A stretch of 64,000 nt of DNA, from NCBI RefSeq assembly GCF_039654945.1, contig NW_027361804.1, positions 6,510,001-6,574,000 of the forward strand, written 5' to 3'. This document shows positions 1 through 64,000 of this stretch, one piece after another. A model generated the notes under the pieces. That model worked only from the letters and a program-made list of their open reading frames with translations. It was not told where the DNA came from and did not search any database. Every line of letters begins with the position of its first letter. Within the stretch, counting starts at the first letter, position 1. This DNA comes from Dendrobates tinctorius. Lineage: Eukaryota. The position numbers were made by a program, and so were the translations under genes.

Positions 1-302
1 ATGGAAGCACAGCTCCACAACCTTACAATGTACGTTCTGGTTCCCATTCACACAACAGATAAGATCTCTGCTTGAACTTGTCAGAGCTGAGGGATTGTTA
101 CAATTGCATCCAGGCTGGTAATCTCCAGAATGATACAATGGATCAGTGCTGAGAAAATGTCATAAATGATTTCCGGTGTGTCCGATCACCGAGGGTCGTC
201 TCAACTGGGTACAACTGTGACAAACAAGCAGCTGTGAGAAGGCCGAGCAGAGTCTTCCCACTCACTGACAGCAAGCAGAGCTGTGCACAGACTAAGCTTT
301 CA

Positions 303-455
<153 letters not shown>

Positions 456-510
456 TCAGGCGGTATATAACACTGGAGCTGCAGCACTTACACCGAGCTC
501 CGTCTCGTAC

Positions 511-586
511 CTGGAATTTCCTGCGGGCAACAAAGTACTGCATGCGGCGGGTGACCTTCACTGCCATCCGGTGCGCGTCTGTCAAT
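511..586 (-). CDS. KCNQ1-like exon 12 (helix B)
   Basis: LTDAHRMAVKVTRRMQYFVARRKFQ; 76 nt as in KCNQ1; CAG/GTACGA. Confidence 0.95.
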
Positions 587-794
587 CTGCAACACAATAA
601 CACACGCTGGAGAAATTGTAAGTATAAGTATAGTGGGGGTTGTAGTACTGGTGCCGGCTGTGGGAGTGATGGGGGTTAGTGCTAATGATGGCGGTGGTAT
701 AACCAGTGGGGGACGGGGAAGGAGCCCGAGGTCAATACTGCGGTATTACTGATATTGCAATGGAAATAACACGTGAAGATCACACACAGGCAAG

Positions 795-1040
795 TGCTGC
801 AGCACAGACACACAGCTAAGTACGGCAGCACAGCCACAGCTGTGTGTCTGTGCTGCGGTACTTAGCTGTGTATCTGTGTTGCAGTACTTAGCTGAGTATC
901 TGTGTTGCAGTGCTAAGTACCGCAGCACAGACACACAACTGAATACAGCAGCACAGACACACAACTGAATACAGCAGCACAGACACACAGCTGAGTGCCA
1001 CACCACAGTCACAAAGCTGAGTGCCGCAGCACAGACACCA
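795..1040. repeat. Short direct and inverted repeats (GCAGCACAGACACACAGCT)
   Basis: About 9 degenerate ~24-bp copies in both orientations, in KCNQ1-like intron 11. Confidence 0.7.
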
Positions 1041-2046
1041 CTAGAGAAGACTTGATTGGAAGATTGGAATCAGTAGGAATGAGCGCCCCCTTGTGTTAGG
1101 CCTGAATAGATATTAGGCCACTTTATTCAGTTCAGCAGAATAATGGGAGAGGGGAACACCAGAAGGTTGGAACAGTAAATTAAGGCCACACAGAGGCTGC
1201 ATGCACACTCGGAGCACGCTCACACTGCAAAGCACAGGAGCTCGGGTATAAAAGCGGATTCTTCATTTCTGTTTTCAAATTGTTTCCTGAATCCCTGACC
1301 TCCAGCACTTCCCAGAATAATTTGTGCTTTGTCCTCCACCATCACAGTAGCTGTCAGTAAATGAAAACCAAACAAACTAGTCCTGCTCACACAGCAGGAG
1401 CCCATGATAGAAGAGAAATGTGTCCCGGTCTGCAACTGTAACAAACCCTCAGCCGTGTGAGCAGAAGGAGGTTACGACAAGCTTTCAGCCTCTGAATGGG
1501 AAAAAAAGTCTCCTTCGCCGAGAGCTAGCGTGAAACCCAAGAAAACACGGATATGGAGTTCCACTTTTATACCTCTTCTTCCTGGGCAGACCCTCACCTG
1601 CTCATGGTGCTGCCAGGGGGGATAAAGAACAGCGATTACACGGTGCGGGCATCAGACGGAGCAGACGCATGTACTTAGGGGTCACTAAGCAGAAGGCACA
1701 GGGTGCTCAGGAACAGCGCCTCTCATGTCCTTGTGGCTGTATATGGAACAGCAGCTTAGCTGCATTTACTTCGGCTGCAGTACCTGGAGCAGCCACATGG
1801 ACGTCAGTGGCGCTGATTATGAAAAAAAAAAAGACGTTGACCCTCATTTCTAAAGCATAAATGAATCTCTTCACTCCCTCTCGCAGCAAAGAGTGAGAGC
1901 TGCTGCAGCTCCGTCCTTTTTTACAAGATGGATGTTTTTTAGCACCAGAGGTGGGAGTATAATATACCCTGTAACATGCGGCTTCTTCTTGGCGCCCCCC
2001 TTTCCGATATCGGCAGATTAACCCCTTCCCTCCCCCTGAGCCTTAC

Positions 2047-2161
2047 TGGGATATCTCGGTCACCGCCGGCAGGGAGCTCTCCTCGCTCATGGCGTCCATG
2101 TCGTCAGTGTAGCTGTTAGTCCTGGAAATATCTGGCAGAGATCCGTCCGCTCGACCTCTCC
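2047..2161 (-). CDS. KCNQ1-like exon 11
   Basis: GRGRADGSLPDISRTNSYTDDMDAMSEESSLPAVTEIS(Q) (KCNQ1: RTNSFAED...ITHISQ); 115 nt; CAG/GTAAGG. Confidence 0.9.
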
Positions 2162-2571
2162 CTGTAGATAAATGAATTACTCCAATCACAGCCAAAGCTG
2201 CAAACACAATTCTTCTGGTTGGAATTTTACGGTTTTCATGCACTATACCTTGTACCGAGGAGGTAAGAGACGTGCAGATAGAGAGGGTAGACCAGGACCT
2301 ACAGCGACCTGTTACAGAGAGGAAGAGAAGAGGAAGAGACAGAAGGTGACAGAGACGCCGGGAAATGTCACCGAGCACGAGACTTCAGAGACATCCACAG
2401 CTGGGAGAACTATGGATGGAGCCATGCATAATTAGGCTGCATTACCAACAAGGGCCACTAGGTGTCGCCATCCACATGACTATAGCTGATAGAGGGGAAG
2501 CTAAAGGGGAAATTTAAAGGGACAGCACATGTCTGGCATTACATTTATTGTGGCACATGTCTGCCCCCTAC

Positions 2572-2773
2572 CTGTCGGCCCCTGAAAGTTCATGTCTCTG
2601 TTCTCGCCCTCCGTATGATGATAGGTAATGTGAGGCACAGACAGCGCATTGTCCGGGGAGAAGACTCGGGGCCCCCGTGCTAGAGGCGAAAGGCATAGCG
2701 GGGCTAGTGAAGGACTTGCGGGGGAGACAAGGGCCTCGTGTACAGACTTGGTCTTCTTCTTACTTCTTCTGTT
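2572..2773 (-). CDS. KCNQ1-like exon 10
   Basis: NRRSKKKTKS...NALSVPHITYHH...GPT (KCNQ1 motif LTVPHIT); pyrimidine tract plus CAG, donor GTAGGG; 202 nt, phase 0 to 1. Confidence 0.85.
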
Positions 2774-2805
2774 CTGGGGGAAGAGGAAGGAATTTCAGTC
2801 ATCAA

Positions 2806-5690
2806 ATTTATACAGCCACCACTAGGGGAGGGTCACTACATACAGATTTATACAGCCACCACTAGGGGGAGATCACTACAGATTTATACAGCCACCACTA
2901 GGGGGACCTCACTACATACAGATTTATACAGCCACCACTAGGGGGAGCTCACTACATACAGATTTATACAGCCACCACTAGAGGGAGCTCACTACATACA
3001 GATTTATACAGCCACCACTAGAGGGAGCTCACTACATACAGATTTATACAGCCACCACCAGAGGGAGGTCACTACACACAGATTTATACAGCCCCCACTA
3101 GAGGGAGCTCACTACATAGAGATTTACACAGCCACCACTAGAGGGAGATCACTACATGCAGATTTATACAGCCACCACTAGAGGGAGCTCACTACATGCA
3201 GATTTATACAGCCACCACTAGAGGGAGAGCACTACCTACAGATTTATACAGCCAACACTGGAGGGGGGGCTCACTACATACAGATTTAAACAGCCACGAC
3301 TAGAGGGAGCTCACAACATACAGATTTATACAGCCACCACTAGAGGGAGCTCACTACATGCAGATTTATACAGCCACCACTAGAGGGAGCTCACTACATA
3401 CAGATTTATACAGCCACCACCAGAGGGAGGTCACTACACACAGATTTATACAGCCCCCACTAGAGGGAGTTCACTACATAGAGATTTATACAGCCACCAC
3501 TAGAGGGAGATCACTACATGCAGATTTATACAGTCACCACTAGAGGGAGTTCACTACATAGAGATTTATACAGCCACCACTAGAGGGAGATCACTACATG
3601 CAGATTTATACAGCCACCACTAGAAGGGGCTCACTACATACAGATTTATACAGCCACCACTAGAGGGAGCTCACTACATGCAGATTTATACAGCCACCAC
3701 TAGAGGGAGCTCACTACATACAGATTTATACAGCCACCACTAGAGGGAGCTCACTACATACAGATTTATACAGCCACCACTAGAGGGAGCTCACTACATA
3801 CAGATTTATACAGCCCCCACTAGAGGGAGATCACTACATGCAGATTTATACAGCCACCACCAGAGGGAGGTCACTACACACAGATTTATACAGTCTCCAC
3901 TAGAGGGAGCTCACTACATGCAGATTTATACAGCCACCACCAGAGGGAGCTCACTACACACAGATTTATACAGCCCCCACTAGAGGGAGCTCACTACATA
4001 CAGATTTATACAGCCACCACTAGAGGGAGCTCACTACATACATATTTATGCAGCAACTACTAGAGGGAGCTCACTACATACAGATTTATACAGCCACCAC
4101 TAGAGGAAGAGCACTACCTACAGATTTATACAGCCACCACTAGGTGGGGCTCACTACATACAGATTTATACAGCCACCACTAGAGGGAGCTCACTACATA
4201 CAGATTTATACAGCCACCACTAGAGGGAGCTCACTACATGCAGATTTATACAGCCACCACCAGAGGGAGGTCACTACACACAGATTTATACAGCCCCCAC
4301 TAGAGGGAGCGCATTACATACAGATTTATACAGCAACCACTAGAGGGAGCTCACTACATACAGATTTATACAGCCACTATTAGAGGGAGCTCACTACATA
4401 CAGATTTATACAGCCACCACTAGAGGGAAATCACTACATGCGGATTTATACAGCCACCACTAGAGGGAGCTCACTACATGCATTTATACAGCCACCACCA
4501 GAGGGAGCTCACTACACACAGATTTATACAGCTCCCACTAGAGGGATCTCACTACACACAGATTTATACAGCCCCCACTAGAGGGAGCTCACTACATACA
4601 GATTTATACAGCCCCCACTAGAGGGAGCTCACTACACACAGATTTATACAGCCACCACCAGAGGGAGCTCACTACACACAGATTTATACAGCCCCCACTA
4701 GAGTGAGCTCATTACATACAGATTTATACAGCAACCACTAGAGGGAGCTCACTACATACAGATTTATACAGCCACTATTAGAGGGAACTCACTACATACA
4801 GATTTATACAGCCACCACTAGAGGGAGCTCACTACACACAGATTTATACAGCCCCCACTAGAGGGAGCTCACTACATACAGATTTATACAGCCCCCACTA
4901 GAGGGAGCTCACTACATACAGATTTATACAGCCCCCACTAGAGGGAGCTCACTACACACAGATTTTAACAGCCACCACCAGAGGGAGCTCACTACACACA
5001 GATTTATACAGTCCCCACTAGAGGGAGCTCACTACATACAGATTTATACAGCCACCACTAGAGGGAGCTCACTACATACAGATTTATACAGCCACCACTA
5101 GGGGGAGCTCACTACATGCAGATTTATACAGCCACCACTAGGGGGGCTCACTACATACAGATTTATACAGCCACCACTAGAGGGAGCTCACTAAATACAG
5201 ATTTATACAGCCACCACTAGAGGGAGCTCACTACATACAGATTTATACAGCCACCACTAGGGGGCGATCACTACATGCAGATTTATACAGCCACCACTAG
5301 AGGGAGCTCACTACATGCAGATTTATACAGCCACCACCAGAGGGAGCTGACTACATACAGATTTATACAGCCACCACTAGAGGGAGCTCACTACATACAG
5401 ATTTATACAGCCACTACTAGAGGGAGCTCACTACATACAGATTTATACAGCCACCACTAGGGGGAGCTGACTACATACATATTTATACAGCCACCACTAG
5501 AGGGAGATCACTACATGCAGATTTATACAGCCACCACTAGAGAGAGATCACTACATATAGATTTATACAGCCGCCACTAGAGGGAGCTCACTACATATAG
5601 ATTTATACAGTCACCTCTAGAGGGAGCTCACTACATGCAGATTTATACAGCCACCACTAGGGGGAGCTCACTACATTCAGCTTTTTACAC
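2806..5690 (+). repeat. 40-bp tandem array (CAGATTTATACAGCCACCACTAGAGGGAGCTCACTACATA), ~72 copies
   Basis: Direct periodicity; fills KCNQ1-like intron 9. Confidence 0.97.
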
Positions 5691-5821
5691 CTTCCCTTTA
5701 ATACTATAATACATTTGTACTCAGTGAGCTCCCCCTAGAGGAGGTATTAAGAATATCACCAGTGAATCTGGCTGCTCTAAATAAATTGGGTAGGAATGAA
5801 AACTGTCAGGAATGCCCAGAC

Positions 5822-5950
5822 CTGTCTCCGTGTGCCCGGGCTGAGTGGCGCCGATGCGGTCTTGCTTCCCTGTTCTGGGGGGGTCAGGTAGATTTTCCAT
5901 GTGGCGGTGGAGCTGTAGGACTTCTCAGCGGCGTAGCACCTCCAGAGGGT
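5822..5950 (-). CDS. KCNQ1-like exon 9
   Basis: TLWRCYAAEKSYSSTATWKIYLTPPEQGSKTASAPLSPGTRRQ; 129 nt, phase 0. The donor GTCTGG is weaker, so the 3' boundary is less certain. Confidence 0.85.
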
Positions 5951-5980
5951 CTGCATAGGAGACAGGTGAGATGATATTCA

Positions 5981-6169
<189 letters not shown>

Positions 6170-6172
6170 TCA

Positions 6173-6343
<171 letters not shown>

Positions 6344-6494
6344 TCATACGGCGCGGTACGGGGCGGAACAATGCATATATGGAATCCGTACAGATACAGT
6401 TCCCATAGGCTACCTGCAGGGGGCAGCAGAGAATGCTGCTTTGGCTGTGACTAGAGAAGATGTGGAGAATATCAGCAGACGCAGTCATACTCAC

Positions 6495-6635
6495 CACTCC
6501 CCACCAGAGGGCGTCGGCGTAGCTGGAGAATCCGGTCCTCCCTTCCTCATCTACAGCGTCTTTCTCGGCCAGGTAGACGAAGTACGAGGAGAAGATCAGC
6601 CCCAAGAACCCAATGTACAGCGTGGTGATCAGCTC
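6495..6635 (-). CDS. KCNQ1-like exon 6 (S5, turret, pore helix)
   Basis: [47 protein letters not shown]; 141 nt; CAG/GTGAGT. Confidence 0.97.
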
Positions 6636-6724
6636 CTGAAGGACGGCAGGAGAGCAAGAAGGGAGGACAGAATGAGATCTCCGCAGAAGACAAAGAAATT
6701 CTGATTATTACAGGGCGGCCATTA

Positions 6725-8580
<1,856 letters not shown>

Positions 8581-8627
8581 TGAACTCTTTCTTTATGTGA
8601 ATCCTGGAGCCCAATAAACTCACCAAC

Positions 8628-8706
8628 CTAATGGCAGACGTGGCGAAGACCTGGCCATTGGAGCCCACACTGAGGACAATGATGGAGGCGATGACCACGA
8701 TGAGAT
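8628..8706 (-). CDS. KCNQ1-like exon 4 (S3)
   Basis: DLIVVIASIIVLSVGSNGQVFATSAIR; 79 nt; the in-frame donor is GTTGGT. Confidence 0.94.
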
Positions 8707-9112
8707 CTGGAGGAGGAGAGGTAATTTGTGGATTTCTGGTCTCACGTTTTGGTAAATGGAGCTGGAGGTTGGGTGATACCTGGGGGGAGAAGCCTCAGGA
8801 TTGGGGACCCTGGTGAAGGCTCCCTTGACTCCTGGCACCTTCCCCCGCTTTATACTATGTGGGGCACATATAATAGCGGGGTCTTATGTGGCTGAGGGGC
8901 TTATCTGCCGTCCGTGGCCCCGGGACCCCGGTGTCGCTGCTGCCTCTACACCCCTGGGAGACACCAGACCGCAGTGTGTCTGTCACCAAAACCACCATAC
9001 TCAGCTAATCCATCAGCAGCATCTGTCTCTTTCCTAATACATCTGCCTGACGGGCGACTCGTGTGACCGAGTGACCCTACAGCCAAACGGTACATCCAAC
9101 ATGGCCGCTCAC

Positions 9113-9239
9113 CAATTATAGAGATGGGCTTCCGGGCAAAACGAATCCGCCCCTTGAATCCAACGTATTTACTGCGACAGCCGGCGGACCACAGCCTCAC
9201 CAGGTACTCAGCACCAAAGAAGACCACCAGGACGATCTC
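9113..9239 (-). CDS. KCNQ1-like exon 3 (S2)
   Basis: [42 protein letters not shown]; 127 nt; CAG/GTGAGC. Confidence 0.96.
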
Positions 9240-9384
9240 CTGCAAGAGAGAAATGGTTAAAGAGACCATCGGGGGGCACTGTGCCAATATAAGGTCTTGA
9301 GGTGACAACCTTTATTAGCATGGCGGACGTTAACCTCTTCCCAATATATTCGTATATGGGACAGGCTCAGAAGCTGCGCTGCAT

Positions 9385-12300
9385 GCCCGTAACAGCAGAG
9401 ATCAGAACAGCTCCGATCACTGACATCTGTCTGTAACAGCAGAGATCAGAGCAGCTCCGATCACCGACACCTGCCTGTAACAGCAGAGATCAGAGCAGCT
9501 ACGATCACTGACATCTGTCTGTAACAGCAGAGATCAGAGCAGCTCCGATCACCGACACCTGCCTGTAACAGCAGAGATCAGAGCAGCTCCGATCACTGAC
9601 ACCTGTCTGTAACAGCAGAGATCAGAGCAGCTCCGATCACTGACACCTGCCTGTAACAGCAGAGATCAGAGCAGCAACGATCACTGACACCAGTCTGTAA
9701 CAGCTGAGACGAGAGCAGCACTGATCACTGACACCTGCCTGTAACAGCAGAGATCAGAGCAGTACCGATCACTGACACCTGTCTGTAACAGCTGAGACGA
9801 GAGCAGCACCGATCACTGACACCTGCCTGTAACAGCAGAGATCAGAGCAGCTCCGATCACTGACACCTGCCTGTAACAGCTGAGATCAGAGCAGCTCCGA
9901 TCACTGACAGCTGCCTGTAACAGCCAAGACAAGTGCAGCTCTGATCACTGACACCTGCCTCTAACAGCTGAGATCAGAGCAGCTCCGATCACTGACACCT
10001 GCCTGTAACAGCAGAGATCAGAGCAGTTCCGATCACTGACACCAGCCTGTAACAGCCAAGATCAGAGCAGTTCTGATCACTGACACCTGCCTGTAACAGC
10101 TGAGATCAGAGCACCTCTGATCACTGACACCTGCCTGTAACAGCAGAGATCAGAGCAGCTCCGATCACCGACACCTGCCTGTAACAGCAGAGATCAGAGC
10201 AGCTCCAATGACTGACACCTGCCTGTAACAGCTGAGATCAGAGCAGCTCCAATGACCGACACCTGCCTGTAACAGCTGAGATCAGAGCAGCTCCAATGAC
10301 CGACACCTGCCTGTAACAGCAGAGATCAGAGCAGCTCCGATCACTCACACCTGCCTGTAACAGCCAAGATCAGAGCAGCTCCAATCACCGACACCTGCCT
10401 GTAACAGCAGATATCAGAGCAGCTCCAATCACTGACACCTGCCTGTAACAGCAGAGATCAGAGCAGCTCCGATCACTGACACCTGCCTGTAACAGCTGAG
10501 ATCAGAGCAGCACCAACCACCGACACCTGCCTGTAACAGCAGAGATCAGAGCAGCTCTGATCAGTGACACCTGCCTGTAACAGCAGAGATCAGAGCAGCT
10601 CCGATCACCGACACCTGCCTGTAACAGCAGAGATCAGAGCAGCTCCAATGACCGACACCTGCCTGTAACAGCTGAGATCAGAGCAGCTCCAATGACCGAC
10701 ACCTGCCTGTAACAGCTGAGATCAGAGCAGCTCCAATGACCGACACCTGCCTGTAACAGCAGAGATCAGAGCAGCTCCGATCACTGACACCTGCCTGTAA
10801 CAGCCAAGATCAGAACAGCTCCAATCACCGACACCTGCCTGTAACAGCAGAGATCAGAGCAGCTCCAATCACTGACACCTGCCTGTAACAGCAGAGATCA
10901 GAGCAGCTCCGATCACTGCCACCTGCCTGTAACAGCTGAGATCAGAGCAGCACCAACCACCGACACCTGCCTGTAACAGCAGAGATCAGAGCAGCTCTGA
11001 TCAGTGACACCTGCCTGTAACAGCAGAGATCAGAGCAGCTCCGATCACTGACACCTGCCTGTAACAGCTGAGATCAGAGCAGCTCCGATCACTGACACCT
11101 GCCTGTAACAGCAGAGATCAGAGCAGCTCCGATCACTGACACCTGCCTGTAACAGCTGAGATCAGAGCAGCACCAACCCCGACACCTGCCTGTAACAGCA
11201 GAGATCAGAGCAGCTCCGATCACTGACACCTGCATGTAACAGCAGAGATCAGAGCAGCTCTGATCAGTGACACCTGCCTGTAACAGCAGAGATCAGAGCA
11301 GCTCCGATCACTGACACCTGCCTGTAACAGCAGAGATCAGAGCAGCTCCGATCACTGACACCTGCCTGTAACAGCAGAGATCAGAGCAGCTCCGATCATT
11401 GACACCTGCCTGTAACAGCTGAGATCAGAGCAGCACCAACCACCGACACCTGCCTGTAACAGCAGAGATCAGAGCAGCTCTGATCAGTGACACCTGCCTG
11501 TAACAGCAGAGATCAGAGCAGCTCTGATCACTGACACCTGCCTGTGACAGCTGAGATCAGAGCAGCTCCGATCACTGACACCTGCATGTAACAGCAGAGA
11601 TCAGAGCAGCTCTGATCAGTGACACCTGCCTGTAACAGCAGAGATCAGAGCAGCTCTGATCAGTGACACCTGCCTGTAACAGCAGAGATCAGAGCAGCTC
11701 TGATCACTGACACCTGCCTGTGACAGCTGAGATCAGAGCAGCTCCGATCACTGACACCTGCATGTAACAGCAGAGATCAGAGCAGCTCTGATCAGTGACA
11801 CCTGCCTGTAACAGCAGAGATCAGAGCAGCTCCGATCACTGACACCTGCCTGTAACAGCTGAGATCAGAACAGCACCAAGCACCAACCACCGACACCTGC
11901 CTGTAACAGCAGAGATCAGAGCAGCTCTGATCAGTGACACCTGCCTGTAACAGCAGAGATCAGAGCAGCTCCGATCACTGACACCTGCCTGTAACAGCAG
12001 AGATCAGAGCAGCTCCGATCACTGACACCTGCCTGTAACAGCAGAGATCAGAGCAGCTCCGATCACTGACACCTGCCTGTAACAGCTGAGATCAGAGCAG
12101 CACCAACCACCGACACCTGCCTGTAACAGCAGAGATCAGAGCAGCTCTGATCAGTGACACCTGCCTGTAACAGCAGAGATCAGAGCAGCTCTGATCACTG
12201 ACACCTGCCTGTGACAGCTGAGATCAGAGCAGCTCCGATCACTGACACCTGCATGTAACAGCAGAGATCAGAGCAGCTCTGATCAGTGACACCTGCCTGT

Positions 12301-12785
12301 AACAGCAGAGATCAGAGTAGCTCTGATCAGTGACACCTGCCTGTAACAGCTGAGATCAGAGCAGCTCCAATCACTGACACCTGCCTGTAACAGCAGAGAT
12401 CAGAGCAGCTCTGATCAGTGACACCTGCCTGTGACAGCTGAGATCAGAGCAGCTCCGATCACTGACACCTGCATGTAACAGCAGAGATCAGAGCAGCTCT
12501 GATCAGTGACACCTGCCTGTAACAGCAGAGATCAGAGCAGCTCTGATCAGTGACACCTGCCTGTAACAGCTGAGATCAGAGCAGCTCCAATCACTGACAC
12601 CTGCCTGTAACAGCAGAGATCAGAGCAGCTCTGATCACTGACACCTGCCTGTAACAGCAGAGATCAGAGCAGCTCTGATCAGTGACACCTGCCTGTAACA
12701 GCAGAGATCAGAGCAGCTCTGATCACTGACACCTGCCTGTAACAGCTAAGATCAGAGCAGCACCAACCACTGACACCTGCCTGAA
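9385..12785 (+). repeat. 44-bp tandem array (ACCTGCCTGTAACAGCAGAGATCAGAGCAGCTCCGATCACTGAC), ~77 copies
   Basis: Direct periodicity; in intron 2. Confidence 0.97.
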
Positions 12786-13387
12786 ACAATGTCTGATCGC
12801 TGCTGTGTAGCCCAAATGTCACTGTTGATCTCCGACAGGGGAATATAAGGGCACCACCTGGGTGTCGTGTAGTTTTGAGCATGTATCAGGATCTCCGCAA
12901 TGCAATCTCAAGGTGTTAATACATAACTTTGGAAGGACCCTCATGGCAGAATGGCCCCCACGGCTGCCAAGTAGCTACCCGGTGAGGTCCAGCCTGTGGC
13001 TCAGCCTCACAGCGGGCAATTATTTCTCTTTCTACACTGCAGTACTAAGGTCGTGCAGTGTACAGAACAAGCCATCAGACAAGTGCAAGTCCTCAAAGGG
13101 ACCGAAAAAAATAAATTAAAAAAATATATTTTTAAGATAAAAATATAAAACTTTGTATCAGTGCACTTTACAAATTTAATGATAAATTTAAAAAATAAAT
13201 AAATAAAAACACATTTGCTATCGCTGCGTCCGTAAAGGTCCGAGCTGTCAAAATATAAAATTATTCATCACGTACGGTAAATGCCACAAAGCAAAAAATC
13301 AAAAAGAGGTTTTCATATCAGCCCCCATTCTATATATAAACGGGAATTCATGGCAGCCTGGGAGTTGTAGTGCTTCTTGCTACTCAC

Positions 13388-13478
13388 CATCCAGAATAGA
13401 GTCCCAGTGGCAAATTCAGAGTAATGTTCAATGGTGGACAGGACGCTGAAAATCAGACAGATGAGGACGAGGAGGAAC
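13388..13478 (-). CDS. KCNQ1-like exon 2 (S1)
   Basis: [30 protein letters not shown]; CAG acceptor and GTGAGT donor; 91 nt as in KCNQ1. Not in the ORF track. Confidence 0.95.
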
Positions 13479-13649
13479 CTGCGCGACACAAGTGAGAACG
13501 GACCATGGTGATTATGTGTCGGGGGCTGAAAGAAGCGAGTAATGACAAGTGTCGTGTACTACTACTCATCATACACACCGCACTTGTGCTTGGTGTCAAT
13601 CATCTCTAAAGAGCATCAGCGGCATCGAAATATCGAACAGCATCATCAT

Positions 13650-15645
13650 GTATCTAATCCAAGTGTGTGATATTGGCTGCTGAGCCGTGTACCTAATCCT
13701 CTCCTGTGTGATACTGACTGCTGAGCCGTGTATCTAAACCTATCGTGTGTAATACTGTCTGCTGAGCCGTGTATCTAATCCTCTCCTCTTTGATACTGAC
13801 TGCTGAGCCGTGTATCTAATCCTCTCCTGTGTGATACTGACTGCTGAGTCGTGTATCTGATCCTATCCTGTGTGATACTGACTGCTGAGCCGTGTATCTA
13901 ATCCTCTCCTGTGTGATACTGACTGCTGAGCCGTGTATCTAATCCTCTCCTGTGTGATACTGACTGCTGAGCCGTGTATCTGATCCTATCCTGTGTGATA
14001 CTGACTGCTGAGCCGTGTATCTAATCCTATTCTGTGTGATACTGACTGCTGAGCCGTGTATCTAATCCTCTCCTGTGTGATACCGACTGCTGAGCCGTGT
14101 GTCTAATCCTCTCCTGTGTGATACTGACTGCTGAGCTGTGTATCTAATCCTCTCCTGTGTGATACTGACTGCTGAGCCGTGTATCTAATCGTATCCTGTG
14201 TGATACTGACTGCTGAGCCATGTATCTGATCCTATCCTGTGTGATACTGACTGCTGAGCCGTGTATCTAATCCTCTCCTGTGTGATACTGACTGCTGAGC
14301 CGTGTATCTAATCCTCTCCTGTGTGATACTGACTGCTGAGCCGTGTATCTGATCCAATCCTGTGTGATACTGACTGCTGAGCCGTGTATCTAATCCTATT
14401 CTGTGTGATACTGACTGCTGAGCCGTGTATCTAATCCTCTCCTGTGTGATACCGACTGCTGAGCCGTGTGTCTAATCCTCTCCTGTGTGATACCGACTGC
14501 TGAGCCGTGTATCTAATCCTCTCCTGTGTGATACCGACTGCTGAGCCGTGTGTCTAATCCTCTCCTGTGTGATGCTGACTGCTGAGCCGTGTATCTAATC
14601 CTATTCTGTGTGATATTGACTGCTGAGCAATGTATCTAATCCTATCCTGTGTGATACTGACTGCTGAGCAATGTATCTAATCCTATCCTGTGTGATACTG
14701 ACTGCTGAGCCGTGTATCTAATCCTCTCGTGTGATACTGACTGCTGAGCCGTGTATCTAATCCTCTCCTGTGTGATACCGACTGCTGAGCCGTGTGTCTA
14801 ATCCTCTCCTGTGTGATACTGACTGCTGAGCCATGTATCTAATCCTATTCTGTGTGATACTGACTGCTGAGCAATGTATCTAATCCTATCCTGTGTGATA
14901 CTGACTGCTGAGCCGTTTATCTAATCCTATCCTGTGTGATACTGACTGCTGAGCCGTGTATCTAATCCTCTCCTGTGTGATACTGACTGCTGAGCCGTGT
15001 ATCTAATCCTATCCTGTGTGATACTGACTGCTGAGCCGTGTATCTAATCCTATCCTGTGTGATACTGACTGCTGAGCCGTGTATCTAATCCTCTCCTGTG
15101 TGATACTGACTGCTGAGCCATGTATCTAATCCTATTCTGTGTGATACTGACTGCTGAGCAATGTATCTAATCCTCTCCTGTGTGATACTGACTGCTGAGC
15201 CATGTATCTAATCCTATCCTGTGTGATATTGACTGCTGAGCCGTGTATCTAATCCTCTCCTGTGTGATACTGACTGCTGAGCCGTGTATCTAATACTCTC
15301 CTGTGTGATACTGACTGCTGAGCTGTGTATCTAATCCTCTCCTGTGTGATACTGTCTGCTGAGCCGTGTATCTAATCCTATCCTGTGTGATACTGACTGC
15401 TGAGCCGTGTATCTAATCCTCTCCTGTGTGATACTGACTGCTGAGCTGTGTATCTAATCCTCTCCTGTGTGATACTGACTGCTGAGCTGTGTATCTAATC
15501 CTCTCCTGTGTGATACTGTCTGCTGAGCTGTGTATCTAATCCTCTCCTGTGTGATACTGTCTGCTGAGCTGTGTATCTAATCCTCTCCTGTGTGATACTG
15601 ACTGCTGAGCCGTGTATCTAGTCCTATCCTGTGTGATACTGTCTA
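13650..15645 (+). repeat. 41-bp tandem array (CTGCTGAGCCGTGTATCTAATCCTCTCCTGTGTGATACTGA), ~48 copies
   Basis: Direct periodicity; in intron 1. Confidence 0.97.
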
Positions 15646-15667
15646 TCATAACCACAATACACAGGGA

Positions 15668-15765
15668 GTCAGTTGCCCCTAACAACCAATCATATCGCTT
15701 CTTTTATTTTCAAAATTGCTTTGGAGAAATTAAATCTGCAATCTGATTGGTTGCTATTGGTAACA
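15668..15765. mobile_element. Short fold-back element (MITE-like)
   Basis: Inverted arms GTTGCCCCTAACAACCAATCA / TGATTGGTTGCTATTGGTAAC. Confidence 0.6.
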
Positions 15766-16186
15766 GCTTCACCTGAGGCCTACTATGGCTGGTTTATATT
15801 ACCGCCATCCCTTTAAGACACTAAATATCGGGAAACTGATGAGAAATCATCTCTGGGGGGCGTCCTCCCTGTCGAGACCCCCCATGTAGTGAAGCCCTAT
15901 TATCAGGGAGTCTCCATTGGTCAGAAGAGAAGTAATTAAAATAAACTGAATTATTGATTAGCAGATGACTAATGACTGGAGTAGTTAACCCCCACAATAC
16001 TGAGCTGCGTAATTAGCCCCTGAGGGCACTGCATGCAGCTGGTGAATGGAGCGATGTCACGAGAGAGCGGGAATCCGGAGACGTCCCATAAATTAATGAG
16101 AGGAGAACTGGGGATACTAGAGACAGCAGCACAACATAACATGGCTGCTGGGGCAAGTGCCATCACCGCACTACCGACACCAAGCT

Positions 16187-19100
16187 ACAGGGGTACAGGA
16201 GCACATTAGAGGGGCACAGGTAGGGTGTATGGGTACAGGACATTAGAGGGGCACAGGTAGGGTATATGGGTACAGGAGTACATTAGAGGGGCACAGGTAG
16301 GGTATATGGGTACAGGAGTACATTAGAGGGGCACAGGTAGGGTGTATGGGTACAGGACATTAGAGGGGCACAGGTAGGGTATATGGGTACAGGAGTACAT
16401 TAGAGGGGCACAGGTAGGGTATATGGGTACAGGAGTACATTAGAGGGGCACAGGTAGGGTGTATGGGTACAGGACATTAGAGGGGCACAGGTAGGGTATA
16501 TGGGTACAGGAGCACATTAGAGGGGCACAGGTAGGGTGTATGGGTACAGGAGTACATTAGAGGGGCACAGGTAGGGTATATGGGTACAGGAGTACATTAG
16601 AGGGGCACAGGTAGGGTATATGGGTACAGGAGCACATTAGAGGGGCACAGGTAGGGTGTATGGGTACAGGAGTACATTAGAGGGGCACAGGTAGGGTATA
16701 TGGGTACAGGAGTACATTAGAGGGGCACAGGTAGGGTGTATGGGTACAGGAGTACATTAGAGGGGCACAGGTAGGGTGTATGGGTACAGGAGTACATTAG
16801 AGGGGCACAGGTAGGGTATATGGGTACAGGAGTACATTAGAGGGGCACAGGTAGGGTGTATGGGTACAGGACATTAGAGGGGAACAGGTAGGGTGTATGG
16901 GTACAGGAGTACATTAGAGGGGCACAGGTAGGGTGTATGGGTACAGGAGCACATTAGAGGGGCACAGGTAGGGTATATGGGTACAGGAGTACATTAGAGG
17001 GGCACAGGTAGGGTATATGGGTACAGGAGTACATTAGAGGGGCACAGGTAGGGTATATGGGTACAGGAGTACATTAGAGGGGCACAGGTAGGGTGTATGG
17101 GCACAGGAGTACACTAGAGGGGCACAGGTAGGGTGTATGGGTACAGGACATTAGAGGGGCACAGGTAGGGTGTATGGGTACAGGAGTACATTAGAGGGGC
17201 ACAGGTAGGGTGTATGGGTACAGGAGTACATTAGAGGGTTACAGGTAGGGTGTATGGGCACAGGAGTACACTAGAGGGGCACAGGTAGGGTGTATGGGTA
17301 CAGGAGCACATTAGAGGGGCACAGGTAGGGTGTATGGGTACAGGACATTAGAGGGGCACAGGTAGGGTGTATGGGTACAGGAGCACATTAGAGGGGCACA
17401 GGTAGGGTGTATGGGTACAGGAGTACATTAGAGGGGCACAGGTAGGGTATATGGGTACAGGAGTACATTAGAGGGGCACAGGTAGGGTGTATGGGTACAG
17501 GAGTACATTAGAGGGGCACAGGTAGGGTGTATGGGTACAGGAGTACATTAGAGGGGCACAGGTAGGGTATATGGGTACAGGAGTACATTAGAGGGGCACA
17601 GGTAGGGTGTATGGGTACAGGACATTAGAGGGGAACAGGTAGGGTATATGGGTACAGGACATTAGAGGGGCACAGGTAGGGTATATGGGTACAGGAGCAC
17701 ATTAGAGGGGCACAGGTAGGGTGTATGGGTACAGGAGTACATTAGAGGGGCACAGGTAGGGTATATGGGTACAGGAGTACATTAGAGGGGCACAGGTAGG
17801 GTATATGGGTACAGGACATTAGAGGGGCACAGGTAGGGTATATGGGTACAGGAGCACATTAGAGGGGCACAGGTAGGGTGTATGGGTACAGGAGTACATT
17901 AGAGGGGCACAGGTAGGGTATATGGGTACAGGAGTACATTAGAGGGGCACAGGTAGGGTGTATGGGTACAGGAGTACATTAGAGGGGCACAGGTAGGGTG
18001 TATGGGTACAGGAGTACATTAGAGGGGCACAGGTAGGGTATATGGGTACAGGAGTACATTAGAGGGGCACAGGTAGGGTGTATGGGTACAGGAGTACATT
18101 AGAGGGGCACAGGTAGGGTGTATGGGTACAGGACATTAGAGGGGCACAGGTAGGGTATATGGGTACAGGAGCACATTAGAGGGGCACAGGTAGGGTGTAT
18201 GGGTACAGGAGTACATTAGAGGGGCACAGGTAGGGTATATGGGTACAGGAGTACATTAGAGGGGCACAGGTAGGGTGTATGGGTACAGGAGTACATTAGA
18301 GGGGCACAGGTAGGGTGTATGGGTACAGGAGTACATTAGAGGGGCACAGGTAGGGTATATGGGTACAGGAGTACATTAGAGGGGCACAGGTAGGGTGTAT
18401 GGGTACAGGACATTAGAGGGGAACAGGTAGGGTGTATGGGTACAGGAGTACATTAGAGGGGCACAGGTAGGGTGTATGGGTACAGGAGCACATTAGAGGG
18501 GCACAGGTAGGGTATATGGGTACAGGAGTACATTAGAGGGGCACAGGTAGGGTATATGGGTACAGGAGTACATTAGAGGGGCACAGGTAGGGTGTATGGG
18601 TACAGGAGCACATTAGAGGGGCACAGGTAGGGTGTATGGGTACAGGACATTAGAGGGGCACAGGTAGGGTGTATGGGTACAAGAGCACATTAGAGGGGCA
18701 CAGGTAGGGTGTATGGGTACAGGAGTACATTAGAGGGGCACAGGTAGGGTGTATGGGTACAGGACATTAGAGGGGCACAGGTAGGGTATATGGGTACAGG
18801 AGTACATTAGAGGGGCACAGGTAGGGTGTATGGGCACAGGAGTACACTAGAGGGGCACAGGTAGGGTGTATGGGTACAGGAGCACATTAGAGGGGCACAG
18901 GTAGGGTGTATGGGTACAGGACATTAGAGGGGCACAGGTAGGGTGTATGGGTACAAGAGCACATTAGAGGAGCACTGGTAGGGTGTATGGGTACAGGAGT
19001 ACATTAGAGGGGCACAGGTAGGGTGTATGGGCACAGGAGTACACTAGAGGGGCACAGGTAGGGTGTATGGGTACAGGACATTAGAGGGGTACAGGTAGGG

Positions 19101-22100
19101 TATATGGGTACAGGAGCACATTAGAGGGGTACAGGTAGGGTGTATGGGTACAGGAGCACATTAGAGGGGTACAGGTAGGGTATATGGGTACAGGAGCACA
19201 TTAGAGGGGTACAGGTAGGGTATATGGGTACAGGAGCACATTAGAGGGGTACAGGTAGGGTATATGGGTACAGGAGTACATTAGAGGGGCACAGGTAGGG
19301 TGTATGGGTACAGGAGCACATTAGAGGGGCACAGGTAGGGTATATGGGTACAGGAGTACATTAGAGGGGTACAGGTAGGGTATATGGGCACAGGAGTACA
19401 CTAGAGGGGCACAGGTAGGGTGTATGGGTACAGGACATTAGAGGGGCACAGGTAGGGTGTATAGGTACAGGACATTAGAGGGGTACAGGTAGGGTATATG
19501 GTTACAGGAGCACATTAGAGGGGCACAGGTAGGGTGTATGGGTACAGGAGCACATTAGAGGGGCACAGGTAGGGTGTATGGGTACAGGAGTACACTAGAG
19601 GGGCACAGGTAGGGTGTATGGGTACAGGAGTACACTAGAGGGGCACAGGTAGGGTATATGGGTACAGGAGTACATTAGAGGGGTACAGGTAGGGTATATG
19701 GGTACAGGAGCACATTAGAGGGGCACAGGTAGGGTGTATGGGTACAGGACATTAGAGGGGCACAGGTAGGGTGTATGGGTACAGGACATTAGAGGGGTAC
19801 AGGTAGGGTATATGGGTACAGGAGCACATTAGAGGGGTACAGGTAGGGTGTATGGGTACAGGAGTACATTAGAGGGGCACAGGTAGGGTATATGGGTACA
19901 GGAGCACATTAGAGGGGCACAGGTAGGGTGTATGGGTACAGGAGCACATTAGAGGGGCACAGGTAGGGTGTATGGGTACAGGACATTAGAGGGGCACAGG
20001 TAGGGTGTATGGGTACAGGAGTACACTAGAGGGGAACAGGTAGGGTATATGGGTACAGGACATTAGAGGGGCACAGGTAGGGTATATGGGCACAGGAGCA
20101 CATTAGAGGGGCACAGGTAGGGTGTATGGGTACAGGAGCACATCAGAGGGGTACAGGTAGGGTGTATGGGTACAGGACATTAGAGGGGCACAGGTAGGGT
20201 GTATGGGTACAGGAGCACATTAGAGGGGCACAGGTAGGGTGTATGGGTACAGGAGTACACTAGAGGGGCACAGGTAGGGTATATGGGTACAGGACATTAG
20301 AGGGGCACAGGTAGGGTATATGGGCACAGGAGCACATTAGAGGGGCACAGGTAGGGTGTATGGGTACAGGAGTACATCAGAGGGGTACAGGTAGGGTGTA
20401 TGGGTACAGGACATTAGAGGGGCACAGGTAGGGTATATGGGTACAGGAGCACATTAGAGGGGCACAGGTAGGGTGTATGGGAACAGGAGCACATTAGAGG
20501 GGCACAGGTAGGGTGTATGGGTACAGGAGTACACTAGAGGGGTACAGGTAGGGTATATGGGCACAGGAGCACATCAGAGGGGTACAGGTAGGGTGTATGG
20601 GTACAGGACATTAGAGGGGCACAGGTAGGGTATATGGGCACAGGAGCACATTAGAGGGGCACAGGTAGGGTGTATGGGTACAGGAGCACATTAGAGGGGT
20701 ACAGGTAGGGTGTATGGGTACAGGACATTAGAGGGGCACAGGTAGGGTGTATGGGTACAGGAGTACACTAGAGGGGCACAGGTACGGTATATGGGTACAG
20801 GACATTAGAGGGGCACAGGTAGGGTATATGGGCACAGGAGCACATTAGAGGGGCACAGGTAGGGTGTATGGGTACAGGAGCACATCAGAGGTGTACAGGT
20901 AGGGTGTATGGGTACAGGACATTAGAGGGGCACAGGTAGGGTGTATGGGTACAGGAGCACATTAGAGGGGCACAGGTAGGGTGTATGGGTACAGGAGTAC
21001 ATCAGAGGGGTACAGGTAGGGTGTATGGGTACAGGACATTAGAGGGGCACAGGTAGGGTATATGGGCACAGGAGCACATTAGAGGGGCACAGGTAGGGTG
21101 TATGGGTACAGGAGCACATTAGAGGGGCACAGGTAGGGTGTATGGGTACAGGAGTACACTAGAGGGGCACAGGTAGGGTATATGGGTATAGGACATTAGA
21201 GGGGCACAGGTAGGGTATATGGGCACAGGAGCACATTAGAGGGGCACAGGTAGGGTGTATGGGTACAGGAGCACATTAGAGGGGCACAGGTAGGGTGTAT
21301 GGGTACAGGAGTACACTAGAGGGGTACAGGTAGGGTATATGGGTACAGGAGTACATCAGAGGGGTACAGGTAGGGTGTATGGGTACAGGAGTACACTAGA
21401 GGCGCACAGGTAGGGTGTATGGGTACAGGAGTACACTAGAGGCGCACAGGTAGGGTGTATGGGTACAGGAGTACATTAGAGGGGCACAGGTAGGGTATAT
21501 GGGTACAGGAGCACATTAGAGGGGCACAGGTAGGGTGTATGGGTACAGGAGTACATTAGAGGGGCACATGTAGGGTATATGGGTACAGGAGTACATTAGA
21601 GGGGCACAGGTAGGGTGTATGGGTACAGGAGTACATTAGAGGGGCACAGGTAGGGTATATGGGTACAGGAGTACACTAGAGGCGCACAGGTAGGGTGTAT
21701 GGGTACAGGAGTACATTAGAGGGGCACAGGTAGGGTGTATGGGTAAAGGAGCACATTAGAGGGGCACAGGTAAGGTGTATGGGTACAGGAGTACATTAGA
21801 GGGGCACAGGTAGGGTATATGGGTACATGAGTACATTAGAGGGGCACAGGTAGGGTATATGGGTACAGGAGCACATTAGAGGGGCACAGGTAGGGTGTAT
21901 GGGTACATGAGTACATTAGAGGGGCACAGGTAGGGTGTATGGGTACATTACATTAGAGGGGAACATGTAGGGTATATGGGTACAGGAGTACATTAGAGGG
22001 GCACAGGTAGGGTATATGGGTACAGGAGCACATTAGAGGGGCACAGGTAGGGTGTATGGGCACAGGAGTACACTAGAGGGGCACAGGTAGGGTGTATGGG

Positions 22101-25100
22101 TACAGGACATTAGAGGGGCACAGGTAGGGTGTATAGGTACAGGACATTAGAGGGGTACAGGTAGGGTATATGGTTACAGGAGCACATTAGAGGGGCACAG
22201 GTAGGGTGTATGGGTACAGGAGCACATTAGAGGGGCACAGGTAGGGTGTATGGGTACAGGACATTAGAGGGGCACAGGTAGGGTGTATGGGTACAGGAGT
22301 ACACTAGAGGGGCACAGGTAGGGTGTATGGGTACAGGAGTACACTAGAGGGGCACAGGTAGGGTATATGGGTACAGGAGTACATTAGAGGGGCACAGGTA
22401 GGGTATATGGGTACAGGAGCACATTAGAGGGGCACAGGTAGGGTGTATGGGTACAGGACATTAGAGGGGCACAGGTAGGGTGTATGGGTACAGGACATTA
22501 GAGGGGTACAGGTAGGGTATATGGGTACAGGAGCACATTAGAGGGGTACAGGTAGGGTGTATGGGTACAGGAGTACATTAGAGGGGCACAGGTAGGGTAT
22601 ATGGGTACAGGAGCACATTAGAGGGGCACAGGTAGGGTGTATGGGTACAGGAGCACATTAGAGGGGCACAGGTAGGGTGTATGGGTACAGGACATTAGAG
22701 GGGCACAGGTAGGGTGTATGGGTACAGGAGTACACTAGAGGGGCACAGGTAGGGTATATGGGTACAGGACATTAGAGGGGCACAGGTAGGGTATATGGGC
22801 ACAGGAGCACATTAGAGGGGCACAGGTAGGGTGTATGGGTACAGGAGCACATCAGAGGGGTACAGGTAGGGTGTATGGGTACAGGACATTAGAGGGGCAC
22901 AGGTAGGGTGTATGGGTACAGGAGCACATTAGAGGGGCACAGGTAGGGTGTATGGGTACAGGAGTACACTAGAGGGGCACAGGTAGGGTATATGGGTACA
23001 GGACATTAGTGGGGCACAGGTAGGGTATATGGGCACAGGAGCACATTAGAGGGGCACAGGTAGGGTGTATGGGTACAGGAGCACATTAGAGGGGCACAGG
23101 TAGGGTGTATGGGTACAGGAGTACATCAGAGGGGTACAGGTAGGGTGTATGGGTACAGGACATTAGAGGGGCACAGGTAGGGTATATGGGTACAGGAGCA
23201 CATTAGAGGGGCACAGGTAGGGTGTATGGGTACAGGAGCACATTAGAGGGGCACAGGTAGGGTGTATGGGTACAGGAGTACACTAGAGGGGTACAGGTAG
23301 GGTATATGGGCACAGGAGCACATCAGAGGGGTACAGGTAGGGTGTATGGGTACAGGACATTAGAGGGGCACAGGTAGGGTATATGGGCACAGGAGAACAT
23401 TAGAGGGGCACAGGTAGGGTGTATGGGTACAGGAGCACATTAGAGGGGTACAGGTAGGGTGTATGGGTACAGGACATTAGAGGGGCACAGGTAGGGTGTA
23501 TGGGTACAGGAGTACACTAGAGGGGCACAGGTAGGGTATATGGGTACAGGACATTAGAGGGGCACAGGTAGGGTATATGGGCACAGGAGCACATTAGAGG
23601 GGCACAGGTAGGGTGTATGGGTACAGGAGCACATCAGAGGTGTACAGGTAGGGTGTATGGGTACAGGACATTAGAGGGGCACAGGTAGGGTGTATGGGTA
23701 CAGGAGCACATTAGAGGGGCACAGGTAGGGTGTATGGGTACAGGAGTACATCAGAGGGGTACAGGTAGGGTGTATGGGTACAGGACATTAGAGGGGCACA
23801 GGTAGGGTATATGGGCACAGGAGCACATTAGAGGGGCACAGGTAGGGTGTATGGGTACAGGAGCACATTAGAGGGGCACAGGTAGGGTGTATGGGTACAG
23901 GAGTACACTAGAGGGGCACAGGTAGGGTATATGGGTATAGGACATTAGAGGGGCACAGGTAGGGTATATGGGCACAGGAGCACATTAGAGGGGCACAGGT
24001 AGGGTGTATGGGTACAGGAGCACATTAGAGGGGCACAGGTAGGGTGTATGGGTACAGGAGTACACTAGAGGGGTACAGGTAGGGTATATGGGTACAGGAG
24101 TACATCAGAGGGGTACAGGTAGGGTGTATGGGTACAGGACATTAGAGGGGCACAGGTAGGGTGTATGGGCACCAGAGCACATTAGAGGGGGACAGGTAGG
24201 GTGTATGGGTACAGGACATTAGAGGGGCACAGGTAGGGTGTATGGGTACAGGAGTACACTAGAGGGGTACAGGTAGGGTATATGGGTACAGGAGTACATC
24301 AGAGGGGTACAGGTAGGGTGTATGGGTACAGGACATTAGAGGGGCACAGGTAGGGTGTATGGGTACAGGAGTACACTAGAGGGGTACAGGTAGGGTATAT
24401 GGGTACAGGAGTACATCAGAGGGGTACAGGTAGGGTGTATGGGTACAGGACATTAGAGGGGCACAGGTAGGGTGTATGGGTACAGGAGTACACTAGAGGG
24501 GTACAGGTAGGGTATATGGGTACAGGAGCACATTAGAGGGGGACAGGTAGGGTGTATGGGTACAGGACATTAGAGGGGCACAGGTAGGGTGTATGGGTAC
24601 AGGAGTACACTAGAGGGGTACAGGTAGGGTATATGGGTACAGGAGCACATTAGAGGGGCACAGGTAGGGTGTATGGGTACAGGAGTACACTAGAGGGGTA
24701 CAGGTAGGGTATATGGGTACAGGAGTACATCAGAGGGGTACAGGTAGGGTGTATGGGTACAGGACATTAGAGGGGCACAGGTAGGGTGTATGGGTACAGG
24801 AGTACACTAGAGGGGTACAGGTAGGGTGTATGGGTACAGGAGCACATTAGAGGGGGACAGGTAGGGTGTATGGGTACAGGACATTAGAGGGGCACAGGTA
24901 GGGTGTATGGGCACAGGAGTACATTAGATGGGCAAAGGTAGGGTGTATGGGTACAGGACATTGGAGGGGCACAGGTAGGGTGTATGGGCACAGGAGTACA
25001 TTAGAGGGGCACAGGTAGGGTATATGGGTACAGGAGTACATTAGAGGGGCACAGGTAGGGTATATGGGTACAGGAACACATTAGAGGGGGACAGGTAGGG

Positions 25101-27485
25101 TGTATGGGTACAGGACATTAGAGGGGCACAGGTAGGGTATATGGGCACATGAGTACATTAGAGGGGTACAGGTAGGGTATATGGGCACATGAGTACATTA
25201 GAGGGGTACAAGTAGGGTATATGGGTACAGGAGTACACTAGAGGGGCACAGGTAGGGTGTATGGGTACAGGAGTGCACTAGAGGGGCACAGGTAGGGTAT
25301 ATGGGTACAGGAGCACATTAGAGGGGCACAGTTAGGGTGTATGGGTACAGGACATTAGAGGGGCACAGGTAGGGTATATGGGCACATGAGCACATTAGAG
25401 GGGCACAGGTAGGGTGTATGGGTACAGGAGCACATTAGAGGGGTACAGGTAGGGTATATGGGCACATGAGTACAATAGAGGGGTACAGGTAGGGTATATG
25501 GGTACAGGAGTACACTAGAGGGGCACAGGTAGGGTGTATGGGTACAGGAGTACACTAGAGGGGCACAGGTAGGGTGTATGGGTACAGGAGCACATTAGAG
25601 GGGCACAGGTAGGGTGTATGGGTACAGGAGTACATTAGAGGGGTACAGGTAGGGTATATGGGCACATGAGTACATTAGAGGGGTACAGGTAGGGTATATG
25701 GGTACAGGAGTACACTAGAGGGGCACAGGTAGGGTGTATGGGTACAGGAGTACACTAGAGGGGCACAGGTAGGGTATATGGGTACAGGAGCACATTAGAG
25801 GGGCACAGGTAGGGTGTATGGGTACAGGAGCACATTAGAGGGGCACAGGTAGGGTGTATGGGTACAGGAATACATTAGAGGGGCACAGGTAGGGTATATG
25901 GGTACAGGAGTACATCAGAGGGGCACAGGTAGGGTATATGGGTACAGGAGTACACTAGAGGGGCACAGGTAGGGTATATGGGCACATGAGTACATTAGAG
26001 GGGTACAGGTAGGGTATATGGGTACAGGAGTACATCAGAGGGGCACAGGTAGGGTATATGGGTACAGGAGTACATTAGAGGGGCACAGGTAGGGTATATG
26101 GACACATGAGTACATTAGAGGGGTACAGGTAGGGTATATGGGTACAGGAGTACACTAGAGGGGCACAGGTAGGGTATATGGGTACAGTAGCACATTAGAG
26201 GGGCACAGGTAGGGTGTATGGGTACAGGAGCACATTAGAGGGGCACAGGTAGGGTATATGGGTACATGAGTACATTAGAGGGGCACAAGTAGGGTGTATG
26301 GGTACAGGAGTACACTAGAGGCGCACAGGTAGGGTGTATGGGTACAGGAGTACACTAGAGGCGCACAGGTAGGGTGTATGGGTACAGGAGTACATTAGAG
26401 GGGCACAGGTAGGGTATATGGGTACAGGAGCACATTAGAGGGGCACAGGTAGGGTGTATGGGTACAGGAGTACATTAGAGGGGCACATGTAGGGTATATG
26501 GGTACAGGAGTACATTAGAGGGGCACAGGTAGGGTGTATGGGTACAGGAGTACATTAGAGGGGCACAGGTAGGGTGTATGGGTAAAGGAGCACATTAGAG
26601 GGGCACAGGTAAGGTGTATAGGTACAGGAGTACATTAGAGGGGCACAGGTAGGGTATATGGGTACATGAGTACATTAGAGGGGCACAGGTAGGGTATATG
26701 GGTACAGGAGCACATTAGAGGGGCACAGGTAGGGTGTATGGGTACATGAGTACATTAGAGGGGAACATGTAGGGTATATGGGTACAGGAGTACATTAGAG
26801 GGGCACATGTAGGGTGTATGGGTACAGGAGTACATTAGAGGGGCACAGGTAGGGTATATGGGTACAGGAGTACACTAGAGGGGCACAGGTAGGGTGTATG
26901 GGTACAGGAGTACATTAGAGGGGCACAGGTAGGGTGTATGGGTACAGGAGTACACTAGAGGCGCACAGGTAGGGTGTATGGGTACAGGAGTACATTAGAG
27001 GGGCACAGGTAGGGTATATGGGTACAGGAGTACACTAGAGGGGCACAGGTAGGGTGTATGGGTACAGGAGTACATTAGAGGGGCACAGGTAGGGTGTATG
27101 GGTACAGGAGTACACTAGAGGCGCACAGGTAGGGTGTATGGGTACAGGAGTACATTAGAGGGGAAGAGGTAGAGTATATGGGTACAGAGTACATTAGAGG
27201 GGCAGAGGTAGGGTATATGGGTTCAGGAGTACACTAGAGGGGCACAGGTAGGGTGTATGGGCACAGGAGTACATTAGAGGGGCAGAGGTAGAGTATATGG
27301 GTACAGAGTACATTAGAGGGGCACAGGTAGGGTATATGGGTACAGAGTACAGTAGGGGGGTAGAGGTAGAGTATATGGGTACAGGAGTACATTAGAGGGG
27401 CAGAGGTAGAGTATATGGGTACAGAGTACATTAGAGGGGCACAGGTAGGGTATATGGGTACAGGAGCACATAAGAGGGGCACAAG
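16187..27485 (+). repeat. 11.3-kb G-rich 37/40-bp satellite (GGGTACAGGAGTACATTAGAGGGGCACAGGTAGGGTRTAT), ~290 copies
   Basis: Direct periodicity with variant units; in intron 1. Confidence 0.98.
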
Positions 27486-27560
27486 TCAGGTATAGGGTGG
27501 GTTATGGGTGGCATCAGTCGGCGGGTTTGCGGATGTCTTATATAAGGGCACCAGTATGTA

Positions 27561-29021
27561 CAGTACAGACCAAACGTTTGGACACACCTTATTCAAAGAG
27601 TTTTCTTTATTTTCATGACTATGAAAATTGTAGATTCACTCTGAAGGCATCAAAACTATGAATTACCACATGTGGGATTATATCATTAACAAAAAAGTGT
27701 GGAACAACTGAAAATATGTCTTATATTCTAGGTTCTTCAAAGTAGCCACCTTTTGCTTTGATTACTGCTTTGCACACTCTTGGCATTCTCTTGATGAGCT
27801 TTAAGAGGTAGTCACCAGAAATGGTTTTCACTTCACAGGTGTGCCCTGTCAGGTTTAATAAGTGGGATTTCTCGCCTTATAAATGAGGTTGGGACCATCA
27901 GTTGTGCTGTGCAGAAGTCTGGTGGATACACAGGTGATAGTCCTACTGAATAGACTGTTAGCTGTTTTTTTCTTGCCATAATACAAATTCTAAGTAAAGA
28001 AAAACATGTGGCCATCATTACTTTAAGACGTGAAGGTCAGCCAGTCCGAAAAATTGGGAAAACTTTGAAAGTGTCCCCAAGTGCAGTGGCAAAAACAATC
28101 AAGAGCTACAAAGAAACTGGCTCACATGAGGACCGGCCCAGGAAAGGAAGACCAAGAGTCACCTCTGCCGCGGAGGATAAGTTCATCCGAGTCACCAGCC
28201 TCAGAAATCGCAGGTTATCAGCAGCTCAGATTAGAGACCAGGTCAATGCCACACACAGTTCTAGCAGCAGACACATCTCTACAAAAATTGTTCAGAGGAG
28301 ACTTTGTGCAGCAGGCCTTCATGGTAAAATAGCTGCTAGGAAACCACTGCTAAGGACAGGCAACAAGAAGAAGAGAATTGTTTGGGCTAAAGAACACAAG
28401 GAATGGACATTAAACCAGTGGAAATCTGTGCTTTGGTCTGATGAGTCCAAATTTGACATCTTTGGTTCCAAATACCATGTCTTTGTGCTACGCAGAAAAG
28501 GTGAACGGATGGACTCTACATGCCTGGTTCCCACCGTGAAGCATGGAGGAGGAGGTGTGATGGTGTGGGGGGGCTTTGCTGGTGACACTGTTGGGGATTT
28601 ATTCAAAATTGAAGGCATACTGAACCAGCATGGCTACCACAGCATCTTGCAGCGGCATGCTATTCCATCCAGTTTGCGTTTAGTTGGACCACCATTTATT
28701 TCTCAACAGGACAATGACCCCAAACACACCTCCAGGCCATGTAAGGGCTATTTGACCAAGAAGGAGAGTGATGGGGTGCTACGCCAGATGACCTGGCCTC
28801 CACAGTCACCAGACCTGAACCCAATCGAGATGGTTTGGGGTGAGCTGGACCGCAGAGCGAAGGCAAAAGGGCCAACAAGTGCTAAGCATCTCTGGGAAAT
28901 CCTTCAAGACTGTTGGAAGACCATTTCCGGTGATGCTTCAGAATGAATCTACAATTTTCGTAGTCATGAAAATGAAAACTCTTTGAATGAGAAGGTGTGT
29001 CCAAACTTTTGGTCTGTAATG
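27561..29021 (+). mobile_element. Tc1-like DNA transposon with DD38E spacing (Intruder type), long TIRs, disabled
   Basis: Ends TA|CAGTACAGACCAAA...TTTGGTCTGTAATG. Transposase frame 28008-28946 has GRPR, WSDESKF and QQD-38 aa-E (SPDLNPIE). The start codon is inverted and the right TIR has an internal deletion. Located in KCNQ1-like intron 1. Confidence 0.93.
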
Positions 29022-29464
29022 TTCATCCGGGGGGCACAGAGCCCATCTTGCGGGGGATTATTAGGGAACACATCTGTAATATTGTGGGTTTAGGGCGCGA
29101 GGGGCACAGTATGCTGACTGTATACTGGTGTCGCTGGTGTCGGGAGTGGATCTGCATGGCGACACTGTGTTAAGTACAGGACTCGGGCCCTCGCTGTGTG
29201 TAACGTTAGATTAGAACAACTGTAACCTGTGAATAAAAGATGAAGAGATCAGGACACGGCTAATCCGAGCGGCGCGGTGTGTCAGGGTGAGGCACATGAC
29301 AGGCAGCCCTGACAGACGGACAGCACAGACACACAACACGCTCCCCTGACAGCCGGACGGCACAGACACACAACACGCTGCCCAGACAGACGGACAGCAC
29401 AGACACACAACACGTTGCCCTGACTGACATGGAGGACACAATAACACCAATGCAATAACATGAG

Positions 29465-31345
29465 CACTACAACCCCCAACACGATCCAACCACTGGACAC
29501 GGCCGTACACTACAACCCCCAACACGATCCAACCACTGGACACGACCGTACACTACAACCCCCATGATCCAACCATTGGACACAACCGTACACTACAACC
29601 CCCAACACGATCCAACCACTGGACACGACCGTACACTACAACCCCCATGATCCAACCATTGGACACAACCGTACACTACAACCCCCAACATGATCCTACC
29701 ACTGGACACGACCGTACACTACAACTCCAAACATGATCCAACCACTGGACACGAACAAACACTACAACCTCCAACATGATCGGACCAATGGACACGACTG
29801 TACACTACAACCCCCAACATAGTCCGACCACTGAACATGACCGTACACAACCCCCAATATAGTCCGACCACTGGACATGACCGTACACAACCTCCAATAT
29901 AGTCCGACCACTGGACATGACCGTACATTACAACCCCCAACATGATCAGACCACTGGACACGACCGTACACTACAACCCCCAACATAGTCCGACCACTGG
30001 ATACGACCTTACACTACAACACCCAACATGATCAGACTACTGGACATGACCATACACTACAACCCCCAACATGATCAGACCACTGGACACGACCGTACAC
30101 CACAACACCCAACATGATCAGACCGCTGGACACGACCATACATTACAACCCCCAACATGATCCTACCACTGGACACAACCGTACACCACAACACCCAACA
30201 TGATACAACCACTGGACACGACCGTACCCCACAACACCCAACATGATCCGCCCACTGGACACGACTGCACATTACAACCCTCAACATGATCAGACCACTG
30301 GACACGACCACACATTACAACCCTCAACATGATCCGACCACTGGACACAACCATACACTACAACACCCAACATGATCCTACCACTGGACACGACCGTACC
30401 CCACAATACCCAACATGATCCGACCACTGGACACAACCATACACTACAACACCCAACATGATCCGACCACTGGACACGACCGTACCCCACAACACCCAAC
30501 ATGATCCGACCACTGGACACAACCATACACTACAACCCTCAACATGATCCTACCACTGGACACAACCGTACACCACAACACCCAACATGATACAACCACT
30601 GGACACGACCGTACCCCACAACACCCAACATGATCCGCCCACTGGACACGACTGCACATTACAACCCTCAACATGATCCGACCACTGGACACAACCATAC
30701 ACTACAACACCCAACATGATACAACCACTGGACATGACCGTACCCCACAACACACAACATGATCCGACCACTGGACACAACCATACACTACAACCCTCAA
30801 CATGATCCTACCACTGGACACAACCGTACACCACAACACCCAACATGATACAACCACTGGACATGACCGTACCCCACAACACCCAACATGATCCGCCCAC
30901 TGGACACGACTGCACATTACAACCCTCAACATGATCAGACCACTGGACACGACCACACACTACAACCCCCAACATGATGCGACCACTGGACACAACCGTA
31001 CACCACACCACCCAACATGATCCAACCACTGGACACGACCGTACCCCACAACACCCAACATAATCCTCCCACTGAACACGACTGCACATTACAACTCTCA
31101 ACATGATCCTACCACTGGATACAACCGTACACCACCCAACATGATCCAACCACTGGACACGACCGTACCCCACAACACCCAACATGATCCGCCCACTGGA
31201 CACGACCACACACTACAACCCTCAACATGATCCGACCACTGGACACAACCATACACTACAACCCTCAACATGATCAGACCACTGGACACGACCGTACACT
31301 ACAACCCCCCAACATGATCCAACCACTAGACACGACCACACACCA
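29465..31345 (+). repeat. 43-bp tandem array (CACTACAACCCCCAACATGATCCGACCACTGGACACGACCGTA), ~44 copies
   Basis: Direct periodicity; preceded by a few short GACAGCACAGACACACAACACG repeats at ~29310-29425. Confidence 0.95.
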
Positions 31346-32219
31346 CAATGCCCAATGTGGTAGAAAGTTGCACCATATAATGATATTTGGGGGACTGGCC
31401 CTTTAAATGTAACAAAATCAATAATTGACAATGAAGCGATGGCTCCAACACCCTGAGCTCTTAATCACTGCACCATCCTCCCGCTATAATCCAAGGGTTC
31501 GGTGCCAGGTCCAGTCTGTGTCCATCTGTCATGGGGCACCGGATTTTATAGGTGGTAATTATGACTATAACAGAAAACTAAGCCTCAAACAAGCAGAAAA
31601 GCCCCTTATGAGGGCAGAATGACAACAAGCTGGTACAGGAACCAGCAAAGCTGCAGTGTAAAGTATGAGGGAGCTGCCGCCTGATCCTATGATGAGACTG
31701 CAGCTGACACATTAGTGGCTATAACAGGACCTCAATGTAATTCTCTGTTTCCCCACCGGAGGCGCTGCAGAGTCTCCCACCTGGGTCACGGCAGATCACT
31801 GTGGTACTGATACTCCCATCGTCTCCTGCTGTGGAGCGCCATTACAGCGGCTGCTCCCTGGCGCTCAGCCCTGTCTGAGCTGTGAACTCGCACAACATTA
31901 AATCTTAATCTGTTTCCATTTTTGCAAAGTATCTTGGATGGTAATTATAAGGTATCACGGATCCTGTGGCGCCACTCCGAGAAAATAGTCATCATCTGTA
32001 ACCACTACAACTCCTAGTATTTCCTGACAGCCACACCATGAAGACTACTAGCCCAACAGTGTAAGTTCCATAGAGGCCCATGGCGGAGGGTCCCGATCCA
32101 CAACCACATCCCCTGCCTGCCCTGATGCTCATAGCAGTAACTGCTGCTGCCACTGAGGGGAGCTCAAGAGATTTATACACCTGCCAATGAATCTAATAAC
32201 AGCTGTATACATTCATGTA

Positions 32220-33890
32220 GGGAGCTCCCCCTAGAGGTGGCTGCAGGCGGAACCTTATCATGTATCTCAGTATACAGGGAGCTCCTCCCCCAGTGGTGGC
32301 TGAAGACAGGATGTTATCATGTTTCTCTGTGGGAGCGCCCCCTAGTGGTGACTGCAGACAGGATCTTATCATCTATCTCTGGATACAGGGAACGCCCCCT
32401 AGTGGTGGCTGCAGACAGGATCTTATCATGCATCTCTGTATACAGGGAGCTCCCCCTAGTGGTGGCTTCAGACAGGATCTTATCATGTATTTCTGTATAC
32501 AGGGAGCTCCCCCTTGTGGTGGCTGCAGACAGGATCTTATCATGTATCTCTGTATACAGGGAGCTCCCCCTAGTGGTGACTGCAAACAGGATCTTATCAT
32601 GTATCTCTGTATACAGGGAGCTCCCTCTAGTGGTGACTGCAGAGAGGATCTTATCATGTATCTCTGTATACAGGGAGCTCCCCCTAGTGGTGGCTGCAGA
32701 CAGGATCTTATCATGTATCTCTGTATACAGGGAGCTCCCCCTAGTGGTGACTGCAGACAGGATCTTATCATGCATCTCTGTTTACAGGGAGCTCCCCCTA
32801 GTGGTGACTGCAAACAGGATCTTATCATGTATCTCTGTATACAGGGAGCTCCCCCTAGTGGTGACTGCAGACAGGATCTTATCATGTACCTCTGTATACA
32901 GGGAGCTCCCCCTAGTGGTGACTGCAAACAGGATCTTATCATGTATCTCTGTATAAAGGGAGCTCCCCCTAGTGGTGGCTGCAGACAGGATCTGATCATG
33001 TATCTCTGTATACAGGGAGCTCCCCCTAGTAGTGGATGCAGAGAGGATCTTATCATGTATCTCTGTATACAGGGAGCTCCCTCTAGTGGTGACTGCAGAG
33101 AGGATCTTATCATGTATCTCTGTATACAGGGAGCTCCCCCTAGTGGTGACTGCAGACAGGATCTTATCATGTATCTCTGTATAAAGGGAGCTCCCCCTAG
33201 TGGTGGCTGCAGACAGGATCTGATCATGTATCTCTATATACAGGGAACTCCCCCTATTGGTGGCTGAAGACAGGATCATATCATGTATCTCTGCATACAG
33301 GGAGCTCCCCCTAGTGGTGACTGCAGACAGGATCTTATCATGTATCTCTGTATACAGGGAGCTCCCCCTAGTGGTGGCTGCAGACAGGATCTTATCATGT
33401 ATCTCTGTATACAGGGAGCTCCCCCTAGTGGTGGCTGCAGATAGAATCTTATCATGTATCTCTGTATACAGGAAGCTCCACCTATTGGTGGCTGCAGACA
33501 GGATCTTATGTATCTCTGTGTACAGGGAGCTCCCCCTAGTGGTGGCCGCAGACAGGATCTTATCATGTATCTCTGTATACAGGGAGCTCCCCCTAGTGGT
33601 GGCTGCAGACAGGATCTGATCATGTATCTCTATATACAGGGAACTCCCCCTATTGGTGGCTGAAGACAGGATCATATCATGTATCTCTGCATACAGGGAG
33701 CTCCCCCTAGTGGTGACTGCAGACAGGATCTTATCATGTATCTCTGTATACAGGGAGCTCCCCCTAGTGGTGGCTGCAGACAGGATCTTATCATGTATCT
33801 CTGGATACAGGGAGCTCCCCCTAGTGGTGGCAGCAGACAGGATCTTATCATGTATCTCTGTATACAGGTAGCTCCCCCTAGTGGTGACTA
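32220..33890 (+). repeat. 57-bp tandem array (CAGGGAGCTCCCCCTAGTGGTGGCTGCAGACAGGATCTTATCATGTATCTCTGTATA), ~29 copies
   Basis: Period 57, which explains the 19-aa repeats in the ORF track. Confidence 0.96.
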
Positions 33891-33929
33891 TCAGAACCAG
33901 TGTTTCCCAACCTCCCCTCATCATTAGTA

Positions 33930-33980
33930 AAACTACCACTCCCAGCCTCAGGCTGTCAGAGCATGCTGGGAGTTGTAGAT
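33930..33980. mobile_element. Short fold-back element (ACTACAACTCCCAG family)
   Basis: ACTACCACTCCCAGC...GCTGGGAGTTGTAG; solo arms also near 13358, 32003, 50161 and 52073. Confidence 0.55.
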
Positions 33981-35452
33981 TTGGGAAGCTGATTGAAATA
34001 CAAGCGTGGCCCCCGATGCCCTGACACTAGAGGTGGAGATCAGTGGGTGGCGCTGTGGTCAGGAGACAGATGCCATGTGGATTCCTCGCGGGAGCTGACA
34101 TTATCCTCATCCGCAGATTATCCCGGCCACTCACTGCGACATCTGCAGCGCTGAAACGGATTATCCACACACAGGGATTACCGAGCCGCTGTCCTCGAAG
34201 GAGAGGCCGATCCCAAAATTTGGCAAGAAACCGTCCCCAAATCCTGGATGGAGGGACCGGGGGGGGGGCGTCCGCTGGTGAAGCTGTGCAGGATGGGGGG
34301 CAGGGTGAGAGGCTTCCAGAAATTAAAGTGTTAACAGTTTTTATTTCATCAATCAATATAAAAATAAAATTAAAATAAATCATTAACCCTTCTAAGTCTA
34401 GAAGCTTCTTACTTTGTAGCATTTTTTTTTCCAAACCTGAAGAAAACTTTTTGCACATTAATATTATTGTAAGCACAACTATAGCAACCAGTGGGACAAC
34501 CCTCCATGCTTTATACTGCAGGCGGCATCCACTGTATATGAGCCGCAGGGTTTTTAGCTCTGTGTATGTCTATTTAAGGAGAGGACAGAGGGAATTATCA
34601 GGTATGTACACCTTTAAAAAAGTGACAAATTATTGAAATGTTATAAGTAGGGGGGGCACCATGAGATGAGACCCCCCATTATTATTAGATTAGGGGGCTG
34701 CAGATTTCCGGCGTGCCCCGTCCCCCTTCGTCCCATATCAGAACAATTATTTATATATTTTTAAGCTGAGGAGACGTCACACGATATTTGGGGTCTCGGC
34801 TCTCGGTTCCCCCATTAGTGATAAAGTCTTCTGAGCCGACTCAGATTATTTAAAGGTACGGCAGCGTCATTCTACAAACAGATAATTGGGGATTTCTTGT
34901 CATTCATCCCAACGGTCAGCGACTGTCTGTAATGGCTGATAACAGCAGACAATAGCTTTCATCCTTCAGCACAAACAAGGGAAAGGGAACTTTGGGTTTG
35001 GAATCAGTGAAATGGAGCAGAAACGTAGGAAAGTGTCTGCGAGGAGCCGCGCTGCCATCAGCATGGAGGCGGTCATGTACTGCCGTGGGTTTAGTGTCTG
35101 CCCGAGATGGGAAGGGTCCTGTGAAAGTAACCGCAACTAGATCAACTCAGCTCTGCTACATCTGACAAAATGTAGTCTTCCGGTATGTAACAAATCAACT
35201 CTGCTATTTCTGCTAAAGTCCGCTCTGTTACATGAGATAATATTAGTATTATAATGTGACAGTTTCAGCTCTGCTACATCAGATATATGGCAGACATGTG
35301 CAAACTCAGCACTGCTACATCAGATATGAGAGCTCTGCTATACGTGATAAGATCTGCCGCTGAGGAGCTCCTCTCTGCTGCACCCGCATACATAATGGAT
35401 GGGGCTCGGCGCTGGTGGGGGGCTCAGTGCTGCCTGCAGACCCCATACTCAC

Positions 35453-35778
35453 ACGCTGAAGTGGTAGATGAAGCAGCGCCATCCGCTGGGCCTCTCCAGG
35501 AAGTTGTAGATGTCGCCCTGCATGCTGGTGCGGGTCAGGTAGTGGCGGTAGAAGCACCTGGGGGAAGATTCCGCGTTGGTGTCCTTGGCGCCCCCACTCG
35601 GGCTGCTCACCTGCAGCGTGGGGTCTTGCTGCGCAGAGCAGGGGGTCCCGGAGCCATTGTTTAAGGGGGGCTCTGCGCTGAGGGCCACAGATGAGTAATG
35701 CAGGGGGTCCGGGGTCGGGGGCGCCGTGTGGCGGCTGTAGAGGGGGAGCCCCCTGCTGTCCCCCGGACCGCGCGACAT
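35453..35778 (-). CDS. KCNQ1-like (Kv7.1-type) K+ channel, coding exon 1
   Basis: ATG at 35778, with an in-frame TGA 21 nt upstream. Encodes ...[23 protein letters not shown] (KCNQ1: [23 protein letters not shown]). Donor GTGAGT; 326 nt, phase 2 as in KCNQ1. Confidence 0.9.
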
Positions 35779-35979
35779 GTCGCAGACTGCGGCTGATCAA
35801 TATTTCACATCCTCAGAGTCGGTGTTAGATTGCAGCTCCGGAGTCCTGAGGGACCTGATCCCTTATCAGTGTCCTGCGCGGACGGATCACGGCGGAGTCA
35901 CCGCCATCACCCCGAGCTGCGGAGGAAGGAGCACAGGTCACAAACACAGAAACTCCCAGACACTCTCTACTTACGTCCC

Positions 35980-36970
35980 ATGCCCTTTCCTGTGCAGACC
36001 CCCTCCTGTACCGAGCCCCCCACAGACAGTCTGCAGAGCATTGCCCCTATGTTACATGTACTTTCCTGTGCAGACCCCCTCCTACACCCTGAGCCCCCCA
36101 CAGACAGCCTGCAGAGCATTGCCCCTATGTTACATGTACTTTCCTGTGCAGACCCCCTCCTGTACCGAGCCCCCCACAGACAGCCTGCAGAGCATTGCCC
36201 CTATGTTACATGTACTTTCCTGTGCAGACCCCCTCCTGTACCGAGCCCCCCACAGACAGTCTGCAGAGCATTGCCCCTATGTTACATGCACTTTCCTGTG
36301 CAGACCCCCTCCTACACCCTGAGCCCCCCACAGACAGTCTGCAGAGCATTGCCCCTATGTTACATGCACTTTCCTGTGCAGACCCCCTCCTACACCCTGA
36401 GCCCCCCACAGACAGTCTGCAGGGCATTGCCCCCTATGTTACATGCACTTTCCTGTGCAGACCCCCTCCTGTACCGAGCCCCCCACAGACAGCCTACAGA
36501 GCATTGCCCCCTGTATCCCATGCCCTTTCCTGTGCAGACCCCCTCCTATCCCCTGAGCCCCCCACAGACAGTCTGCAGGGCATTGCCCCCTATGTTACAT
36601 GCACTTTCCTGTGCAGACCCCCTCCTACACCCTGAGCCCCCCACAGACAGTCTGCAGAGCATTGCCCCTATGTTACATGCACTTTCCTGTGCAGACCCCC
36701 TCCTACACCCTGAGCCCCCCACAGACAGTCTGCAGAGCATTGCCCCTATGTTACATGCACTTTCCTGTGCAGACCCCCTCCTGTACCGAGCCCCCCACAG
36801 ACAGCCTACAGAGCATTGCCCCCTGTATCCCATGCCCTTTCCTGTGCAGACCCCCTCCTATCCCCTGAGCCCCCCACAGACAGTCTGCAGAGCATTGCCC
36901 CCTATGTTACATGCCCTTTCCTGTGCAGACCCCCTCCTGCTCCCTGAGCCCCCCACAGACAGCCTGCAGA
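35980..36970 (+). repeat. ~78-bp tandem array, ~13 copies, ~200 bp upstream of the KCNQ1-like ATG
   Basis: Repeated TTTCCTGTGCAGACCCCCTCC...GAGCCCCCCACAGACAG... Confidence 0.93.
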
Positions 36971-37394
36971 GCGGTACCTGCCCCTGGCTCCTCGCTGCCA
37001 TGCTCGCCTGCTGTGGCCGCCACCTGCCGCTGCTCCTCCCCTCTCTCCCGGTGTCACTCCCCGCACATCCTGCAGCATTGTCTCCGGGCAAGGCGGGATT
37101 AGGCACCTGGGGACTGGTGAACCACAAGTGCCAGCAATGCCCGTGAGTGATGAGTGACTGGAGGACGATCACCCCCAACAATCACCCCCTGAGATCCCGT
37201 ACTGTCCTGCAGGATCCTCTGCGCAACGCCACAGTCTATGGCGGCATCTAAACCCCCGGGATCGGGGGAGCTGTGAGGGAAGAACCGGGCACCGAGGAGG
37301 TCAACCACCAGTGGGCGGCGTGCTGTGGGCGCAGGTCACACCTGGCGTCTGCCCTGCGGTAACGGATCAGGGAGAGGAGGAGATCAGCGCGACA

Positions 37395-40065
37395 TCTGCA
37401 CTGATCACGGCCGATCCAACCAGGGTCTGCACTGATCACGGCCGATCCAACCAGGGTCTGCACTGATCACGGCCGATCCAACCAGGGTCTGCACTGATCA
37501 CGGCCGATCCAACCAGAGTCTGCACTGATCACGGCCGATCCAACCAGGGTCTGCACTGATCACGGCCGATCCAACCAGGGTCTGCACTGATCACGGCCGA
37601 TCCAACCAGGGTCTGCACTGATCACGGCCGATCCAACCAGAGTCTGCACTGATCACGGCCGATCCAACCAGGGTCTGCACTGATCACGGCCGATCCAACC
37701 AGGGTCTGCACTGATGACGGCCGATCCAACCGGGGTCTGCACTGATCACGGCCGATCCAACCGGGGTCTGCACTGATCACAGCCGATCCAACCGCACTGA
37801 TCACAGCCGATCCAACCAGGGTCTGCACTGATCACGGCCGATCCAACCAGGGTCTGCACTGATCACGGCCGATCCAACCAGGGTCTGCACTGATCACGGC
37901 CGATCCAAACAGCGTCTGCACTGATCACGGCCGATCCAACCAGGGTCTGCACTGATCACGGCCGATCCAACCAGGGTCTGCACTGATCACGGCCGATCCA
38001 ACCAGGGTCTGCACTGATCACGGCCGATCCAACCAGCGTCTGCACTGATCACGGCCGATCCAACCAGGGTCAGCACTGATCACGGCCGATCCAACCAGGG
38101 TCTGCACTGATCACGGCCGATCCAACCGGGGTCTGCACTGATCACAGCCAATCCAACCGGGGTCTGCACTGATCACAGCCGATCCAACCGCACTGATCAC
38201 AGCCGATCCAACCAGGGTCTGCACTGATGACGGCCGATCCAACCAGGGTCTGCACTGATCACGGCCGATCCAACCAGGGTCTGCACTGATCACGGCCGAT
38301 CCAAACAGCGTCTGCACTGATCACGGCCGATCCAACCAGGGTCTGCACTGATCACGGCCGATCCAACCAGGGTCTGCACTGATCACGGCCGATCCAACCA
38401 GCGTCTGCACTGATCACGGCCGATCCAACCAGGGTCTGCACTGATCACGGCCGATCCAACCAGGGTCTGCACTGATCACAGCCGATCCAACCGGGGTCTG
38501 CACTGATCACAGCCGATCCAACCGCACTGATCACAGCCGATCCAACCAGGGTCTGCACTGATCACGGCCGATCCAACCAGGGTCTGCACTGATCACGGCC
38601 GATCCAACCAGGGTCTGCACTGATCACGGCCGATCCAACCAGGGTCTGCACTGATCACGGCCGATCCAAACAGCGTCTGCACTGATCACGGCCGATCCAA
38701 CCAGGGTCTGCACTGATCACGGCCGATCCAACCAGGGTCTGCACTGATCACGGCCGATCCAACCAGGGTCTGCACTGATCACGGCCGATCCAAACAGCGT
38801 CTGCACTGATCACGGCCGATCCAACCAGGGTCTGCACTGATCATGGCCGATCCAACCAGGGTCTGCACTGATCACGGCCGATCCAACCAGGGTCTGCACT
38901 GATCACAGCCGATCCAACCAGGGTCTGCACTGATCACAGCCGATCCAACCAGGGTCTGCACTGATCACGACCGATCCAACCAGGGACTGCACTGATGACG
39001 GCCGATCCAACCAGAGTCTGCACTGATCACAGATGATCCAACCAGAGTCTGCACTGATCACGGCCGATCCAACCAGGGTCTGCACTGATCATGGCCGATC
39101 CAACCAGGGTCTGCACTGATCACGGCCGATCCAACCAGGGTCTGCACTGATCACAGCCGATCCAACCAGGGTCTGCACTAAGCACAGCCGATCCAACCGG
39201 GGTCTGCACTGATCACAGCCGATCCAACCGCACTGATCACAGCCGATCCAACCAGGGTCTGCACTGATCACGGCCGATCCAACCAGGGTCTGCACTGATC
39301 ACGGCCGATCCAACCAGGGTCTGCACTGATCACGGCCGATCCAACCAGGGTCTGCACTGATCACGGCCGATCCAAACAGCGTCTGCACTGATCACGGCCG
39401 ATCCAACCAGGGTCTGCACTGATCACGGCCGATCCAACCAGGGTCTGCACTGATCACGGCCGATCCAACCAGGGTCTGCACTGATCACGGCCGATCCAAA
39501 CAGCGTCTGCACTGATCACGGCCGATCCAACCAGGGTCTGCACTGATCATGGCCGATCCAACCAGGGTCTGCACTGATCACGGCCGATCCAACCAGGGTC
39601 TGCACTGATCACAGCCGATCCAACCAGGGTCTGCACTGATCACAGCCGATCCAACCAGGGTCTGCACTGATCACGACCGATCCAACCAGGGACTGCACTG
39701 ATGACGGCCGATCCAACCAGAGTCTGCACTGATCACAGATGATCCAACCAGAGTCTGCACTGATCACGGCCGATCCAACCAGGGTCTGCACTGATCATGG
39801 CCGATCCAACCAGGGTCTGCACTGATCACGGCCGATCCAACCAGGGTCTGCACTGATCACAGCCGATCCAACCAGGGTCTGCACTAAGCACAGCCGATCC
39901 AACCAGGGTCTGCACTGATCACAGCCGATCCAACTCTGCACTGATCACAGCCGATCCAACCAGGGTCTGCACTGATCACGGCCGATCCAACCAGTCTGAT
40001 CCAACCAAGGTCTGCACTGATCACAGATGATCCAACCAGAGTCTGCCCTGATCACAGCCGATCCA
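37395..40065 (+). repeat. 31-bp tandem array (CTGCACTGATCACGGCCGATCCAACCAGGGT), ~86 copies
   Basis: Direct periodicity; a 706-bp higher-order duplication (38903 vs 39609). Confidence 0.97.
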
Positions 40066-40133
40066 GAGGGCACAGAGAGGACCCATATCGGTCATATCAG
40101 CTATCGGGCAAATACTTATTCGCCGCGCATCTC

Positions 40134-40336
40134 ACTCCAATCACATCCAAAGCTGCATCCAGGCCTTGTATTATCTCTGTTGAATGCAGCTTAGGTTGTG
40201 AGTGGAGGATCAGACAATGCGCAGAGAATAATGGACGTTCCCAACACTTGGGATCTCGCTTGGGCCGGAAGGGTTTATCTGTGAGCTTATGGCAGCTAAG
40301 AGAAGTTTAGATGCAGCTTTGGATGTGATTGGAGAA
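40134..40336. mobile_element. Fold-back element (CACATCCAAAGCTGCA family)
   Basis: CTCCAATCACATCCAAAGCTGCATC and its reverse complement at ~40310-40334; relatives at 50287-50363, ~42117 and ~52288. Confidence 0.6.
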
Positions 40337-40493
40337 TAGGACACAAGATATATTGGCTCCACAGGACTGAGCTTCCCTCCTTACCATGGGGCCACTTATG
40401 GGGCCACTATCCGCCCCCTGATGTGACCTTTTCAGTAAATATTCTTCATGTTAACTCTTCATGGATCCTCTGTTATTCCTCTTGGAAATGTGA

Positions 40494-40865
40494 CGAGGCT
40501 GAAGTTGGTTTCTTATTCGTCAGTTTCCTATTCGGCAATTTTTTCTTTTCTGTTTTTTTATAGGTTTACCAACAAAAAAATCAGCATCACAATAATAACA
40601 TACACTGCAGCGAGGAGCCTGATGGGGATGCACTTATAAACGGCTACAAAAGCTATAAAACTGGCACAAAAGTGGGCACCGAAGGGCATTAATGAAAGGG
40701 TTAAATGACTTTGGGCCACTGATCTCACAGTGCAGACATATAGAACAGGGAGCCCCACATCACAGCCAGGACCCTCCAGCCTGGCCCAAATGGGTTCTGG
40801 GTTGTTAAACCTATAAAAAAACATTAAAGAAAAAATTGCCGAATAAGAAACCAACTTCAGCCTCG
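40494..40865. mobile_element. Mariner-type MITE with ~70-bp TIRs
   Basis: CGAGGCTGAAGTTGGTTTCTTATTCG...ATAGGTTTA at the left end; its reverse complement at 40805-40865 is followed by TA. Confidence 0.75.
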
Positions 40866-41329
40866 TAAATGAGTGCATAAATTGACAACTGGGCGTCACC
40901 ACTCCGGGGAGTGTCCATGCCCATCCAATCAGCACTGAGGTGACTGGAGGGCTCAGGGACTGGACAGCGCCCGGCGCCGCAGGTCTCTTGTGCTGACATC
41001 TCGTGGCCGATATGAAAACTGCAATCCTTACTAAATGATGCCGGTGTTCCCGGCGGAGGTCAGAGGTCAGCGCGGATTCTCCATGTAACCATTAACCTTC
41101 CGTGTATAAAGAGCGTCCCGGGGAACCTGAGCCCCGGCCGCGGGTAATGAGGCGCGGGCCCTGGGGACGGCTACTGGTGTCATTGTGCTGATGAAAGGCG
41201 AGGTGCGGTGTGAGGCTGCGGTGACGGCGGGATCAGGTGTCCGCCCGGGGCGCGGAGATTATATGAAATTCCTGTCACCCGAGGCCCAGACAATTACTGT
41301 AATGTGCTGCATTGTGTTACCTGTCGCAG

Positions 41330-41960
41330 CGGGCGGGGGCAACAAGCAGGAGGCGGGGGCAACAGGTGGGGGGCAACAAGCAGGAGGCGGGGGCAACAGG
41401 TGGGAGGCAACAAGCAGGAGGCGGGGGCAACAGGTGGGGGGCAACAAGCAGGAGGCGGGGGCAACAGGTGGGGGGCAACAAGCAGGAGGCGGGGGCAACA
41501 GGTGGGAGGCAACAAGCAGGAGGCGGGGGCAACAGGTGGGGGGCAACAAGCAGGAGGCGGGGGCAACAGGTGGGGGGCAACAAGCAGGAGGCGGGGGCAA
41601 CAGGTGGGGGGCAACAGGTGGGGGGCAACAAGCAGGAGGCGGGGGCAACAAGCAGGAGGCGGGGGCAACAGGTGGGGGGCAACAAGCAGGAGGCGGGGGC
41701 AACAGGTGGGAGGCAACAAGCAGGAGGCGGGGGCAACAGGTGGGAGGCAACAAGCAGGAGGCGGGGGCAACAGGTGGGAGGCAACAAGCAGGAGGCGGGG
41801 GCAACAGGTGGGGGGCAACAAGCAGGAGGCGGGGGCAACAGGTGGGGGGCAACAAGCAGGAGGCGGGGGGCAACAGGTGGGAGGCAGTGGGGGCAACAAG
41901 CAGGAGGCGGGGGCAACAGGTGGGAGGCAGCAGGGGCAACAAGAGGGGGCAGTGGGGCAG
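41330..41960 (+). repeat. G-rich ~34-bp minisatellite (GGCAACAAGCAGGAGGCGGGGGCAACAGGTGGGG)
   Basis: Composite 20+14 bp subunits; stop-free in all six frames. Confidence 0.93.
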
Positions 41961-43169
41961 AGACTGGGGGTAACAGGCACTGGGGCAGTGGATGGGGACA
42001 TCATTCCCTGGGAATGTGCCACCGCCGGGTCATGGAACAATCATTACTGCTATACGCTCAATAATCGCTCCGCCTGATGAATCCGGACATATTAGTTGCT
42101 ATCATTACATTACACAAGTCACATCCAAAGCTGCATGTGAAATGCTCTCATAATGCAGCACAGCAGGAGCCGGACGTGAGATGGTGGAAGCAGAGAGCGG
42201 CCGATGATGATTGCAGGATTTCTGGTCGGATAGAACATTTTGGATCTACAGATAATTGATGCGACTTCTCTGATCCATGAATCCAGAGTAATGCCGGAGC
42301 ACAGGACCGTGTGTGATACAAGAAGCTCGCACCGCGTCTCTCCCACCAGCACCGGCGCTGCCGCAGGAACTCGGGACCGGAAAATACATAGAACTACCCG
42401 CAGCTCCGGCCCGAGTGCCCGCGCCAGCGCCAGCGCCGGGTGCTGATGCCATAGACCGGGGCGAGATTCTCCCATCACACACAGCAGTGAGATCCTGGCC
42501 TAATAACAAAAGACGCACCGGCACTTCCAGCCGAGTGTGAACAGGCGCAAACCAGGAGCAGCCGCCTCCATATCTACTATACACTCTGCAGAGCTGAAGC
42601 ATGGCGATGTGACATCTATGGAATGGGAACAGCTGTGCGGCTTCTGGATACTAGGAAGCAATTCGCCCCTGTTCACACTGGTCTGGAGGAGCCAGTCAGG
42701 CTTTCCTCTCCGCCCTCCACCATGTGGGGATTATAATGCAGCAGGATCCTACCAACCCATAAATGCAGGCATTGCTGACAGAGGAGTCCACACTCACCCA
42801 GGAATTCAGACATCAGTCTAGAGAGGTGTTCACACTTCTAGGGACCCGGCACCTTTTTTCTGAGATCAACCTGTCGTTGGTTGATGGGCAGAGATAACGG
42901 CCAAATTATGTGCAAAGTGTCTCATATTTCCTAGTATTCAGAAGCTGTATAGATATTAATATTTCATGTATTTCACGCTGACATGCTATATATAGCTCTA
43001 TAGAGTGCAACCGATACAAATACAGAGCGTCGCCTGCTCTCTGGTGTCAGCCAATATCCCATCTGATTCCACGTAACTGTCCACAGCGTCCAAACCCCCG
43101 AAAGGAAAGGGAGAAAGTATCTGAGCTTCTGTGTGGTCACATCTCACCTGGGGTATCTAAGCCTCTTTC

Positions 43170-44330
43170 ATGTCATACTGTCAGTTTATCCGTGTATCTA
43201 ATCCTCTCCTGTGTGATACTGACTGCTGAGCCGTGTATCTAATCCTCTCCTGTGTGATACTGACTGCTGAGCCATGTATCTAATCCTATCCTGTGTGATA
43301 CTGACTGCTGAGCCGTGTATCTAATCCTCTCCTGTGTGATACTGACTGCTGAGCCGTGTATCTAATCCTCTCCTGTGTGATACTGACTGCTGAGCCGTGT
43401 ATCTAATCCTGTCCTGTGTGATACTGACTGCTGAGCCGTGTATCTAATCCTGTCCTGTGTGATACTGACTGCTGAGCCGTGTATCTAATCCTCTCCTGTG
43501 TGATACTGACTGCTGAGCCGTGTATCTAATCCTCTCCTGTGTGATACTGTCTGCTGAGCCGTGTATCTAATCCTATCCTGTGTGATACTGACTGCTGAGT
43601 CGTGTATCTAATCCTCTCCTGTGTGATACTCACTGCTGAGCCGTGTATCTAATCCTCTCCTGTGTGATACTGACTGCTGAGTCGTGTATCTAATCCTCTC
43701 CTGTGTGATACTGACTGCTGAGCTAATGTATCTAATCCTATCCTGTGTGATACTGTGTGCTGAGCCGTGTATCTAATCGTCTCCTGTGTGATACTGTGTG
43801 CTGAGCCGTGTATCTAATCCCCTCCTGTGTGATACTGACTGCTGAGCCGTGTATCTAATCCTATCCTGTGTGATACTGACTGCTGAGTCGTGTATCTAAT
43901 CCTCTCCTGTGTGATACTGACTGCTGAGCTAATGTATCTAATCGTCTCCTGTGTGATACTGTGTGCTGAGCCGTGTATCTAATCGTCTCCTGTGTGATAC
44001 TGTGTGCTGAGCCGTGTATCTAATCCCCTCCTGTGTGATACTGACTGCTGAGCCATGTATCTAATCCTATCCTGTGTGATACTGTGTGCTGAGCCGTGTA
44101 TCTAATCGTCTCCTGTGTGATACTAACTGCTGAGCCGTGTATCTAATCCCCTCCTGTGTGATACTGACTGCTGAGATGTGTATCTAATCCCCTCCTGTGT
44201 GATACAGACTGCTGAGCCGTGTATCTAATCCTCTCCTGTGTGATACTGACTGCTGAGCCGTGTATCTAATCCTCTCCTGTGTGATACTGACTGCTGAGCC
44301 GTGTATCTAATCCTCTCCTGTGTGATACAG
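43170..44330 (+). repeat. Second array of the 41-bp family, ~28 copies
   Basis: Same unit and orientation as 13650-15645. Confidence 0.96.
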
Positions 44331-44637
44331 CTGTTATTGTGGCCTCTGCTCCAGGGCGCCCCTCTCTGGCAGCAGTGCACATTGTGCCCAGTAGGGGGCG
44401 TGTGAGCGCGGTGACATTTGGGGGGTCTCGCCTCCATTAGCCTCTTTCTCTCCGCTCAGGTTTCCTGATGGAATCGGCAGATAGAAAGGGATCAGCGGCG
44501 GCCGAGACACCGATATCAGCAGGAACAATCAGAGGAGACGGAAAGCGATCCATGGTGCGAACAACAATGAAGTGTCCCCCAGTACCGGAGCGCGGAAAAG
44601 GGGGCACCACAGATACCAGAGGAAACTGGGGAACTAC

Positions 44638-47600
44638 GGGGGCACTGTGGATATCACTGTTATTATGGGGGCACTGTGGATATCACTGTTATTATGGGGG
44701 CACTGTGGATATCACTGTTATTATGGGGGCACTGTGGATATCACTGTTATTATGGGGGCACTGTGGATATCACTGTTATTATGGGGAGCACTGTGGATAT
44801 CACTGTTATTATGGGGACACTGTGGATATCGCTGTTATTATGGGAACACTGTGGATATCACTGTTATTATGGGGAGCACTGTGGATATCGCTGTTATTAT
44901 GGGGGCACTGTGGATATCGCTGTTATTATGGGGGCACTGTGGATAACACTGTTATTATGGGGGCACTGTGGATATCACTGTTATTATGGGGGCACTGTGG
45001 ATATCACTGTTATTATGGGGGCACTGTGGATATCGCTGTTATTATGGGGGCACTGTGGATATCGCTGTTATTATGGGGAGCACTGTGGATATCGCTGTTA
45101 TTATGGGGGCACTGTGGATATCGCTGTTATTATGGGGGCACTGTGGATATCACTGTTATTATGGGTGCACTGTGGCTATCGCTGTTATTATGGGGGCACT
45201 GTGGATATCGCTGTTATTATGGGGAGCACTGTGGATATCACTGTTATTATGGGGGCACTGTGGATATCACTGTTATTATGGGAACTCTGTGGATATCGCT
45301 GTTATTATGGGGGCACTGTGGATATCGCTGTTATTATGGGGACACTGTGGATATCGCTGTTATTATGGGGGCACTGTGGATATCGCTGTTATTATGGGAA
45401 CACTGTGGATATCGCTGTTATTATGGGGGCACTGTGGATATCGCTGTTATTATGGGGACACTGTGGATATCGCTGTTATTATGGGGGCACTGTGGATATC
45501 GCTGTTATTATGGGGGCACTGTGGATATCGCTGTTATTATGGGAACACTGTGGATATCGCTGTTATTATGGGGGCACTGTGGATATCGCTGTTATTATGG
45601 GGGCACTGTGGATATCGCTGTTATTATGGGAACACTGTGGATATCGCTGTTATTATGGGGGCACTGTGGATATCGCTGTTATTATGGGGAGCACTGTGGA
45701 TATCGCTGTTATTATGGGGAGCACTGTGGATATCGCTGTTATTATGGGGACACTGTGGATATCGCTGTTATTATGGGAACACTGTGGATATCGCTGTTAT
45801 TATGGGGGCACTGTGTGGATATCGCTGTTATTATGGGAGCACTGTGGATATCGCTGTTATTATGGGGGCACTGTGGATATCGCTGTTATTATGGGGGCAC
45901 TGTGGATATCGCTGTTATTATGGGAGCACTGTGGATATCGCTGTTATTATGGGGGCACTGTGGATATCGCTGTTATTATGGGGAGCACTGTGGATATCGC
46001 TGTTATTATGGGGAGCACTGTGGATATCGCTGTTATTATGGGGGCACTGTGGATATCGCTGTTATTATGGGGGCACTGTGTGGATATCGCTGTTATTATG
46101 GGGGCACTGTGTGGATATCGCTGTTATTATGGGGGCACTGTGTGGATATCACTGTTATTATGGGGGCACTGTGGATATCACTGTTATTATGGGGAGCACT
46201 GTGGATATCGCTGTTATTATGGGGGCACTGTGGATATCACTGTTATTATGGGGAGCACTGTGGATATCACTGTTATTATGGGGGCACTGTGGATATCACT
46301 GTTATTATGGGGAGCACTGTGGATATCGCTGTTATTATGGGGGCACTGTGGATATCGCTGTTATTATGGGAACACTGTGGATATCACTGTTATTATGGGG
46401 GCACTGTGGATATCGCTGTTATTATGGGAACACTGTGGATATCACTGTTATTATGGGGGCACTGTGTGGATATCACTGTTATTATGGGGGCACTGTGTGG
46501 ATATCGCTGTTATTATGGGAACACTGTGGATATCACTGTTATTATGGGGGCACTGTGTGGATATCGCTGTTATTATGGGAACACTGTGGATATCGCTGTT
46601 ATTATGGGGGCACTGTGTGGATATCGCTGTTATTATGGGGGCACTGTGTGGATATCGCTGTTATTATGGGGGCACTGTGGATATCGCTGTTATTATGGGG
46701 GCACTGTGTGGATATCGCTGTTATTATGGGAACACTGTGGATATCACTGTTATTATGGGGGCACTGTGGATATCGCTGTTATTATGGGAACACTGTGGAT
46801 ATCGCTGTTATTATGGGGGCACTGTGGATATCGCTGTTATTATGGGGGCACTGTGGATATCGCTGTTATTATGGGGGCACTGTGGATATCACTGTTATTA
46901 TGGGGGCACTGTGGATATCGCTGTTATTATGGGAACACTGTGGATATCACTGTTATTATGGGGGCACTGTGGATATCGCTGTTATTATGGGGGCACTGTG
47001 GATATCGCTGTTATTATGGGGAGCACTGTGGATATCGCTGTTATTATGGGAGCACTGTGGATATCACTGTTATTATGGGGACACTGTGTGGATATCGCTG
47101 TTATTATGGGAGCACTGTGGATATCACTGTTATTATGGGAACACTGTGGATATCACTGTTATTATGGGGGCACTGTGTGGATATCGCTGTTATTATGGGA
47201 GCACTGTGGATATCACTGTTATTATGGGAACACTGTGGATATCACTGTTATTATGGGGGCACTGTGTGGATATCACTGTTATTATGGGAGCACTGTGGAT
47301 ATCACTGTTATTATGGGGAGCACTGTGGATATCACTGTTATTATGGGAGCACTGTGGATATCACTGTTATTATGGGGAGCACTGTGGATATCACTGTTAT
47401 TATGGGGGGCACTGTGGATATCACTGTTATTATGGGAGCACTGTGGATATCACTGTTATTATGGGGAGCACTGTGGATATCACTGTTATTATGGGGGCAC
47501 TGTGTGGATATCGCTGTTATTATGGGAGCACTGTGGATATCACTGTTATTATGGGAACACTGTGGATATCACTGTTATTATGGGGGCACTGTGTGGATAT

Positions 47601-48984
47601 CACTGTTATTATGGGAGCACTGTGGATATCACTGTTATTATGGGGAGCACTGTGGATATCACTGTTATTATGGGAACACTGTGGATATCACTGTTATTAT
47701 GGGGGCACTGTGTGGATATCACTGTTATTATGGGAGCACTGTGGATATCACTGTTATTATGGGGAGCACTGTGGATATCACTGTTATTATGGGAGCACTG
47801 TGGATATCACTGTTATTATGGGGAGCACTGTGGATATCACTGTTATTATGGGAGCACTGTGGATATCACTGTTATTATGGGAACACTGTGGATATCACTG
47901 TTATTATGGGGGCACTGTGTGGATATCGCTGTTATTATGGGGGCACTGTGGATATCACTGTTATTATGGGAGCACTGTGGATATCACTGTTATTATGGGG
48001 GCACTGTGTGGATATCACTGTTATTATGGGAGCACTGTGGATATCACTGTTATTATGGGGACACTGTGGATATCACTGTTATTATGGGGACACTGTGGAT
48101 ATCGCTGTTATTATGGGGAGCACTGTGGATATCGCTGTTATTATGGGGGCACTGTGGATATCACTGTTATTATGGGGGCACTGTGGATATCACTGTTATT
48201 ATGGGAACACTGTGGATATCACTGTTATTATGGGGGCACTGTGTGGATATCGCTGTTATTATGGGGGCACTGTGGATATCACTGTTATTATGGGAGCACT
48301 GTGGATATCGCTGTTATTATGGGGAGCACTGTGGATATCGCTGTTATTATGGGGAGCACTGTGGATATCGCTGTTATTATGGGAACACTGTGGATATCAC
48401 TGTTATTATGGGGGCACTGTGGATATCGCTGTTATTATGGGGACACTGTGGATATCGCTGTTATTATGGGAACACTGTGGATATCACTGTTATTATGGGG
48501 GCACTGTGGATATCGCTGTTATTATGGGGGCACTGTGGATATCGCTGTTATTATGGGAACACTGTGGATATCACTGTTATTATTGGGGCACTGTGGATAT
48601 CGCTGTTATTATGGGGAGCACTGTGGATATCGCTGTTATTATGGGAACACTGTGGATATCACTGTTATTATGGGGGCACTGTGGATATCACTGTTATTAT
48701 TGGGGCACTGTGGATATCGCTGTTATTATGGGAACACTGTGGATATCACTGTTATTATGGGGGCACTGTGTGGATATCGCTGTTATTATGGGAACACTGT
48801 GGATATCACTGTTATTATGGGGGCACTGTGGATATCGCTGTTATTATGGGGGCACTGTGGATATCGCTGTTATTATGGGGGCACTGTGTGGATATCGCTG
48901 TTATTATGGGAACACTGTGGATATCACTGTTATTATGGGGGCACTGTGGATATCGCTGTTATTATGGGGGCACTGTGTGGATAT
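44638..48984 (+). repeat. 29-31-bp tandem array (GGGGGCACTGTGGATATCRCTGTTATTAT), ~148 copies
   Basis: Direct periodicity; ends ~140 bp before the MRPS35 ATG. Confidence 0.98.
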
Positions 48985-49125
48985 GACGTGATTCCGGGGC
49001 TCCTCTGATATGACGTATGTCGCTCAGTGTAGTGACGTCACTGCTCTCCCGTTGCTCCGCCCCCTCGGTGTTTCGCCTCCTCTCTTACTTTGTCCCTCTT
49101 TTCTCGCCGTCCGCAGTTAGTAGTG
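48980..49125 (+). promoter_or_regulatory. MRPS35 proximal promoter (CpG-rich; CRE and GC box)
   Basis: Palindrome AGTGACGTCACT at 49031-49042 (full CRE); half-CREs TGACG at ~48984 and ~49011; CCGCCC at ~49057; no TATA box. Confidence 0.6.
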
Positions 49126-49225
49126 ATGGCGGCCTCCGTGCTGTTCCGGGCTCCTCTGACCCTCCAGGGCTCCGCCGTGTCCTCGGTGCTGGTGCGGGGC
49201 AGCAGTGCGGTCCCGGCGGTGTCAG
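49126..49225 (+). CDS. MRPS35: Mitochondrial ribosomal protein S35, exon 1 (targeting peptide)
   Basis: ATG 49126; MAASVLFRAPLTLQGSAVSSVLVRGSSAVPAVS; donor GTGAGA; lies in CpG-rich DNA. Confidence 0.85.
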
Positions 49226-49330
49226 GTGAGAGCGGAGATATGCGGGAACCCTGGTGGTGGAACTACTGGTCCCAGCAATTCCGGATACCAGCTACACGAC
49301 ATTCACAACATGCTGTAGCGGCAACCGGCA

Positions 49331-49549
49331 ACCCCCGGCGTCTCCCGGTCCTGTCGGACTGTAACCCCCCCCGGCGTCTCCCGGTCCTGTCGGACTGTAA
49401 CCCCCCCCGGCGTCTCCCGGTCCTGTCGGACTGTAACCCCCCCCGGCGTCTCCCGGTCCTGTCGGACTGTAACCCCCCCCGGCGTCTCCCGGTCCTGTCG
49501 GACTGTAACCCCCCCCGGCGTCTCCCGGTCCTGTCGGACTGTAACCCCC
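49331..49549 (+). repeat. 36-bp VNTR, 6 copies, MRPS35 intron 1
   Basis: CCCCCCCGGCGTCTCCCGGTCCTGTCGGACTGTAAC, near-identical copies. Confidence 0.93.
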
Positions 49550-49610
49550 TGCATGTGCACATAGAGTAAGGAGGATAGGAGTGATTGTTCTCCGGTGTCT
49601 TATTTTCCAG

Positions 49611-49657
49611 GTTCTCACAGAAAACGTCCCGGACAGAGAAATCTGCAGAGGAAGGAG
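49611..49657 (+). CDS. MRPS35: MRPS35 exon 2
   Basis: TTTTCCAG acceptor and GTGAGC donor; 47 nt keeps the frame (GSHRKRPGQRNLQRKE). Confidence 0.8.
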
Positions 49658-49724
49658 GTGAGCGGGGGCGATGAGGAGTAGATGCCGGATTACAGGGTCC
49701 GCAGCCCCCTGTATGACAGCTGGA

Positions 49725-49871
49725 GCCCCCGATATCCCAGTCGGAGGCCCCCGATATCCCAGTCGGAGGCCCCCGATATCCCAGTCGGAGGCCCCCGATA
49801 TCCCAGTCGGAGGCCCCCGATATCCCAGTCGGAGGCCCCCGATATCCCAGTCGGAGGCCCCCGATATCCCA
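49725..49871 (+). repeat. 22-bp VNTR, ~6.5 copies, MRPS35 intron 2
   Basis: GGCCCCCGATATCCCAGTCGGA. Confidence 0.93.
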
Positions 49872-49955
49872 TGTGGAGTTCTGCCCCCTCACCCTGGATA
49901 CATTGTATCAGTCGTATCCTGTTACTAGGTAACCGCCTGTCAATCACTCCCTCAG

Positions 49956-50123
49956 GTCCCGCCTCCTCGCACAGAGAAGATGTCCCCGGAGCAGGAGTGG
50001 AGCAGCATCTTCCCCACCGCCGCCTCCTTCCGGCCGTCCGTGGTCCCGCTGCCCGTGCGCATGGGATACCCCAAAAAGAAGGCGGCGCCCCCGGATAAGA
50101 TCGGAAACCTGGAGCTGCTGAAG
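49956..50123 (+). CDS. MRPS35: MRPS35 exon 3
   Basis: [56 protein letters not shown], matching the MRPS35 motifs [14 protein letters not shown] and GNLELLK. Confidence 0.95.
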
Positions 50124-50201
50124 GTATTGGGGGGGACCACATCAGGAAACTGTGGTGCAGACTACAACTCCCAGCTTCCTCTAGCCTCTATTTTTTTCCA
50201 G

Positions 50202-50262
50202 ATTCCCAACTTCCTGCACTTGACGCCGGCCGCCATCAAGAAGCACTGCGCTGTTCTGAAAG
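50202..50262 (+). CDS. MRPS35: MRPS35 exon 4
   Basis: [20 protein letters not shown]; 61 nt. Confidence 0.95.
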
Positions 50263-50497
50263 GTACCATCCGAAAATCTCATCTTCTCCAGTCACATCCA
50301 AAGCAGCAAATGAAGGGGCGGTAATGCAGCAAGTTGTGACTTCAGCTCTGGATGTGATTGGAGCATATGATGGTATTTCTGATCTATGAGGGGTCCTCAG
50401 ACCGTCACCCGGCGTTCTGTATCCCAGGCCTCCGCTCTGTATATAGGGGTCCAGACAGACGAGGGGCCGCTTATCTCTTCCCTTCCGTCCCCTGCAG

Positions 50498-50637
50498 AGT
50501 TCTGCACCCCGTGGCCGGCGACACTCGCCAGCGATGATTCCTGCAGCCGCCACTTTCCCATCCAGCTCCAGTCCATGGATTACTTGTTCGCTGGACCGTC
50601 ACTCCGCAACCCAAAGGCTCGAGCTGTGACCTTACAG
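50498..50637 (+). CDS. MRPS35: MRPS35 exon 5
   Basis: [47 protein letters not shown]; 140 nt. Confidence 0.95.
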
Positions 50638-50711
50638 GTGGGTGCAGTCCGGTCACTTAGGGGGTCTTCTTCAGGGTCAGTAGTCACTTAATCCCGAGAC
50701 CCTCTCCGCAG

Positions 50712-50821
50712 GTGAAGCTCTCCAGTCTGAACCTGGACACTCATGCCCGGAGGAAGCTGATAAAGCTCGTGGGGCCGCGGTACAACCCCGAGGACGATAC
50801 ACTCACTATCCGCACTGACAG
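50712..50821 (+). CDS. MRPS35: MRPS35 exon 6
   Basis: [36 protein letters not shown](R); 110 nt. Confidence 0.95.
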
Positions 50822-50910
50822 GTAGGACAGACCCCAGTGATGGCAGCGGACCCCCGAATAATATTAGCATTACTGGGTTCCACAACTGACACAATTCTGC
50901 CTCATTCCAG

Positions 50911-50980
50911 GTGTCCAGTCAGGAAACAGAATCAGGACTACGCCCTGTACCTGCTGACCGTCTTATACCACGAGGCCTGG
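50911..50980 (+). CDS. MRPS35: MRPS35 exon 7
   Basis: [23 protein letters not shown]; 70 nt. Confidence 0.95.
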
Positions 50981-50992
50981 GTGCGTAACACA

Positions 50993-51625
50993 TCACCAGC
51001 AGAATAGTGAGCGCAGCTCTGGGGTATAATACAGGTGGTAACTCAGGATCAGTAATGTAATGTATGTACACAGTGACTGCACCAGCAGAATAGTGAGTGC
51101 AGCTCTGGGGTGTAATACAGGAGGTAACTCAGGATCAGTAATGTATGTACACAGTGACTGCACCAGCAGAATAGTGAGTGCAGCTCTGGGGTATAATACA
51201 GGAGGTAACTCGGGATCAGTAATGTATGTACACAGTGACTGCACCAGCAGAATAGTGAGTGCAGCTCTGGGGTATAATACAGGTGGTAACTCAGGATCAG
51301 TAATGTAATGTATGTACACAGTGACTGCACCAGCAGAATAGTGAGTGCAGCTCTGGGGTATAATACAGGAGGTAACTCAGGATCAGTAATGTATGTACAC
51401 AGTGACTGCACCAGCAGAATAGTGAGTGCAGCTCTGGAGTATAATACAGGATGTATCTCAGGATCAGTAATGGAATGTATGTACACAGTGACTGCACCAG
51501 CAGAATAGTGAGTGCAGCTCTGGCGTATAATACAGGAGGTAACTCAGGATCAGTAATGTATGTACACAGTGACTGCACTAGCAGAATAGTGAGTGCAGCT
51601 CTGGGGTATAATACAGGATGTAACC
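50993..51625 (-). repeat. Second array of the 81/86-bp family, ~7.5 copies, MRPS35 intron 7
   Basis: Reverse complement of the unit at 6945-8580. Confidence 0.96.
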
Positions 51626-52386
51626 TAGCATGCATGTCCTATGTGATTGAGCGTGGTGCCCCCCACTGGCTGTGTGGTGGTACTGCGTTCCTGTGTCGCT
51701 GCTTCCTTGCATCCTTTGGCCGCTCCCTGTGCAGCGCTCCTGTCTGCCGCCTGTCACTATGATGTCCTCCCCCGTTCTGCACTCCGCCACCTGATCTCGG
51801 GCCGTTCCCTGTACACAAACCTCCTGGCGCTTTCATTACCTTTCAGTGTCTCATTAATAATTCAGCTCCTGCTCATCGGATGAATTGCCTTTGATTGCCC
51901 TGTATATTTTATGAGCCTCGCTGACACTTGTGATTTTTCCATGATCCGGGGCGAGGGCTTGGGTTGGGTTGCAGGATCCAGGGGGGATCCCGGAGGCAGC
52001 GAGCTCCTGGCTACCCCCCGAGGCACAGCCAGTTGCCTTTGTGTAATTCCCTTCCCGACCATCTGCTGTGGATCTACAACTCCCACAGTGTCCTCACTGC
52101 TGCCGACATCCTGGATGTTGTGGACTGTAGATGTCCAGGTGTCTTGTGCTCTCTGTTATCAGGACACTGCTGATCTGCATCAGAAGCTCATTCATGCTGA
52201 GGTGGCTGATGGCAGAGAGCAATGGCACACTCGTCTCTTCTACAGTCAGCTCCGTGCTGGTGATGGACTATGCTATATTTTATTCTCTAGTCACATCCAA
52301 AGCTGCAAGCAGCAGGGGATGCTGGGAGATTTCAGCTCCTGGTTAATATCTGAATCCTCACATCATGACTTTATTTTATCTGACAG

Positions 52387-52644
52387 AAAACTGAAGCATG
52401 GGAAAGTGAGAAGGAGGAAAGTGACATGGAGGAATACATCTGGGAGGGCAGCCGGTCGCAACAGAACATCCTGGACACGCTCTCCAGGATGCCGGGTAAC
52501 GCCGCCTCCAGCGAACAGATCCTCCAATCGCCCAGTGTGCAGGAATATCGCCGTGCCATGCTGAACCTGCGCAACCAGGGCGAGACTGAGGAAAGCATCA
52601 GCCTCTACAAGCAAAGTGTCAAGAGTCTACTGGGTGTGGCCTAA
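52387..52644 (+). CDS. MRPS35: MRPS35 exon 8 (last)
   Basis: KTEAWESEKEESDMEEYIWEGS...YKQSVKSLLGVA*; total CDS 954 nt, 317 aa. Confidence 0.93.
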   Translation, partial: KTEAWESEKEESDMEEYIWEGSRSQQNILDTLSRMPGNAASSEQILQSPSVQEYRRAMLNLRNQGETEESISLYKQSVKSLLGVA

Positions 52645-52708
52645 ACACGTCACAGGACCTGCCCTCCCCTAAAGACTGACAGAACTGTCATCTGCTGTAA
52701 TTGGACTG

Positions 52709-52714
52709 AATAAA
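52709..52714 (+). terminator. Polyadenylation signal of MRPS35
   Basis: AATAAA 65 nt after the stop codon. Confidence 0.7.
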
Positions 52715-52799
52715 TCAAATTCTTTATTATATGATTGAGATTCACCCTCGTGTGACCCGAAATTATTTAATTGCTTCCCCCCAAAATAGAAAAGCCCCT

Positions 52800-53705
52800 A
52801 GTGGCTCCCCCTAGTGTCGGCTGGATAAATTTATATGTAGTGAGCTCCCCCTAGTGTCGGCTGGATAAATTTATATGTAGTGAGCTCCCTCTAGTGTCGG
52901 CTGGATAAATGTATATGTAGTGAGCTCCCTCTAGTGTCGGCTGGATAAATGTATATGTAGTGAGCTCCCTCTAGTGTCGGCTGGATAAATTTTATATGTA
53001 GCGAGCTCCCTCTAGTGTCGGCTGGATAAATTTATATGTAGCGAGCTCCCTCTAGTGTCGGCTGGATAAATTTATATGTAGCGAGCTCCCTCTAGTGTCG
53101 GCTGGATAAATTTATATGTAGCGAGCTCCCTCTAGTGTCGGCTGGATAAATTTATATGTAGCGAGCTCCCTCTAGTGTCGGCTGGATAAATTTATATGTA
53201 GCGAGCTCCCTCTAGTGTCGGCTGGATAAATTTATATGTAGCGAGCTCCCTCTAGTGTCGGCTGGATAAATTTATATGTAGCGAGCTCCCTCTAGGGTCG
53301 GCTGGATAAATTTATATGTAGCGAGCTCCCTCTAGTGTCGGCTGGATAAATTTATATGTAGCGAGCTCCCTCTAGTGTCGGCTGGATAAATTTATATGTA
53401 GCGAGCTCCCTCTAGTGTCGGCTGGATAAATTTATATGTAGCGAGCTCCCTCTAGTGTCGGCTGGATAAATTTATATGTAGCGAGCTCCCTCTAGTGTCG
53501 GCTGGATAAATTTATATGTAGCGAGCTCCCTCTAGTGTCGGCTGGATAAATTTATATGTAGCGAGCTCCCCCTAGTGTCGGCTGGATAAATTTATATGTA
53601 GCGAGCTCCCCCTAGTGTCGGCTGGATAAATTTATATGTAGCGAGCTCCCCCTAGTGGTGGCTGGATAAATCTGCATGTAGCGAGCTCCCCCTAGTGGTG
53701 GCTGT
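52800..53705 (-). repeat. 40-bp tandem array (GAGCTCCCTCTAGTGTCGGCTGGATAAATTTATATGTAGC), ~22 copies
   Basis: Reverse-complement relative of the 2806-5690 family; lies between the MRPS35 and MANSC4 3' ends. Confidence 0.96.
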
Positions 53706-55167
53706 GTACAGCTATATGAGTGGATTGTGGCTGTGTTCCCGTGAGCTGGGGCTTTGATTTCGGGGTGGATTATGTGGCCTCTTTGTGATGTGAGATGGGA
53801 TAAAGGTCGTTGTGTAAGTTCGGGGCCTGGATTGCACCCATCACACTTTCATACGACACCTCGTAGCAGCTCCAATTTCTGCCACTGACTAAAAGCCTTA
53901 TGTGTTGATGGACGGTGGGGGGGGATAACAAACCTGCCTCGCTGTACGGCTGTTGGCTGTGTTGGACCATAAGTATGTGCACCCCCCCCCCCCTCCTCCT
54001 GTAATCGGTGGCTTTGCTTTCTATAAGCCTGAGATCATCGGACGCACAGCGTCAAGCGCCTGCTGCAGAAATGTAAAGCCACCAGAAGTTGGAAAGGAGG
54101 GAGTGTCCTGTAATTCTAGGACCCCCGACCCGGAGACTTGACCCTTTCCACGCCTGTCTCCTAGGATCATCCTTTGTGGGTGTTTGCCATAATCCCCGGG
54201 GGTCACGGCGCAGGTGACGTCGCCCATCTGATATAATTCTTGCTGTTGACCTCCTCCTAATCTGAGGACACAAAATCTCCATTTCTGGAGCGGATCCAGC
54301 TGCGGTGACCTTCACAGGCCGCTCCCCGAGCAAGAACCCAAACACGGCATCACAGAAGAATGGAGCCATTCTGCGAGACACCCCCCCTGACTAAGGGGAG
54401 GTGGAGGACGGGGGATACACTCATCGCATGGCACGGCAAACAGCTCAGCGCTGATGAGACAAGAAGTAGGAAATTCCTTTAATCCGACATCAATGGGATC
54501 TGTTGCTTTTCCAGATTATCAGACTTTCTGGATTATCAAATATATAACAGGTTAAAAAAGTGCATGTTTTTTAGGTTCTCTTCGCGCTGAAGGTGTGTGT
54601 GGACTTTTGCAACATGCTTTTTACGGCTCAGACAAAAAGCCAAATAGTCTTGATGAAAAATAAATCCGTTTTGTGTATACAGGCACCTAGAAAGGAGAAG
54701 GTGTGTATACTTTTGCTAACAAATCTGTTAGGTCTGCACAGGAGCTGTATACTCATGTGTCCTGTTCTTCCCCCGCAGAAGAATCACAGGACCCGAACTG
54801 CATCGGCATTATTTGTCGTCTGTTGCCGTGGAGACGCATCGCTCTCCCTTGGAGCTGTAGACGCAGAACGGTTGGAAACTTGTCATCAGGACTTTCGATG
54901 CTCTGTGCACTGGAATAGTAAAAAAAAAAACTGCAAAAGTATACGCACCCTGAAGTGTAAGGACAATGTTGCTGTTTTTTTTTGTTTTTTTTTAGGTGCA
55001 AACCTTTAATTATTGGCCCTGATGTCCAGGGGAAATGCTCATGAAGTGTCCTGCGGCTGCAGTGCTGGGGGTGCGGCTGCCTCGCCTGCAGGTAGTTTGG
55101 GGTCTGTCCGTTCCCTCACCTTTCAGTACTGGTATTATCCACCAGGGGGCGTATGGGTGCCCAAGCG

Positions 55168-55805
55168 TCAGTCCTTCTCCTTGAGCAGAGTGCAAGTAAT
55201 GAGGGTCCTTGTGCCGGTCATTGGTGCCCTCCAGGGCCGGTACCTCCCGCGCTGCCGCCTCCTACAGCACCCAAACGCCAGGACCCCCGAGCAGCAGCAC
55301 AATAGGGTCACCGTGGACCCGATCATGGTAGGAAGGGGCCAGAGATTGGCCCAGGTGTCTGCAGGGTCCTCGGTTTCCCCGTCGTATGTTTGGTTCCGGC
55401 CGCCGTGGCCCTTGGTTTCGTTCACGTGCTGTTTGCTGCTGTCCAGGTGCGCAGGGCTCTGCAGCTCCGGTCGATCCAGGGGCGGTGAGGACGGAGGGGC
55501 CTCCTTGTCGGGCAGCCTGGCTCCTTGGGGGAAGACCGGTGTCGTATCTTGAGCAGTGATTGGAGGAGAATAAGTAGGAGCTAAAGAGCGGAGAGGAGAG
55601 TCCGCCGGGGACGGGGGCTGGGGAGGAGGGGGCTGGGTTGCCGGCGGCTCATCATGTGGACTGGTGGGCAACGACTGAGGCTCCTTGGAGTGTCCGAGGG
55701 TCGGAGGCTCCCGGGATATGTTCAGACGCTCCCACTTCAGGGATGACCGAGGGTTCAGGTCGATCTGTCGCAGTTGATCGAATACCAGCAGATCGGGATC
55801 CACAC
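55168..55805 (-). CDS. MANSC4: MANSC4 last exon (Pro/Ser/Thr stalk, TM helix, basic tail)
   Basis: GVDPDLLVFDQ..., TM segment LPTMIGSTVTLLCCCSGVLAFGCC followed by RRRQRGRYRP; total 336 aa. Confidence 0.9.
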
Positions 55806-55959
55806 CTAAAGGGGAAACCAAATGGTCGTCAGCACATCTGAAGCTTAAGCAAATGACGCCGACTACAGAAGATGTTAGCTACTTCCTCTCTCTGTGAGAG
55901 CGAAACTGTGATTCGATTGCCTGGAAGAGTTAGTGGAGTCCCTCTGAGGTCTGCTATCG

Positions 55960-56905
55960 ACGACTTACCTGCTGTGAACGTGTAGAGGACACTGCAGTCT
56001 CGGAGCTGGAGGAGGAGAAGTTGGCTACTTCTATGGGGACGGGGGATGATCACTTACTGTGATTGCCGTGACGTGCGCTACGGACGACTTACCTGCTGTG
56101 ACCGTGTAGAGAACGCTGCGCTCTCAGAGCTGGAGGAGGAGAAGTTAGCTACTTCTCTCTATGGGGACGGGGAATGATCACTTACTGTGATTGCCGTGAC
56201 GCGTGCTACGGACGACTTACCTGCTGTGACCGTGTAGAGAACGCTGCGCTCTCAGAGCTGGAGGAGGAGAAGTTAGCTACTTCTCTCTATGGGGACGGGG
56301 GATGATCACTTACTGTGATTGCCGTGACGCGCGCTACGGACGACTTACCTGCTGTGACCGTGTAGAGAACGCTGCGCTCTCAGAGCTGGAGGAGAAGTTA
56401 GCTACTTCTCTCTATGGGGACGGGGGATGATCACTTACTGTGATTCCCGTGACGCGCGCTACGGACGACTTACCTGCTGTGACCGTGTAGAGAACGCTGC
56501 GCTCTCAGAGCTGGAGGAGGAGAAGTTAGCTACTTCTCTCTATGGGGACGGGGGATGATCACTTACTGTGATTGCCGTGACGCGCGCTACGGACGACTTA
56601 CCTGCTGTGACCGTGTAGAGAACGCTGCGCTCTCAGAGCTGGAGGAGGAGAAGTTAGCTACTTCTCTCTATGGGGACGGGGGATGATCACTTACTGTGAT
56701 TGCCGTGACGCGCGCTACGGACGACTTACCTGCTGTGACCGTGTAGAGAACGCTGCGCTCTCAGAGCTGGAGGAGGAGAAGTTAGCTACTTCTCTCTATG
56801 GGGACGGGGGATGATCACTTACTGTGATTCCCGTGACGCGCGCTACGGACGACTTACCTGCTGTGACCGTGTAGAGAACGCTGCGCTCTCGGAGCTGGAG
56901 GAGGC
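55960..56905 (-). repeat. 128-bp tandem array spanning the MANSC4 exon end and 5' splice site
   Basis: The donor (ACTTAC on +) recurs at 56852 (native), 56724, 56596, 56468, 56343, 56215, 56087 and 55963. Confidence 0.96.
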
Positions 56906-56992
56906 AGCTCTCGGGCTCGGGGCAGTGCACCAGGTGACAGTCTCCGCTCTCAGCGCTCGTCTCGGAGTAAAAGACGGCCACGTTGCACGAAT
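56858..56992 (-). CDS. MANSC4: MANSC4 second coding exon
   Basis: DSCNVAVFYSETSAESGDCHLVHCPEPESCLLQLRERSVLYTVTA; 135 nt, phase 1-1; CAG/GTAAGT. Confidence 0.92.
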
Positions 56993-57097
56993 CTGGGAAG
57001 ATAGGGTAGAAATGCGATTACGAAACGCAGCAGAGGGCTTGTTCCATGTGCGTGCGACCTGCGCTGACACACTGCAGCAGAAGTGCTCCTGCGTTAC

Positions 57098-57335
57098 CTT
57101 GGTGGCAGCACTTGTGGCTGCACTTTTGGGCGGAGGGCTCCGGACGCCTCAGTAACAGCCGGGCTCCGCGCTGCTCCGATCCGGAGAAACTGAGGACTAG
57201 TCCTGGGAAGCGTCTGATCCAGCAGCCATGGTAGAAGGCGGTGTGTGGGCACAGGGCGCTGGGCAGGGAGCAGATCCAGGGCACGTCCAGGAGGGAGAGG
57301 AGCAGGAGACTCACCGACTCCACACTCACTGCCAT
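57098..57335 (-). CDS. MANSC4: MANSC domain-containing protein 4, first coding exon
   Basis: Signal-peptide-like start, then LCPHTAFYHGCWIRRFPGL...KCSHKCCHQ (MANSC4-type CWIRRFPGL). Donor GTAACG. An upstream TAG acceptor at 57345-57347 implies a 5'UTR exon. Convergent with MRPS35, as in human. Confidence 0.9.
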
Positions 57336-57670
57336 CACCGGGGGCTATGGGGTGGGGGGTCCTACAGGGGGACAGGAAATGTATGGGGGTCTCAGAGCTG
57401 CAGCCAATCATCCGCTCAAACCTTCTAATACTTTGTGTTCCAATTCCTCTCCGTTCTCAGGATCTCTGCTTACCGTCACAACCCAGCAGCACAGGGGAGA
57501 CATTAGTGCTGCTGACGTGTATCATTGTCCAGATACAATTGTCACAAACCCTCAGCTGTGAGAAGGTTAGCTCAGGATGGGCTAATTGTGCTACAATGTA
57601 ATCACACGGCAAGTGGCGGGAAGTGTAAAATGCAGGAGACAAGGGTGTGAATATAGTGTTATAGTATCTA

Positions 57671-59295
57671 CAGTGGGTACGGAAAGTATTCAGACCCCTT
57701 TATATTTCTCACTCTTTGTTTCATTGCAGCCATTTGGTAAATTAAAAAAAAAGTTCATTTTTCTCATTAATGTGCACTCTGCACCCCATCTTCACTGAAA
57801 AAACCCCATAAATATAGAAATGTTTGCAAATTTATTAAAAAAAGAAATACTGAAATATCACATGGTCATAAGTATTCAGCCCCTTTGCTCAGACACTCAT
57901 ATGTAAGTCACATGCTGTCCATTTCCTTGTGATCCTCCTTGAGATGGTTCTACTCCTTCATTGGAGTCCAGCTGTGTGTAATTACACTGATAGGACTTGG
58001 TTTGTAAGGGCGCACACCTGTCTATATAAGACCTCACAGCTCACAGTGCATGTCACACCAAGTGAGAATCATGAGGCCAAAGGACCTGGCCAAGGAGCTC
58101 AGAGACAGAATTGTGGCAAGGCACAGATCTGGCCAACGTTACAAAATAATTTCTGCAGTACTCAAGGTTCCTAAGAGCACAGTGGCCTCCATAATCCTTA
58201 CTTGGAACAAGTTTGGGACCACCAGAAGTCTTCCTAGACCTGGCCACCGTCCAGCCAAACTGAGCAATCGTGGGAGAAGAGCCTTGGTGAGAAAGGTAAA
58301 GAAGACCCCCAAGATCACTGTGGTTGAGCTCCACAGATGCAGTAGGGAGATGGGAGAAAGTTCCACAAAGTCACCTATCACTGCAGCCCTCCACCAGTCG
58401 GGCCTTTAAGGCAGAGTGGCCCCACGGAAGCCTCTCCTCAGTGCCAGACACATGAAAGCTCCCATAGAGTTTGCTAAAAAAACACATGAAGAACTCCCAG
58501 ACTATGAGAAAAAAGATTCTCTGGTCTGAAGAGATGAAGAGAGAACTTTTTGGTGATAATTCTAAGCGGTATGTGTGGAGAAAACCAGGCACTGCTCATC
58601 ACCTGCCCAATACAATCCCAACAGTGATGCATGGTGGTGGCAGCATCATGCTATGGAGTTTGTTTTTCAGCTGCAGGGACAGGACGACTGGTTGCCATTG
58701 AAGGAAACATGAATGCGGCCAAGTATAGAGAGATCCTGGATGACAACCTCTTCCAGAGTGCTCTGGACCTCAGACTTGGCCGAAGGTTCACCGTCCAACA
58801 AGACAATGACCCTAAGCACACAGCGAAAATAACAAAGGAGTGGCTTCAGAACAACTCTGTGACCATTCTTGACTGGCCCAGCCAGAGCCCTGACCTAAAC
58901 CCAATTGAGCATCTCTGGAGAGACCTGAAAATGGCTGTCCACCAACGTTCACCATCCAACCTGACGGAACTGGAGAGGATCTGCAAGGAAGAATGGCCGA
59001 GGATCCCCAAATCCAGGGGTGAAAAACTTGCTGCATCATTCCCAAGAAGACTCATGGCTGTACTAGCTCAAAAGGTGCGTCTACTCAATACTGAACAAAG
59101 GGGCTGAAGACTTATGACCATGGGAGATTTCAGTTTTTCTTTTTTAATACATTTGCGAAAATTTCTACATTTCTGTTTTTTTCAGTCTAGAGGTGCAGAG
59201 TGTACAGTAATGAGAAAAAAATGGAAATTTTTTGCATTTACTAAATGTCTGCAATGAAACAGAGTGAAAAATGTAAATACTTTCCGTACCCACTT
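57671..59295 (+). mobile_element. Tc1 (DD34E) transposon, full length, degenerate
   Basis: TA|CAGTGGGTACGGAAAGTATT...AATACTTTCCGTACCCACTT|TA. Transposase from ATG 58071 is broken by a stop at 58407 and a frameshift. QQD-34 aa-E. Confidence 0.93.
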
Positions 59296-59632
59296 TATGT
59301 GTGTGTATTATATACTGTGTAATGTGTATATTGTACAGTGGCTTGCAAAAGTATTCACTTCTCTTAGCTTTTTTCCAAATTTGTTACATTACAACCTGTG
59401 TGTAAATATTTTTGTAATCGGATTTGTGTGTGACACAGCAGCATTAAATAGTGTAAGTTGGTGAAGTGTGAAAAATCTCGGCATCAATTTCAATTATGGG
59501 ATCAAATAAGTAAAATTGACGTGCATATGTATTCATACCTTTTGTTTTGAAGCCCCTCAACATTTCTGGTGCAAACAATTCCCTTCATAAGTCCCATTCT
59601 TAGTGACAGACGTCCCCCTGTGTGCAATCTAA

Positions 59633-59956
59633 AGCCCCCGTTACACACTGCGATATCGCTGCATGTGATACCTCCGACCGGCTCCCCCGCTGGTTATCGC
59701 TGATCGCACGAGAACATCCTGGACCGTTTCTCGTCGTCAGCTTCCTGCTGGGGCTTCCTGTGGCGCCGACAAGCGACGCGTGGAGCCGGGCGGGAGGACG
59801 CAGGATCGCCGCGTCTGACAGGTAAGTAGCGACCCCCGACCACCGGTATGTCGCTGGTGAGATCTGCCTGTTTGGCAGCTCACTAGAGACCACCTAGCGA
59901 TGCACCAGCGATCCAGACCGCGTCATATCACTGGTGCATCGCTAGGTGTAACGGTA
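59633..59956. mobile_element. MITE inserted in a Tc1 element
   Basis: GC/CpG-rich ~320-bp block with inverted ends CCGTTACAC / GTGTAACGG, interrupting AT-rich Tc1 leader sequence. Confidence 0.6.
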
Positions 59957-60044
59957 TAGTGTCACCTGGCTGTCAATAGACTTTACCTTCTCTGTAAGGT
60001 CACAGAGGATGCAACACCATTCACAAGATGCTCCACTAACCAAA

Positions 60045-60667
60045 CACCACCAAGAAGACCAAGGAGCTCTCCAAAACAACAACAGGATGGCCAAGGAGAT
60101 CTCCAAACAACACAATGAAGGCCAAGGAGATCTCCAAACAACACAATGAAGGCCAAGGAGATCATCAAACAACATCATGAAGGCCGAGGAGATCTCCAAA
60201 CAACATCATGAAGGCCGAGGAGATCTCCAAACAACATCATGAAGGCCGAGGAGGTCTCCAAACAACATCATGAAGGCCGAGGAGGTCTCCAAACAACATC
60301 ATGAAGGCCGAGGAGATCTCCAAACAACATCATGAAGGCCGAGGAGATCTCCAAACAACATCATGAAGACCGAGGAGATCTCCAAACAACATCATGAAGA
60401 CCGAGGAGATCTCCAAACAACATCATGAAGACCAAGGAGATCTCCAAACAACACAATGAAGGCCAAAGAGATCTCCACACAACACAATGAAGGCCAAAGA
60501 TATCTCCACCCACCACCATGAAGACCAAGGAGATCTCCAAACAACATCATGAAGACCGAGGAGATCTCCACCCACCACCATGAAGACCAAGGAGATCTCC
60601 AAACAACATCATGAAGACCGAGGAGATCTCCACCCACCACCATGAAGACCAAGGAGATCCCCAAATA
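60045..60667 (+). repeat. ~31-bp minisatellite at the Tc1 transposase start, ~20 copies
   Basis: ATGAAGRCCRAGGAGATCTCCAAACAACATC units; the last copy runs into the transposase relic. Confidence 0.93.
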
Positions 60668-61140
60668 AGTCAAGGACAAAGTTGTAGAGAAGTACAAGTC
60701 AGGGTTGGGTTATAAAAGAAAAAAAATATCAATCTCTTATGATCCCCTGGAGCATCCATCAAATCCATTATCATCAAATGAAAAAGAACATGGTACCACA
60801 ACAAACCTGCCAAGAGAGGACACCAACCAAAACTCTCAGCCCGGGCAAGGAGGGCATTAATCAGAGAGGCAGCACAGAGACAAGAGCTAACCCTGAAGGA
60901 GCTGCAGAGCTCCCAAGCAGAGACTGGAGTATCTGTCCATACGACCACAATAAGCCGTTCACTCCATAGAGGTGGCCTTTATGGAAGAGTGGGCAGAAAA
61001 AAGCCTTTACTTACACACATATTGTGAGACTTGTTTTGACTTTGCCAAAAGATGTGGGAGACTCCCCTAATGTAGCAAGGTGCTGTGGTCAGAAGAGACC
61101 AAAATTGAACTTTTTGGCCACCCAGCTAAATACTGTCTGA

Positions 61141-61320
<180 letters not shown>

Positions 61321-61486
61321 TGAGACTAGGACAGAGGTTCACCTTCCAACAAGACAATGACCCAAAGCAACACTCGAGTGGAGTAAGGGGGAATGTGTAA
61401 ATGTTCTGGAGTGTCAGTCACAGCCCAGACCTTAATCTAATGGAGAATCTGTGGAAAATTGCCATGAAAATCGCTGTTCACCAGAG

Positions 61487-62437
<951 letters not shown>

Positions 62438-62667
62438 TATATATTATAGTGTGTAACAGACAAATACACATATGTATAATAATGAGTGTATAGTGTACAC
62501 AAGTGTGTAATTATGCCATGTGTGCTGTGTATTCCACAGTATATGGTCTGTAATGTGGATATAGTATATACAAGTGTTATATATAATGTGTGACGTGTAT
62601 ACTGTACACTATACATATATATCGGCATACTATGTGCATAGATTATATATAACAGTGTGATGTGTAG

Positions 62668-62895
62668 ATCACAGAATCCTAGAATATTAGAGTTGGAAGG
62701 GTCCTCCATGGTCGTGTCTGACACCCCCCTCCCGCTCAATGCAGGAGTCACTAAACCCTCTTAGACAGTTGTCTATCCAGCCTCTGTTTGAAGACTTCCA
62801 TTGAAGAAGAACTCACCACCTCTTGTGGCCGCCTGTTCCACTCTTTGATCTCCATCACTGTCAAAGTTGTTTCTAATATCTAATCTGTATCTTCC
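62668..62895 (-). mobile_element. CR1 LINE 3' fragment
   Basis: Minus strand ends CCCTTCCAACTCTAATATTCTAGGATTCTGTGAT (CR1 tail). Upstream relic RLDIRNNF..KEWNR.PQEVVSSSSMEVFKQRLD resembles the CR1 ORF2 C-terminus. Confidence 0.85.
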
Positions 62896-64000
62896 TCCTT
62901 TCCCCTTATACATGTATAAGATCCATATTGGCCCCTCGCAGTGCTTTTCCTCGGGGTATCAGCCTCCTGTATGAGTGTGCACTCACCTCTGTACCAGGCG
63001 CCGGCCCCATGTGTTGACTCATGCTGCTCCTCGCCTCTCATGGTTCTCTCCTCTCCAGATTTCAGGATCCCACCTGAATGTCTCCTCCTCTCCTCTGTCA
63101 CACAGTCCCCTCCTGCCCTCTGGGTCGGACTTGGGGGAGGGGGACACGCACATAATTGGCTGAAAATTTAAAAGAAACCAAAGTCTGGAATATAAAACTT
63201 TTCTTCAGAACTTTTTTTTTGGATGGGAGGAGGGGCCGCAGGGGAGATATTAATCTTTTAATTCAAATATAATTGAAAGAAGCAGAAAACAAGTTTCAGA
63301 TTAGTTTTGTAGGATGAAAAAGTGGCGAAATTTTAAAATCTGCTGTGAAGGGATCGGAGACTGATGGGAAAGATGAGAAAGGCAGGTGGACAGTAGATTG
63401 AACATGGGGACAGCTTAAATATTTAGTGCCCATGGGTAAAAATCAAGGCCTCTCCTGCATTAACTTCCTATTAATAGCACTACTGCACCTTTATGTGGCA
63501 GGAGCATTAGTGATGTCATTCTCTGCTGGGTACCGCCATGGGGTCTCATTTGACCCCCTGCTTTAAATATGGCTATAGGTAGGCCCAGGGGGGCAAAATC
63601 CTCTTTCTCCACCATTAGGGATGTGATGTTAGGATGGCTGAAGGTGTCCTGTGCCAAAATCAACATCCTCATAGGAATGTATTAGCCAGATGGTTCTGCT
63701 TGCTATCAGTGAATGGTATTTTTTTTACTCCTGAAAAACAAAAGCTTGTCCTGATCTAATTACTTCTCACTGATGTTAGAGTTGAATCCTGAGTAGACAA
63801 TCCTCTGTGAACTATACACAAAAACAGCACAAATCTCTCTCCTATGCTGAAAGTTTGTTACAGTGTATCAGTGTGTAGTCTGTTTAGCTCCCAGAGGATT
63901 TTGTGGAGTGGATACAACTTTCAGCCGTGGGACACATTAACTCTACAGAGGTTTTCAGTCTCTGGATGTAAAGAAGAATGATAAGCGTGACATTGTGTAT

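What the first reader, a model, noticed from the sequence alone, without database searches (positions are those of the whole stretch)
27958..28010. 30-bp micro-inversion flips the transposase start codon (an off-switch in a DD38E element)
Seen: 27961-27990 (GCTGTTTTTTTCTTGCCATAATACAAATTC) lies between the inverted 4-mers TTAG (27958-27961) and CTAA (27990-27993). Reversing it gives ATG GCA AGA AAA AAA CAG CTA AGT AAA GAA AAA CAT GTG GCC... = MARKKQLSKEKHVAIITL, exactly in frame with the ORF at 28008. This explains the stray minus-strand MARKKQL peptide. Inference: a template-switch inversion silenced the element without losing sequence. It could mark a non-autonomous subfamily, or be reversible.
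Basis: seen in the sequence. Interest (0 to 1): 0.7.

Follow-up and report, generated by a model that had tools for sequence, protein, structure and literature searches.

The report
Inverted start codon in frog transposon
A 28-letter stretch holding the start codon of a fish-derived "jumping gene" (Intruder/Tc1 type) is turned end-for-end in this decayed copy, and the same flip is found in other copies in two poison-frog genomes, so it is an inherited knock-out mark of a lineage of copies, not a working on/off switch.

Summary
Window 27962-27989 is the reverse complement (27 of 28 letters) of the segment that holds the ATG in intact relatives. It lies between the 4-letter inverted repeats TTAG (27958-27961) and CTAA (27990-27993), and both flanks stay collinear. 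Turned back, it gives MARKKQLSKEK..., the N-terminus of intact 350-aa DD38E (Intruder) transposases in fish and frogs.

It is not a one-off. The same inversion with the same breakpoints is in a Ranitomeya imitator copy (L006, different flanks). A Phyllobates terribilis gene model (P0023) reads it through as SCFFLAIIQILSKEK. This scan also noted it on another piece of this genome (s1-377017, unchecked). Seven other DNA copies are canonical.

Best reading: a replication or repair copying error between the short inverted repeats removed the start codon in an ancestral copy. That ATG-less copy kept its ends and was spread in trans.

One complication remains. Seven marker sites put the window copy outside the clade that holds L006, so recurrence or copy-to-copy conversion is possible, but an AU test does not reject a single origin (p 0.18).

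Nothing supports a reversible switch: the repeats are only 4 bp, there is no hairpin, and this copy is dead (163-bp deletion, about 3% private changes).

The parts
27559..27560 (.). 5' TA target-site duplication
   Evidence: TA directly before CAGTACAGACC. L006 and L001 show TA at their element ends.
27561..27831 (+). 5' terminal inverted repeat (about 270 bp). Its inner part is the reverse complement of the transposase C-terminal coding region (minus ORF 27721-27831, ...ISGDYLLKLIKRMPRVCKAVIKAKGGYFEEPRI).
   Evidence: The arms are about 270 bp and 93-96% alike in full-length relatives.
27958..27961 (.). Left 4-nt inverted-repeat arm TTAG (break point hidden within it)
27962..27989 (-). Inverted 28-nt core. 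It holds the ancestral 5' leader end, the ATG (now on the minus strand at 27979-27977) and codons 2-6 (ARKKQ).
   Evidence: 27/28 identical to L001 as reverse complement, 13/28 directly. Seven other DNA copies carry the opposite orientation.
27990..27993 (.). Right 4-nt inverted-repeat arm CTAA
27954..28946 (+). Remaining transposase frame, open but with no ATG before residue ~185 of this frame (GERMDSTC). It reads TVSCFFLAIIQILSKEKHVAIITL... through the inverted segment. Catalytic codons are D 28440, D 28710 and E 28827.
   Evidence: Pfam HTH_Tnp_Tc3_2 and HTH_23 pass their cut-offs; DDE_3 scores 27.6 bits, just under its 28.6 cut-off.
28934..28935 (.). Junction of a 163-bp deletion that removed the last 29 codons, the stop codon and the inner part of the 3' repeat
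   Evidence: Alignment with 1618-1627-bp copies
28936..29021 (+). Remaining outer part of the 3' terminal inverted repeat (ends GGTCTGTAATG, one change from GGTCTGTACTG)
29022..29023 (.). Degenerate 3' target-site duplication (TT instead of TA)
   Evidence: read directly

Best explanation
Window 27561-29021 is a dead copy of a DD38E (Intruder-type) Tc1/mariner DNA transposon. This family entered frogs from fish. In an ancestral frog copy, a copying error during replication or break repair turned the 28 nt between the short inverted repeats TTAG and CTAA end-for-end. The mechanism could be template switching or microhomology-mediated break-induced replication. The error put the ATG and the first six codons on the wrong strand, so that copy could no longer make transposase. 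It kept both 270-bp terminal repeats and could still be moved by transposase made by intact copies. It therefore left descendants: this window copy, a copy in Ranitomeya imitator, one in Phyllobates terribilis and apparently another in this genome. Shown here: the inversion, its ancestral direction, its presence in independent insertions in at least two other genomes, and the loss of the start codon. Inferred: the copying-error mechanism, spread in trans, and a single origin. The inversion is a fixed lesion, not a switch.
For: Inversion and polarity: (27/28 as reverse complement, collinear flanks). Fish and frog relatives start MARKKQLSKEKR. Seven DNA copies are canonical: L001, L002, L003 (two copies), L004, L005 and L007. 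Shared lesion: L006 (R. imitator) reads GACTGTTAG-CTGCTTTTTTCCTGCCATAAAACAAATT-CTAAG, with the same break points and different flanking DNA. P0023 (P. terribilis) reads SCFFLAIIQILSKEKRVAIITL, which only the inverted state encodes. Among copies not picked for their start, 2 of 8 are inverted. That is far too many for private post-insertion events, given a published micro-inversion rate of about 2e-13 per nt per generation (PMC8755829). Size (28 nt) and directly abutting short inverted repeats match described micro-inversions of 17-33 nt with 3-75-nt flanking repeats. A canonical copy offers 246 alternative 4-bp repeat pairs, so independent hits on the same pair are unlikely. The AU test does not reject the two inverted DNA copies forming one clade (p 0.176).
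Against: Seven marker sites (window 28170, 28172, 28184, 28413, 28910, 28949, 28979) group the window copy with the canonical fish-type L001. They group L006 with the canonical frog copies. That clade has 88/97 support, and the inversion needs two changes on the best tree. A single origin therefore needs copy-to-copy sequence exchange, which is documented for Tc1 in C. elegans (Fischer et al. 2003, cited in PMC9635669) but is not shown here. Only nine DNA copies were available. Transposition of inverted copies in trans is inferred, not observed. P0023 is evidence at protein level only; its DNA could not be fetched.
Confidence: 0.68

Rival explanations
1. Recurrent, independent micro-inversions at a mutational hot spot: the TTAG/CTAA pair around the start codon flips repeatedly in different copies or subfamilies. 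The window copy and the R. imitator / P. terribilis copies would then be separate events.
For: The four-gamete conflict: both the inverted and the canonical state occur on both marker backgrounds. The best tree needs two changes. The clade that separates the two inverted DNA copies has 88/97 support. Copy numbers of Tc1-type elements in poison frogs reach tens of thousands (PMC6278860), so there are many targets.
Against: Identical break points at one of 246 equivalent 4-bp repeat pairs. The background micro-inversion rate is very low. No hairpin or quasi-palindrome would make this site special: folding energies are no better than shuffles, with z +0.6 to +2.0. The AU test does not reject a single clade (p 0.176). 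A frequency of 2 in 8 unselected copies is too high for post-insertion events.
Confidence: 0.2
2. A reversible on/off switch: the segment flips back and forth at a locus and regulates transposase expression.
For: Only indirect: the orientation is homoplastic on the small copy tree, and the inversion conserves sequence, so it could in principle be undone.
Against: The repeat arms are 4 bp, far below any known recombinase site. A 28-bp spacer is too short to loop for recombination (argument in PMC8755829). The DNA forms no stable hairpin. No recombinase is associated with the element. The window copy is dead for other reasons, a 163-bp deletion and 2.96% private changes, so a switch would have nothing to switch here. 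Within the inverted segment the copies have drifted independently (1 and 2 private changes), as expected of a fixed old state.
Confidence: 0.03
3. Assembly or sequencing artefact at this position.
For: None found. Reads could not be examined.
Against: The same inverted state is present in three independent assemblies or annotations: the window, GCA_958301615.1 and GCA_046119375.1. There are no Ns and no other irregularity at the site.
Confidence: 0.01

Closest known systems
Intruder (IT, DD38E) family of Tc1/mariner transposons (Gao et al. 2020, PMC7731502)
   Same: DD38E catalytic spacing. Full-length relatives are 1618-1627 bp with about 270-bp terminal inverted repeats, TA target duplication and a 350-aa transposase with paired-like HTH domains. 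The family is found in ray-finned fish and Anura with very high cross-taxon identity, indicating horizontal transfer.
   Different: The paper does not mention inversions or non-autonomous lineages (0 occurrences of either word). The window copy lacks a start codon and the last 29 codons.
Short-range template-switch mutations and micro-inversions between short inverted repeats (PMC5453318, PMC8604942, PMC8755829)
   Same: A precise reverse-complement copy of a 28-nt spacer, with directly abutting short inverted repeats and no loss or gain of letters. The size lies within the described 17-33-nt range.
   Different: Described cases are single-locus events between species or lineages. Here the event sits in a mobile element, has been copied to several loci and species, and removes a start codon.
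Non-autonomous derivatives of DNA transposons (internal-deletion derivatives, MITEs)
   Same: A copy that cannot make transposase but keeps both terminal repeats, and is present as several independent insertions.
   Different: The founding lesion is a sequence-conserving micro-inversion of the start codon, not an internal deletion. The element keeps nearly full length.
Programmed invertible promoter/start switches of bacteria (Hin, Fim, shufflons)
   Same: Only the outcome: inverting a short DNA segment separates a gene from its start.
   Different: Those need a site-specific recombinase, longer inverted repeats and a segment of hundreds of bp, and both states coexist at one locus. None of this is seen here.

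Membership tests
DD38E / Intruder (Tc1/mariner) | Catalytic triad D, D, E with 38 residues between the second D and the E | tested here: met
   Spacing is 89 and 38 residues in both the window frame and P0001. Codons lie at 28440, 28710 and 28827.
DD38E / Intruder (Tc1/mariner) | Element of 1.5-1.7 kb with one transposase ORF of 341-379 aa between terminal inverted repeats (short <100 bp or long 100-272 bp) | tested here: met
   Relatives are 1618-1627 bp with 270-bp arms. P0001 is 350 aa. The window copy is 1461 bp because of a 163-bp deletion. Criteria are taken from PMC7731502.
DD38E / Intruder (Tc1/mariner) | TA target-site duplication | tested here: inconclusive
   There is a TA at the 5' end (27559-27560). 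The 3' side reads TT (29022-23), which would be one substitution from TA. L006 and L001 have TA.
DD38E / Intruder (Tc1/mariner) | Placement inside the IT clade in a transposase phylogeny with reference families | not tested
   No reference IT, TR, IC or Tc1 sequences were placed in a tree. Pfam: HTH_Tnp_Tc3_2 and HTH_23 pass their cut-offs; DDE_3 falls just below its own (27.6 vs 28.6 bits).
Micro-inversion by template switching / MMBIR at short inverted repeats | Segment is the exact or near-exact reverse complement of the ancestral sequence, with collinear flanks | tested here: met
   27/28 as reverse complement; flanks identical column by column. Polarity comes from fish and frog canonical copies.
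Micro-inversion by template switching / MMBIR at short inverted repeats | Inverted repeats directly abutting both break points | tested here: met
   TTAG and CTAA are directly adjacent. The chance of 4 matching bp at fixed positions is 1/256. The published range is 3-75 nt.
Micro-inversion by template switching / MMBIR at short inverted repeats | Which of the two mechanisms (replication template switch or break repair) produced it | not testable with these tools
   Both leave the same product. PMC8755829 argues that 3-4-nt arms favour break repair.
Non-autonomous transposon lineage | The same disabling lesion in several independent insertions (different flanks, different genomes) | tested here: met
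   The window, L006 (different flanks, R. imitator) and P0023 (P. terribilis). Scan note s1-377017 is unchecked.
Non-autonomous transposon lineage | Members form one lineage on the copy tree (single founder) | tested here: inconclusive
   The best tree separates the window copy and L006 (88/97). The AU test does not reject them as one clade (p 0.176).
Non-autonomous transposon lineage | Mobilisation in trans by transposase from intact copies | not testable with these tools
   Inferred from intact terminal repeats in L006 and from the several insertions.
Programmed invertible DNA switch | Recombinase-size inverted repeats and an associated recombinase | tested here: not met
   The arms are only 4 bp. 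The only protein domains are transposase HTH and DDE.
Programmed invertible DNA switch | Both orientations coexisting at one locus | not testable with these tools

The most novel reading that the evidence does not exclude
The ATG-less, start-inverted form is a major, long-lived non-autonomous lineage of Intruder across poison frogs, perhaps a quarter of all copies. It has kept exchanging sequence with, or has arisen repeatedly from, the autonomous lineage. If so, a sequence-conserving micro-inversion rather than a deletion founded a successful parasite-of-the-parasite that may have damped the invasion of this fish-derived transposon.
Probability: 0.15. Interest if true: 0.5.

Novelty: new member of a known kind. 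Interest (0 to 1): 0.3.

Why it matters
This is a clean, datable example of a known small-scale mutation type, a micro-inversion between very short inverted repeats. Because it happened inside a mobile element, it was copied to several loci and species. That makes it a near homoplasy-free marker for tracing one lineage of a horizontally transferred transposon through poison-frog genomes. It also gives a way to measure sequence exchange between dispersed copies. A practical point: the inverted state opens the frame upstream, and annotation pipelines fuse it into chimeric 'proteins' such as P0023. It does not reveal a new regulatory mechanism.

Tried and rejected
**Reads test.** No test of both states at this locus was possible.

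**Census through the minus-strand 61-aa ORF.** This ORF stays open in both orientations, but no such short ORFs are in the protein collection.

**Region-restricted protein search with the read-through N-terminus.** It found only P0023.

**Exact DNA pattern scans.** I scanned for both states, and for the inverted junction alone, in metagenome, genome and viral collections. All were blank, as expected for collections that are mainly microbial. A protein-based scan of viral contigs was also blank.

**DNA of the P0023 copy.** It was not retrievable because the gene range exceeds 100 kb. P0035 is not on record.

**Shared exact ORFs as handles to pull more copies.** Only short out-of-frame ORFs are shared, so I did not pursue this.

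**Hairpin or quasi-palindrome hot spot.** Rejected; folding is no better than shuffles.

**The '45-aa deletion' RTGNKK|GERMD as a second marker.** It appears in five frog gene models. I rejected it because the DNA of those copies has no deletion; it is a predicted intron.

**Site 27817 (A in both inverted copies) as a linked marker.** I treat it as weak, because it is a CpG-to-CpA change and the outgroup contig starts one base later.

**Species of the window.** It could not be established from shared repeats.

**Rfam.** Nothing in 27000-29600.

Full report
**1. What is at the site**

TTAG is at 27958-27961, CTAA is at 27990-27993, and 28 nt (27962-27989) lie between them.

The site is inside a Tc1/mariner element that spans 27561-29021. 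This is the only copy in the window.

The outer terminal repeats are 27561-27646 and 28936-29021. The 5' repeat continues to about 27831. It contains, on the minus strand, the end of the transposase reading frame (ORF 27721-27831...ISGDYLLKLIKRMPRVCKAVIKAKGGYFEEPRI).

The plus-strand frame 27954-28946 is open. It gives Pfam hits to HTH_Tnp_Tc3_2 and HTH_23, which pass their cut-offs, and to DDE_3, which at 27.6 bits falls just below its 28.6 cut-off. Its catalytic residues are spaced D-89-D-38-E, so it is a DD38E element.

A 40-bp minisatellite (to 27498) and a 43-bp minisatellite (from 29465) flank the insertion.

**2. The inversion is real and its direction is known**

The closest full-length relative is P0001, 350 aa, starting MARKKQLSKEKRVAIITL. 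I fetched its DNA as L001.

In the alignment the flanks match column by column and only the stretch between TTAG and CTAA fails. That stretch matches at 13/28 directly and at 27/28 as reverse complement.

The cluster of P0001 consists of fish proteins (turbot, Mastacembelus). All members with an N-terminus start MARKKQ... or MARTNQ.... The canonical orientation is therefore ancestral and the window state is derived.

In the window the ATG is on the minus strand (27979-27977). The plus frame reads TVSCFFLAIIQILSKEKHVAIITL with no ATG until about residue 185 of that frame. No full transposase can be made from this form.

**3. It is not a one-off**

Frog gene models among the hits gave access to frog DNA.

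- *Canonical copies.* Five Phyllobates terribilis copies (L002, two in L003, L004, L005) and one Ranitomeya imitator copy (L007) are canonical. L002 has a 6-bp deletion that removes the ATG.
- *Inverted copy in R. imitator.* L006 carries the same inversion with the same break points: GACTGTTAG-CTGCTTTTTTCCTGCCATAAAACAAATT-CTAAG. Its flanking DNA is different from the window's.
- *Inverted copy in P. terribilis.* The protein P0023 reads ...SCFFLAIIQILSKEKRVAIITL..., which only the inverted state encodes. Its DNA could not be fetched.
- *Earlier scan note.* Note s1-377017 reports the same start-codon micro-inversion on another piece of this genome. I could not check it.

Counting only copies that were not picked for their start, 2 of 8 are inverted.

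Micro-inversions arise at about 2e-13 per nt per generation in apes (PMC8755829). A variant this common must therefore have been inherited by copying, not acquired separately by each copy after insertion.

An ATG-less copy with intact ends can only have been moved by transposase from other copies. That makes this a non-autonomous lineage. This step is inferred.

**4. One origin or several?**

I masked the inverted segment and aligned nine copies.

Seven sites (28170, 28172, 28184, 28413, 28910, 28949, 28979) group the window copy with the fish-type L001. They group L006 with the canonical frog copies. At the protein level P0023 also has the frog-type SAS state.

The frog clade has 88/97 support, and the inversion needs two changes on the best tree. 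However, the AU test does not reject the two inverted copies forming one clade (delta lnL 10.9, p 0.176).

Several points argue against independent recurrence:
- the break points are identical, at one of 246 equivalent 4-bp repeat pairs;
- there is no hairpin propensity;
- the background rate is low.

Sequence exchange between dispersed Tc1 copies is documented in C. elegans (Fischer et al. 2003, cited in PMC9635669). In this family, two of the marker changes occur as mirror pairs in both terminal repeats (27603/28979 and 27633/28949), which shows that homogenisation does operate here.

My estimate is about two-thirds for a single origin with later exchange, and about one-fifth for recurrence.

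**5. Mechanism**

The product is a precise reverse-complement copy of a 28-nt spacer between abutting 4-nt inverted repeats. That is the signature of short-range template switching (PMC5453318, PMC8604942) or of microhomology-mediated break-induced replication. The latter has been proposed specifically for micro-inversions with very short arms (PMC8755829).

The two mechanisms cannot be told apart from the product.

Recombination across the repeats is excluded on physical grounds for a 28-bp spacer.

**6. Not a switch**

- The arms are 4 bp and no recombinase is present.
- No stable DNA structure forms at the site.
- The segment has drifted independently in the two inverted DNA copies (1 and 2 private changes).
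- The window copy is dead for other reasons. It has a 163-bp deletion after 28934 that removes the last 29 codons and the inner 3' repeat. It also has 2.96% private substitutions, the highest of the nine copies.

**7. Comparison with what is known**

The element meets the published criteria for Intruder/DD38E: spacing, length, long terminal repeats and ORF size (PMC7731502). I did not place it in a reference phylogeny.

The fish and frog copies are 95-96% identical in DNA. That fits the known horizontal transfer of Tc1-type elements between fish and poison frogs, and their copy numbers of tens of thousands (PMC6278860).

Micro-inversions and non-autonomous transposon derivatives are both well known. 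What is less usual is a micro-inversion of the start codon, rather than a deletion, as the founding lesion of a lineage that spread.

I found no paper describing this. A search for 'microinversion' with 'transposase' and 'non-autonomous' returned no listed paper containing the word 'microinversion'.

**8. Verdict**

The inversion, the loss of the start codon and the subfamily marker hold. The off-switch and reversibility ideas do not.
- It is a tidy and useful marker and a good textbook case, but not a new mechanism. Interest is 0.3.

Noticed in passing
window 27561-27831 and relatives L002-L007: The 270-bp terminal repeats include the last ~30 codons of the transposase ORF, so the 5' arm carries a minus-strand copy of the C-terminus. 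Two of the sites that separate the window/L001 type from the frog type are changed as mirror pairs in both arms (27603 with 28979, 27633 with 28949). This suggests arm-to-arm homogenisation or co-selection of transposase binding sites.
   Followed up: partly
L006:15218-15950: The inverted R. imitator copy is interrupted 23 bp downstream of the inversion by a ~733-bp insert. The insert begins TGTTG and ends ATGACA and is flanked by a 6-bp duplication GTGGCC. It looks like a solo LTR.
   Followed up: no
P0015, P0018, P0023, P0049, P0056 (P. terribilis gene models); L002-L005: Five annotated 'proteins' built on copies of this transposon all skip the same 135 nt (RTGNKK|GERMD), although the DNA has no deletion. 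The skipped piece would be a GC-AG intron. Several models (P0023, P0014, P0035) are chimeras of transposon ORF and host exons, so they are likely annotation artefacts or exonised transposon pieces.
   Followed up: partly
L001 versus L002-L007 and window 27561-29021: A contig whose protein clusters with turbot and spiny-eel proteins is 95-96% identical in DNA to the poison-frog copies. That is as close as the frog copies are to each other, which is consistent with recent fish-frog horizontal transfer of this Intruder lineage. 'Vibrio parahaemolyticus' proteins in the same clusters (P0006, P0136-P0149) are evidently fish DNA contamination in bacterial assemblies.
   Followed up: partly
window 25500-27498 and 29465-31355: The transposon sits between two different long minisatellite arrays. 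One has a 40-bp unit (at least 50 copies, 92% matches). The other has a 43-bp unit (44 copies, 84% matches).
   Followed up: no
L002:13640-13670: A canonical P. terribilis copy lost its ATG in a different way, through a 6-bp deletion (TGGCAA) inside the same segment. So the start codon has been knocked out at least twice in this family by different lesions.
   Followed up: no

Follow-up and report, generated by a model that had tools for sequence, protein, structure and literature searches.

Minisatellites whose first monomer lies over an exon-intron boundary are known from the human genes F7, IFI6, CBS, LMNB2 and PDGF, and in most of them the upstream donor alone is used (PMC1557585). The VNTR of F7 intron 7 has a 37-bp monomer present in 5-9 copies (Borensztajn et al. 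2006, PMC1557585), and 50 constructs showed that the upstream donor is the one chosen in runs of identical donors (PMC1557585). The authentic donor is likewise the only one reported as used in LMNB2 (100-bp monomer, 10-15 copies) and in PDGF intron 4 (81-bp monomer, 16-18 copies), and two of the 25 pseudo-sites in IFI6 (6-16) intron 2 and two of the 15-20 repeats in CBS intron 13 are used (PMC1557585). Decoy exons, such as those of SF3B1 and OGT, occur singly, are conserved and have been demonstrated to affect intron retention (PMC6097662, PMC7373989).

In this study, we report an array in the gene MANSC4 of the frog Dendrobates tinctorius, located in a 64-kb window (the whole stretch of DNA that was analysed), which by the features examined belongs to the already-known boundary-spanning class. 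As in F7, an authentic donor is followed by identical pseudo-donors and the most upstream one is used in the mRNA. However, the F7 monomer contains 4 nt of exon, no acceptor and a weak donor (UGG/GUGGGU, the slash marking here and below the exon-intron border) and thus supplies pseudo-donors only, whereas the 128-bp frog unit contains 47 nt of exon, an AG preceded by a pyrimidine tract and the perfect donor CAG/GTAAGT, and supplies whole pseudo-exons. Moreover, the F7 copy number is variable within humans, whereas the comparison of frogs made here is between species. LMNB2 and PDGF, with long donor-reiterating monomers and the authentic donor alone in use, are the closest in unit size, although they are mammalian and different genes. 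IFI6 and CBS also have the donor reiterated by a boundary-spanning minisatellite, but their two nearest pseudo-donors are used constitutively and none was seen in use for the frog array. With decoy exons the array has in common the presence of unused cryptic exons with competent-looking sites in an intron of about 1 kb or more; it differs from them in consisting of seven repeated copies that are decaying in relatives.

The MANSC4 gene and its repeat array

The gene is MANSC4, with a MANEC match, a C-terminal TM helix and orthology to annotated MANSC4. Its exons were searched singly, unjoined, against Pfam and proteins. Exon 2 alone matched positions 48-82 of the 89-position MANEC profile (PF07502, E 9.4e-4), with a score under the gathering threshold, and neither exon 1 alone nor exon 3 alone had a Pfam match; full-length relatives of MANSC4 carry PF07502, and the TM stretch is conserved. 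Exon 3 showed 100% identity to the D. tinctorius MANSC domain-containing protein 4 (XP_073400340.1) and exon 1 a 100% match to the same protein, whose 336 aa are the sum of the three canonically joined exons. These results agree with the gene name proposed in an initial annotation made from the sequence. The NCBI models of four dendrobatid species all give the canonical protein (331-336 aa). In the literature, MANSC4 is mentioned only in proteome-association and omics screens, and nothing was found on its splicing. The neighbouring gene carries PF10213.

The RNA data consisted of assembled contigs of four runs, namely X15 (organism D, 0 mismatches to the window), X1 and X3 (organism A, ~2% divergent from it) and X6 (organism B, ~6% divergent). 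Together with the sequence, they define the following features:

57098..57335, minus strand: coding exon 1, with its ATG at 57335-57333, ending in phase 1 (contig pieces 57098-57363 in four runs)
56858..56992, minus strand: coding exon 2, 135 nt, encoding the latter half of the MANSC/MANEC domain (joints on both sides)
56852..56860, minus strand: authentic donor CAG/GTAAGT, a 9/9 match to MAG/GTRAGT and the most upstream of eight identical donors
55806..56857, minus strand: intron 2, 1052 nt, excised as one piece in the transcripts seen (joints in X15, X1, X3 and X6)
55959..56904, minus strand: tandem array of period 128 and 7.4 copies, whose first monomer straddles the exon 2/intron 2 boundary of MANSC4
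55866..55890, minus strand: native copy of the GGAAGTAGCTAAC motif on the 3' side of the array, followed by ATCTTCTGTAG
55168..55805, minus strand: coding exon 3, the last coding exon, with the TM helix at ~55264-55344 and the stop codon at 55170-55168

Intron 1 is 105 nt long, and transcript contigs continue upstream of exon 1, where, beyond an acceptor near 57362, they include a non-coding exon. No joint is present in contigs 54915-55803 and 54700-54930, so that the 3' UTR continues from exon 3 without splicing for at least ~470 nt, down to at least 54700, which makes exon 3 the last one seen.

Tandem Repeats Finder returned a single array at 55959-56904 (period 128, 7.4 copies, 96% matches, score 1752). 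The 128-bp unit is made up of the last 47 nt of coding exon 2, which ends at 56858, so that 47 nt of the first unit are exonic, followed by the donor CAG/GTAAGT and ~81 nt of intron, and the units are arranged head-to-tail. Both the program and a reading of the strand thus reproduced the unit initially described (~47 nt of exon end, an AG/GTAAGT donor and ~80 nt of intron, with 7 extra copies). The start-to-start spacings of the units in a repeat search were 128, 128, 125, 128, 128 and 128. The six proximal units, which we call young, differ pairwise at 0-10 of 128 positions, and the distal unit shows ~67 differences from them, gaps counted. A higher-order period of 381 bp scored equal to the 128-bp period and units 1 and 4 share variants, for which reason a three-unit block was probably duplicated, as judged from the sequence.

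Counted over its two strands, the 64-kb window has 26 GTAAGT hexamers, of which 15 are in intron 2. The intronic portion of the unit, 49 nt long, had seven matches in the array, against none in 100 shuffles, and did not occur elsewhere within the window; given this confinement and its homology to the single-copy intron of relatives, an origin from a dispersed repeat or transposon was discarded. Other minisatellites were found within the window (a 41-mer x16, a 40-mer x287 and a 43-mer x44), and the presence of these three large arrays fits a genome prone to forming minisatellites. With regard to the assembly, X15 provides independent contigs with zero mismatches, one across a unit-to-unit junction (56605-56757) and another over the distal copy (55863-56036); therefore, copy number apart, the structure of the repeat unit does not stem from faulty assembly.

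A Hamming scan with the 37-nt end of exon 2 as query was used to locate its copies in D. tinctorius and in relatives. The true exon end reads ...CTCCTCCAG CTCCGAGAGCGCAGCGTTCTCTACACGGTCACAGCAG/GTAAGT at 56858, and downstream of it the minus strand holds seven further copies of the last 37 nt:

56730..56766, minus strand: pseudo-exon 1, 37 nt, beginning CTC TGA, with AG before and GTAAGT after (Hamming scan)
56602..56638, minus strand: pseudo-exon 2 (Hamming scan; the unspliced X15 contig 56605-56757 covers donor 1 and acceptor 2)
56474..56510, minus strand: pseudo-exon 3 (Hamming scan)
56349..56385, minus strand: pseudo-exon 4, in the 125-bp unit, with a pyrimidine tract 3 nt shorter (Hamming scan)
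56221..56257, minus strand: pseudo-exon 5 (Hamming scan)
56093..56129, minus strand: pseudo-exon 6 (Hamming scan)
55969..56005, minus strand: distal old pseudo-exon, with 4-5 substitutions and CGA kept (unspliced X15 contig 55863-56036)

In all seven, GCTAACTTCTCCTCC(TCC)AG stands immediately upstream and GTAAGT immediately downstream, the donor reading CAG/GTAAGTCGTC in 7/7 extra copies, and by sequence the pseudo-acceptors comprise CUAAC, 12 pyrimidines and CAG, with a branch-like A 16 nt from the AG. Each unit is hence a formally complete 37-nt cassette with AG and GT, as the initial annotation had held, and the spacers between cassettes, put there at ~91 nt, measure 91 nt except in two units (88 and 87 nt). 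Its observation that the young copies had changed CGA to TGA was also correct: CTC TGA is present in the six young copies, and CTC CGA in the true exon and the distal copy. The second GTAAGT that it ascribed to every unit is indeed present after the true donor and after all six young pseudo-exons; the distal one lacks it. Recursive splicing in D. tinctorius was rejected as a candidate, the AG being followed by CTCTGAG and not by GT.

Homologous arrays and their probable turnover in dendrobatid frogs

The homologous intron was compared among seven species, with the following extra copies of the exon end:

Dendrobates tinctorius (Dendrobatidae): 7 extra copies, six young and one old and distal
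Phyllobates terribilis (Dendrobatidae): 7 extra copies, in units of 136-169 bp that are 77-89% alike
Ranitomeya imitator (Dendrobatidae): 5-7 extra copies, 5 of them full-length, plus one zero-length unit
Ranitomeya variabilis (Dendrobatidae): 5 extra copies, one of them interrupted by a 1.2-kb insertion
Anomaloglossus baeobatrachus (Aromobatidae): 0 extra copies, with a 23-mer minisatellite instead
Leptodactylus fuscus (outgroup): 0 extra copies, the true exon end alone
Bufo bufo (outgroup): 0 extra copies, the true exon end alone

Both copy number and unit length vary between species. In P. terribilis, both haplotigs carry the array with an equal span, one donor is deleted, and two others read GTTAGT and two GTGAGC. 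In R. imitator, the zero-length unit reads CCAG/GTAGGT (L007, about 1600), other pseudo-exons have lengths of 31 and 36 nt, and two acceptors are lost; across Ranitomeya, the pseudo-exon lengths are 0, 31, 36 and 37 nt. A motif, GAAGTAGCTAAC-TTCTCC, is found at every unit boundary in dendrobatids and is absent from the Leptodactylus and Bufo introns. The Anomaloglossus intron contains ~1.17 kb of the 23-mer (CCCAGAGGAAGTAGCTATCTTCT)n, which is built on the same motif.

The initial annotation had taken the sequence in front of each cassette, GCTAAC-TTCTCCTCCTGCAG, as newly created at the duplication junction. This was not the case, since the native intron just upstream of exon 3 has the same tract in Phyllobates and Ranitomeya, where it reads GTAGCTAACTTCTCCT(C/A)CTG(C/T)AG followed by the exonic TCG, at the site homologous to 55866..55890. 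By sequence comparison, the cassette "acceptor" is native intron sequence that resembles the CTGCCTCCTCCAG of the exon.

These comparisons suggest that the array arose once, in an ancestor of Dendrobates, Ranitomeya and Phyllobates, before the split of the three genera and after, or apart from, the aromobatid lineage. The event was probably an unequal exchange or a replication slip between similar pyrimidine motifs ~200 nt apart, the candidate partners being the CTGCCTCCTCCAG of the exon and the GTAGCTAAC-TTCTCCTCCTGCAG of the intron; the native motif at 55866..55890 would represent the intronic partner in such an exchange. Each lineage would later have undergone independent turnover. In a unit tree, which is based on a short alignment and is indicative, the six young D. 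tinctorius copies group with their own true unit, the distal copy clusters with copies 6 and 7 of Phyllobates, and several Ranitomeya copies pair across R. imitator and R. variabilis. Hence, the near-identical copies of D. tinctorius are probably a recent burst from the true exon/intron unit, and its distal copy an old one held in common with Phyllobates. On these comparisons, the array is old and shared across Dendrobatinae, and its copies are decaying.

In this regard, the cassette and its splice sites are not conserved in Phyllobates or Ranitomeya, and decaying copies of differing length argue against a conserved +37n device. Both AG and GT are kept by most extra copies (~6/7 in Phyllobates and fewer in the two Ranitomeya arrays), and roughly 60-77% would be expected to have them intact by chance at ~12% per-site divergence. 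Identity among extra copies is 81-88% in the pseudo-exon parts vs. 68-73% in the intron parts. The distance of the pseudo-exons to the slowly evolving true exon (~9-12%) is about half the intron-to-intron distance (23-30%), which fits the halving predicted under neutral decay from a fixed master. The higher identity of the pseudo-exons may reflect gene conversion from the true exon or alignment effects, or may be a hint of constraint.

Transcripts across the array and the reading frame

The joints 57098->56992 and 56858->55805 were present in all four runs and three organisms. The latter, whose ends read GT..AG along the gene strand, takes out 1052 nt and is the sole joint spanning intron 2. 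The initial annotation had put forward regulated or tuned inclusion of the cassettes, for which a +37n cassette joint would be expected; the contigs of the four runs and three organisms contain no such joint and no ~91-nt cassette junction within the array, and none of them has exons 2 and 3 separated by a cassette. It must be considered that this sensitivity is that of assembled contigs, which drop rare isoforms, so that inclusion below roughly 5-10% would escape, and that the copy number of the array in organisms A and B may differ from that of the D. tinctorius window. The X15 junction contig has just 30 nt on its upstream side, and since these are identical in the true exon and in the six young pseudo-exons, this run leaves the donor copy ambiguous. 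In X1, X3 and X6, one contig traverses all three coding exons, and it is these contigs alone that place the donor unambiguously. At the contig level, and rare isoforms aside, the most upstream donor is the one used.

The consequences of inclusion for the reading frame were obtained by translating exon 3 in each phase. One cassette leads to a stop 49 codons into exon 3 and two cassettes to a stop 16 codons into it; with three, the third begins with CTC TGA, and this TGA lies 31 nt before the last junction. The arithmetic of the initial annotation (a frameshift with one or two cassettes, CTC TGA in the third) was thus confirmed. Its term "poison", however, is the wrong label. By the usual rule, NMD is triggered by a stop codon that precedes the last exon junction by more than 50-55 nt. 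The transcript contigs contain no intron in the 3' UTR, exon 3 being the last exon seen, and only with four or more cassettes is the stop far enough upstream. No NMD is therefore expected for one to three cassettes, because their stops fall either within the final exon or less than 50 nt upstream of the junction before it; these transcripts would escape it and encode a truncated protein. From the sequence, such a MANSC4 is predicted to retain the MANSC domain but not the TM helix and would correspond to the secreted product that had been envisaged: it stands as the predicted outcome of inclusion, but inclusion itself is absent from the contigs.

Readings of the array and its significance

We consider it probable that the array is a splice-donor minisatellite which behaves as intron over its whole length and which is a tolerated by-product of a genome highly prone to forming minisatellites, not a regulatory device. 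The splicing machinery would pick the most upstream of the eight identical donors, completing the normal 135-nt exon, and would join it to the exon 3 acceptor with all seven pseudo-exons skipped; the canonical junction itself is observed. Because the pseudo-acceptors look good and 91-nt introns can be spliced by intron definition, why the pseudo-exons are silent is something that we infer, and several factors may contribute. With 37 nt, the pseudo-exons may be too small to be defined efficiently, as exon definition works well only for larger exons. The branch-like A, at just 16 nt from the AG, could be too close to it; the initial annotation had itself doubted the use of the cassettes on account of this short distance, and rightly so in view of the contigs. 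By analogy with human F7, a preference for the first donor may also operate. Finally, a 9-bp hairpin may enclose the branch motif together with the first half of the tract. The energy of this hairpin is -8.6 kcal/mol, vs. -0.5 to -4.5 at true acceptors, which are open, but it is no better than in shuffles (z -1.07), and a fold of two units gave z -4.28. A stable RNA structure that hides the sites was consequently set aside as an explanation, the local hairpin equalling shuffles, and is kept as a weak contributing idea.

The alternative that survives best, although we regard it as unlikely, is that the pseudo-exons act as an array of decoys, binding U1 and U2AF/U2 without being included and tying up the terminal sites of intron 2, which would be removed slowly or retained, with MANSC4 output dropping as copies rise. 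Each unit does have sites of consensus strength, the intron holds seven unused cryptic exons, and its 1052 nt are in keeping with the retained introns of the decoy model, which are mostly longer than 1 kb (PMC6097662, PMC7373989). Furthermore, unspliced X15 contigs lie inside intron 2 (55863-56036 and 56605-56757), and there are none in intron 1 or just upstream of the gene. However, contig depth is not quantitative, low coverage would be lost in an intron 1 of just 105 nt, X1 and X3 (organism A) have no array contigs at 90% likeness or more, and the decay of the copies in sister genera fits neutrality. That such a decoy effect depends on copy number, so that expansion and contraction of the repeat would be a heritable dial on MANSC4 output in dendrobatine frogs, appears to us slightly less likely still.

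Regulated inclusion of the cassettes, with a frameshift leading to NMD or to a secreted MANSC protein without the TM helix and with copy number as the tuning element, seems very unlikely. In its favour, the cassettes are formally complete, one or two of them shift the frame and a third brings in CTC TGA, and the predicted product would retain the MANSC domain without the helix. Nevertheless, four runs from three organisms hold no cassette joint, the annotated models are all canonical, one to three cassettes would not elicit NMD, and neither the length of the cassette nor its splice sites have been maintained in Ranitomeya or Phyllobates. The cited donor-bearing minisatellites, moreover, use the upstream donor and at most the two nearest pseudo-sites besides (PMC1557585). 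An assembly artefact, in which the array or its copy number had been mis-assembled from a shorter repeat, is the least credible reading, for although there is a single D. tinctorius assembly and short-read contigs collapse young copies, contigs with zero mismatches cross both a unit-to-unit junction and the distal copy, and homologous arrays of similar extent are present in three other genomes, including both Phyllobates haplotigs.

What is known of MANSC4 remains unchanged by these results, and regulation of the gene by the array is unsupported. The interest of this probably tolerated splice-donor minisatellite lies in the natural puzzle that it poses, with eight identical perfect donors and seven good-looking acceptors within 1 kb, out of which one pair is picked. 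It goes beyond the F7 case in that entire pseudo-exons are repeated and four genomes allow the array to be traced, and the motif GAAGTAGCTAAC-TTCTCC gave rise to another minisatellite in the sister family (Anomaloglossus). Being old, traceable and turned over lineage by lineage, the array of these frogs is a useful natural series for the study of exon definition, first-donor preference and decoy effects.

The 5' end and the neighbours of MANSC4

Two features were found beside MANSC4 in the window:

~52168-52644, plus strand: PF10213 (MRP-S28, mitochondrial ribosomal protein), in the last part of the neighbouring gene
58050-58409, plus strand: Tc1-like transposase ORF, upstream of MANSC4

At window 57361-57363, an acceptor reading CCCCTGTAG|G was the point where the match of every transcript contig to the window ended, and beyond it the contigs carried 76-127 more letters which had no placement in window 54700-57700. 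Therefore, at least one non-coding 5' exon of MANSC4 is located farther upstream. Also upstream of the gene, all four RNA runs covered the stretch at window 57528-57700 to a very high depth (hundreds to thousands) and with many loose ends; a dispersed repeat that is expressed is the probable source.

Variation in the donor-bearing repeats

The CpG of the CGA codon at window 56890-56891 was mutated in both directions: the donor array of D. tinctorius (the tandem array at the exon 2/intron 2 boundary) carries CGA>TGA in its six young copies, and the transcript contigs of organism A show CGA>CAA (R>Q) in its real exon. Altered units were present in the homologous arrays of Ranitomeya. One unit of Ranitomeya imitator (L007:1575-1615, in the fetched MANSC4 locus) had lost the pseudo-exon entirely and reads TTCTCCTCCTCCAG|GTAGGTCC; at sequence level this is the layout of a recursive splice site, an acceptor followed by a donor with nothing between them. 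In Ranitomeya variabilis, one pseudo-exon was split by an insertion of ~1.2 kb (L008:1628-2860), the start of which, CAGGGGTGTCAAACTGCATTCC, looks like a transposon terminal repeat.

In a single 75-nt contig of organism B (run X6), window 56080-56117 was joined to 56201 onward, skipping 83 nt with non-GT-AG ends. This short contig implies that organism B, a relative, has a second, shorter donor-bearing repeat, with a unit of 45 nt comprising ~25 nt of the exon end and ~20 nt of intron.

Other tandem repeats and the unit-boundary motif

Tandem repeats are very abundant in the region of the window, where three large minisatellites were found:

15000-15641: 41-mer x16
16191-27498: 40-mer x287, 11.3 kb, strongly G-skewed
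29465-31355: 43-mer x44

Repeats were also found at the MANSC4 loci of other frogs:

L005:1-557, Leptodactylus fuscus: 66-mer x8.4
L005:1259-1504, Leptodactylus fuscus: 50-mer x4.9
L003:3626-4797, Anomaloglossus baeobatrachus, MANSC4 intron 2: 23-mer minisatellite (CCCAGAGGAAGTAGCTATCTTCT)n, ~1.17 kb

Those of Leptodactylus fuscus, which lie within the MANSC4 orthologue and upstream of it, were called as unrelated, and the tail ...GTAACAAACCCTCAGC is common to both. The Anomaloglossus minisatellite presents a 46/69-bp higher order, and its 23-mer is underlain by a GAAGTAGCTAAC-TTCTCC motif which also recurs at each boundary between units in the donor arrays of the dendrobatids. The letters of this motif, GAAGT-AGCTA-ACTTC, make it a near-palindrome, and it is a possible hot spot for slippage.
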